Shown here piece after piece: positions 1-64,000 of a DNA stretch of 64,000 nucleotides. Source of the stretch: Entomortierella parvispora E1425 (Eukaryota; Fungi; Mortierellomycota); NCBI GenBank assembly GCA_020891255.1, contig BQFW01000013.1, positions 1,054,001-1,118,000 on the forward strand, given 5' to 3'. The notes below the pieces were generated by a model, which did no database searches, was not told the DNA's origin, and was given only the letters and a program-made list of their open reading frames with translations. Made by a program: the position numbers and the translations under genes. How positions within the stretch are numbered: the stretch's first letter is position 1; each line of letters begins with the position of its first letter.

Positions 1-679
1 GTCGAGGTCTGCTCTCAAAAGCTTGCTCAACTGGATGGTCTCAGCCATTTGCATCCGAAAGGAAGCATCCTACAAAAGAACAGCTCTTTTGTTTGGCTTC
101 CTGGCATGCTTTTTTGTTGCCCTGCTCGTCCTTCCTCCCTGCAGCCTGCTTACTGCTGCGTGTTTGTTTGCAGGAAATGAGTTTTTGATCCCCTCTCCAG
201 ATTTCTAAGGGAGAGGCGTATAGAGAGAGAGGAAGAGTCCTCCGCGCGACAAGATCCCTTCAGGCTGAATAATGAGGGGGATAGGGTATATGAACATCAA
301 GGAACAAAGTGCCTTTGGGATGCTAGGATGACTAACCACTCCCAAGGACTGGAGCCACAAGTGATCCGCCACATTCCATTTCCATCGCCACAATGTCCTA
401 TCGTATTTCCTTTCTTTTGTTCCTTTTTTGTTCCTTTTTGCATGCATTGCCGACCATGGGGGGTGGACTGGGGGGCGTCGCGCGACGACGCCTCGAAAGC
501 CACCGCATGAGTCAAAGGAGATTAAGAGGTGACCCGCGCACGACCCTGGGTCTTTCTGGGTCTTTCTTGCTTGGTCCCAGACGTCTTCGTCATCGTGAAT
601 GACCTCTTTTCTTTCTGCCTTCTTGCCCCCTCCCCGGGCGTGTTTTGGTTTGTTCCCAGCTGATACGTCGGTTGCTCAT
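1..679 (-). CDS. Partial multi-exon hypothetical gene running off the left edge of the window
   Basis: Exons can be chained with GT-AG sites into ...KAERKEVIHDDEDVWDQARK...PVHPPW|TLWRWKWNVADHLWLQSLGV|KSGEGIKNSFPANKHAA|DASFRMQMAETIQLSKLLRADLD. The ATG at 679 needs a 1-nt correction in a G-run. No family recognised. Confidence 0.4.
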
Positions 680-2535
680 TGTTTTTTTTTTGGTTGTTGC
701 ACAGGAAGGGGAAGATTCAGCGCGGCAAGCAAAGGACTTCAGTTTTCTTTATCTTTCGTCTTTTTGAGCCATTCAATTGGAGTTTGCTAAGTAATATGCA
801 AAAGCAAAAAATACCCTCGATCACCAAGGGGGGGGGGAGTGCTAACAAAACACTCTTGGAGTCAAAACCACCAGCGAACCAACCACCACTCGGATCTCAG
901 ACATCATTCGCTAAATCAAGCCTCAAGGTCGACGGTGCCATTGATGCGCCAAAGGTCAAGTACTCTAAAAGCAAAGCAGCCCAAAGCAAATTGGGGACGG
1001 GGCACCTCGCGTTTTTGTATAAAAACAAAGGGTCTGCCCCGATGACTGCACCTCTCAACCGCATCCAAAAAAAACCTCTCTCACAACCGCTCTTTCCCTT
1101 CTCTCTTCTTCCCTTCAGCCCTCACTGGTCTTTCTCGTCCTCACCTTCCCTTTCCCTCTTATTCCTTATTTTCGCTCTTTATTCCGCCTTTGGCTCCTGC
1201 TCTTTCTTTAATTCCGACTCTCCTCCTCCCTCCTCTCATTCATTCATCTTTTCTTTTCTCCATTCCGCTTTACGAAAAACAATTCAAAAAAAAGTACCTA
1301 TACCCCATTCACCTCGTTCTTCTTTTTTTATATATTCGTCTGTTCAACGCCTTACCCAAGCACAAAAGAATTGAAAAAACAGTCTAGTTTGTATCTCTTT
1401 TTCCCTTCAGTGTAAGTCAAAAACCTCTCTTCTTCCCAGTTCTTTTTTCTTGGTGGTGGTGGTTTTTTTTACTGTTTTCACGTTTCAATTGAGGCTCAGG
1501 AACGCGCTGACGAAAGACACAGTGTGAGTAAGGGGGGCAGATCAACACGCGTTCTTGTATCTCTTGTTTTGGGCCAAGAGTCTGTCGTGACCTCAAAAAA
1601 GTCGGAAAACGCCCAAAAGAAAGACCGTTGCACCAACACACCGACATCAACACTCCACTTTCAATTGATGGCGCAAACCACGAGGACAGGGCGGGGCATG
1701 GTGGTCCTCCATGGCGCACACAGACACAAACACAAAAAAAGAGGCATCGTGTTCCAGGCCGAGGGACGAAACAAAAAAACATAAAACCCGGCAGCGGGTT
1801 GTTTTTCTGTGCTGGCACGTTGCCTTCTGCTGAGGCAAGAAAAAAAACGAGTGTGTGTGAAAGTGAGGAAGGCTCTCATCCCATCCCAGGAAGAGGAAAA
1901 GGCCAAACAGGAGGACAGCAAAGGTTAGACAAACTAGACGATCACCGCACATCGATCGACCTATTGCGACTTTAGACTGAACGACAGGACCCCCCTATCC
2001 CCCTCGACTTTTCGACATTTTTGCCTCGACATTTCATTTTTTTTTTTTTTTTTTTTGGTTTTCCCTCCAATGGTCCAGTTCTTTGGTCTTTACCGGTTCT
2101 TTTTTTCTTCTTTGACCCCTCAAAAGCTCTCCTTTGATCCCTCGTTTTTTGCACTTTACTGCCCTTGTCAGCAGTGGCAGTCTCCAAGGACCCTCTGACA
2201 GACTGACATTCTTTCGTTGGTCGTGATTGGGCATTGGGTATCATTTATCTGGCGTCTTCTGGCATCTTCCCTCCCAATTGTTTGTTTTGTCAGGCATCCA
2301 TTGCATCGTCCCCTCTCCTTGCCACCCCGCGCATCTCTCGCTCGCTCGCCTTTTGTCCTCTCGCACGAGATACATAAAGTTGAGCCCACAGGACTCGACG
2401 GCCCTTTTTTTTTGCAAATCCCTAATCGCGATCTCCTCTCTCCTCTATCCTTCCGGCAGCCACCTTAATAGCCCATTGGCCCCTCAAAAAGTTCCCCTAT
2501 AATCCAATACTCCCTCCCCTAATACACTGTCCAAC

Positions 2536-4705
2536 ATGAGTCAAGTCCCCGGCACCAAGACCTCGACAAAGACCTCCACCGTGAACGGTGTCACGACCGT
2601 TGTCACAACCATCGAGACCCCAGGTCAACCCACACGTATCACCACCACCACCACCACCACCACGACCAAGAAGCCTGTCGCTCCAGGTCAAGTCCAGCCC
2701 CAGCCCCAGCAGTACTTTTCTTCGCGCCCTGTCCCTGTTCAACAAGAACCAGAACAGCCGAAACGCAGGAGTTTCTTCTCTTCGCTCAAGAAGGTCTTGC
2801 CCGGCAACAACTCTGAAAAGCGAGCCTCCATCATCCAGACCCCTCCACCACCACAGCAGCAGCATCAGCAGCGACCTACCACACCCGTTCCTGCGCCGGT
2901 CCAACAACAGCAGCGACCCACACCCGTCCCTGCACCAGTCCAACAGCAGCAGCGACCTACACCCATCCCTGCCCCTGCCCCGGTCCAACAGCAGCAACGA
3001 CCTGCTCAGGTCCAGCCACAGGTCCAGGCACAGCGCCCGGCCCCTGTTCAGTCACAGGCCCCCGTCTTGCCCCAGATCATTCGCCAAGAGAATGGCAATG
3101 GTATCTTTGAGGACCTGTCTGAGAAGTTGCGCCAGACGACCTTGACCCGGCCAACACCTGCGGTCGAGCACCACACATCGACGTCAACGTCGACCACCAC
3201 GACCCAGAACGGTCATATTGTCCATCATGCCTCCACCACCTACTCTGGTGAAGGTATGCCCGACGATGCCATCTCCCTTCTCAAGTAGGTTACTGACTGA
3301 CCTCAGACTGACTTCATGGTTTGTTCCTGATTTCATATTCTAATCTCTATTTTTTCTTTTTTTCGCGTCTGTGCCATCATTTCCTTTTTCACCTTCACCC
3401 ACTTGTAGGCGATCCCAACCCCTGTTGGCGCCCACTTTCAGTGGCCAAAGATTGGATGTGGACTCTATTGATTTCTCGCGCGAGGATGAATTGGCCCGCT
3501 CTTGCCCCTCTTCCAAGATGGCGTCGATCCCTGCTCTGTCTGACTACTTGACCTCACCCTGCGCTGGGGACAAGGTCTCTCAGCTCCGGACCATCTTTAC
3601 CTGGATGGCCAACAACATTATATACGATGTGCCCGCCTTCATGTCGGGTCACTATGGTGACCAGTCCCCTGAAGGTGTTCTCCATAACCGAAAGGCCGTC
3701 TGCGAAGGTTACGCCAACCTGTTCATTGCCCTGGCCGAGCCCGCAGGACTTGATGTCAAGAAGGTCATTGGTGTCGCCCGAGGTGTTGACATCCAGGTCG
3801 GTGACGAGCGTCTCGGCAGTCCCCATGCCTGGAACGCTGTGACGATCGATGGCGAATACCTGTTGATTGACTCGACCTGGGGTGCTGGTGTCTGTGATCT
3901 GGCCACCCGCTCCTTCCGCAAGCTGTTCCGTCCCTTCTTCTTCTTGCTTCGACCCAACCGTCTCATCTACACTCACTGGCCCGATGATCCCCGCGAGCAG
4001 TTCTTGGACCCCCCAATTCAAGAAAAGGTCTTCAGGGACCTCCCCGCGATCAAGCCCGAGTCTTGGGGTCTTGGTATCAAGCTCGCAGGCAAACACCGCG
4101 GTCAGGTTATCCGAACCAAAGACGATTCGATCGAGCTCGAGGTCCGTCTGAAGAAGCGACCCTCTGACGGTCAAGCGGGCAAGATCGTGGCCCGTTTGAA
4201 CTGGAAGGGTCAATCTGTACCGACTTCCTGTCAATGGTTGAGAGATGACGCCAAATATGTCTGGATGTCTGTCAAGGGATTCTGTCCTTCGTCCGGTCAA
4301 GGCGAGCTGAATGTCTTTGGATGGCCCCCAGGTGGTGACCAGACCAAGAACGGACCTCAGTGCTTGAGCTTCCGTGTCATTAACGAAGGATCCGGTCGGG
4401 CAGCGAAACCCATGTTGCAGCAGTATGTGGTCAAGGGCTTTGCCTTCTCAGTCTTGGAGCCCATGGAGGCCTATGTCAAGAAGAATGTGCCACAGACGAT
4501 CAAGATCCGTGTCTTTGATGTGGAGAAGGGCGTGGTCCCTGCCTTGGCGTTGCAGTCGCCTGAGGGTGGCATGCCCGAGCGCCTGCCTCAGGTCCAACCG
4601 GGTCTCTTTGAGGTCCAGAAGGTGTTGAGTGCAGGCCAATGGAAGATTGTCAACATGAACTCGGAATATGCATTCAGCTTTGCAGCTGTTTTCGATGCTG
4701 TATAA
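2536..4705 (+). CDS. Transglutaminase-like (kyphoscoliosis peptidase/Cyk3-type) protein with Thr/Gln/Pro-rich N-terminus
   Basis: Two exons (2536-3284, 3409-4705) joined in frame by a GTAGGT...TAG intron. Catalytic-triad motifs AVCEGYANLF, HAWNAV and LIDSTWGAG are present. The N-terminus has QQQQRPTPVPAPV repeats. Confidence 0.85.
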
Positions 4706-4856
4706 GAGATACCAAGTTGAATCCAATCCAGTCCGTCTGCCATCCCAAGCTACCTATACCAGCTATGTAATACCCCGCAGCATTCCCTAATTGCTCAATT
4801 CGACCATCCACGATAATAATAAATATAAAAAAAATGTTTAAGTTTATCTGCTGTGC

Positions 4857-5352
4857 CTACTCTGTTTCGCCCACATCCTTGACCATCTCGTTGACCTTGG
4901 TGGCCGGCTACAACAAAAAAAAGAAAAAAAAAGAAAATACGTCAGTTCAACAGGACAGATTAAACCAAAAGAGCAAAAAAAAAAAAAAAAAATGCATTCA
5001 ACTTTACCACCGCAACAATGGCTTTGCCCTTGTTCCAATCCACCACCAAGGGCTTCATCAGATAGCCAGGATTCGCATCCAAGATCTTTTGGACCTCAGC
5101 CACTGTCGAGGCCTTGGGGGCTTCAGGGGTGAGAATTTTGGCACAACCGGTAGCAGCAGAGCCCTTGCCGAGATATTCCACAATGTTGGAGACCTGTTGG
5201 TGGGTGGGGGCGGTCTTTGATTCGATGAGGTCAATGTCGAACTTGTAGTTGACGGACGCCTGGCGGAGGAGTTTCAGAGCCTGGTTGCTGACCTCGCTCG
5301 CAGGGTTGTGGAAGAGCGTGAGCATAGGGAACTTTGGGAGACGGAAAGACAT
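4857..5352 (-). CDS. Fmp46/DUF1687-like thioredoxin-fold mitochondrial redox protein
   Basis: LTLFHNPASEVSNQALKLLR...PLVVDWNKGKA resembles Fmp46. Exon 1 5352-5008 (GTAAAG donor); exon 2 4907-4857 (PATKVNEMVKDVGETE*). Confidence 0.7.
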
Positions 5353-6188
5353 GGTGGAGGAGTGAGAGACGAGCTATGAAAGGAAGAGGGAGAGGGTCAG
5401 ATCTGGTCGGATCGGATGGGAGAGAGAGTAGGCAAGTAGGGTGAGAAAGAAGAGAACAAACAGTGGACAGGAAAAGGAGGGAAAGGGAGGAAGGTGTATA
5501 TGGGGAACAGAAGAAAGAAGAGAGAAAAAGAGAAATGCGCAGAGGAAAGAGAGAGTTTTTTTTAAATGAGACAGTCGCGTTCAAAACCGAAGCGCGTCAT
5601 CGCTGGATGAAAAGAGAAGGAGAGGATGGGTGCAATCCACGTCGATCGTTCTTCTATTTCTGTCTATCTTCTTTCTCGCCTTTCTTCCTGCCGTTGCTGT
5701 CGATAAACGCGACTTTGGAATACGGGGGCAGAGTGGCATGTGTCTGGGTCAGGACCGTTTTTCCCGAGGATGAAGTTCGCACGAAAAGAGGATTGTCGCA
5801 GTCAGGGCCATGGTGCTTTGTTGACAAGGACGCAATCGAGATGAGAGCACGAGTGAGAGAGAGCAAAGAAAGAAGGACAAGGGGAGCGATGGTCGATGGT
5901 CGACAGGGATGGCACAGATAGACAGACGAGCAGACAGACGAGCAGACAGACCCAAAGGACCAAAAGGAAAAGGAACCAAACCCTTTTGCCCTTTCGGCTT
6001 TGCTCTCGTTCAAACCTTCACTCTTTTTCTTTTTTCCTCTTTCTTCATCTCTCTCCATCTCTCCATCTCTCCCTTCTCTCCTCCACATCTGCAGACAGAC
6101 AGACAGCCCCCCCCTTCATCTGCAGACACCTTCTCCATCCTCCCCTTCATTTCTTTTCTCCTCTCCATCCTCCTCATCCATCCATCCA

Positions 6189-9135
6189 ATGGCTGACCAG
6201 GTCCCCGCCCACATCGCACAGCAGCGCCAACTCTATCAGGCTGCACTCCAGAAGCAGAACGGAGGCCAGCAGCAGCAGGGCTACGGCTCGCCCTCCCAGG
6301 CCCCCGCCGGTGCCTATGGTGGCTATCCCCAGCCTGGACAGCAGCAGCAGTACTATCAGGGACAGCAGCCCTCGTCGCAGCAGGACTACTATGGCCAGAA
6401 TCAGGCACCCGTTCCTGGACACCCAGATCCCTATGGCGGCCAGGCTCCTCCAGCCACCTCGGGTGCTTACAACCCTTACGGTCAGGTTGATCCTCAGTTG
6501 CAACAGCAACAGTACCAGCAACAGCAGCAGCAGGCCTATGGCGGCTATGCTGATGCACAGCAACAACAGTTGGCTTACCAACAACAACAGCAGCAGCAGC
6601 AATACCAGCAGCAGCAGCAGCAGCAGCAGCAACAGCAACAGCCTGCTGCCTCGACTGTATCTATTCAGCCATTGTCCTTCAGTCACCCTCCCGATGCTGC
6701 CCCGGTGCAGCAGCAACAGCAAGGATATGGACAGCCCGGATACCCTGGTCAGCCTGGTCAGGCCGCGTCCCCACCTGCCCAGCAGCAGCAGGTGCAGCCA
6801 AGACCCAACGCCACGATTGGCAGCGAATACCCTCTTCTGGTTGCCATTGATTTCGGTAAGGCAGACAGGCATTTGGAGGATGCAGTGCATTGCATGGATG
6901 ATCCAGGACCTTTCATTGCTCTTCTCTTGAGGATATGCAGGAGAAAGAGCCTTCCCTCGGGGAGTCAAAAAGAGGAGACGACAAGGACAGGACAGGAAAG
7001 GACAACACGACGGGATAAGGCGGGACCCAAGCAGCAACAGGACGGCTGAACGCAAGGATGAAGGAAGGGAGCGCTTACTACACAGAGATGAGGATGCAGC
7101 CATGGATGCAATGCCATTGACCGTCGTCATCATGATGCTCTCATCCTTGTCGATGACGAAGCGACCTGACTGGATGGATTGAATGCCATGCAGACGCTAA
7201 CGGACGTGTCTTCTTCCTCTGCCCTGTCTCAGGTACAACCTTCTCGGGCGTCGCCTATGCGTTCAAGAGCAACGGCGAGGTTCTTGAGATGACCACCTGG
7301 TAACCACCACTGCTTTCACTGGACATCGTCTGTTTGCATCACTGCACCATGGGACAACCACATCGCACTAACATTGATCTTGATATCTCTTAGGCCTCAT
7401 CAGGCTAACCTGTACGGAAAGGTCCCCACCGTCAGCGCTTACAACAAGGACACTGACCAGATCCATTCGTGGGGATACGCCGCCAAGGCTGCCATGTTGA
7501 CCCCTCAAGCTCGCAACATTGACCTCTTGCAAAAGTTCAAGCTGTTCTTGGACCATGACTTGGCGCCTTACCTGCCTCCTCTCCCCAGAACCATCAACCC
7601 TCAATCGGCTATCAGCGACTACCTCCGCGCCATGCATACGCATGCTATCAACGAGATTATCAAGAACAGCGGAGGCGGCATGGTCAACCCTCAGCATATC
7701 CAGTATTGTCTTACAGTTCCCGCCATGTGGACTGATGCCGCCAAGGGCGTCATGCGTCAAACAGCAATCCAGGCTGGACTGATCCAGCCCTCTGACCCTG
7801 CCCATCGTTTGCTTCTCGTGTCTGAGCCCGAGGCTGCAGCCATGTACTGCGAAAAGAAGTGCGAGCAGTTCAACTTGCGTCACGGAGATCGCTTCATGAT
7901 TTGCGATGCTGGAGGTAAGATCAGGAACCTGGAAGACTCCATGTGAACCAAAGCATCCAACAAAGCCCCGATCTATGATGAGATGTCTCTGACCAATTCT
8001 TTTTCTCTTCTCTCCGATCTGCTTCTTAAGGTGGTACGGTCGATTTGATTGTGTTCCAAGTCGATTACAGCAGTGGCACGCGTGCATTGACAGAAGTAAC
8101 GCGTGGATCCGGTGCGTCCTGTGGATCGGGCTTCTTGGATGAGAACTTTTCCATGTTGGTTCGCCAAAAGTTGCAGCGGTACGATTTGCAGCCCAAGGCT
8201 TGGGCTCAGATCATGGAGGAGTTTGTGTTCATGCATAAGCCCCAGTTCGATGGTGATGAAGACTCCTTCATCTCGATGCCCGCCGCAGTGGCCAACATGG
8301 TAGATCTGGATTTGAGACTGGAAGACGGACTGTTGGCGATCTCTGCTCAGGAGATGCGTGAGATGGTTTTCGATCCAGTTGTGAACCAGGTGCTGGGATT
8401 GATTGACGGACAACTGTTCCAGTCTCAGCAATGCTCGGCCATTTTCTTGGTCGGAGGCTTTGGATCCTCGCCTTATCTTCACAAGAGAGTCCAGCAGGAG
8501 TTTGAGAACCGCGTGCCCTTGATCCGTTACCCTCCTCGCCCAGATCTCGCCGTTGTCCGTGGAGCGGTTTACCATGGACTGACCCATCAACCAATTCAGT
8601 CCCGTGTGGCCCGTCGTTGGTATGGTGTCGACACGACCCGCGCCTACAAGCCCGGCGACCCCGTGGAGAAGAAGTACCTGCAGGATGGAAAATACCGTGT
8701 CCGCGACGGATTCTCAGTCTTTGTTCGACCGGGTCAGTCCATCTCTGTGGACGAATGCATCAGCAAAAAGTATATCACCCACAAGTACCCTGAGCCCTTG
8801 TCTTCGCCCCTTTATGTCTACAACGGCGAGAACACGCCCGAGTTTGTAGACTCGCCTGGCGTGCAAAAGTTGTGCGACTTTACTATTCCCTTGCCTCATA
8901 TGCCTGGTGCAGCCCCTGGTACTCCAGTTATCTTTACACTCCGTCTGTACTTTGGGTAAGTCTTGTTCCACTCTGAAATGTTCATTCAGGCCTGATCCCT
9001 TTCTTGTTTGTTCTAACGTCTTTTTCTTTCTGTCAATGTTTCTGCACTTTGTACTTTTACAGACGCACCGAGTTGAAGGCCGAGGCTGAGTTCCAGAACG
9101 GAGAGATCATTTCAACGTTGTGCCAGTTCCAGTAG
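6189..9135 (+). CDS. HSPA12-type Hsp70/actin-like ATPase with a Q/G/Y/P-rich prion-like N-terminal extension
   Basis: Five exons. Motifs VAIDFG|TTFSGVAY, YCLTVPAMW, LVSEPEAAA, ICDAGG|GTVDL, IFLVGGFGSSPYL and AVVRGA. The last exon ends YFGRTELKAEAEFQNGEIISTLCQFQ*. Confidence 0.85.
6496..6641 (+). repeat. CAG/CAA polyglutamine tracts in the Hsp70-like gene
   Basis: Visible (CAG/CAA)n runs encode QQQQYQQQQQQ...QQQQQQQQYQQQQQQQQQQQQ. Confidence 0.9.
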
Positions 9136-9294
9136 AGGAAACAAAAAAGTAAAAACGGAACTAGAGCAAATCTATATCGCAGTTATCAAGGGCATGTTTT
9201 TTCATTCCCCTTGATGAATAGACATTTGGGGCAAAATAAAAGGAAGTCTATTGTACATGGGTTTTTTATTGCATTCTCTCCTCAATGCCCACCA

Positions 9295-11028
9295 TTAGCC
9301 AAAGTAAGCCATGTTGGGGTTGGCGGTACGGTCCAGCTGGATCAACTGCGCGGCAATGAGACTGTACACGGTCTGGATGCCTCTAGACCTGTCCACGCCC
9401 ATGTCAACAGCTTCCTTGGCAATTAGGTCTTTGAGTGTCGGCAATGGCACCGAACCTCCCGCTTGGTAAATTGCCCTCAACGAACGAGCTGCCAAGATAG
9501 CTCCTGGGGTCCTAGGCGGATCAAATTCTAGCGTTGAGTCAGCACAGTTAGCAATCAAGTTGATGCTAATTTGTCTATATGAGAGTAAATTGGAAAGATG
9601 AGAAAAAGGGTCAGTTGGGTGTTTTTGCTGGTCAGGCCAATCCACAAAATCGAGGAGGATGCCTTACTGTATTACGTCCAGCTGAACAATATGGCGTTGA
9701 GTCTTCTCCAGATCCTCCAGCAACAATTCGATCTTTTGGTGCGCCTCCCTTACACCCACGGGCTCGATATCCGCATCTCCTTGCGCATTTTCTACTTTTT
9801 CCCATAGCTGCAGAAACTCTTCGAAATGTGGATCGGATTCCTGCTCCGTTGTAGACTCCTTTCTTTCCAGCTGATTCGCCTCCAGCTCTTCGTATTCCCT
9901 CTGGAGTTGTTCGAGTCGGGCCGCCTGCTCAACTTCGCGCTGCCTCTGCTCCTCAAGCATGGCCTCCATTTCCTCAATTTCCGCTTTGGAAGATGCAATC
10001 TCGGCCTCCATTTCAGAGTCCACTTCCATAGCGGAGGAGGCATCTTGGTCCATATGCTCTGTGTCTGCAATATCTGTCAACGAGTTCAATTCCTGCTCCA
10101 TGGTCCTGAGCTAGTATTTTGGGCGAAAACAAACAAGAAAAAAGATATTAGAACGATGCAAATCACGAAAGAATCAATCCTTTCTTTTCTAATTTTTTTT
10201 CTCCGTACCGTTTGTCGCTTTTCATTCAAGATCTGTTCCAGTGCAAAGATTTCACCCTCTTCCCGTGTAATATCAGCTCCAATTTCGTCTCCTTCCTGGT
10301 TTGAATTGTTCTCTTGACTGTCTCCTGTAGCACCACTTGCACTCTCGAGCTAAAGAAAAGATAAAAAGTCAGAAAAAGATGACTGAAAAAAAAAGTGCGG
10401 AACAAAATCATATTCGATGCTTTTCGTTTTACCTCGGACAATTTTGCCTGCAAATCCGAGATTGATTGAAGAACGTCCTCATGAGCAGCTGTGACATGGC
10501 TCAGTTTTCCTTGGATCTCCCTGCTTTGGCTATTTGAGAGGTTTGCGAGGGTATCAGTTCAAGCCTTCCAAGAAAAAGCTGGGTCTTTTTTCTCTTGCCA
10601 ACATAGATGCCACAGTGCGGTTGTTCCCTACCAAATTTCGTTCAGTGTTGTGGCGAGTTCCATGGTAGCCTCAAACTCATCTGCGCCCTCTCTCGTCCGG
10701 ACACTATTAAAAAAATAAAATAAAAAAAAGGGTCAAGTCAGAAATGCGTCCTGGTTTCTTTGAGGTGAGGTGATTCATTCCCTCCATCCATTTTCACTAA
10801 ATGAATCGTTCTGCCCATCAGAAAAAACCTCGCAAGGCGGTGACATTACTTGCGAATGGTCTCGTTTCCATTAACAGCAAAGAGGTTCCGTTCAAATGGT
10901 TTCGCGTTCCTGACAGGGACCGCCTGGTTTTCAAGGAGTAATGCAGAATACAATCGAGGGGTTGAAAAGTCGACCGCTGCCAGTCGTTGGGAGGAATCCT
11001 CCAATGCCGCAAGTCTTTCGTTCAGCAT
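9295..11028 (-). CDS. DASH/Dam1 complex subunit Spc34-like protein with a coiled-coil extension (multi-exon)
   Basis: The N-terminus MLNERLAALEDSSQRLAAVDFSTPRLYSALLL...VRNAKPFERNLF matches the Spc34 pattern (F..P..f.nalL...ird....ER.LF) from memory. It is followed by acidic coiled-coil exons and a C-terminal exon ending QLIQLDRTANPNMAYFG*. Confidence 0.5.
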
Positions 11029-11202
11029 CCAGGTCCAGCTTTGTCAATTATGGAGCAAGAGAGAGAGGAGTGGTGATGGATGAAAGAGGAATGAGGAGGA
11101 CACAAAAAAACATGCATGTTCGCGAGGACGCGTGACTGTCCATTTTTTTAATCGTTCGAAGGGGGGGGATTTTTTTTTGGGGCCTTTTGCTCCCTTTCTC
11201 TT

Positions 11203-13263
11203 TTAGACGGCAGTAGGCTTAGGAACCTGATCTTTCTTCAATTGCTCCTCTTGGTATCTCCTAGACGGCTTCTGAGGAAGGACGTAACCCGTACCACGCT
11301 TTTCCGCCAATGGGAGAAAAGTGGCCTGGGGCCTGTAGGAGGCATCCTTGATGACAGCTCGTTCCATTAGGAACTTTGGCATCCAGTTAAACAGAACGTG
11401 TCTAATGCACCTCTCGAATAAATTCTATGGATTTCATAGAAAAACACAAATAACATCCGTAAGAATAAAGAATGACCATGACGTATTAAGGTGTTCTCTA
11501 TAACGCACCTGACCAAAGAAGAAGGTAGCATTGGTATTGCTGTTGTCATCTTGGACCTTGACTTGAGGTTGGCTAGAGAGAGAGAAAAGGAAATAGGCAC
11601 CAGGTCAGCAAAACAAAGAAAACGGCAATACGTCGTCTCACAAACTAGAGTCCATCCGTAAATTTTCGCCATCTCCTCTCCTCAGTTTACCGTTGCTGCT
11701 TGTAATCCTCTAAAGCGGCCTTGATTGAAGACTGCTCCAGCGACTGCAGGTCATAGAGGCAGTTCGCAAGGATGACAGCATCCTGCATGGCCGAAATGGA
11801 CCCTTGAGCTCCACTTGGTAAAAGCTATTGCAATGAAAGCTGTGTGTGAGATTTTCTGTTTTTCGTTCCTTAGGTCATGACATTCAAGAGACAAATAAAA
11901 TAAGAATGAGGACTATTGTACCTTATGGACAGCATCGCCAAGGAGGACAGTTCGTCCATGGGTCCAGGTCTCAAACAACTTATTTTCAAGGAACACACGC
12001 GAGATCTTGTCCCTTGGAGTTTGATTGATGAGGTCCGCCAGGGTGCCCCAAGGTGTCTTGAAATCCTTCACTTTTTCGATCATCTCGTCGCTAGTCTCCG
12101 CAGACCATTCCGGGTTACTGAGTCTTTCCTTGTCAGACTCAGCCTTGGTTGAATACTGACGGACAACAACATAGCACACTCGATTGTCCTGAATGTTGAA
12201 CAAACTGACCTATGAGTGTGATAGAGGAAAAGAAAAAAAAATGTCAGCAGGTATAACATGGCCCTTTCGTAGAATAAAGGAAGAAACCTACGCTATTGGC
12301 TTACAGTGTACGGGGTACCTTCCACAATGACTTGATGCTGGACAGACTTGTCGGATGGGAGCGGGTACTTTTGGGGGTCCTACAAAATTTAAGATGAACA
12401 AGCGTCAGCTCAAATGAGCCTGATATCTCACTGGGCAAAATAGTGCCGTTCGTGATTTCAGAGGGCGATAAAGAGAATAGAGATACTAACCAAAGATTGG
12501 GTTGTGCCGACAAGACTTGAGAATCCCATGTTCATACTCATCTTGTCTGAAGTAGGAAGAATACCATCAAACTCCATCGTATCGTACAAGGATCTTCGGA
12601 CTGCACTGTGGGCGCCGTCTGCCCCGACCAGGATGGTTCCGAAGTATTCTGTTCCGTCTGCGCACCGAATCGCGACCTCCTCCGTGTTCTGCATCGTAGA
12701 AACAATCTTCTTGTTAAAGAGAATATTGCGCGCAGGAACTTTGGACAGGAGGAAGTCATAGAAAAAGGGGCGAGAGAAACACATATAATAGTAACCGACT
12801 CTAGAAAATAGAACAGGTAAAATATGAGATTGCTTCCTCATGTAGTTCTTCTTGGATCAAGATGCAATAGGTGCCGACATACAGATCCTTTGTGTCGGTA
12901 TCCAGGGTGGCAATTTCGGTCATGTCGCCGTTCACTAAGTGCAGGGCCTTCATCGGCAAGGCAAACTTTTCAAACTCCTCGTAGATACCAAGCTGCTCGA
13001 AGACTGGCAGTATGTTACCGTTGATGCACAACACAGATCCTGAAACGTGGAGGACGCATTGAAATTAGTAAGGACATGATATATAGAAACTCAAGCATCC
13101 TACACTTACCCAGAGCCTTCACTTCAGGAGCGCGCTCAAAGATCGTGTAAGGAATTCCTGCACGGTCGAGAAGAATCGCGAGAAAGAGTCCACCAACTCC
13201 AGCGCCAGAGATTAAGACACGAGGCTGTTCACCTTGGTTTCCTGTCCAAAGTGGAGAAGTCAT
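11203..13263 (-). CDS. FAD-dependent monooxygenase (FAD_binding_3), tandem copy 1 (most divergent)
   Basis: VLISGAGVGGL (Rossmann), ILVGADGAHS (DG) and VLLGDAVHK (GD) motifs across spliced exons. Ends KPSRRYQEEQLKKDQVPKPTAV*. Confidence 0.85.
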
Positions 13264-13558
13264 TCTGAAGAAAAGGTTGGGCAGAGGATAAGTAAGGTGA
13301 AGAATGAGATGAGATGCTTGGACAAGATGCAATTAAGATGAGAACGGACTGATTGAGTCGGGAAGCAGGCTCAAACGTCCAAAGTGCAATGGTTCCACAG
13401 CATGCGATGGTATTTTGTTTTTCTCTCTTTTTCTTTGTGACCACGATGAAAACGATGAAAACGACTGGATTGAGAGCAGCTGTGGAACAATGAAGCTGTT
13501 TATTCTTTTCTCAATCCTTGTTCACTGGAGTCCTTTGCGCTGTTTTCCTCTCCCGTTC

Positions 13559-15605
13559 TTAGACGGGAATGGGTTGTGAGCCAGCCGTCTCTTCTTGCTC
13601 TCTTGCCCTCGCCCCCTTCTGGTCTTCTTCACGCTTCAATCTCTGCTCTTCCTCGTAGCGCCTGGAGGGCTTTTGAGGAAGAACCGGACCTGATCCTCGA
13701 ACTGGCGCCAAGGGGAGGAATGTAACCTGGGGACGATACGAAGCGTCTTTGATCACAGTCCTATTCATCAGGGACTTCGGAAGCCAGTGAAAGACAATGT
13801 GTCTAATACACTTTTCCATCATCGTCTAAAGCAGGATGGTGTTAGTTTAAGAGCAGTGGACTCTGTGCATGACATGGCCTGATTTTTTTTTATTATTATT
13901 TTTTTTGCTGGATTACTTACTTGGCCAAAGAACAATGTAGCATTGACATTGCTGTCGTTGTTTTGGATCTTTACTTGTGGGTGTCGCTGTGCTTTGTAGT
14001 CCTGAAGCGCTTCCTCGATGGATTCGTGCTTGAGCGATTTAAGATCATACAAGCAGTTCGCGAGGATTACGGCGTCTGTAAAAGGATTCGCGTCAAGAAT
14101 AGCATCAGGAAACAAAGAACAATCGGAACAAGGGAACAAACGACAGTAAACAACAAAGAAAAACAGTCGCCTGGAGGCTGCACACAAACCTTGCATTGCA
14201 CAGACAGCACCTTGAGCACCGCTTGGGAGCAACTAATTTAGAACAGAACACAAGACCGATTAATGTTGACCCCAAACAGCAAGGCGCCATCATCTTCCCA
14301 CTTTTTACCTTGTGAACAGCGTCGCCGATGAGTACGGTGCGCCCATGGGTCCAGGTCTCAAATACCTTGTCTTCAAGACGCACACGCGAGATCTTGTCCC
14401 TTGGAGTTGCATCGATGAGATCCCCCAAGGTACCACTGCCGAATGGCAGCAGAAAGTGCCTGACTTTCTCAATCATACTGCCACTTTTTTCTGGTCCCCA
14501 TTCAGAGTTTCGAAACGTTTCCTCTTCTGCCTCTTCTTTGCTTGCGTATTGCTGGACCACAACGTAACAGAGGCGATTTTCACGAATGTTGAAAAGACTC
14601 CACTATTGAAAACGACCGGCAAACAATCAGGAATCGGATACCAGGAGAGCATATTAAAAAATAACTCGCGAAGGTCTTTGTCTTACCGTGTAAGGAGTTC
14701 CTTGAACAATATACTGATATTGCTCACCGATCGATCTGGCGACAATAGGATACTTCTCTGGACTCAGACTGTTCGTAGTCCCGACGAGGCAAGTGTAGCC
14801 TTTGTTCAGTTCTTTGGTGTCCACTTGTGGCAGCAAGCTCTTGTTCTGAAGTTGCTTAAAGAGAGATTGGCGAACGGCACTATACGCTCCATCAGCACCC
14901 ACCAAGATATCTCCGTGGTAAGTTGTACCATCGGAGCATCGGATCATGGCGCCATCTCGATTTTGAAGGAAAGACATGACCTTCTTGCTAAAATGAATGC
15001 GCTCCGCAGGGACCTTTGACAAGAAGAAGTCGTACAACTTTGATCGGGCGAACATCATGTAGTTGTAACCAATACTGGGCCAACAAAATTTTGTCAATTA
15101 TACTCCAATATGGTTCACCACATCGATGCCTCATGCTTGAAGAACTTACAGGTCCCTGCAATCAACTGCCAGCCTTGCAATTGGCTTATTGTTACCATAG
15201 CGGAGGTCAAGAGACAACAATGGAATAGATATCTTCTCAAACTCTTCATAAAAACCCAGCTGTTCAAATACAGGTAGAATGTTCGCATTGATACCCAACA
15301 CAGATCCTGCATTGGAGGAAACAGTTGTGTAAGAACAAGAATCGGCAGTTGTTCAATACAGATCACAAAAAGAAGATTTGATTTTCGAAATTACCCAGTG
15401 CCTTCACCTCGGGTGCTCGCTCAAACACTTGGTACGGGATTCCAGCGCGGTCGAGAAGAATGGCGAGAAAAAGACCTCCTATACCTGCACCCACTATGAG
15501 GACGTGGGGATTCTTCCCATCGCTCGTAGGGGGGAACTGAGAAGGATACCTGCTTGGAGTTTCATCGAACTCATCCAGAGGTTTACGGGTACGATGAGGG
15601 TTCAT
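13559..15605 (-). CDS. FAD-dependent monooxygenase, tandem copy 2
   Basis: IVGAGIGGL, ILVGADGAYS and VLIGDAVHK motifs; same exon layout as its neighbours. Confidence 0.85.
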
Positions 15606-15920
15606 TTGAGGATGAGATTAAGAATGCAGAGATGACGGGGGGAGATGGAGAAAGGAATGAATGGGAGAATGAAGAGATGCTTGAAGTGGAGTAAGACCAT
15701 GCTGTGTTTTTAGGCTTCATTTTCCAAGAGCACTTTTTTGCGCCTTGAAGTTTGGTTGCACAACAGCCTCCATTCATCAATTGATGCATGAACAAGCACC
15801 TCGCTCTTTCAGCTTTCTGGCTACAAAACTCATAGTCCCCTCCCTCAGAATACATATACAGTCCGTTAATGAAGATTTTGCACCATCAAGGACGATCTTC
15901 GTTTCACTTCTTTTTCTCTT

Positions 15921-15940
15921 GGACGCGTCCCGACGCGCTG
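15921..15940. promoter_or_regulatory. CGCG-dyad motif about 315 bp upstream of monooxygenase copy 2
   Basis: GGACGCGTCCCGACGCGCTG; near-identical copies at 18396, 20934 and 25351. Confidence 0.4.
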
Positions 15941-15999
15941 AAGCTATATAATAATATTTACGGTGCTGTGCAGGAATTGAATCTGCTGGAAACCCATCC

Positions 16000-18085
16000 T
16001 CAGAGAGGAGTGGGCAGCGAACCAATCGATGCGTCCTGCTCACTCGCCCTCGCCCTCTTTTGGTCATCCTCCTCCTCACGCTTCAATTTTTGCTCCTTCT
16101 CGTAGCGCCAAGAGGGCTTTTGAGGAAGAACAGGGCCTGATCCTCGAATAGGCGCCAAAGGGAGGAATGCAACCTGGGGCCTATACGAAGCATCCTTGAT
16201 CACAGTCTTGCTCATCAGAGACTTTGGCAGCCAGTTGAAGACAATGTGTCTGATGCACTTCTCTATCATCGTCTGAGGAAGGATCGCGTTAGTTTAAGAG
16301 CAACGGATTCTAAACATCACTTGGCTATTTACCGTTTCGCCCGTGTCTTTTTTTTTTCAATTGAATCACTTATTAGTACCTGGCCAAAAAAAAGTGTAGC
16401 ATTGACATTGCTATCGCTGTCTTGAACCTTGACTTGTGAGTATCGCTGCTGTTTGTAGTCCTGAAGCGCTTCCTCGATGGATTCGTGCTTGAGCGATTTA
16501 AGATCATACAAGCAGTTCGCGAGGATTACTGCGTCTGTAAAAGGATTCGCGTCAAGAGTAGCATCAGGAAACAATGAACAATCGGAACAAGGGAACAAAC
16601 GACAGTAACACGGAATAACAGTCGCCTAGAGGCTATACCTCAGCGAACTCACCTACCTTGCATTGCACAGACGGCACCTTGAGCCCCGCTTGGGAGCAAC
16701 TAATTTACAAGAGAACACAGGATTGTTTAGTCTTGAAGCCGAGCAAAAACGCCATCCTCTTCCCACTTTTTACCTTGTGAACAGCGTCGCCGATGAGGAC
16801 GGTGCGTCCATGAGTCCAGGTCTCAAACAACTTATTTTCAAGGAACACGCGCGAGATCTTGTCCCTGGGAGTCTCGTCGATGAGATCCCCCAAGGTGCCG
16901 CTGCCGAATGGAAGCAGAAAGTCTTTGACTTTCTCAATCATACTGCCACTTTTTTCTGGTCCCCACTCAGAGTTTCGGAACGTTTCCTCTTCTGCCTCCT
17001 CTTTGCTTGCGTATTGCTGGACCACGACATAGCAGAGACGATTTTCAGGGACATTGAAAAGACTCCACTATTGAAAAGGACCGACAAACAATCAGGAATC
17101 AGATACAAGCAGAGCATATTATAAAATAATTCACAAAGGTTTTTGTCTTACCGTGTAAGGAGTTCCTTGAACAACATACTGAAATTGTTCGCCGATCGAT
17201 TTGGCGACAATAGGATACTTCTCTGGACTCAGACTGTTCGTAGTCCCGACGAGACAGGTGTAGCCTTTGTTCAGCTCTTTGGTGTCCACTTGTGGGAGCA
17301 GGCTCTTCTCCTGGAGTTGTTTAAAGAGAGATTGGCGAACGGCGCTGTAAGCTCCATCAGCACCTACCAAGATATCCCCATGGTAGGTCGTGCCATCGGA
17401 GCATCGGATCATGGCCCCGTCACGGTTCTGGAGAATAGACATGACCTTCTTGCCGAAATGAATGCGTTCCGCAGGAATCTTGGACAGGAAAAAGTCGTAC
17501 AGTCTTGGCCGAGCGAACATCATGTAGTTATAGCCGATCCTAAGCACGAATATCAATCTTCGTCAACAACTGGTCCGCTTTTGTTCGTGTCCTCCGACAG
17601 CACGCCATAGTATTTTCAAAAGAACTTACAGATCGTGGTAGTCGATATCGACCTTTGCAATAGGATTATTGTTGCCATAGCGAAGGTCAATACTCGCCAA
17701 TGGAAGTGCAATCTTCTGGAACTCTTCATAGAAGCCCAGCTGTTCGAAGACTGGCAGAATGTTCGCATTGATACCTAACACAGATCCTGCATTGGGGGGA
17801 ACAGTTGTGTAAGAACAAGAATCGGTGGTCATTCAACATAGATCGCAGAAGGAAGACTCGATTTACGAACGTACCCAATGCCTTCACTTCGGGTGCTCGC
17901 TCAAACACTTGGTATGGGATCCCAGCGCGTTCGAGAAGGATGGCGAGAAAAAGACCTCCGATGCCTGCACCCACTATGAGGACGAAGGGATTCTTCCCAT
18001 CGCTTGCAGGGGGGAATTGGGAAGGATGCCTGCTTGTACTTTCATCAAACTCGTCGACAGGTCCGCGGGCACGATGTGGATTCAT
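16000..18085 (-). CDS. FAD-dependent monooxygenase, tandem copy 3
   Basis: Same three motifs. Starts MNPHRARGPVDEF and ends GSLPTPL*. Confidence 0.85.
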
Positions 18086-18395
18086 TTGCAGATGAGATTG
18101 AGAATGGAATGGAATGCAGAAGGGAATGAAGGAATGAGGGAGTGGAAGAGAGTGGGAACAGAAAAGATTGGTGCGGTGTTTTAGGCCGCTTTTTCCCTCC
18201 GAGAGCACTTTTACACCTCAAAGGTTGCACAGCATGCTTGATCCATCAATTGATGCATGAACGGGGAGCCTCATGGTTGCAACTTTATGAGTCTGTCATG
18301 AGTTGCTAAGCAACGCTTGGCACGCCAGCCGACTTCGCGAAAGATGATTTTGCGGTTTTAAAGGAGATCCTGCAAGCTCTCTTCTCTGCCCACTG

Positions 18396-18418
18396 GGACG
18401 CGTCCCGACGCGCTCGTC
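18396..18418. promoter_or_regulatory. CGCG-dyad motif about 310 bp upstream of monooxygenase copy 3
   Basis: GGACGCGTCCCGACGCGCTCGTC. Confidence 0.4.
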
Positions 18419-18547
18419 AACGGTCATGAAATGCTCATCGCGTTCCTGCATTCTCTTCCCCATCCCTCTGACCAAACCAGAAAAATTTGAGCTATTTTAT
18501 TTAAGGTGCTGTATAATATAGGAATCCAATCTGTTGGAAGCTCATCC

Positions 18548-20631
18548 TCAGAGAGAAATGGGCAGCGAACCAATTGACGCGTCCTGCTCTTCCGCACTAG
18601 CCCTCTTTTGGGCCTCACGCTTCAATTTTTGCTCCTTCTCGTAGCGCCAAGAGGGTTTTTGAGGAAGAACAGGGCCCGATCCTCGGTTTGGAGCCAAAGG
18701 TAGGAATGTCGCCTGAGGTCGATACGAAGAAACTCTGACCACAGCTTTGGTCATCAGGGACTTTGGCAGCAAGTTGAAGACAATGTACCTGATGCACTTC
18801 TCCGTCATTGTCTAAGGAAGGATTGCGTTAATTCAAGAGGAATGCATTCTGGACATGACTTGGCCAACCACCATCTTGGGCTTGACTTTTTTTTTCACTG
18901 GACTTACTTGGCCAAAAAACAGTGTAGCATTGGAATTGCTGTTGTCTTCCTGGAACTTGACATGTGGATATCGCTGCTGTTTGTAGTCCTGAAGCGCTTC
19001 CTCGATGGATTCGTGCTTGAGCGATTTAAGATCATACAAGCAGTTCGCGAGGATTACTGCGTCTGTAAAAGGATTCGCGTCAAGAGTAGCATCAGGAAAC
19101 AAAGAACAATCGGAACAAGGGAACAAACGACAGTAAACAACAACGGATAACAGCCCCGTAGAGGCTGCACCTCAGCGAACCACAAACCTTGCATTGCACA
19201 AACGGCACCTTGAGCCCCGCTTGGGAGCAACTAATTTACAAGAGAACACAGGATTGTTAGTCTTGAAGCCGAGCAAAAACGCCATCCTCTTCCCACTTTT
19301 TACCTTGTGAACAGCGTCACCGATGAGGACGGTGCGTCCATGAGTCCAGGTCTCAAACAACTTATTTTCAAGGAACACGCGCGAGATCCTGTCCCTGGGA
19401 GTCTCGTCGATGAGATCCCCCAAGGTGCCGCTGCCGAATGGAAGCAGAAAGTCTTTGACCTTCTCAATCAAACTACCGCTCCTTTCTGGTCCCCATTCGC
19501 AGTTTCGGAAGGTGTCCTCTTCTACCTCTTCACTGGACGCGTACTGCTGAACCACCACATAGCAGAGGCGATTTTCAGGAACATTGAAAAGACTCCACTA
19601 TTGAGAACGACCGGCATGACAGGCAGAGGTTAAAAAAAAAAAAAAAAAAAAAACGCGCGCGCGCGCACAGCTCATGGGTCTTTTGCCTTACCGTGTAGGA
19701 AGTTCCTTGAACAACAAACTGGTATTGCTCGCTGATTGATTTAGTCACGATAGGGTACTTCTCTGGACTCAGACTGTTAGTAGTCCCGACGAGACAAGTG
19801 TAGCCTTTGTTGAGCTCTTTGGTATCCCCAGTTGGGAGCATGCTTTTCTCCTGGAGTTGCTTGAACAGGGATTGGCGTACGGCGCTGTAGGCACCATCAG
19901 CACCTACCAAGATATCCCCATGGTAGGTCGTGCCATCGGAGCATCGGATCATGGCCCCGTCACGGTTCTGGAGAATAGACATGACTTTTTTGCCGAAATG
20001 AATGCGCTCCGCGGGGACCTTGGACAAGAAGAAGTCGTACATCTTTGGCCGAGCGAACATCATGTAGTTGTACCCGAGACTAAGTCGACAGGAGGGCTTG
20101 AGCCTTTAGCAACTACTGCCCACACAAGGTCCCATCCAACATTGCGACTCGATGCATTTTGCCAATAAACTTACAGACTCTTGTAGTCCACGTCCAGCTT
20201 TGCAATCGGGCTATTGTCACCATAACGAAGATCAACGGACTGCAAAGGCAGCGCAATCTTTTCAAACTCCTCGTAGAGGCCCAACTGGTCGAAAACCGGC
20301 AGGATGTTTGCATTAATGCCCAATACAGATCCTGTATTGTAGGAGGCAGTTGTGTAAGAACGAGACCAATCTATTACTTAGCACAGATCTCAGAAGAATA
20401 GAATCACTTTTAGAACGTACCCAATGCCTTGACTTCAGTTGCTCGTTCAAACACTTGGTATGGGATCCCAGCGCGTTCGAGGAGGATGGCGAGAAAAAGA
20501 CCTCCGATGCCTGCACCTACTATGAGGACGAAGGGATTCTTCCCATCGCTCGAAGGAGGGAACTGGGAAGGATACCTGCTTGGGGTTTCATCGAACTCGT
20601 CGACTGGTTTGCGAATACGATGGGGATTCAT
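18548..20631 (-). CDS. FAD-dependent monooxygenase, tandem copy 4
   Basis: Same three motifs. Starts MNPHRIRKPVDEF and ends GSLPISL*. Confidence 0.85.
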
Positions 20632-20933
20632 TTGCGGATGAGATTGTGAATGAAGGGAATGGCAGAAGGAATGAATGAAGAAAGGGAAAGTTGAGGAAAA
20701 GGAAAGTTGAGGAAAGGAGAGTTGAGGTGGACACAACCGACTGTGTCAAGAGCGCCTTGGAGGTTGCACAGCATCCATCCTTCATCCATCGATTGATGCA
20801 TGAACAAGCACCTCGATCTTTCAGCTTCCTGGCTGAAAACCTCATGTACCTCACCCTCAGAATACAGATACAGCCCGCTGAGAATGACTTGGCACCATCA
20901 AAGACGACCCCGTGGCACCCGTTCTTTTCTCTT

Positions 20934-20956
20934 GGGCGCGTCTCGACGCGCTCGTC
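20934..20956. promoter_or_regulatory. CGCG-dyad motif about 300 bp upstream of monooxygenase copy 4
   Basis: GGGCGCGTCTCGACGCGCTCGTC. Confidence 0.4.
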
Positions 20957-21216
20957 CATGGTCGCGAGGTAAAGTCCAATCGCGTACCTGCACAACTCTC
21001 TTGCTGATTCCTCGCACTGAGGCAGAAAATGCTCTCTGAGCTCGACTCTGATTTTATTAAAGATGTTGCTGCAGGAACACAATCTGATCATTTGCCTCCA
21101 TGCCCTTGTTCTTGTCAGAGCAGGCCAAAGCTCCACTCTGTTCGGTCGGGCAATGACTTTAATGTCAAAAGCTGTGTAGATACGATACAGCCCCCCCCCC
21201 CTTTTTTTTTGTCTGC

Positions 21217-22917
21217 TCAAGAGCGCTGCCAGCAACAGCTTGTAAGCCCAGGCCAAATTTCCAACAGTCGCTTTCCCACAGGATACTTCCTGATTCTTGC
21301 CGTACTGTTGACATGTCCTTGAAAATCTTGTTGCTTTGAGTCCATTCCCAACGCCAGACGTGGGCTCAATCCAGCGCCTCTCTCTGCACCGTGAGAAGGA
21401 CACAAAAACAACTCTTCGAGATACCTCAGTTGTTTCAACTGTTGGAAGACCTGGGCGTCTGCATGTCTCTTTCCCAAATCCCCCCCCCCCCTTGAACTCC
21501 CCCCTCAATGTAATTCGAAGGATCTTAAGTCGATGGCAAATCCAGGGCCGTGGGAATTGATCCTCTGGTATACTGGGAAGCGTCATATCGTCTGTCTCTT
21601 TTGGCCAGCCCTCTTCGTCTAGTTCCTCGATAGTGGGGTCGTGTCCTTCTTTGGAGTCAGCGACCAAAGAGGTCTCCTTCCAAGGTATCTGAGCCATCAG
21701 CGCTTTTGGCAATCCTTTTGAAGCCAACATTGCAGCCACCGCTAGAGCGTTTTTTTGCCTCGCCTCATCTTCTCGAACTCCACGCACAAGATCTGATGTA
21801 TGCAAAGTGGGGCCGCTCAGCTCCCTCAGCTCTGGGCAAGATGTCAAAAAAGCCTGTACCATCCAACTTGGGGCCCTTGTTGAATACAACACCTGTAATG
21901 TCCCCAGATGCCTTTGAATCGCCTGCCATGCCAGGAGTCCAAAATTTGCTGCCTTCACACGAAAACTTTTCAGGCCGTCCGGAAGGAGGGTCAATATCTC
22001 GGCCAATTGATCGTCTCTCAAGTGAGAGTGTAGCCGATTACGTTCCTCCTTCACCTCGAGCGAGTTCAGTCGGGGCCAAACTCCTTGGCGGAGCAGACAG
22101 AGTAATGTTGGGATAAACTCGCAAGGAGAAATAAGGCCAAAAGGAGGATAGTGAAGATACAAGAGGTTCCAGGATAGACTCTGTAGTCTAGGAGCTCGAG
22201 CAAATATCTGGAGTTGGCTCATCCATGCGTTGTCGCCGTAATAGCCCGAAATTACCAACTCGCGCAGCACTGGAAATCCTGACCAATCCTTCTTTTCAGG
22301 GACCCTGCTGTTTCCGTTTTTGTCGTTGCTGCTATTGGTATAATTGCTCCAAAAATCGGCCGAAGTGGATGACGACGATACCCACGCCGATAATTGAGAT
22401 AGATCACAATCCCGAAGTTCCAGTTTTGTTAACCTTGAGGCCAAGTTTATGAACCCGACCAAGGACCCCCCCTGGAGCTCGGTCGAGTGTAGCTCAAGCT
22501 CTGTTAGCTTTGGGCAGCCATCTACCAATATCCTCCAAAGCTCTGGATGCCGAGTGCCTTCGAGGATCGACAATGAGACCCTGACCAACCGTGGATTCCT
22601 TTGAAGGAGTTGCAGTAAATAATCTACTGCATCGGGAAAGGGTTCGGATTCGAAGTTCAGGCGGAGAAGTCGTGGCAGCCCATCAGGATACCCTCCTTCT
22701 CCGGGGGCATGGTAGTCTTGGTGATTGAAACGTCACGGGCATGACAGAGGTAAGGCTGGAAGGACCGCCAGTGTCGGTTGAGAGGTGTGGGCACTACATT
22801 TGTGTAGATGAAGTGTAAAAAGGATCTGTGCCAGAGTTTACAGACAAGAATACAAGAGCAAAGGTCATGGTTGCCTAGGAAGGACCCAATAATATCTCTG
22901 ATCTCAACAAGATCCAT
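21217..22917 (-). pseudogene. F-box/LRR (RNI-like) gene copy A with two frameshifts
   Basis: Starts MDLVEIRDIIGSFLGNHDLCSCILVCKLW. Relative to copy C there is a 1-nt deletion near 22670 and a frameshift in the C-run near 21480-21491. The true C-terminus is LLEIWPGLTSCCWQRS*. The 666-aa ORF in the track is a read-through artefact. Confidence 0.7.
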
Positions 22918-23482
22918 TGGTGACAACGACAAATCTGCAGGTGGAAGAAAGAGGAAAGAAGAGATGAAAAAGACCCCAACTTGAAGACAGTCCTTTTTCC
23001 GCTGCGGCAGAGTTCCCTGGTCACACAGGGCCGTGAGGCTTTGTCCCTGAAATAAAGGCCCTCTGCCAAGCCCCATGGACAGCACCTCGCTCACTGAGTG
23101 CAGACCCGGCAGCTTTACAAACCAGGATACTCTCCTCTCACTAGGTATTATAGCTTTACTCTCTGGTCAATCTTTATTCCTGCTCGCAGCACTAGGGAAG
23201 GTCTTGGTCAAGAAAATCAATCCTCGACTTGACGCCTACGAAAACATAGTAGCTTGAGGCGAACTCAACCTGCCTAGGCACTCACTTTTATTCAATCAGA
23301 TCCATCGCCGGAGTCTCGTCGACGGTGCTTTCAGAAGACGATTGGGCGTCCAGAGCGCCCAGACGCGCTTCTCAAAGCAACGCAAGGCCAGCTTACATCC
23401 TCTCTGACCTAATGGACTTGTGAGTGTGAGCACCTTGAGCAGTGACTTTTTTTTTTTTTTTTGTTGTTGTTGTTTGTTTCCA

Positions 23483-24997
23483 TCAGAAGCGCTGCCAATG
23501 CCAATAACAGCTTGTCAGCCCAGGCAAAATCTCCAACAGCCGCTGTCCCACAGGATGCTTCCTGGTCTTGGCCGCGTTATTAAACAGCCCCACCATATCG
23601 CGGTGCCTCAACTCCATCTCTAGTACTCGACGCAGGCTCAGTCCATCGAAACTTTGTGCATTTTGCAATGGACACAGAACCAGCTCTTGGGGACATTTCA
23701 ACCACGTTAATTGCTGAGAGACCAGTACATCAGCCTTCCTCTTCCCTCCTTCCCTCTTAAGCGCTATCTGAAGGACTCTGAGTCGATGGCAAACCCAAGG
23801 CTTGAAGGATGGATCCTTAAGTTAGTCAGCTATTGACAAGAGATCTTCACCTTTCCTTGCCAGATCTGTACGAGCTGCGTGCATGAGATCCCAGCTACCC
23901 ATGGTTGGTCCCCTTAGCTCCCTCAGCTCTGGACACGATGTCAGAAAGCCCCGAACGATCCAACTCGGGACCCGCTTCAAATACAACAGCTGCAATGTTC
24001 CTAAATGACTTTGGATGGCTTGCCATGCCAGGGGTCCGAAATCTGAGGTCGGTACTCGAAAACTTCTCAGACCGCTCGGGAGAAGAGTCAAAATCTCGAC
24101 CAAACCAACATCGTCGATGGATGACCGCCAGCTGCAATGTTCCTCTGTGACCTCGAGAGACCTCAATTGAGGCCACGTCTTTTGACGGAAAAGGCAGAGC
24201 AACGTTTGAGCAATGTCTAAAGTAACAGCATCACGTCGCTGAGGGTGTCCTACGCCTACGATTCTCCAGGATAGTCTCTCCAGCAAGGGAGCTCGAATAA
24301 AGATTTGGAGTTGGTCTATCCAGGCTGGCTTGGCGTCGTAAAAGCCTGAAATGATCAGCTCGTTTAACACTGGAAACCCCGACCAACATTTCGCCTCAAC
24401 GATTCCACTGCTGCTGCTAGTGCTCTGGAGATCAATTGAACTAGAGGTCGACGGTGACATCCAAGCCAAAAACTCGGAGAGATTACAATTGTCGAGCTCC
24501 AGTTTTGTTAGCCTCGAGTTCAACCTCAGGAACCCTGTCAGGGACTCGCCTTGGAAGTTGATCCCGTGTAATTCGATCCCTCTTAGCCCGCGGGTGTCTT
24601 TGATCAATGCCGCCCATAGTTTTGGGTTTTGAGCCCCATCACGGATCCACAGTGCTATTTGAGCCAATTGCGGGTTCCTCTGGAGGAGGCGCACCAGATA
24701 ATCTATCGCCTCTGGGGTGGCCGTTGAACAAAAGCCTAGACGGACAAGACGTTGACAGTCTCTCAGAACAGCCTCCCTGTCGTGCTATGTGATGCTTTCA
24801 CTTATCGAAAGGTCTCTGACATGAGAGAGTTGTCGTTGGAAGGATTTCCAGTGGAGGAAAAGGATCGATGACTTTGCTTGGACATAGATGAAGGGCAGGA
24901 GGGATCTGTACCAAAGTTTGGAGACGCGGACGCAAGAGCAGATATCATGAGTACCAAGGAAGGACCCGACAATATCTCTGATCTCTAAAAGATCCAT
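23483..24997 (-). pseudogene. F-box/LRR gene copy B with two in-frame nonsense codons
   Basis: Starts MDLLEIRDIVGSFLGTHDICSC. In-frame TAG at 24785-24787 and TAA at 23822-23824; homology to copy C continues in the same frame across both. The central region is shorter than in A and C. Confidence 0.8.
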
Positions 24998-25350
24998 TGA
25001 AATAAACAAAGACAACAAAAAAAGATTGGATGGGAACAGAGAGAAGAAGGAAGAAATGAAAAGATGGAAAAGAGCGGCGCTTTTATTGTGCCCCTTTCAG
25101 CACGGGGCGCTGTGCCATCTCTCATTTTCGGGATTGCACCTGACCTGGGCCCGTTTACGTAGCAATTGATCTTGATCCCAGACGATCGTCAACAACGCAC
25201 CGAGGTTGGATCCAATTCTCCACCGTTCACTACTAACCCTCAAGTTCCGGGCTCATATCACGAATCTACAAGTCAACGTAACCTTTTACGTCTCCAGCTC
25301 GGCCTCTGCTCCTGTTGCAGTGAACCTGAAATGATGTAGCACTTTCTCGC

Positions 25351-25374
25351 GGACGCGCTCCCGTCGCGCTCGTC
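25351..25374. promoter_or_regulatory. CGCG-dyad motif between F-box copies C and B
   Basis: GGACGCGCTCCCGTCGCGCTCGTC: one insertion and one mismatch relative to the 18396 copy. Confidence 0.35.
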
Positions 25375-25449
25375 ATCACACACCCAAATTAAGCATTCTT
25401 TTTTTTTTTATTTGGATCCAGTTCAACTACAACAACTAGGACAACTAGC

Positions 25450-27132
25450 TCAATACCTGTGCCAATAACAACTTGTCAGCCCAGGCCAAATCTCGAGTAG
25501 TCGCTCTCCCACATGATGTCTTCTGATCTTCGTGGCATTGTCGAACTGTCCTCTAAAATCGGGCGGCCTCAGTTCTGCCCCAAGCACCGGACGTGGATTC
25601 AATCCATCGATCCCCCGAGCATCCTGAAATGGACACAGAAACAATTGTTGGAGCCATCTCATCTGCGTCAATTGCTGGAAAATCTGGACATCGGTTTGTA
25701 TCCCTTCCTCATCTCTCTCCCTGTGGTGCTTCCTAAGCGTGATCTGCAGCACCTTCAGTCGATAGCAAACCCATGGCCGTGGAGACAGATCGCCTGGAAG
25801 GCCAGCGATAGTGGCAGGGCCAAGGACAAAGTCGTCTTTTGGAGGGTCGCTTTTCAAAATGGTACTCTTTGCAAACATTTGGGCCATCAGCGTTTCTGGT
25901 AATCGTTTTTCAGCAAGCTCTAAAGCCACAGCTAGAGCATTCCGTTTCCTTGCCTGACCTGCACGAGACCCACGTACGAGGTCCGAAGTGAGCAAAGTGG
26001 GTCCCCTCAGCTCTCTCAGTTCTGGGCAAGATGTCAGAAACCCTTGAACCATCCAACTCGGGATCTTTGTCAGATTGATCGCCTCCAATGTTCCCAGATG
26101 CCTTTGAATCGCCTGCCAAGCTAGGAGTCCGAAATCTCCGCCTGGGGCAGAGAAATTTTTTAGACCATCCGGGAGAAGAGTCAAGATTTCAGCCAAATTA
26201 TCACCATCAAGGGATGATGCTCTAGCCATATAATCCTCTGTCACCTGGAGGGAACTCAAACGAGGCCAAGGTCTTTGACGGAGCAGGCGAACAAGCGTTG
26301 GAATGAACTCCTCGGAGGTACCACGGAGCACATATGGATCATAGGGATATTGTCGATGCAAAAGATTCCAGGACAGTTTTTCCAGTTTTGGGGCTCGAAC
26401 AAAGATCTGAAGTTGGCCCATCCAGACACTCTCACTGTCGTAATAACCGGAAAAGACCAACTCCCGTAACACAGGAAACCCTGACCAATCCTCCCTATCA
26501 GGGGCGCTGCTAATGCCCCCGTTGTCGCCAGTACTGTTGTTGCGATCGATCTTCTGGAGCTCAGGCAGGACAAACGAGGACGATGACATCCATGATAATA
26601 CTGCCGAGAGGTCGCAGCCGCTAAGCGTCAGTTTGGTCAGCCTTGAAGCCAAGTTAAGGAACCCTGTCAGGGCCGCTCCCTCAAAGTTGGTGGAGTGTAG
26701 CTGAATCTCTGTCAACCGAGGGCAGTCCTCAGCAATGGACTTCCACAGATTTGGATCCCGTGCTCCGCCTCGGATCGATGGAGATAGCCGGACTAGGAGA
26801 GGGTTCCTTTGAAGGAGTTGTACAAAATACTCCAGCGCTTCGGGGGAAGGATCGGATTCGAACCGAAGACGGACAAGTCGTCGACAGTCCCTCAGAAAAC
26901 CATCCTTCGCCAGCGATATACCAAGGATGCCCTGAGTTATGGAAATGTCTCGAATATGACAAAGATGCAACCGGAAGGCATTCCACTGACGGAAAAGAGG
27001 TTCTGATTCTGCCTGGGCATAAATGAAAGGGAGGAAGGACTTGTGCCATAGCTTGGAGACGCAGGCGCAAGAGCAAAGGTCGTGGTTGCCGAGAAAAGAC
27101 CCGACAAGAAGTCTGATCTCAAAAAGTTCCAT
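25450..27132 (-). CDS. F-box/LRR (RNI-like) protein copy C, intact, intronless, 560 aa
   Basis: N-terminal F-box-like MELFEIRLLVGSFLGNHDLCSCACVSKLWHKSFLPFIY, followed by LxxLxL repeats (CPRLTEIQL, LTKLTL, LRELVF, CPELRELR, LKVLQI). Confidence 0.85.
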   Translation of the reverse strand: MELFEIRLLVGSFLGNHDLCSCACVSKLWHKSFLPFIYAQAESEPLFRQWNAFRLHLCHIRDISITQGILGISLAKDGFLRDCRRLVRLRFESDPSPEALEYFVQLLQRNPLLVRLSPSIRGGARDPNLWKSIAEDCPRLTEIQLHSTNFEGAALTGFLNLASRLTKLTLSGCDLSAVLSWMSSSSFVLPELQKIDRNNSTGDNGGISSAPDREDWSGFPVLRELVFSGYYDSESVWMGQLQIFVRAPKLEKLSWNLLHRQYPYDPYVLRGTSEEFIPTLVRLLRQRPWPRLSSLQVTEDYMARASSLDGDNLAEILTLLPDGLKNFSAPGGDFGLLAWQAIQRHLGTLEAINLTKIPSWMVQGFLTSCPELRELRGPTLLTSDLVRGSRAGQARKRNALAVALELAEKRLPETLMAQMFAKSTILKSDPPKDDFVLGPATIAGLPGDLSPRPWVCYRLKVLQITLRKHHRERDEEGIQTDVQIFQQLTQMRWLQQLFLCPFQDARGIDGLNPRPVLGAELRPPDFRGQFDNATKIRRHHVGERLLEIWPGLTSCYWHRY

Positions 27133-27209
27133 TTGGGTCTAACAAAAATATAAAAAAAAGCCCTGGGAAGGTGATGAAAGGATGTGAAAGAAGGATGAGG
27201 ATGACAATA

Positions 27210-27466
27210 GCCCCACTCAAAGTTCAAAAATTTTTGGACTTGGTTCAAAGCGAGTCAAAGCGAGCCACGGGTCAACTTTTCCCAATTGGTGTACAAAGCG
27301 AGTTTGTTCAAATATCATTTGCCGGCTCGAAAGCGAGTCAACAATTCCTTTTTGGTGTGCGAAGCGAGTTCGTTCAAATATCGCTTTGGTCTTGGATGGT
27401 CCCCGCCCTGACTCGCTTTGACTCGCTTTGAACCAAGTCCAAGATTTTGTGAACTTTGAGTGGGGC
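27210..27466. mobile_element. 257-bp MITE with about 57-bp terminal inverted repeats and TA target-site duplication
   Basis: The left end GCCCCACTCAAAGTTCAAAAATTTTTGGACTTGGTTCAAAGCGAGTCAAAGCGAG is the reverse complement of the right end with about 3 mismatches. TA at 27208-27209 and 27467-27468. No coding capacity. Confidence 0.9.
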
Positions 27467-27781
27467 TAATAATGGATGATTCTTCGAGCCATAACATCAG
27501 GCAGAGGCAGAGGAAGGCGGGTCGTGGTCTGCAAAGTCCCTCAAACTCATTCCTCTGGACATGAGAACAGAAAATGGCACATCTACAACGTGAAACTGAT
27601 ATCCTTGCCATTTCTCTTCATTATCTCTATTACTCTTCACTATCCTTCTGTCAACATTGTTGCTGTTCACATCTGACCTCAAAATGTTGGTGAACAGATT
27701 GAGCGCCTGCCTAGACCTTTTTTTTTTCTTTTCACGTTCATTTATTTCAGTCCACTCTTGCTTCCCGGAAACCACCTTGGT

Positions 27782-30327
27782 TTAAAGCTCCACCTTGTAG
27801 GTATAGTTGTCTGACAATGGCGGCATGCTATAGCGATAATCTCTTCGATCCTTTGATTCCATGGGTCCAGCATGTTCTTGCTCGTTCTTGGACATCAGAT
27901 CACTAGAAGACGGAGATCCTTCCTGCTCGTACGGTGTAAGGTAGAAAGCTTGGTACATTTGCTGCTGTTGTTTCTGCTCCTGAAGAAACTTCAATCTTTG
28001 CTGCTGGAGTAGATACCGATTGGACGTTGAGTTATGGGAGAGAGGCGGCTGTTGTGATGAGGGCGTCGGGCTCGTTCCATCGCGCGGAGGAGGTGTCATA
28101 GATTGTCGGTTCCTTTGCTTGGCCGCCTGCGGTACATAGGTCGTGGATGGCTTGTAGGCCTGATAGGACCCACTAGCACTACTGCTATGACCAGCCCCAT
28201 GGCCTGTCATCATGACCGCTCCTGGTGCGGCAGACAACGTCGAGGGCGTGAAATTGGTGGTCGCAACTGGAGCCTGGGGTGAGTTGGCGACTTGCAGATA
28301 TTGAAGCTCGGGCGAATTAGGGTATGGTGTCGCTGCTACTTGCAAATACTGGAGTTCAGGCGAAAGCGGGAATGGCGTCGATGGATCCAACTGTAGGAGC
28401 TGCATCAATTGTTCCTGCTGTTTCTTCTTGAGGTTGGTCATTATCTTTTGATGTCGGACCCCCTCAAGTGGAGGCACCTCTGGCATAGGAACAAAAGGTA
28501 CAGTTTGATCGTCTTGCCCTGAATGTCCATCCTGACCCATACTCTCAAGTGCCACCTCCTCATCTGCTCCGGTTCCCATACTCTCAAGTGGAGTTTCCTG
28601 CTCGGCACCCATGCTCTCCAAAGGTTGGGCTTTGGGCCTAGTGAGGGTGGCGCTTCCTAGCGGTTTAGATTTTTTGGCAGTGCCCTCCACACTTTCGATC
28701 ACGGCGGTTTCATCCTTGCTCCTATTCTCCAGTTCTTCCTGATCTTTGTTCTGAGACTTTGTATCGTCATTTACTGGCTCTGGCAGACACATCTGAGGAC
28801 CGCGTGGGACTTTGGGCACAGGTGGCACTTCAGTGGGCTCAGCAGCGGAAAGTGGCAGCTTGATGCTCAGCTTCTTGGTCAGTTGCTCTGGCACCACATC
28901 GCCATCCATAACAAATCGTAGTTCCTCATCCGTCAGGTTCAGATCTCGTAGCTCTGGAAACTTTTCTTCGACAGGTTTAGAGGATGCCAGGCTCAGTTCC
29001 ATTGCTTTCTTGAGCTCAAGTTCCTCCTGGCGGCGCAGGGCTTCCTCCTTTGAGAGGGGTTCCTCTTCGCTGCCGCGTCCACTTTTGGAACTGCCGTGAC
29101 TGTTTGACCGAGGCGGCAAGGGAGGTGCATCCGGCAACTCCTTCTCGGAAATGCCAGTGGAGACGGCAACTGTCTTTTCCGAGGTATCTGGAGAGGCTTC
29201 AGAAACAGAGACTGTAGGTGGTGGATGCACGACAACAGTTTGAGGGACGGATACGATATACTGACTCCAGTTTTCCAATGCAATGCGCGCCTCCTGCAGG
29301 ATATCCTCTGTAGCTTCGCCTGATAAAAATGGTGAATCCGTAGTGAGGATCGAGAGGTGAGTTCACAAAAATAAAAATCAATTAAATAGAGCGGAAAACC
29401 ATCGGTGCAAAATAGTTACCATCGTCCGCGGAATCAGATCCTTCTGTAACATGAATATACTCCAAGAGTTGTTTGCCGTGTTCCCCAATGATCTGCATCT
29501 TCTTGCCCAGTTCAATGATGGCATCCAATTGTCCCAAGTAAGCATCCTTGATCAAATGGCGCTTCAACTGGTGCAGCTTTGTCTCTGTTGGCGCATCCTC
29601 TTTTTGAACTGCCTCCAGTTCCTTTTGGAGGAGGATCGCCTTTGCAGATCGTAGGCGACTCTTGGAGGCTTCATAGATCTTGGACTGCAAATCGTTTTGA
29701 CGCCGTCCCATCTCACAAAGCGTGTCGTCCTTTGTCCGGAGGAACTTGATCTTCTCCCGAAAGTGCTCGTACTGAGTCCCGAAACAGATCTCATAGTCGC
29801 TGATCTTGCGAATCAACAAATTCAGTTTTAGAAGCACGTCCTGTTGTGAAGATGGAAGGACCAAAGTGTCAGTAGGTAATACAGAAAGACGTTATAGACA
29901 GTCAGTCATCTATAATCCAACCGGGCTTTTACCGCGAGATCATCTGTCTATTTGGCGTGAAGCAAGCATGTTGTAGAACAGGTTAGTTCAAAGAAAAAAA
30001 CAAATGTGGCTATGCAGCCTGCTTGGCTAAGTTTTCTTCACAACGCAAACACTCGGGTCTGGAAGAAGCAGGGCGTAGAGGGTCTCAGAAGAGACGCGTC
30101 TCTTCACGGGCGTGTTTTTTTGGTCGTGATGACGAGAGATTGCATACCTGACATTTGCCCCAAGACATCATGTGCTTGCATTCCTCCACACGGACTTTGG
30201 AGACCGTGGCCAAACTCTCGACCAGTCGGCGTTGTTCTCCAATGGCATTGGTAAGTGGGGACATGAATGTACCTGCAGCCTGCCGCGCCCCGTCATGGAA
30301 ATGGGAGCGAATATTAAGCAAATCCAT
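27782..30327 (-). CDS. Eisosome Pil1/Lsp1-like BAR protein with a long C-terminal tail containing a UIM
   Basis: DVLLKLNLLIRKISDYE...YEHFREKIKFLR...LKRHLIKDAYLGQLDAIIELGKKMQIIGEHGKQLLEYI parallels the Pil1 BAR domain. EELELKKAMELSLAS fits the UIM consensus. Confidence 0.7.
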
Positions 30328-30707
30328 AGAACCACGCTTTGTGCTAATCAAGGGCACCAGATGAGAGAGTGAGGGCTAGGGAAACAAGGGGAGAAGACGT
30401 GAGAGGAGGGTGGGAGAGAAGGAGAGGATGTGCACAGGGAGACAGAAGGGGGGAAAGAAAGAAGAAAAAAAAAGAAAAAAAGAAACTAAAAGGCCCTGCT
30501 GGTTGGTCCAAGGCTCATGCTCATCTGCCACAGCCCCGCTTGCTCCTCTCTGTGCCTGCATCTGGATCATGCCCATTGGCCTTTTGGTGCAGAGCATTGC
30601 CTGCGTTGCACAACTGCTCCCACCCTGTCCAAGTCTGGTCTTGTCCCTTGGTTCTTCCAGCTCTATTCCTTTTTTTTTCTTTTTGACTTTGCTTACGCAG
30701 TTTATTG

Positions 30708-32311
30708 CTATTCCTTGGTCTTTTTTCCTTCCAATCGTTCCTCTTCCTCTTGGTCCATTCTCAGCATTTCCTCCGCAAGCCGTTTCCGCTCATTGTCTTT
30801 GCTTTTCATCCGTGCCAATGTAGCTGCCTCATAGTCATCTACCAATGGGACCTCACGCGACACGTTAAACGAGGGAGGCGCGCCGAAAGAAGGAATCTAC
30901 GGTTCAAGCAAAGAGCATTATACACGCGAGATCAGTATACCATTCACTGTTTTGTGGTAAAGGACAGCATAACGAATAGAAGTAATTGTGAGGCTGTTAC
31001 CGTTGAGGGAAATGATCCAAAAGCGCTGGCCCCTCCACCAAAAGCAGGTGTTGAAAAGGCCGGTGTGAACGCTGGGGTGTTGAATGCTGGTTTTGAAATA
31101 GACGGCCTAGTAGAATTGGGGCGCGATGTTGACGGCGTCGATGAAGATGATGGCGTCGCCAGAGGCAAAGGTTGCAAAGGTGGCGTACTCTGTCCCGTAC
31201 TGTCTTTGGCACGTAGACTGGCGACCGCGGCAGGCTCTTCCCCTCCTGCCCATGATATCCTGAATTTGTTCAAATCTCCCGACTCCCTTTCCTTTGCCTT
31301 CATGACCGCGTACTAATCGTTGATCGTAAGAGTAACGAGAGGGTACGCACACGTTAGAGATCCATAAATGAGATCCGGTCCACTGTCAAGTCAAGCAGGA
31401 AATACATACCGCCCCAGTGATCTCCTTAAAGGCGATGACAGCCGACCCTTCTTTAAGAGAGACGCAAGAGTCCACGGGTCCAAACTTTTCGAATTGACTG
31501 GTCAGTTGGTCTACTTTGAGTGGATACTTCTTTTTGTTCCATTTCACTGACAGTGTACAATCTAACGACTTGATTTCCTCTATTGACACGGACCATGCAC
31601 ATGAGAATCCATTAGTCTTTCGGAGAGATCCAGCAAGAAGGTAGAAAGAGCTGGATCAGACCACATACCTTCACGAGCTGCCTGTTTTGTCGCCTCCATG
31701 AGATCAGCAAATTCACCCGCTTGACGCAAGAGATCAGCCTCTCTTTGCTCCCGCATTTTGGCATTTTCTTTCTTTAACCGCTCCATCTACCGTCCAAAAG
31801 AGAGTATTAGCATTGGTTCCAACAATAGGTTGCCACAGGAGAGAACAGACCGTTCTTACCTCGTAGTGCATTCGCATGGCTGCAGTCTTCTCGTCTTGCT
31901 GTTGTTTCCTGAACGCATTCTCCCTCATCTCCAGATCCTCCTTCATCTTTTTCCGTGTAGAATCATATCTGTCTGTCCTCTCCTTAGCCTGAACCTTGAC
32001 ATTCAACAGGTTATCAAAAGCCTGACGAGCTGCTGGATCCAGCAGCAGATCGTAGGCCTGCGAGAGTTCGTGAAAGATCTTGGCTATTACAGAGGAAGAA
32101 CAGGATGAGTTTGTGTTGTCACATTACAGATTGGTGGCGCTGCACCTTCCATTGACGCAATGAGAAGGCACCCTGTACCTGCATTGGGATCTGGATTCTT
32201 GTCTGGGTGCACCTTGAGGGCTTTCTGGCGGTAGGCCTTTGTGATCTCCTTTGTGGTAGCGGTCCTCTCGACGCCGAGGATGGCGTACCAGTCCTGGTTC
32301 TCGTCAGCCAT
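30708..32311 (-). CDS. cwf23: DnaJ + RRM protein, Cwf23/DNAJC17-like
   Basis: J-domain (DWYAILGV...[12 protein letters not shown]), RRM-like segment ([11 protein letters not shown]...AVIAF) and the C-terminal [11 protein letters not shown]...RKRLAEEM motif. Confidence 0.75.
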
Positions 32312-32592
32312 GGTACTGTGTAGAGGAATGAAGATGCAAGGAAAAAACGAAGCGCTGTTTGGGCGCAGTGGCGGGAGAGAAGGGAGACAGAGGTATGGAG
32401 TGGCTTGATTTGCACACTGATTTGCACGCTCCGTCGCTTTCACAGTCCCCCTTTCTCACCTCTTTCTGTCCTCGAGGCGAATGCATGCATGCAACGCGAC
32501 TCCCCTCTTTTCTTCTGTCCTCTGCTCTCCCTTCTGCTCATCCATCCACCCCACCAGTGCCCCCATCTGCTCATCTGAAAGCACTCTCGACC

Positions 32593-35500
32593 ATGGCCGC
32601 AGGAGATGGACCGCTCCATCCTCTAGAAGCCCCATTCACCGCCCCGACCACCCATCAGCCCGCTGCTTCCTCGACCACCACCACGACCGCAGGACTTGCC
32701 TCGGGCACCACAACGCGTCGAAGGGCAAAGAGTTTCCTCCGCAACTATTATGGCATTCAACAAGCGGATGCCGCTTTGCAAGAAGGAGCCCGTGAAAAGT
32801 CAAGCTCGCACCCAGGAGGAGCCGCTTTGACCAAAGCTGATCCATATGACCTTGGTAAAAAGCATATATTGATCCAGACGGAGAACTGTAACAACATATT
32901 GAACAGTAACAAGCTAACAACACTCGCTCATGCTCTATTCCATGTTGCAGACAGCCATGCGTTCGAAGTGGACAAGTACATGCACAAGATGTTTGTAGAA
33001 AAGCAGCTGCCGGGATTGGTTCAGAGCGACAATGAATTAGTCGCCGACATCCGTCAACTGGATGGTGACATGAAGACTCTTGTCTATGAGAACTACAGCA
33101 AGTTCCTCAGTGCGACTGACACCATCAACAAGGTAAAGTGGACTGGTTGGCTGTAGCGAAAAGACAGAGTGAACATATCTCCAGATCTGCTGGATTGCTG
33201 ATTTTTTTTGCCTTCCTTTTTGTTTTTGGAAAATAGATGAAATCAAACGTGGACAATTTGGAGTCGGAAATGTCGCGGTTGACTGAGAACATTAGCAAGA
33301 TTGCAACTTCATCCTCAGCTATCCATAGCTCTCTTGGTGGAAAGAGAGAGAAAATACGTCAGCTGAACGGTGTGCATAGTCTTTTGACAAAGGTAAGTAT
33401 TGTTGTTTCTTTTTGATTTGATATTTCCGATTGACCAACTAACAACCGTCGCCTTGTTTGAAACGGGCTATAGTTGCAATTCGTCTTTGAGTTACCCACC
33501 AACTTGCACCAGTGTTTGGAAACGGAATCATATACCCAGGCAGTAAAGTCTTATTGCAGGACGCTTCATCTCCTCCAACATTACAAACATTTGACAGTGT
33601 TTACAGGCATCGAACGCGAGTGCAAGACCATCATGGTCCAAATTGCTCAAAAAATTAGACAAAAGATGCGTGCAGAGGAGGTAAGGAACAAGGAGCTGGA
33701 ACGGAAATGTTTATGACGGGACGTTCAAAGCAGGACGGGCAATGCTAACTAGTGGGCACTGCATCTATATCCGATAGGCCTCTTTGACAGAGATCTCGGA
33801 GAACGTTGGACTGCTGTTGGCTTTGAAAGAGGATCCAGTTGCTCTTTGGAAGCAGTACTTGGAGCTGTAAGTTGGACAAGCATCTGAACACGATGTAGTA
33901 CAACAACATTTTTACTAGAATATCCTTTCTTTTAGATCCCTGAACGCACTTCGAAAAGTCAGGACTAAAACACTACAGAGCATCGAATCCTTGCCTCTTT
34001 ATATTCCTCCACCAGCAGCTGGATCTCCAGGATCTAATGCCCAGACACCTGTAGCGACACCCAAAAAGTCGAGCAAAAAAGCTAGGACGCCCAGTGGAGG
34101 AACCAAAGACAAAGACAAAGATGGAAAAGGTTCGAAATCGGCTTCAGCTCCAGCGCCTGTGCCTGCCGACAAAGTCTCGGTGCTGAATGCACAGTTCTTG
34201 AAACAAGTGGAAATCTTTGTGTCTTCCTTTCGGAGCTATTTTTTGGTGACGACGCCAACTGCCTCTCAGAGTGGTGTGTCCGGCGAAGCGGCACCATCTG
34301 AGGAAAAGGAGTTGGTGGAATCTTCCCCAGACCCAGCTTCATCAGCACCCTCGTCAACATCACCGCCAGCATGGATTGCCAAGGATGTAGCGCGAGTCCA
34401 CGCTAGCTTGACAAGGGAACAGCAGGCTTTGGCGACAAAGGCCATCAAGGAGGCCATATCCAAGATCGTGAGCGGATACTTGGACACCATTAGATCATTT
34501 TTGGACTATCCTGTAAGTTGTTTTTTGTTTGTTTGTTTGTCCGTGCTCGTTGACACAGGAATGTATGAAATTAAATATTTATTTACGACTTTTTTCCTTC
34601 AGGATGATATCTTTAGCATTCAGCCCGAGGTACATGTACACGTCCTCCAGACTCTTTATTTGGGAACTATCTCGAGCACAAGCCTCTGTCAGCTATCCGG
34701 ATTTGACTCTCTGGCCACAGGTCTAATCCAGAATTGGGAGAGTCGACTTGTGGAACGGTCCTTGGCCAAGGTCAAGGATGGATTGCTCAAACGTATACTT
34801 GAACCCGGAAACGGAGATGGAGGATGGACAGTCTCTATCAGAGAAACAGCCCAGTGGCTATTGGACGTATTCAAGATGGACACTGTCCCGTTCTTGGAAA
34901 GGTGCATGAGCTCCGAGGCTCAGTTCATGGAAACCAAGGAAGGCAGGGCTTTGTTCTTGAAGAATTTCCAGGATGGGTTCAAGCTATTCTGGGATCAGGT
35001 CTTGCAAGAGATGCAACAGCTGGCCTCTGCCTCTTCTTCGGCTACATCGTCTCTGACTGCTTCTGACAAATCGACTGTGGAGACGTTAGCTCCAGGACCC
35101 GCCGCCGCTGCCAACAACAACAGTACTAGGACAAGTTTAGTCATGTCGCAACTCTGTTTTGAGCTCTCGAATGCGACCGTGGAGCAGTTGTACAGGGCAG
35201 TGTCCAAGACTTTGTTCCGACCCGGCAAACGGAACCGATCCGGTTCATTCTTGATCGAATCTTATGAAGAACCTCCAATGGTGGCGCAACTGCAGTGGGA
35301 CTACAAGAACGTGGTACAATCCTGTCAGGAGACCGGTCATCTTTTGTTGGATGGATTCATCTCCAGGACTGGAAATGAACTCTCGTGGTTGGTCATGGAC
35401 ATTCAACCCTCTTCAACCTCTTTATCACCTACGTCCACCGAAAGGGTGTCAGTTGACTTCTTGACCCTGCCCTCTCCTCCCTCTGGGGTATCATGGGCTT

Positions 35501-36227
35501 GGGAGGAAGTTTACAGGCAGCTGAATGAGATTGAACGGCAGGTCATTGCCGTCTATGGAGATGAAGGCGACAGGGCAGGACAGCATCGGGATATCAGCTC
35601 TGAATCTGCACGCCGTGAATCCATCTTCAAACCAACTGCCAATACAACTGGCGGAAGTGGAAGCCATCATGACGGCAGCAACACCAACACCAACAATGGC
35701 AAACGGAACGACTCTTTGACGTCATTTGGAAGCAACACAATGAACTCTCGGTTCTTTGAGAGCAGCCATCAACAACGAAACTTGTTGTTGAGCAACATTG
35801 ACAAGCTCTTCTCGGATCGAGTCGAGATCTTTGTTCGATGCCAGGATCTGACCAGGACTGGGATTCTCTTTGGCATTATCAAGATCTTGCTCAAGGCCTG
35901 GGCGGAATCTGTCCGGACCCGGACTTTTGGCAAGGGAGGTTTCCAACAAGTCCAGGTCGATGCAGAGTTTGCAAAGGTGTGGCTTTGGAGGTTTGCGACT
36001 GCGGATGAGAGGTTGATGCACTCTCTCTTGGAGGAGACTCAGCAGACAGCGTATCGACGCTGTATCGATCCCGTACCTTTGGACTCCAACGTAAGTCACT
36101 CGCAACTTGGACTTTTTTTCTGTGCCTTCTAAACGAACTTTGTCGACTCACAGTTATCATATCTTTTGCTTTTTCCTTTTTCTCCCATTAGACGGTCGAG
36201 TCCATCATCCATTCTTCAGAAAGATAA
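32593..36227 (+). CDS. VPS51: GARP/EARP subunit Vps51/Ang2
   Basis: LRNYYG and [30 protein letters not shown] motifs; C-terminal RTFGKGGFQQVQVD. The last exon is TVESIIHSSER*. Confidence 0.9.
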
Positions 36228-36703
36228 CAATCGAAGGCTCTGTTTGATTGTGAAAGGTACAAATGTATTGAAAAATAAAATAAACTAAACTTGGAACGAC
36301 TTTTTTTTTTGGTTTTTTGATGTGCTTTTCTTCAATGAAAGGTTGGGGGGAAAAAAGATTGTTGCTACAAACGAAAAAAAAAGACATTTCCGCTTCGAAC
36401 ACGACCACAAAAGACGGTTTTCAGAGGAGTTGAAGTTGAAGGATGGTAGTGTTGAGAAGAAGCGGAGGGGAGAAGCGTCCAAAAACACAAAGAAAAAAAG
36501 CAGGACAATTACTATTATCAAATTCTTGCAAATGACGATTTGACCCTTGATGCTTTGTGTTGCTTCCCTCGCGACTGACACCTTCCTCCGTCTCCTTGTT
36601 CCTGACATTTAAAAACCCCTTCCCTCTCGTGTTCTCTTTGGTTTTTTTACACGCGTGCTTCCGCCCTACTTGGAAAGGAAACAGCCAAATTTCGCCCTCC
36701 TCT

Positions 36704-39700
36704 TTACTTGGCAGCGACCGTTGCCTTGGGGGTCGTCGTTGACTTGGCCTTGGTCTTCTTGGCAACTGTCGTGGCGGTGGCGTCGCTGGTGTCGGCCTTT
36801 CTCTTCTATTCGAGTGCCCAAGAATGAAAAGTGAAAGAAAAAGAAAAATTGTTTAGAATCGCGTCGCGCCAACATCAACCAATCCTTGAGCGAGAACAAA
36901 ACAGGGGGGTGGTGATGTGGTCCTAATTTCGGCCCATTATTTTTTACCTTTCCAGCAGCAGAGATGGCGAGCTTCTCCACCTCGGCCTTCTTGTCAGCCT
37001 TGGCAGCCTTGGCCTTGGGGGCATCAGCGGCCTTATCGGCCTTCTCAGCCTTAGGAGCCTTGGGGGCAGCAGCCTTCTTGGGGGCAGCTTCCGTTGATGC
37101 AGCAGCAGCCTCCTAATGAAACAGCAAGAAATGAACAAAAAAAATTAATTAATTGACCTCCACATGAATTCCAGTCAATTGATCAAGTTTTGTTGGGTTT
37201 GTTTTCTTACCTTGGCCTTGGGAGTGGCCTTAGCAGCAGCCTTCTTGGGGGCAGCCTCCTTGGTCTCCTTCTTGCCCTCCTTGTCATCAGTCTTGGCAAC
37301 CTTGGCCTTCTTCTCCTTGGGGGCCTTGGCCTCCTCAGTTGTTGAAGATGCGGCAGCAGCAGGGGCAGCAGCCTTCTCCTTCTTGGCCTTGGGGGCCTTG
37401 GCCTCCTTGGTCTCCTTAGCCTCCTTGGGGGCAGCGGCAGCCTTCTCCTTCTTGGCGGGCTTCTCAGCAGTCTCGGTGGCCTTGGCAGCCTTCTCCTTCT
37501 TCTCCTTGGGGGCCTTGGTCTTCTTCTCGGCCTCGGCAGCAGCAGCGGGAGCGGCAGCAGCGGCCTTCTCCTTCTTCTCCTTCTTTTCCTTGGGGGCCTT
37601 CTCGGTCTTCTCGGCCGTGGCCTTGGTAGCAGCAGTCTTCTTCTCCTTGGGAGCCTTCTCGGCCTTCTCAGCCTTCTCGGTCTTGGTGGCCTTGGTAGCC
37701 TTGGGGGCGGCGGCAGCATCGGCCTTGGGGGCCTTCTCCTTCTTGGCCTTCTTGGGCTCTCCAGCAGCTGCGGCGGCAGTGGCGGTCTCCTTGGCAGCCT
37801 TCTTCTTCTCCTTCTTGGCGGCCTCCTTGGCCTCCTGCTCAGCCTTGGCCTTCTTCTCGGCGTTCTTGGTGTTCTCGGCGTCTGCCTTGGTCTGGTACTC
37901 CTTCTTGGAATCCTCAGCAACAGCATCCCACTTGGTGACCAAAGTCTTGAGGACCTCGGCACGCGAAACCTCAGGTGCAGCCTCCATCGCGGACTTCAAG
38001 TGATCCTTCACGTACATGTCATAGGCAGAGCGGACCTTCAGGGTCTTGGGTGCCTTGGTGGCGGTAACCTTGGGGGCAGCCTTAGCAGCAGCCTTGGCAG
38101 CAGCAGCGGCCTTAGCAGCGGCCTTGAGCTTGGCGGCAGCCAACTTCTTCTTCTCAGCCAACTCCTTCTTCTGATCAGCCTTCTTCTTCTTGAGCTCGGC
38201 AGCCTTAGCAGCCTTGGCGGCCAACTTGGCCTTCTTGATGGCCTGCTTCTGAGCCTTCTTCTCCTTGGCCTCCTGAGCGACCTGTTCAAAGAAAGCGAAA
38301 AAAGAAAACAGGGATAACCATGAGTGTTTAAAACAATCGTTCCAGCGTGAAAATTGTTCGTCAAGAGCCGGGTCCAGACACCCGAAACCAATCCGGGGTG
38401 GGAAAAGGATCTTACCTTCTGAGCACGAGGAACAAGACCGGAATCAGCGGGCTTCTTGAAGAAAGCCATGAGGCGATCCATGATGGCATCCTAGAAAAAT
38501 GCAATCCCGAGAGCAAAAAAAAGAAATGAAAAGGTGTTAAAAATAAAGTCAGCCGTGGTTCACTCAGGGAGTTTTTTTTTTCAACTTGCGACGTCCGTTA
38601 TCTTTTGTGCGCCGTTTTCTTCTCTCTTTCACCCACAAAGACGCAGACACAAACGTTACCTTGTCTCCTCCAGCCTCGAGGTTGAAGAGATCAATGACAT
38701 CGCGAAGGAGGACAACGGTCCACTTTCCGAGTCTCTCCTCGAACAACTCCTCCTCTTTCTACAAAAAGGGGAAAAAGCATCACGAGAATAGAAACAATAG
38801 GTTAATCAAACAGTCCGACGAATCGGGAGCGTGGTCTCATGATGTTTCCTAATTCTAATTTTTCCTCTTTTTCTCAACAAGTGAGGGGATGGAACAGCTC
38901 TTTCTTACCTCGGAGAGATCTCCAAGACCGTTGAAGGCCTTCAGGTCCTCCTTCAACGTCTTGCTGGAAACACGGCCATAGAGGATCTTGTGGAGGTCGA
39001 CAATGAGGGTGTCGCGGTTCTTGAGCTTGTCCAAGTTGGCGTTGACTAGAAAGCGCAGGGGGGACGGGGGGACGGGTTAGTGTGAGAAACTTGAAAAACA
39101 ACCGATTGGACGGGTGCTGTGTTGTAGTATCAGATTGTGAAGATCTGCGCGGCTAAACTCGAGGGCATGAACTTACCGACAGGAATCTCGCTGAGCTGAA
39201 CACCTTTGCCCTAGGAAGGAGAAAACAACAAAAATGGAGCGTTAACAATCCGTATGACAAAGAAAATCTCTGTGTGCAGTGTCACCGGGGTGGTGGGGTG
39301 GGGTGGGAGCGAGTGACAGGATGGCTATGTCTGTCTGTCTTTCTGCCTGGCTCCGATGAATCTTCGTCCCGTCGCGTTCTTGGCTCGGGTGGTGCCAGGG
39401 CGAGTGTGGGTCTACGTGTCCGATTTTTTTTTCTTTGTTTATCGGTCTTTCGGATTTGAATTTGTATGTCCGTCTTCTTTGGTCCATCCTGGAGGCGCAA
39501 AGAAAAAAGAAAACCCATTGTTTTCTCATGGCCATTTCATAGAAACTGAGATACAAAGGGGGTGGGGGCAGAGAGAAATAAAGAGCGAGCAGAGGGGCGA
39601 CAAGAAAAAATAATTTGTCTGTTGTTTTGATTGTTGCTGGATTCTTTTGTTCGGCCAGTCTTCTCTTACCTTGGGAATCACCAACTCCTTTTTGGGCTTT

Positions 39701-40136
39701 TCGGCAACGACAACGGTGTAGCGGTCGACCTTTTTGCGGTCGCGAGGGCCAGAGACGGGAACTGTGAGGTAGGGATTGATGGTGAAGTAAATGAGAACAT
39801 GAGCAAAGGAGGAGGGGGGCACGGTATGAAGAGAGGTTCAGAGACAGAGACGGAGAAGAGGATATCGGGTCAGTCAAATGCAGTCAGAAGCGATGGATGC
39901 ATGCGCCAAAATAACAGACGCACAAGAGCAACGCGTTTTGTTGTTTTTTTGTTTCCATCCCAAAAATTTTGGCCAAATTTCAAAAAACGAAGAAGCGACC
40001 AAACGACCAAACGCAAAAACACAACGCGAGGCAGACAAAAAAAAATCCAAGAGAAAATGAAATATCACGCACGAGGGACGACGGGGTCGCGGGGGATGTA
40101 AACCTCAGAGTCGGATGAGTCGCCAGAGTCGGACAT
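36704..40136 (-). CDS. DEK-like chromatin protein (DEK N-terminal/SAP-like region) fused to an HMG box and a Lys/Ala-rich H1-tail-like region
   Basis: Spliced exons give RDRKKVDRY...LVIPK|GKGVQLSEIP|VNANLDK...DLHKILYGR...LKAFNG|...VLLRDVIDLFNLEAGGDK|DAIMDRLMAFFKKP, which parallels DEK. HMG-like segment KVRSAYDMYVKDH...LVTKWDAVAEDSKKEYQTKA. Long AKAAK/KEKK low-complexity region. Confidence 0.7.
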
Positions 40137-41400
40137 TGTGTTGTGTATGTGTGTGTATGTGTAGGGGTGATGTGAGGGAGAGAGGGTTGAGAGGGGGATG
40201 CAAAGAGCAAGTGCGTGGGATGGATGGATGGAAGGGATGGGATGGGAGTGAGAAGAGAGAAAGAGAGAAGGAAAAACAGAGAAAGGAGAGAGAGGGGGGA
40301 GAAGAAACAAAATTTTCAGTTTTTTTTTTTCTTTTCGTTTCTCCCTCTCCCTCCCTGCGGGAGTGACGGAGTCCTTTTTTTTTTCTCTTCCTTCCTTTCT
40401 GCGCCGTGTCGTCGACTGGTCAGTCGTCTCTTCCCTCTTCGTCCCTTCGTTTTCTCATTCCATGCCCCCATCCCTCTGCCCGTGATTCCTCGGTCGATTC
40501 AACCCCAATGCGCGTCCTCATCCCCAGACATCCTTCTGCACAGCATCCTCATCATGTCTGTTCCATCCATCGCTCATCAGCGACGCGTCATCTCTAATCT
40601 CATCCTCGGCCAAAAGTCAGCCGCCTTGGACCCAAAACCCAGGGTCAACTTTTGAAAAAAAAAAAAAAAAAAAATCAGAATCGAAAAAATTGCATGATTT
40701 TTTTTCTCTCTCGCTCGCTCGCTCTTTGGGATGGAAAATGGATGGATGCACACAAGAACCAGCCCAACGTGTCGTGTGGGTCAGGTCAGGTTCAAACACC
40801 TACAACCACGTTCTTGTACCAAAACAAGGATTCGTCTGTGTTTTCCTCTTTGTTCTCTTCTGTGCTGGTCCTCGGATATCGTGGTTCTTGGATGTTTGCT
40901 ACATCCCATCTGAATGGATCCAAAAATGAAGAAAACCACCCGAAAGAGCATCCGTCCTGGGACCAGCTCTTTTTTTTATTTTTTGTGATTGTCCTCTGAC
41001 CCAAACAGACCACCACATTCTACAAAAAATGAAAAAAGAGTGATGTGGCAAGAGCGTGTGTGAAATTCTTTCTCCCCCTTCCCCTTGCGCCCTCTCCCTC
41101 AACAGCAAACCGCAGTAGGAAATAAATGAACAACCTCGTCTCTTCCCTTTCTCTTGTCTCATGCTCTATCTTTGCCTCACCGTTCTCTCTCAGTTGCTGA
41201 CAGAACGGACAGGACCCTTTTCTCAGCTGCAATGGATCTCCTCACGACCAATTGAGGTCCATCATCAACAGAAAGCCAACGTCCGTTTCGGTTTGTTGTT
41301 TGTTGTTTGTCTATGGAAATCTTTATACGTTGTAATGGTGCTCCTCACTTAAGAAATTGATTATGATGGACTACGGAAAGGAAAGGAAAGAAATGGAAAT

Positions 41401-42265
41401 TTACAGACGGAAAGCTTTGGCCAAGATATCGGCACTCTCCTTGCGATGAACCACGGCGATACCAGTCGCAGGCGCAGCCGAAGCTTCTCTGCCAATGTAG
41501 TTCAAAGACTTGCTCTCGGGCAACATCTGGCGTATCCTTGGCTCCATGAACGAGTACGCTCCTCCGTTTTGAGGCTCTTCTTGGATCCAGGTAAAGTCTA
41601 CCACAGAAAAAAATTTAAAACAATGGGACATTAGTCACTCGATGCAAGGGTTTTCACTTGGTGGATAACAAGAATCGGTTCTCCTGTTTCTCCTTCCTTC
41701 AAACAATCAACCGAGGACTCACCCTTGGCTCCAGAGTAGGTTTCGATCTGCTGCTTCAGGCCATCCTTAGGGAAGGGGCTGAGCTCCTCAACACGAACAA
41801 TTGCAACCTTGTCATCAGCACCCTTAGCTTGACGCTCTTTGATAAGATCGTAGTAAAGCTTGCCAGAGACAAACAGCACCTTCTCAACAGCGCCAGGGTT
41901 CTTTTCGGTCTGGACATCGCCCAAGACTGGCTCGAAAGTCGTGCCAGGTGCCATGTCTTCCAAGGTTGAGACAGCAGTGGGCAGACGCAAGAGGGTCTTG
42001 GGGCCAATCACGATCAGGGGCTTGCGGAAGTTACGCTTCATCTGACGACGGAGCAAATGGAAGTATTGGGCAGGCGTCGTTGGGTTCACAACGTGCATGT
42101 TTGTGTTGGCCTTGATCGAGCTATCCGTAACATCGAACGCGTCGTTGGTCATCTGCAACCAACGCTCAATACGGCAGGTAGAGTGCTCTGGTCCAGCACC
42201 ATCATATCCGTGAGGCAACAACATCACCAAGCCAGACTGACGAAGCCACTTGGCTAAATAAATAA

Positions 42266-42298
<33 letters not shown>

Positions 42299-45034
42299 AT
42301 GCACAAAACGGTGGCGATTAGCGACTGTCGTTCTCACAGATGTTGAGAAAAAATAAAATTATAAACCACTTACTCTCGGCGCTCGACACGTAGGTGTCGA
42401 TCGTGACCTGGGCAGAGTTGAAAAAGTCTCCGAACTGAGCCTCCCAGATGTTGAGCATCTTGGGCGTTTCGTAACTCATTCCGGTCTCAAAGGCGAGGAC
42501 AGCCAACTCGGAGAGGGATGAATTAGCCACTTCCAGGTGACCCTGGGACTGGCTCATGGCGTTCAAGGGAACGTGGACGCGCTCCGTCTTCTGATCGACC
42601 AACATAGCATGGCGCTGGGAGAAGGTTCCACGGCCAACATCCTGACCACAGATACGGACATCAAAGCCCTCCTTCAACAACGATCCGAACGCAATTGCCT
42701 CAGCTGTAGCCCAGTCAATCTTCTGTCCATCCTTGAGCTTGTTCAGGCGGGATTGCACATGGAACTTTTCCAAACGGGGGTGAATCTCAAAGTCCTCAGG
42801 GGCAGTTACGGAAGCCTGGCCAATCTCATGCATCTGCTCTTTGTCGATACCGGTATCGATACGGCTCACAGTCTCTGTGGGCAGGATCATATCCTTCCAC
42901 TTGCCCTGCAAATGATCCGCCTCGGGCTTGAAGCTGTCAATCTCGGAAAAATCATCCTCGAGCTTCTCAAAGTAATCCTGGCGGAACTCGTCAATTGAAG
43001 CCTTGGTGAGAATATCCTCCGCCATCAACTTTTCCTCGTACAGCTTGGGAACCGACTTGCGAGCACGAATGTTGTTGTACATCAGGGGCTGGGTAAACGC
43101 AGGCTCGTCCAGCTCGTTGTGACCCCAGCGACGGTAAGCAATCAAATCAAGGATGACATCCTTGCGGAACTTGTTACGGTACTCGAAGGCAATACGCATG
43201 GCATGCACAACCTCCTCGGGATGGTCACCGTTGACGTGAATCACCGGCGCGTTGATCATCTTTCCGATATCTGAACTGTACACGGACGAACGCGCGTTCT
43301 GAGCAGGGGTTGTGTATCCGATCTGGTTGTTGACCACAATATGGATCGATCCTCCCGAGGTGAAGTGGGGCAAGTTGGAAAGACCCAAGCTCTCCATGAC
43401 GACTCCCTGGCCAGTGAAAGCAGCATCTCCGTGCAGTTGGACACACATGACCTTGTCTCCGAGCTGACACTCGGGAGATGAAGCAGCAATAAGATCCATC
43501 TGCTTAGCACGAGCCTTGCCCATAGCCACTGGGTTCACTGCCTCCAAATGAGAGGGGTTGTGAAGCATCGAGACGTGAAGGGGCTCAGCCTCACCATAGT
43601 CGAGCTTGGGAGAGTTGGCGATATGGGACAAGACATCTCCGGAGGCAGGGAGGCCAGCAGGGAATTCTGGGTTACCCTTCACTTTGGAGAAAAGAGCAGT
43701 GGGATCGTACTGCATCAAATCTGTCAACAAATTGAGACGTCCACGGTGGGGCATTCCCAAAACTGCCTCGGTCACACCAGCTATTTCATGAAAACAAAAA
43801 GGAGCTCATGGTTAGATTATCCGATTTAGCGCACAACAAAGAGGACGGAAAGATGAACAGGAGAGTGGGGGTAAAATATAGGTCTGCCTTTCCCATTACC
43901 TTTAGAAGCAGTGTGGAAGAGAGCATCCAGAGCAACCATCATGCTCTCAGCACCCTCGAGACCATAACGCTTGACTTGAGCAAACTTCTTTCCCATGAAG
44001 TGATCGAAGACCTCGGATTTCGTCAAGAGCTCAAAGATGCGCTGCTTGTCCTCGGGGGTAATTGGGGGCTTCTGGTAAGATTCGACCTGGTGAGCAAACC
44101 AGCGACGCTCGCTGGCATTCTATATGAGATTAAGGTACACAGAGATCGGTCAGTTGCGGATTAGGATGAACTCATGGTCAAGCAGCAAGCCATATCACTG
44201 TTTAAATCCTTACGGGGATATGGGTAAATTCGTATGCGATCTTGCCACAGTACGACTTTTCAAGGTGAGAAACCACGGCCTCGAGCGTAGCCTCCTCCTT
44301 TGCCTGGGCGCTGCTCTTTGACTGATTGACGTGGAGGATTCCGCTGAGGTTGTAAACCTTGGATGGATCCGTAAGCGCATACCGCTCAGGCGAGAGAGCG
44401 AGGACGTTCCTGAGAACACACAAGGGGGCAAACAGCAAGGAGAGAGAGAAGAGAAGTTGGGAAAATTGGAGCGTGAGTAAAAAAAAAACAAGCTCTAATC
44501 CAATGATCCGGCTCTTACGACAACCCTGGAGGAGCGCGATTTCCTCTCATTTCCCCCCGACTTACTCGGCTTGCACGATGTTCAAAGGGTCCAAGTCTGC
44601 GCGGCGGTGACCGTGAGTCCTGTAGCCGATGACCAGACGCAACAAATTGGCATTCTCGACTCTGTTGGCCAATTCTTCCGCGGTGTCTATAGAAGTGTGC
44701 AATGAGAAGTCAGCGAATCAGACAATATTGTTCTCCCCGAGGTGGCACAATATGACGATTCAGTGGACTTACAGTCAGGCATAGAGTAAACGCTGGGAAC
44801 TCTGTATCCATAAGCACCATCATCGTGGTAGGAGGCACGCTGCTGGATCACATTAATGGTAGGCACGACGACCTTCTTGCTTGGGACGGAGGCCAATCTA
44901 GAGACGGTTAGAGGAGTGGCTCTTGAGGTCTGAATCGCATGGCGGTGGAAGGCAGCAGAGCGGGTCATGATGGGTGAAGATGACTTGACGGCCCTAGCAG
45001 ACGAAGCTGCAGCCAGACGGAGGATACTTGACAT
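41401..45034 (-). CDS. DHTKD1: 2-oxoadipate/2-oxoglutarate dehydrogenase E1, DHTKD1-type
   Basis: [22 protein letters not shown] (TPP motif), [34 protein letters not shown] and [14 protein letters not shown]. The short N-terminus and motif wording fit DHTKD1 better than KGD1/OGDH. Confidence 0.8.
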
Positions 45035-46254
45035 GATGGATGTGTGTAATAGCTATGACGAAAGAACAGGTGGGTCCCGAGAAACGAATGAGGGAGATGA
45101 GGAATGAGATGGAGAGAAAACGTGCACGATTATTGAGGACAATGAGCGAGCTCGAAATGAATAAGAGGAGGGAGGGGAGTGGGTGATGAGAAGGGAGGTG
45201 GGTGTAAAGAAGAAGAAGAAGAAGAAGAGAGAAAGAAAGGAAAGGAGGAAAAGGCGGATGATCCCCCTTCAACAACTCGAGGTTGATGACTCGACGTATC
45301 CGTGCCATTGTATGTCTTCTTTCTTGCTCCCTTCCTCCTGCCTACTGTCCTCCTTTGCGCCCTTCCTTCTCGCCAGCCAGGCCAGCCATCCGCCTTTACC
45401 TTTCCCCCACCCAACGAACCCTGTCCAGTCCAGTCCAACGGGTGCATATAGTCCGTGGATCATACAGCGCAGAGTTGCCCGTGGGAGAATTTGCAGCACC
45501 TTCCTCTTTAGTCCATAGAGTTTTCTTTTTTTTTTCCACACCTCTCGGCTCACTTTGCTCCCTTGTTTGCTTCGTGCCATCTGCTTGCCTCCTTCCCTCT
45601 CTCTCCTCTTTCTACCCTATTGACGCCCTCCTGTTACTCATACTACTGCGTGCCCTGGCGTTTCTCCCGCTTGCCGGATGTAGTTCAATCACTCAATTGA
45701 TGGCTTATTGAACTGCAACAAACAAACAAAGGCTGCACTGTTGTCAACGTCTCATGCCTCCTGCTGCATTGTATTTTTGAGGTCTTTACTGGTAGTTGTC
45801 CACCTGTGGGGCAAGTCGCCCACGCTTCTGGCTTCTGGCTTCTGGCTTCCGCCGGCAGCCTTGGTGGTTCGCCTTACAGACCCCACACAGAGGAAACTCG
45901 AAGTCCTCATTGGTCATTGGCTCCCCTGCCAGACAGGGTCACGCTTTCAGGACCTGAATAGAGTTTTAGAGTGGAGTCAAAAAAAAAAGAACGCAGAGTC
46001 CCCGCTCTTTTCTCCCCACCACCACCACCACAGCACGGCCTGACTCGATCTAGGCGCCCACACGTTCCCAATACGAGCTCTCTGTCCCTCTTCCTTCCGC
46101 CTTCCATATTGACTTTTGCGCACGAGTCCATTCACCAGTAAACGCTCCATGATAACCCGGCCTTTGACTTCTCTACAAGACACAACAACAAAAGCTGACA
46201 AAAACGTCAACGTTTCGTAAATCATTTAATAAAAAAAAAAATGACATAAAATTG

Positions 46255-46896
46255 TCATACCCACGATCTATGATGCTTTGCTGACTTATGTCGCTTTGAC
46301 AAACGGTGGTAGAGAAAGGCCAGAGGGTGCGACAGACGGTTGAAACTTGAAGAATTTGTGATAAAAGCATCGTTCTTGAGATAGCGCACTATCGCCGGTT
46401 CGGTGGCTGTATAGAGAACTTCACTCTTTGGAATACCATGAAAACCGCTGGCCGTTACGATGGTGTATGCCCTCGTATCCTCAAAGTAGACCCAGTCCCC
46501 ATTCTCCAATATCGACATGTTTGTCTCCATGGTTATAACATCCGGGCTGGCCAGTGTCGGATCCCACAAGATTGCGCTGGTGTGTTCACTGATGCAGAGA
46601 GGATTTTTGAGTGGTGGCTGTCGATTCTGTTGCTGTGGCACGTGTTGTCCTTGCTGGTTCACAAAGCTGCCTGTTTGGCAAAGTACTTTGGGACTGCAGT
46701 CCCGAGGAAAGTACCAGAGGCAGGCGAATGAACCGAATATACCGTCGCTGATATAGTATTTGAAAGGCCGGGTTGACACAGCTCGTATCAAGATCTGGGG
46801 CTGATTGTAAGAACGATGCCTCATTAGTGTTCGCTCTGACATGGGTAGCGTGTAGATCTTGAGTCGCTTTGGAGTCTTCTCGGGTACAACATCCAT
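46255..46896 (-). pseudogene. Degenerate ornithine decarboxylase-like C-terminal domain
   Basis: KYYISDGIFGSFACL, ILWDPTLASPD (versus WGPTCDGLD), GDWVYFEDTRAYT and ASGFHG. No intact N-terminal PLP barrel is readable upstream; only decayed traces to about 47500. Confidence 0.6.
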
Positions 46897-47788
46897 CTTG
46901 AACTTGAGTTGTGAAACGGACGAAGGACGAAGCTAGCCAAGCCATGACAAAAGACTTGGTAAAATCCTTTGTACCTTTTGGAAGAGAAATATTGATCATT
47001 GTGTACTACCGAAGGTAGGGCCTTGCAGGGATGTGTTTTGAGGTGAAGAAGTGAGAGCCAAAAAAAGTTGAGTTGTCCCAGAAAAATAGGGAAAGTGCAC
47101 CTGGTTATATATCGACGAGAATAACAAGACAACGCTAGACATGGATGCCACAAGTCGCGGTGTGGACTGATCTTGGTGAGTTATCTGCAGTAAGGACCTT
47201 GGAGCTAGGTAGCAAATATTTGCAAAGTCGTTAGTAGCGTCTGAGCGGGTATCACTCCTAAGTCGGCAAGCAGGATACAGTCGGTATCGGAGAAGATGTC
47301 GCAGTAAACTGCAGGTCCAGATCTAGATATCAAATCCATGGGAACCCAAGGAACAAGCTCAGAGTGCAATTCTCAACTGTTGGCAAAGCGGCCACTCTGG
47401 GAACACCGGGGCTCAAAGCACGCGTTGGTTCGTTTACAACCATTACTCTAAGTATGATTATACGGCTAGATTTGTCTGTTGGATAGAACGCCTCTAACCG
47501 TCCTATTTGTTGTAATCTGGTGTCTCCCCACCTTTACTCCTTGTTCTTTCGTCGTCACTCCCTACTGGCATCTGGACAGTGTTTTTTAATCGCGAATCTC
47601 TCCCTGCTCCCCCTTGCACACTTGTTTATTTGGTAGAGTGGAACTGCGCGTGAATGTAAGAGTTCTTTCCTTGCACCTTCCGAAATATACACTCCATACC
47701 CATTTTGACAATGTCGCAGAGCAGCAAAATAGAACAAAAGGACTGGGCCCTGGCAAAAAAAAAGAGGAAACTCAGGTCCTGCCCTACC

Positions 47789-47801
47789 AAAAATATCAAA
47801 A
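47789..47801 (-). terminator. Pol III terminator-like T-runs after the tRNA 3' end
   Basis: T4 and T5 runs on the minus strand directly downstream of the discriminator base. Confidence 0.5.
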
Positions 47802-47805
47802 GATA

Positions 47806-47866
47806 TGAAAGTGCCGGGACTCGAACCCGGTTCTCAGGCTTGGAAGGCCGGAATGATACCCATATA
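47806..47866 (-). tRNA. 3' part of a tRNA-Gly(TCC) gene split by a transposon
   Basis: Minus strand: (TA)TATGGGTATCATT CCGGC CTTCCAA GCCTG AGAA CCGGG TTCGAGT CCCGG CACTTTC A, giving the anticodon arm, T-arm with B-box, and acceptor 3' strand. Confidence 0.85.
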
Positions 47867-49672
47867 GAGACCATGCCAAAAACATCCATACCTCTGATTT
47901 GAATGTCCGGTTTCATATGGATCTCCACCCCTTAATAAAAGTTATGACTTTTCGCGCACTCAAGGGGAGAAAGGGACGCCACTCAGCTCTCTGGAGATGC
48001 AACTCCCATCTCTCTACCATGTCGGATCCTCGATTTAAACGGAATGCAGCACGACTGACTCGTAATGAATACTGCATTCTGGCGAACGTCCAAAGCTACT
48101 TGAATGGGACTGGGGCCTTCCACGAGCACCGTGGCAAAGTCACCGCCCGCAAGCGTCTTGCCCTCATAACTGGGATCGGTTCAGATACGGCGCGGAAAGC
48201 TATTCAGTTTTATAACGGCGTGGGGGAGGTTTCGGAGAAACGCATTGGTCGACCAAAACACATCATTGAGACTGACTTGGGCGCAGCCATTCGAGAATTT
48301 GTGTTGGCATGCAACAAAGATGGAGTGCCTGTGACAACGAATCTAGTTTTGAAGGAGCTGCGGGAAAAACACGGTATCGTTTTCGCGAAGCGAACCTTGG
48401 TCCGTCGATTAAAACGGCTAGGTCTTCATTACGGCAAAGGAAGCAGGAGGAATATCCTCCATGACTCCCAAGCGGTGATCGACTATCGTGATGTTTACAT
48501 CGAGCGTCGCCTCTCGAATCTGAACCCCAAGGGTCTTCCAATTGTTCCTGAGGTGTTCCTTGATGAGTCATATTGTCATCTAGACCATCACAGTCTTCGG
48601 ACATGGTTGCCTTCTGGAGGCTCTGTCAATGAGCGAGGACGAAAGCCAATGCTTGTCATTTTCGGTGCATTCGTGGTATTCCGAGTTGACAACAAGCTCA
48701 GGGCAGAGCTCGTCAAGAAAAAGCATCCTCATCTGGCCGGTCAAGGGTCAATTGCGTGGTCGAGAGGGTGGACGTGCCGCAGACAACGAGCTATGGAAGA
48801 CTGTTCCTGATTTTGTCCGAGAGGCGGGTATTGCCCCTGACTACCATGACTACCACGGTAACTTTGATGCGGATCTGTTTGAGCGATTGTTTGAGGCTCT
48901 GTGCACAACACTCCATGAAGACTATGGGCCTTGTCACATTCACATGGATGGCGCCAAGTACCATGTCCGCGAAGAGAATCCAGTACCGAAAGCAAGCTCC
49001 TGTGTGAGAGATATCCATTCGTGGTTCGAAAAGAATGGCATAGAGCTACCAACAAATGACCGGGGCAAGATCAAGTCTAGACTCGAGCTTCTTGAGCACA
49101 TCAAAGGTCTCAACATCCCCAAGACCTTTGCTTCATACCGAATTGCACACGAATACGGACACACCATTTGCAAGACACCTCCGTATCATTGCGAGCTACA
49201 GCCGATTGAAATGGTCTGGGGAATGGTCAAGAACCCAATTGCAGCCAATCCTAACTTGGACGAGACTGAGCTGTCACTGCGAAACCGCCTTTTGGGACTC
49301 TTCGCTGGCATTCAGGAGTCACAGCTTATTGCTGTTTGGAAAAAGACTGTCCAGGTTGGGAGGGACTATCGGATTCTCTACGAAAGACGACTCGAAAACA
49401 ATGAAAACTACAGTGAAAGTGACGATGATGACCGCGAATTTGATAGTGACACAGACAACAGTGAAATTTCTAGTGACGAGGAGGCATAGTATTTTCTATT
49501 TTTTTTCAGTACCATTGTTCTCAGTAGACATGACCCCAGTGAGTCCAGTCCATCATGGAACATCGTTTAGAGTCAATGAAGTTTTTAAAATCAGAAGAGA
49601 ATAGAAAAAAAAAAGGCAGAGGGGTGTGAGAATTTAGGTTTTGTGAGGTATGGATATTTGTGGCAAGATCTC
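47867..49672 (+). mobile_element. IS630-Tc1-mariner DNA transposon (DD86E, Sailor-like), 1806 bp, TA TSD
   Basis: 28-bp TIRs GAGACCATGCCAAAAACATCCATACCTC (47867-47894) and GAGGTATGGATATTTGTGGCAAGATCTC (49645-49672) match 24/28. TA at 47865-47866 and 49673-49674. A transposase lies inside. Confidence 0.9.
48019..49489 (+). pseudogene. DDE transposase with one +1 frameshift
   Basis: HTH region (LKELREKHGIVFAKRTLVRRLKRLGLHY) and catalytic motifs VFLDESY, HMDGAKYH and PPYHCELQPIEMVW, with 86 residues between D2 and E. The frame changes in the A-run at about 48718-48722 (ELVK/KSILIW). Confidence 0.85.
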
Positions 49673-49684
49673 TACTACACTTTC
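49673..49684 (-). tRNA. 5' part of the same tRNA-Gly(TCC) gene
   Basis: Minus strand GAAAGTG TA G TA. GAAAGTG pairs 7/7 with CACTTTC at 47807-47813. Confidence 0.8.
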
Positions 49685-50032
49685 TTGTTCTTTGTTGTTT
49701 CGGAGAATTTATTTTCCTCTATGAAACTGTCCTTCTTCTCAAACCCTTAATTACATACCCTTAAGTAAAGCATGCTCGGTACTTTACCCCTTAATTCAGG
49801 GCAAGGACCTGTAAAGAAAAATTCAGGGCAAGGCCGATCGCGTTTTTTTTTTTTTCAGGCACTTCTCCGAGCCTAGCAACAACAACAACAGCAACAACAA
49901 AGATTACCCCACACCGCCCAAGAACGGAACGAAAGTTTGTTTGAAGAGATCTTGATTATTATTCAAAGGTAGTTTAGAGAGGGGTATAAGTGTTTTTTAC
50001 ATACAGTGGATGTATAATAATGTTTTTTAAAG

Positions 50033-50632
50033 TTAAGGCATGGGGATGGAGAGATGGTCCTGCTGCCGGTACGCCGGGCATGGGGGTTGAGGCTGCACAG
50101 TTTCAGGTACGCCAGTTTCAACAGGGGCAACGGGACTTTGAGCTGATGCTGGAGAGGAGCAGAGGGTGGTTTGTTCGGTAGAAGAGTATTCTGGAGGAGG
50201 CAGCGACGAAACATGTTGGTCTCCCTCAGGATCCTGGGTTGTTCCATCCGCTTGATTTCCTTGGGTGTTCAAAACTGGGTAGAAGACGAATGTAGTGGGA
50301 CCGAAGGCGGTATTATGGTTGACCATATCAGTACCTCTCGAATATACAGGAAGCGATTCGGTCTCTGTCATCGTTCTGGTGGGTTGATGGGGTACAGGTG
50401 TTTGAGCCATGTTGGTTGAGGCATTATTGCGCTGTGCTGCCAGGGGCGGGGGGGTGATATACACCGTGTACCGGCTGCCCACTTGACTTGTTGGAAGGAC
50501 TCTTGCGTTTGATGGTGGAATAGTGCGGGATTGACGGGCGCAGAAGCATTTCAGCAATGCTAGAACGGTGCCCACGACAATAGCAATGATAACAACCTCC
50601 ATTGTGGGGCCGGACGAGGAGAAATACACCAT
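50033..50632 (-). CDS. Small single-pass membrane protein with PY-like motifs
   Basis: MVYFSSSGPTMEVVIIAIVVGTVLALLKCFC (TM segment plus Cys), then a Pro/Thr/Gln-rich tail with LPVY, PPEY and CPAY. Confidence 0.6.
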   Translation of the reverse strand: MVYFSSSGPTMEVVIIAIVVGTVLALLKCFCARQSRTIPPSNARVLPTSQVGSRYTVYITPPPLAAQRNNASTNMAQTPVPHQPTRTMTETESLPVYSRGTDMVNHNTAFGPTTFVFYPVLNTQGNQADGTTQDPEGDQHVSSLPPPEYSSTEQTTLCSSPASAQSPVAPVETGVPETVQPQPPCPAYRQQDHLSIPMP

Positions 50633-50879
50633 CAGGTTAAAGGCGGCGAAGAGTAAGGAAGAAAGTAGTAAGGAAGGTAAGTGCCGAAAGGGAAAAGGAA
50701 GAGAGAGAGAGGGCTGAGCACAGGTCAAAAAAAAAAAAAAAAAAAAAAAAAAAAACGTCCAGTGGGCTTTTAAACATTTCTCGTTTTCTCACCAGAAGAA
50801 ACAAACCCTGTCATTCTCGACAATTCCAACGGTGTCAAAGTCGAAGCATCCACGGAAATGCAGGTCATCGTCATTTGTC

Positions 50880-52439
50880 TCAGATTAGAGTGGTTTTCGG
50901 TTGTCCACACCTTGTTTGCTTTATGCTTCTTTTGCTTCTTTGCGCGACAAACCCATAGCGAAGAAAGCACAGACTACAGTTTTCCAGTCCAGGCCAGATC
51001 TTCAACAACCTTCGACCCACGGCTTCTTTCCGGATCGATTGAGCGTTCTCATACTCGCCTCCAGTGTACTGATCCTTCTTCAGATCCATAGTGAGCGGGA
51101 TCCTCGGGTCCAACCCAAAGCCACGTCTTTTCTCTCCGGGACAGAGGTGCAGCTCCTCCAGTCGACGCAGCTTCACCAGTCGTTCAAACACCTGTTGGAT
51201 GGCTCCTGTTTCCTCCTCTGGTAACTTTCGGAGTAACACTCTGAGCACTCGAAGTTTATCACAGACCCAGGGTCGCGTTGGCGACAGTGCTGCCAACGAT
51301 AGCTGTGATCTTCCCTCGGTGGAGGCTCCAAGTTCAGACTGCGATCCTGAGATCGCTGTTGTCGATTGAACCAACATTCCTTATTCAGCAGCCGCTTTTA
51401 GTCCCGCCGTCGCTGCCAGTTCGCGATATCCCTCGGCCCCAAACCCGTCCACAATATCGAACGTGTTCAACGTCGCGCCCTGAAATTCGACTACTTGTCG
51501 ACAGGTTCAAAACCTGGATGGTCTTCAAGTGTTGCCCAAAGTCATTCCAGGATCGCTCTCCAAAATCTGCCGTGGGCAACGTCAACCGTCGAAGACCACT
51601 TTTGGGGCAATGTTCTAGCACCCGGGCCAATTGCGCGTCTGTGATCACGGATCTTGACCCTTGCTGAGGCTCTGTCAGTTGGAGAGAATCTAATCTGGGC
51701 CAAGACCCGCTACAAAGAAGGTGATCCAGCCCATTCATGAAGTCCTCACCACTCTGTGAGGTCTCTCCCCGGTGCTGCCAAGAAATGTGCCTCGAGAGGG
51801 ACTCGAGTTTGTGGGCGCGTTCAAAGAGTAGCAACAGGTCCTTCCAAGACAAGAATCCTTCACGGAATGATAGGGTCAAGTCCTTTAGCTTTGGGAATGG
51901 GGGCCAGTTCCTCCATGTTTTGGTTTGATCCCAAGGTCGTCACAGTTCCAGTTTAAGTCTTGTCAGCCGTGGAGCAAAAAGTAGGAACCGGTTTAAAGAT
52001 CGCCTCGCAGTAAGACCTTGGTCAGTTCAAGTTCGGTCAACTGAGGACAGTGATCAAGCACGATTTGCAGCAGTTGTGGGTCAGCTCCTTGCAAAGCCCT
52101 TGCGTCAATACAGAGTCGGACAAGCTGAGGGTTCCTCATAACGATACTGTGTAGAGAAATTTTCGAGTCATAGATCATCGATAGCCGCTTGAGGTGCGTA
52201 CAATTCTCAAGGATGCTATTGTACTCCTCTTCCTGTGCATGACTGATTTGAAGGTCGCGAACATGACAGAGGCGTGGCTTAAGCGCTGTCCAGTATTTGA
52301 ACAATTGGTGCCCAGAGGCTTTGGTGTAAAGGAGGGGAATAAAGGACTTGTGCCAAAGTTTGGATACTCTGACACAGGACGCCAGAGCGTTGATGTCGAG
52401 AAAATTGCCGACATTGAAACGAAGCTCCAGAAGGTCCAT
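50880..52439 (-). pseudogene. F-box/LRR gene copy D, multiply disrupted
   Basis: Starts MDLLELRFNVGNFLDINALASCVRVSKLWHKSFIPLLY. Frameshift near 51995, in-frame TGA near 51945 and a further break near 51450. The C-terminus VGRRLLKIWPGLENC matches copies A-C. Confidence 0.75.
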
Positions 52440-52776
52440 GACGAATAACAGTTGTTGTGCGATGAGAGAAGGAATGGAACTTGAGAAGTGGAGCACAATG
52501 GTCCAAGTGTCGCCGCAGTATCACCTTTCCAGGGACAGCACTGCTCCGGACACACAGTTTTGTCTCTGGGCAGGGAACTTGTTTGAAAATCTTAGGAGAA
52601 ACTGCCCAAGTGATGTCTTCCAAAAGGGTTGCTACTGAGATTTGACTTCAGCTAGCTATCATCTCCAGGTATGCATGCTTTCTATTTTATTTTGTTGGAA
52701 TGTGTCGTAGCGATTCGTGTCTGAAAGTGTGTTTTTTTTGCCTGTCTAATGAAAGATGCTCAGGATTCAAGCACCA

Positions 52777-55289
52777 TTATGGGTTCACGATGTGCTCTAT
52801 CAAGATAGGATGGTTAGGAGATTGATCATGAGGAAACGTCGAGATGAAAGAACGAACCAGGATATTTCAATATCACTTACCACGGACAGGTGCAACAACA
52901 GCGGCCATGTCTGCTACTACAACTTCGTGCAGCTTCTTTTGGAACTCGTATCTAATCCTGAGCTGCTTCTTCTCTCCCAAGCATGGATCATAAAAGCCAA
53001 GGACATGGTTCTATTTGTGATGTGAGAGAGAGAGCGAGAGAGATGTTGGGTACTGTGAGTATGAGTGTGGGGCACATCAACAATAATTCCGTCTTACAAA
53101 AAATGAATTAGAAGTCCCAGATTCATACCTTTGAGTGTCCACCAGGCATGGCTAGTTGAGAGTTGTTCACCAGTGCCTGAACGGCAATCGTGACATCCGC
53201 CACGAGACCAGCGCTCAAATTTCCATAGGTTGCCTCGATAATTACGAGACCATCTTTATCCTGTTCAAGCTTTGTTTTACGCAGAGTTGATTCTCTAAGC
53301 AACGTTATCGCCTCTTCCGCCTCCCTTCTTTGACTGGCAATAAAGTCGGCATGGACCTTGCGAAGTTCCTGGAGTTTCTGGGCACGCTCTCTTCTACGTT
53401 TAGGCTTGATATAGCCGAGATCCAATGCCGTAAGAGCAGACACAGGCGCCACCGTGGCCCAGAATGCAATTTTTGGGTCAAACTCAGTCGATAGGAGAAT
53501 CGGAACTGTTACGCTCTGTCCCAGACGAGTAACCCTAGATGAAAGTAGAGAAAAAAAAACTGTCAGACAACCATTCATCCTTTGTTCCACTGATAATTAC
53601 TACAAATCGACGTACTTGAAGTTGAACGCTACTCCTCCAAGGCCCACCTCTGCAGCCAAACCGAGTCTTGTATATTCTGTCACTTGGCGATCCCCTCCAA
53701 TGCTTCCAACCGCGCCTGCAAGGGAAGAATAGCCAAGACCGACGCGGACTCTAGTACTCTCGTCTAACGTCCACGTGCGATCCAGCGAAATTCGAGACTG
53801 AACAACGCCTGCTTGAACTTCAGCCTGGTAATGCTCGTTTTCGTTTGAGGATCGAAGTCCCATGGTCATGGATGAGAACTGATCACGATCCTCGAAAGCT
53901 CTTCCCCATGAGCCCAAAGCCCATTCCCCTGTCCTGTATGTGACATATCCTGTAGTGCCCCTGACCAACGTTCGTCCAACTGTCAGAACCAAAGGGGCGG
54001 GTCCATAGGAACTCTTCAATTCTGCCACTGCGCTAACAAACGTCAAAGGGTCGATATTGTAGTTTCCTTTGATGATGCTCGCAGTTGGGTTCAGTAGTGA
54101 GGCTCCAAGCTATTGATCGAGAACTAACATGTTAAATCTCGATCCGTAGGTTTTGATTGCACAAATGTCCATTGTAGTTGGTTACCTCCATGGAAATCTT
54201 GTCCGAGAAGGTGTGTCGCAGGGTACCCATTACACTACCGCTTCCAGTGCCTGAACTTGACGACATACTTCCTCCAAGAACAATGTTTGTGCGGTTGCCA
54301 ATGCGGGTCTAATACAAGAAAATCACGATTAAAACCAAAAATCCCCGTTTGACCCCATTTCAAGCCATTGCAGTCAATATTGTATTGTTACCTCGAAGGT
54401 ATTCTTCATGAAAAGTTGCATGATCTTTGTCCTGCCAAGTGAGTCCATGACGGTTTCTGTCTGGCTTTTTTGTTTGATGTTGCCCCCACGCAGTGAGGCA
54501 GGCATCTCATAGTGATGAAACACGTTGCTGGCATCCACATGAACTACAATGTTGTTTCTAGACCGAACCAAATTTTCCAGTGTCATATCTTGAGTCTCTC
54601 TTGCCAAGCGGGCATATTCCTCCAATTGCTAAATGATCGAGAGCAGCCGTCCATTTGATGTTAGCTTTTTGAATGGTTCAAGTCGTTCCCGTTGCTTCTT
54701 TCTGCCTGTCTTTACCTCCTGAGGTGTTGTAATTTTGTGACCAACATCGAATTTGCTGTCCAGTCCTTCCTCTCCATGTTTGTCGTAGGTAGACCTCAGC
54801 TGGGGGTTACTGAGAACTTTTTATCCACGAGTTAAAGTTGGGTTAGTTGCTGCAGATTGTCTGTCTTCGTCCTGCGATTGAGCTTGTGGATCCTGGCTTA
54901 CCATCGAATGCCCTTTTGATAATACGAAACTTCGACTCGGCCGTCTCCTTGAGCTCTGCATCGGTTTGGTGGTCGGGATGAAAGATCTGACTGAGCTTGT
55001 TGAAGGCATCCTGAAGTTCACTATTGGAGGCCTGTAAGCACGAGTTGTAGGAATAAATGAAATGAAATGGAGGCATGATGATCAGTCAAAAAGACGATTA
55101 CAATCGTGCGTGCAAGGGGTCGGGTCGGATGAATGGGCGACTTACGGTCCTGGAGACATTCAGGATGGAGTAGAAGTCAACAACAGGCGGCTGGAATGAT
55201 CCTTGATCGCTCATGAGTCCTGCTTCCAGTGGATGGGCGGGGATGGTCTGGTCGACGGGCATGACCCTGTCCTCGTATGGGTCGTCCAT
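52777..55289 (-). CDS. DNAJC11: DNAJC11-like J-domain protein with a C-terminal DUF3395-type domain
   Basis: DFYSILNVSRT|ASNSELQDAFNKLSQIFHPD J-domain; C-terminal GLVIIEATYG...ADVTIAVQALV...FYDPCLGEKQLRIRYEF. Confidence 0.8.
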
Positions 55290-55546
55290 GGTTACGATGA
55301 TTAGTGATGATTAGGTAAGTCTGGACTGTCTTGGGTCTGATTCAATCAGAGGATGGACAAAGAGAAGAGCGAAGTGGGGCAACGGGTTCCTTTTGTTCTC
55401 GGGACCGGGAGTGGGCAGGGCGATGGGGCGAATTTCCATTCTGAGATCAAAGGTGAAAATTGGTGGCGTTTTTATTTTCTGGTATTGGGGAAGGGGTATT
55501 TTTTTTTGTGCTGCTCTTTCTTTCAATTGGCAAAGACATGATCCGT

Positions 55547-56268
55547 CTATGCCTTCATGGTCGCGGCATAGACCTGGGGAGAGTATGCTGGCTGGGCTCC
55601 GAACTGGGGCTGTTGCGATTGTTGCTGCTGTGGAACCAAGGTTACGCTGGTCCCGAAAGCCATCACCTCTGTCATCCCTTCCTGGATCTCTTGGCCTGTG
55701 AAGTTGATTCCAATGACGGCTATATCGTATGAAAGAAAGGGTATCTCTAGGTTATTGCTCCGTTCAATTTCAGTCTCCTAATGGCTAAGGGTGACCCAAG
55801 CGAAACCTCACCATTGCCACCAGCAGCGGCCGCGTGTTCGAGCAATCTAGTAAACGCAGTCTCCCGGGCTTTCTCCGCCATTTCAATATAAGTGGAACTC
55901 TCGCCACCTCCCAAGCTCGCGAAAGCGCCAAACACAGCTTTTCCAACATTAGGAGTGCGAACAGTCAAGCTATTAAATGAATAAAAAAGAGAAGAGACAC
56001 AATCCACCGTGTCAGTTTTTGGAAAGGTTGTGTCCGCTTTTGTGTGAGACCCTGGGCCTTGTGTTATCCACCCACCCTCGAACAACACCGTGGTTCTGAG
56101 AAATCACGTATCCGGGGATGGTAAATCTATTGAAGCAATGGCCGATAGTTTAGCGTAGAGTTCCTTTTCCAAGGCAAATGTTCCTTTCGATGCCGTAGAA
56201 AACCATCCTTACGCAGTGGTGCTGAAGCGGCGGTCGACAGCGCGGACAGTGTTCTGAGATTGGCTCAT
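55547..56268 (-). CDS. YbjQ/UPF0145-family protein
   Basis: Four exons give FTIPGYVISQNHGVVRG|LTVRTPNVGKAVFGAFASLGGGESSTYIEMAEKARETAFTRLLEHAAAAGGN|AVIGINF...EVMAFGTSV. The stop position is uncertain because it assumes a 1-nt error in a C-run. Confidence 0.7.
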
Positions 56269-56968
56269 AGTGAAGTATCTTTTGTTTGATTGTGGAGATA
56301 AGGTGTATTGTTGAAAAATGTTGAAGTGTGGGGATGAGGTTTAAAAGTTACGGCCTTTTATATTCGATGCTCCCTCGCTACTTCATTGGAAGCCGACACG
56401 TCTTATCGGTACAGAGTAGCTTTGGTATAATAATGTTTTCTGCCAAAGATACCGGTTCAAATGGCGTATTGCGATTGCCGACGCTTGGGCTTTTTTTTCA
56501 AAAAAAAAAAGTCGAGTATAACGAACGCCTCGGAAACTGAACAAGGGGCGTGTATAGAACGGTATTGGGAGAAGACGATGTTCAGGATACTGTTTGGGCT
56601 GTTGGAAAGGGTGGCACCTTTGAGTGGCTGCCGCGGCGCTTCAAACAAGATCTGCCGGATTTCTTGTTACTGACTGACAATGATGCATGGTTCCGCCACT
56701 CCAGCAGACACTACAGCCACAGCGCGGGCGGAAGAGAGTCGGTGGCAGTGTCTGTTAGCCGCATGTGGTAAACCTCGGCGTAAATTTTAACGTGGGCTGA
56801 AGCCTGACCAGCCCCGAGGAAAACTGTAGTTGGCGCGTCCATTTTTTGACAAGGGAATGCTTTTTTTGTGTATTCTGCTTATGTTTATTGGGATTATATG
56901 CTACAATTGTGGGAGTGTGGATGGATTATTAACAACGATGGGAGGTTTGGCGCTGGTGATTCTATGCT

Positions 56969-59106
<2,138 letters not shown>

Positions 59107-59849
59107 TCAGGAAGGGGTGGGGGGAGAAGACGAGTGGACGGCACACTGTCAAAGGGAGGTGTGCGAGAGGGACACGCTCGCTGACTGATAGACTCTTTGG
59201 GCGTGCAGGCGTCTATTGCGAAGCAGACGAAAAAAGCCGGTGTGACTGCCTTGCCTCGATGCAAAATCGCATCATTTGCTGCCGGATTTCGCAACAGATC
59301 GATCTGCGGTCACTGTTGTGCTCTCGCCCCTGTGCGATTCGCTCGTGCTGGGCGAAGCCCGTGTTGGCCAGGGCGGACGTACGAGGGAAGCCTGATTGCT
59401 TCTTGACCTCTACAAGCACAGAAAAGACGCGTGCAGCTCATCGTTCTTTTCTTTGTTCAGTCCTTCCCTCTTTCTTTGTGTGTTTCTTTCCATTATTCTT
59501 CTCTAGACAGACGACGCTTGGGTGGACAGATAGCTGTCCAGCCAGCGATCATCCCTCCCCTCTTCCCTCCCCCCTTCCTTGTGGACACAAGCACGTCGCT
59601 CTATTCACCTCCGGTATCGCACCTTTTCCACGCCATCTCTCACCATTGATCTCAATTGAACCTGGAAACTGACACCATATGCATTCTCGGTAAGAACGTG
59701 TCTCGGAGCCAATGTTCCACAGTGACAGCACTCATTCTGTTTTTCGTTCAGTCTGTGCTCGACGCGTGGGCGGCCCCAAGCAGATTTTCTTTCTTTCCAC
59801 GTCCTTTGCCCACATCAAGTCAAATCTGCCTTACCGATACATACAAACC

Positions 59850-61391
59850 ATGAGCAACCCTCAAGATGTAAGGTATAAAAGACGCCTGTCGGGGGATGAT
59901 CGTAACGTTATACTATGATGGCGCCATGCCATCTAATGGTGCCAAACTGTCTCTCTAGATTCGCAACCAGGAGCGCCTGCTTCCAGGCTTGGCCATGGTC
60001 GCTGCTGCAGCCATCGGAAGTGCCGCTCTAGTCAGAGGGTCCCGTAAGCTGAATGCCTTTTCTCTCAAAGTTTTTGATGTTAATTGACTGCCTAGACGAC
60101 TGAAATAACGGCATCTGCTCGTTTTATTGCAGAAAGCCTACCTGTTAGGATCCTCACACCTCTTACAGCCACAGCAGTAGCCGTGTATTATTGCCTTCCT
60201 GACCATGCTCATTGGCACAATGGGTCCACTCGCGTCCCACTTACTTCGGCTACAACGACTGCTGCGGCCGTCAAACATGCCCCTTCCACTGCAAGCTTCG
60301 CTGCTGCCAGACCTACTTCAGTCGAATTTGAACCACGATCAACTGTTGTAGACAAGAAGATCGCTAGCGCAGCTATCAAACAACACGGCGCTGTAATCAG
60401 CTGGGCCAATACAGTTGCACCAAAGGACAAGGACAAAATCTTGCAGTCTGCTAAGGGCACTTCTGCCGACGTCTCCAAGAACGTAAACAGGCATGCTGAC
60501 ACTGTTAAAAAAGAGCTATCCAAATCCAAGGATGGTGCTGTTAAAGTAACCAAGGATTTATCAGTGGCTGCTGACAAAGGAGCGCATGATAATACTACCA
60601 GAGTAAAGGCAACTGCTAAGGATACATCGGCGGCTGTTTCCAAAGGGGCACATGAGACTGCTGCTAAGGCAATCGAAGCTTCGACGCATGGATCGGCAAC
60701 TGCTACGAAAGGAATACATGAGGCAGCCACTAAGGCGAAGGCAAGTGCTAAGGATGTATCGACAGCTGCTGTCAAAGGAGCGAATGAGACTGCTACCAAG
60801 GCAAAAACAACTGCCAATGATGCATCAACGGCAACAACCAAAGGAGCGAATGAAACTGCTAACAAGGCGAAGACAACAGCCAAGGATAATATGGCAGCTA
60901 TTTCTAAAGGATCACACGAGACTGGTGCTAACGTAAACGCGACTACGAAGGGTGCATCAGCGGTTGCCACCAAAGGAGCGAATGAGGTTACCCCCAAGGT
61001 GGAGAAGTCAACTCCGAAGGGTCCATCGACGACGGCCAAAGGTGCACATGAGGTTGCCGTCAAGGTGGAGAAGGCAGATGTTAAGACCACAGATGAAATG
61101 ACCTCAAAGTCATCCGGACGGAAGATTGTCGTCGACAAGAACCTGGCCAAGGCAGCTGCCAAGCAGCACGATGCTGTGATCAACCGCGGCGGCAGTCAGG
61201 CAGAAGGGAAAGCCAGGAAAGTCCATGAGAACGTTGTAGATGCAGGCTTGCCTTCAAATCGGCAGGGTCGATACGAAGTTCACAAGATTGACATTTCTCG
61301 TGAAGCATCAGATCATGCAGGGAACAAGTCTGTGGTCATGGAGATCCCAACTGAAGAGCGCAACTCGAGCAGAAGCGAACGCGGTCTGTAG
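59850..61391 (+). CDS. Mic26/27 (ApoO)-like two-TM N-terminus fused to 22-residue Ala/Thr/Lys repeats
   Basis: Three exons splice in frame: MSNPQD|IRNQERLLPGLAMVAAAAIGSAALVRGS|QSLPVRILTPLTATAVAVYYCLP, followed by about 8 repeats of KGA[NH]E....K..... Confidence 0.55.
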
Positions 61392-61465
61392 AGTGAGCCA
61401 TTGAAGCATGGGCCATCCGAGATAGAGTTTGACGGCACGACAATACAGTAAATCAATGACATCAT

Positions 61466-63489
61466 GTGACGATCATTGGATCTCTCTCTTTCTCTTTCTC
61501 TCTTCAGCCTTTCTCCTTCATCCTTCGTATTTTCTTCACCTTCATTACAAAGCTATCGCTACCACCCATCGTCTCCGGATATCTATTACGAGTCTTGCCT
61601 TTGTATGGGAAGGTTCATCTGTCGGACAACTATATCTGTTTCAGGTCGAGGGTCTACGGGACAAGCACAAGGGTTATTCTACCGCTTGAGGATGTGGAGC
61701 AAAGTATCATGGAACACGCTTCTATTTCCATGGTCTGGGTCTTCTCACAAAGACGGGCAACGAAATCTTTTTGGAATTTTCCAACACTACACGTGGGATT
61801 CCATCATGCAATCTGTTCGAGATCGAATCACGCCCGAGGCACAAGAACGACGAAGGCTGTACAAGAAGCAGGCTCCCCCAGAATCACCTTCTCTCGTACT
61901 GGACGATCCTATGGAATCTCGTGTACTGGATTCACTTCAGTTGCGCGAGGAGAGGATACGTGGAGGGCCAATGTCATTGGCGGCACATCCTGGATTCAAG
62001 CCCTCAAGTCCTTTTCACTTCGCATGCCTCACGATCGGAAGCTGAGGTGACGTTCAACCGTATATTGCGCCTTGTAAGCGGCTTATGGAAGGCGGCCATT
62101 CTTGTCGAATAGCTACCCATGGAGAGTACAAGAACTGGATCGAAGGCCATGAGATCGAATTTGGCCATGTTGGAGTAAGTGATAGAGTGTCTCGCAACTC
62201 CCGTAATTGCCCAACGGAATGGAAAAATAATAATAACCAGAGATGCTCTACTTTTTCACAGGGTGATCCTGGAGAACCAATTGAGCTCTGCGTGGAAAAT
62301 GGCATGTTCACGGTATCCTTCATCCGTGAGGGCTTGAAAAAATTCAGAGGTTGGCTGGACGATAACATGAAAACACCCTGGAAAGCTTGCCAAAATACGG
62401 ATGTGATCATTGAATCACCCTCAGCCATGGCAGGAATCCATGTCGCGGAGAAACTTGAAATCCCCTATTTTCGAGCCTTTCCGTTCCCTTGGAACCGAAC
62501 TCGAGCCTTTCCTCATCCCTTCGCTGTCGCAGAGCGCAACCTGGGACGAGGTTACAACTACATAACCTATGCCACGATTGAGCAAGTCTTTTGGAAAGGC
62601 GTTTCGGGTCAGATCAACAAATGGCGCCACCGTAGTCTAGGTTTGCCCGCAGCGACTTTAGAGCGGATGGAAGCTCATCGCGTAGCCGACCCTTTACTCT
62701 TGGAGCCCATGTGTCGTCCCCGCTCCTATGGATTAGCATTCTTGGGTTCACGTAACTGGGTACCGGTTTCTGGACAATCCGGATCATTCTTGGACTCCAC
62801 CAGACGGCCTAGAGGAATTTTTAGAGGCGGACCCCGACAATAAGCCCGTTTATATTGGCTTTGGATCTATGGCCGTCTCAGATCCAAATGAGATAACTAG
62901 GACGATCATCGAGGCCGTCCTCAAGTCCAACGCTCGGGCGATTATCTCCAAAGGCTGGTCTGACAAGTCTGGATCAAAAGACGGATCGAAGACAACAAAC
63001 TACCCTGCCGCCATCTACATGCTTGAGTCTGTACCTCACGACTGGCTCTTTCATCGCCTCGCTGGCGTGGTCCATCATGGAGGAGCAGGAGCAACCGCCG
63101 CGGGACTTCGTGCAGGAGTCCTGACCATGATCAAGCTGTACTTTGGAGACCAGCGCTTTTGGGCCCAGCGTGAGGAAGATGATGGAGTCAGTGTTTGGTG
63201 CCGCGACCTCACGGTCAAGAAATTGTCTTCTTCATTGTCGACTATTACCACCGACGAGAAGATGATTAAGAAGGCTCAAATGATGGGAGAGCGTATTCGT
63301 GCAGAGGATGGTGTTGGCACTGCGATCCAGTACTTTTACCACGACCGAGCCCTTGCCAAGGGGCGCCTCGGAGATCAACAGAAGAAAAAAGAAAAGGTGT
63401 CAAGGTTCAATGGGATCTGGACAAACCAAAAGCCACAGGAGCCATGGACCGGGATTGGGCTCCAGAGAGAAAGTCCAGCCCCACTGTGA
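61466..63489 (+). pseudogene. Sterol 3-beta-glucosyltransferase (ATG26/UGT51-like) pseudogene
   Basis: GRAM-like segment (LYGKVHLSDNYICFRS), LTIGS*GDVQPY (TGA replacing the usual Arg), PAPMD*HSW (TAG replacing the usual Trp), VVHHGGAGATAAGLRAG, and several frameshifts. Confidence 0.85.
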
Positions 63490-64000
63490 CAACAACAATG
63501 GAGCATTCGGCCACATTTGGAGGCAAAAACAACCATACCAGAATGGACGATGCCATCTCTCATTGTAGTGACCGTCTCCAAACCTCTGCGACCGAACCAA
63601 TTCCAGACCATTTCGAAGAAAAAACAAAGGAGAGGAACGATAATCTGTCCCCGGTGGAACTTGCGGCTGACCTCGAGGCAATGCACCCCCTCACCCAGGC
63701 CAACCCACTCATGTTACCCATCTAGGATATTCTTCGAGTCATGGGGGTCCGGATGAAGACGGCGACGACGAGGACACGTGTTACCGAGATATCTCAAAGG
63801 ATGATTATGAGGATATGGGGGAGACAAAGAAGAATCCATCAAAGGTTCGAAAAGCGATGAAATCGCTCAAAGCGAAAGCGAAGCACGTCAAGGGTCGCCT
63901 GAGATCATCCTCTCCTGGCAACACCGGTGTCGAAACAAGGGAAGCCTAGCGCAAAAGGACAGTGATAGGCGACGAGTCGCCAACAGTATAACAATTCAAA

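Follow-up and report, generated by a model that had tools for sequence, protein, structure and literature searches.

RESULTS

A tRNA-Gly(TCC) gene is split by a DNA transposon

The window (the whole stretch of 64,000 nucleotides that was analyzed) contains a tRNA-Gly(TCC) gene on the minus strand, the two parts of which lie on either side of a DNA transposon of 1806 bp (47867 to 49672, plus strand). Nucleotides 1 to 10 of the tRNA, comprising the 5' acceptor strand, U8, A9, and G10, are found at 49675 to 49684; nucleotides 11 to 71 are found at 47806 to 47866 and comprise the rest of the D-arm, the anticodon arm, the T-arm with its B box (GGTTCGAGTCC), the 3' acceptor strand, and the discriminator. 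Directly past the 3' end of the tRNA, two T-runs (T4 and T5; 47789 to 47801, minus strand) read as a Pol III terminator in the sequence. The transposon is flanked by two copies of TA, of which the left (47865 to 47866) corresponds to T11-A12 of the tRNA and the right (49673 to 49674) was assigned from intact paralogues and empty sites; the same comparison establishes that the target duplication is exactly TA (2 bp). The insertion therefore interrupts the A box and D-arm, and both this position and the T-run terminators behind the gene are visible in the sequence, as the preliminary description of this DNA had reported; its coordinates and sequence were correct as described when the window was reread.

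Neither ARAGORN nor Rfam called a tRNA in the interrupted window. When positions 47867 to 49672 and one TA were excised in silico, ARAGORN at its default settings called, on the minus strand, a tRNA-Gly(tcc) of 71 nt; its acceptor stem is 7/7, and its D-stem is weak. The 61-nt 3' part, used as a query against its own genome, has five identical places; the four others, on contigs C15, C14, C2, and C1, are uninterrupted genes, all of which match the rejoined sequence over the entire 71 nt. Each of these intact genes scored 51 bits against Rfam RF00005, for which the gathering score is 29 bits, and the match between the rejoined 71 nt and four such genes rules out a chance resemblance. The claim that a true tRNA-Gly(TCC) gene has been split precisely by an element of the Tc1/mariner superfamily that duplicated TA is thus borne out both by the call on the rejoined site and by its identity with four paralogues. 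A whole-genome search with RF00005 scored only 63 candidates, a figure that is not a count of the tRNA genes in the genome.

It had also been suggested that the target might be a variant isodecoder. This suggestion did not survive: the gene belongs to a family of five copies, and a 74-nt contig carrying the tRNA is 100% identical in three other strains in which the flanks differ by 10 to 20%, as would be expected if the gene is functional and conserved and not a variant in decay. The hallmarks of a Pol III gene are all present, namely, the B box, the terminator T-runs, the five genomic copies, and the conservation across strains.

The upstream regions of the five genes are not alike. In three of the four intact genes, one to three CACGTG palindromes lie 57 to 103 bp upstream, and the fourth has only degenerate versions; the 200 bp upstream of the disrupted copy (49685 to 49884) hold no CACGTG. 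The disrupted copy may have been weakly promoted.

The element and its genomic family

The transposon has 28-bp terminal inverted repeats (TIRs) at 47867 to 47894 (left, plus strand) and 49645 to 49672 (right, minus strand), which match each other at 24 of 28 positions. They enclose a transposase gene (48019 to 49489, plus strand), the conserved part of which begins at Met35 of a longest frame starting at 47917. The transposase scored 32.8 bits against Pfam DDE_3 (PF13358; cutoff, 28.6 bits), and its predicted catalytic residues, D216 (48562 to 48564), D344 (48947 to 48949), and E431 (49208 to 49210), are invariant among 14 to 15 aligned homologues, with 86 residues between the second D and the E (DD86E). 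This combination of TIRs, a TA duplication, and a DDE_3 transposase is that of the IS630-Tc1-mariner superfamily. Homologues of the transposase occur in Mortierellaceae, Rhizophagus, and oomycetes; no solved structure matched the transposase by sequence.

A genome-wide search recovered 13 full-length copies in the genome of the soil fungus Entomortierella parvispora, including the copy in the window. Their alignment contains zero substitutions, and the copies differ only by two single-base indels in homopolymers: an extra A at 48718 in the window copy and in three others (L002 to L004) and an extra T in a T-run of one further copy (L013). A degenerate 26-nt TIR pattern had 26 matches in the genome, which are the two ends of each of the 13 copies; searched genome-wide with up to three mismatches, it revealed no miniature inverted-repeat (MITE) copies and no solo ends. 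Judged from these sequences, the family appears to be very young and recently active.

In the window copy, the extra A in the A-run at 48714 to 48718 shifts the reading frame, so that the transposase is divided between two overlapping open reading frames (ORFs). The homopolymer indels break the ORF in five copies, and the other eight have an intact ORF of 523 amino acids. The E1425 assembly was built from Nanopore reads and polished with Nanopolish and Pilon, with 192 nuclear tRNA genes predicted (PMC8759367). In short reads from the source sample, the collapsed contig of the element is present only in the unbroken form, without the extra A; since the assembly is Nanopore based, the frameshift in the window copy may be an assembly error, as may the homopolymer indels of the other four copies.

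Two older, diverged relatives of the transposase were noted elsewhere in the genome. One, at C9:1136413-1137873 (50% identity), has an in-frame TAG and is 100% identical to the GenBank hypothetical protein EMPS_07014; the other is at C6:2083229-2084896 (29 to 42% identity).

Empty sites in other strains

Two strains that carry the same species label, X5 and X6, have single-copy contigs in which an intact D-arm is followed directly by the homologous right flank, itself approximately 80 to 90% identical to that of the window; in X5, moreover, the homologous left flank continues into the 3' end of the tRNA at equal depth. This search, the in silico equivalent of the PCR for empty alleles that had been proposed at the outset, was therefore positive between strains. 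Because the site is empty in two other strains, the insertion is derived, and the ancestral state is the intact gene.

An assembly artefact, or a chance tRNA-like match with halves that belong to the element, could be entertained on the grounds that the assembly is based on Nanopore reads and that the homopolymer differences between copies resemble assembly errors. Against this, a single-copy short-read contig from the source sample covers the right junction (49647 to 50716) and contains the final 26 nt of the element followed by the unique sequence of the right flank; the rejoined sequence, moreover, is equal to that of four intact genes and has been conserved in other strains as well. In the short-read contigs from the source sample, the depth of the element is approximately 14 times that of the flank. 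We consider that there is practically no chance of either form of artefact. That the tRNA halves are part of the element was ruled out separately, as the other 12 copies do not have them.

Other sequencing runs under this species label (X3 to X11) contain no more than 2% of the 31-mers of a 2.9-kb stretch at this locus, and their flanks are only 80 to 90% identical to those of the window; the label may therefore cover deeply diverged lineages. The 13-copy family was not found at near identity in the other runs with this label. A horizontal arrival of the family cannot be claimed, since the runs that do not have it are also 10 to 20% diverged in the flanks and one of them holds relatives that are approximately 84% identical.

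Genomic positions of the 13 copies

The genome-wide TIR search and the rejoining of flanks that the preliminary description had called for were carried out for all 13 copies, and only the window copy rejoins into a tRNA. TA is present on both sides of every copy (13/13), and the insertion sites have an A/T-rich, roughly palindromic consensus, with the logo A-T-A-[TA]-T-A-T (TA central in ATA-TA-TAT).

A second copy is located on the same contig, 20 kb further downstream; it follows a tRNA-Leu(AAG) gene, 29 bp beyond the 3' end and directly after the terminator of that gene. The geometries of the two copies differ: in the window, the TIR on the transposase side abuts the tRNA body, and at tRNA-Leu, it is the other TIR that faces the tRNA trailer. 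For the remaining 11 copies, there was no tRNA within 1.5 kb of the emptied site (ARAGORN with and without introns; Rfam) and no match to any other Rfam family; a B box was likewise absent up to 1 kb from the point of insertion. The count of the B-box pattern in the genome was barely above that of the control. The four other identical tRNA-Gly(TCC) genes do not contain the element.

Several of the copies lie in or next to ORFs. One is nested in a piggyBac-like transposase ORF (around C7:632953; locus L009, positions 702 to 1499 and 3308 to 3696; Pfam DDE_Tnp_1_7, E = 1e-29), one (L013) is at the 3' end of a PIF1-helicase-like ORF that possibly belongs to a Helitron, and one is immediately 5' of a cyclin ORF.

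Three pairs of copies are 17 to 54 kb apart, where approximately 0.24 pairs would be expected by chance (Poisson P = 0.002). These pairs, at C13:1101867 and 1121792 (L001 and L005), C7:1516730 and 1571171 (L003 and L002), and C1:1918226 and 1935075 (L012 and L004), are a signature of local hopping.

The relatives of the element were surveyed in the same way. Its diverged relatives in the genome (on C9, C6, C1, and C2) have no tRNA within 1.5 kb. No tRNA was found beside 65 metagenomic relatives or on three contigs encoding the closest proteins, a survey of low power in which most flanks are short, and none of the 14 relatives with recognizable TA-flanked TIR pairs rejoins into a tRNA.

The tRNA-Leu(AAG) gene has a second neighbor. 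An insert of approximately 300 bp with a poly(A) tail and an 18-bp target duplication lies approximately 100 bp upstream of it, at C13:1123813-1124115 (L005, positions 3522 to 3824), some 5.8 kb past the end of the window. It belongs to a family of at least 45 copies that are 81 to 100% identical; in 8 of the 12 loci fetched, there is a tRNA within 1.5 kb, and the insert is always on its 5' side, at times in nested arrays. The family looks like a SINE or retroposon that targets the region upstream of tRNA genes.

DISCUSSION

In this study, we have examined whether a transposon that splits a tRNA gene used a TA by chance or belongs to a family that seeks out multicopy tRNA genes as a safe haven, two readings that the preliminary description had placed side by side. 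The census favors chance: a single copy of the 13 lies within a tRNA gene, another lies 29 bp behind one, and 11 are not within 1.5 kb of one. We consider it probable that the family has no dedicated tRNA-targeting mechanism and that the insertion in tRNA-Gly represents ordinary use of a TA by a young, Sailor-type family.

The strongest form of targeting would be a site-specific safe-haven transposon that, like Dada, recognizes the sequence of a tRNA gene. The presence of one copy within a multicopy tRNA gene is what such an element would show; however, the four identical tRNA-Gly(TCC) genes are unoccupied, 12 of the 13 copies lie outside any tRNA gene, and the flanks have nothing in common except TA and an A/T-rich context. 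The likelihood that the family is of this kind is vanishingly small. More generally, the census of 13 copies, the unoccupied sister tRNA-Gly genes, and the differing geometries of the two tRNA-associated copies lead us to reject, for this family, any site-specific or tethered mode of insertion like that of Dada or Ty3/TRE elements.

A weaker alternative is a genuine, if loose, preference of the family for Pol III-transcribed genes or for their nucleosome-free surroundings, which could arise through chromatin accessibility, through spatial clustering of tRNA genes together with local hopping, or through contact with Pol III factors. Two of the 13 copies are in or no more than 30 bp from tRNA genes, a zone that makes up approximately 0.07% of the genome as computed from the 192 nuclear tRNA genes (PMC8759367); these two copies are 20 kb apart, no tRNA genes other than the two that they hit were found in that stretch, and the flanks of tRNA genes in this genome also attract the SINE-like retroposon. 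Under a uniform model, the probability of two or more of 13 copies at such sites is approximately 4e-5. There are only two events, however, and one of them is the reason that the locus was flagged. The fair test is therefore conditional on that copy, and the probability that at least one of the other 12 lies at such a site is approximately 0.8% with a 30-bp margin and 1.7% with a 100-bp margin (corrected P, ~0.01). The excess of tRNA-associated copies rests on one event and is suggestive.

Other observations weigh against a loose preference: 11 copies have no nearby Pol III feature, the distance and orientation relative to the tRNA are inconsistent, and relatives elsewhere show no tRNA association, albeit in a low-power test. 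Purifying selection in a compact haploid genome could, moreover, enrich harmless sites without any targeting. An excess of this kind could alternatively stem from a preference for nucleosome-free DNA, from selection against insertions in genes, or from local hopping. Taken together, we regard a loose preference as unlikely, at roughly one chance in five, and ordinary use of a TA as the better account of the insertion.

It is slightly less likely still that the Sailor-type transposon has a moderate bias toward Pol III genes in common with unrelated families, such as the SINE-like retroposon upstream of tRNA genes. If this were true, several families would share tRNA genes as a landing zone because of chromatin or nuclear position and not because of element-specific tethering, and the bias would be the first of its kind described for an element of the Tc1/mariner group. 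If a real bias lay behind the two tRNA-associated copies, this fungus, with its compact genome, could serve as a system for the study of several classes of transposon that converge on Pol III genes.

Returning to ordinary TA use, we propose the following course of events. A recently active cut-and-paste element of the IS630-Tc1-mariner superfamily (DD86E, with 28-bp TIRs and a 523-amino-acid transposase) would have integrated at an ordinary TA, which by chance was T11-A12 in one member of a set of five identical tRNA-Gly(UCC) genes, within an AT-rich stretch of the D-arm (GTAGTATATGGG). The family seems to choose TA sites with A/T-rich, roughly palindromic surroundings and has a tendency toward local hopping, and the tRNA-Gly insertion would be one outcome of this behavior. 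Integration would have duplicated the TA, cut the A box, and placed 1.8 kb between the first 10 nt of the gene and the remainder. A functional Pol III tRNA would not be expected from the split copy, since 10 nt and half of the A box now lie 1.8 kb from the B box and the minus strand of the element holds long T-runs; this gene copy is thus probably silenced, a loss that four intact copies should render tolerable. It had been envisaged that perfect excision would restore the gene. Excision of Tc1/mariner elements typically leaves a footprint, and such a restoration would therefore be only formal.

The locus provides a clean example of how a very young DNA transposon can inactivate a redundant tRNA gene by inserting into it, with the ancestral empty site kept in other strains. 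It should serve as a marker for recent activity of transposons in E. parvispora and as a natural reporter of excision and its footprints.

Among known elements, Tc1 and Sleeping Beauty resemble the present transposon in their TA duplication, A/T-rich palindromic target context, and local hopping, as well as in the motifs DE(S/T), DxAxxH, and NPIExxW around the catalytic triad; however, their catalytic spacing is DD34E, whereas that of the present element is DD86E. The spacing points instead to Sailor, a superfamily (DD82E; range, DD78-111E) that was first recognized in a fungus of the Mortierellaceae (Lobosporangium) and also occurs in oomycetes (PMC8533490). The 86-residue spacing falls within the published range of 78 to 111; a DDE_3-type core, short TIRs, and a length of approximately 1.8 kb are further points of likeness, and Mortierellaceae and oomycetes are hosts both of Sailor and of homologues of the present transposase. 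Sailor elements mostly duplicate TATA and have TIRs that usually start with GT or CC, features that are usual and not universal (PMC8533490), whereas the present element duplicates exactly TA, as the empty site shows, and has TIRs that begin with GAGA. By catalytic spacing and host range, the element fits Sailor and is a candidate member of that superfamily.

The association of a transposon with a tRNA gene also has precedents. The preliminary description had named only retroelements as inserting beside tRNA genes, a picture that is incomplete in that Dada DNA transposons are already known at such genes (PMC3706591). Dada elements live inside multicopy tRNA and other small-RNA genes and are sequence specific (PMC3706591, PMC8869645). 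Like Dada, the present element is a DNA transposon within a multicopy tRNA gene, where redundancy should render the insertion harmless. Unlike the present family, with 1 of 13 copies inside a tRNA gene, Dada copies all occupy an identical position in one and the same small-RNA gene; Dada also makes 6- to 7-bp duplications, and its transposase is unrelated.

The retroelements Ty3, Ty1, and Dictyostelium TRE5 and DGLT-A land beside tRNA genes through contacts with Pol III factors, and almost all of their copies do so (PMC5911963, PMC5633606). As with the present insertion, they are associated with Pol III genes, where landing does no harm even in a compact genome, but they are retroelements and lie beside tRNA genes, not inside them. 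In the present genome, it is the SINE-like retroposon that fits Ty3/TRE-type behavior, and not the Sailor-type element. Most copies of a tRNA-targeting element should lie at a fixed position in, or a fixed distance from, a tRNA gene, and the 13 copies of the Sailor-type family that were checked do not. Since most of its 12 sister copies occupy unrelated TA sites, the insertion in tRNA-Gly, real and recent as it is, represents ordinary behavior of a young Sailor-type family.
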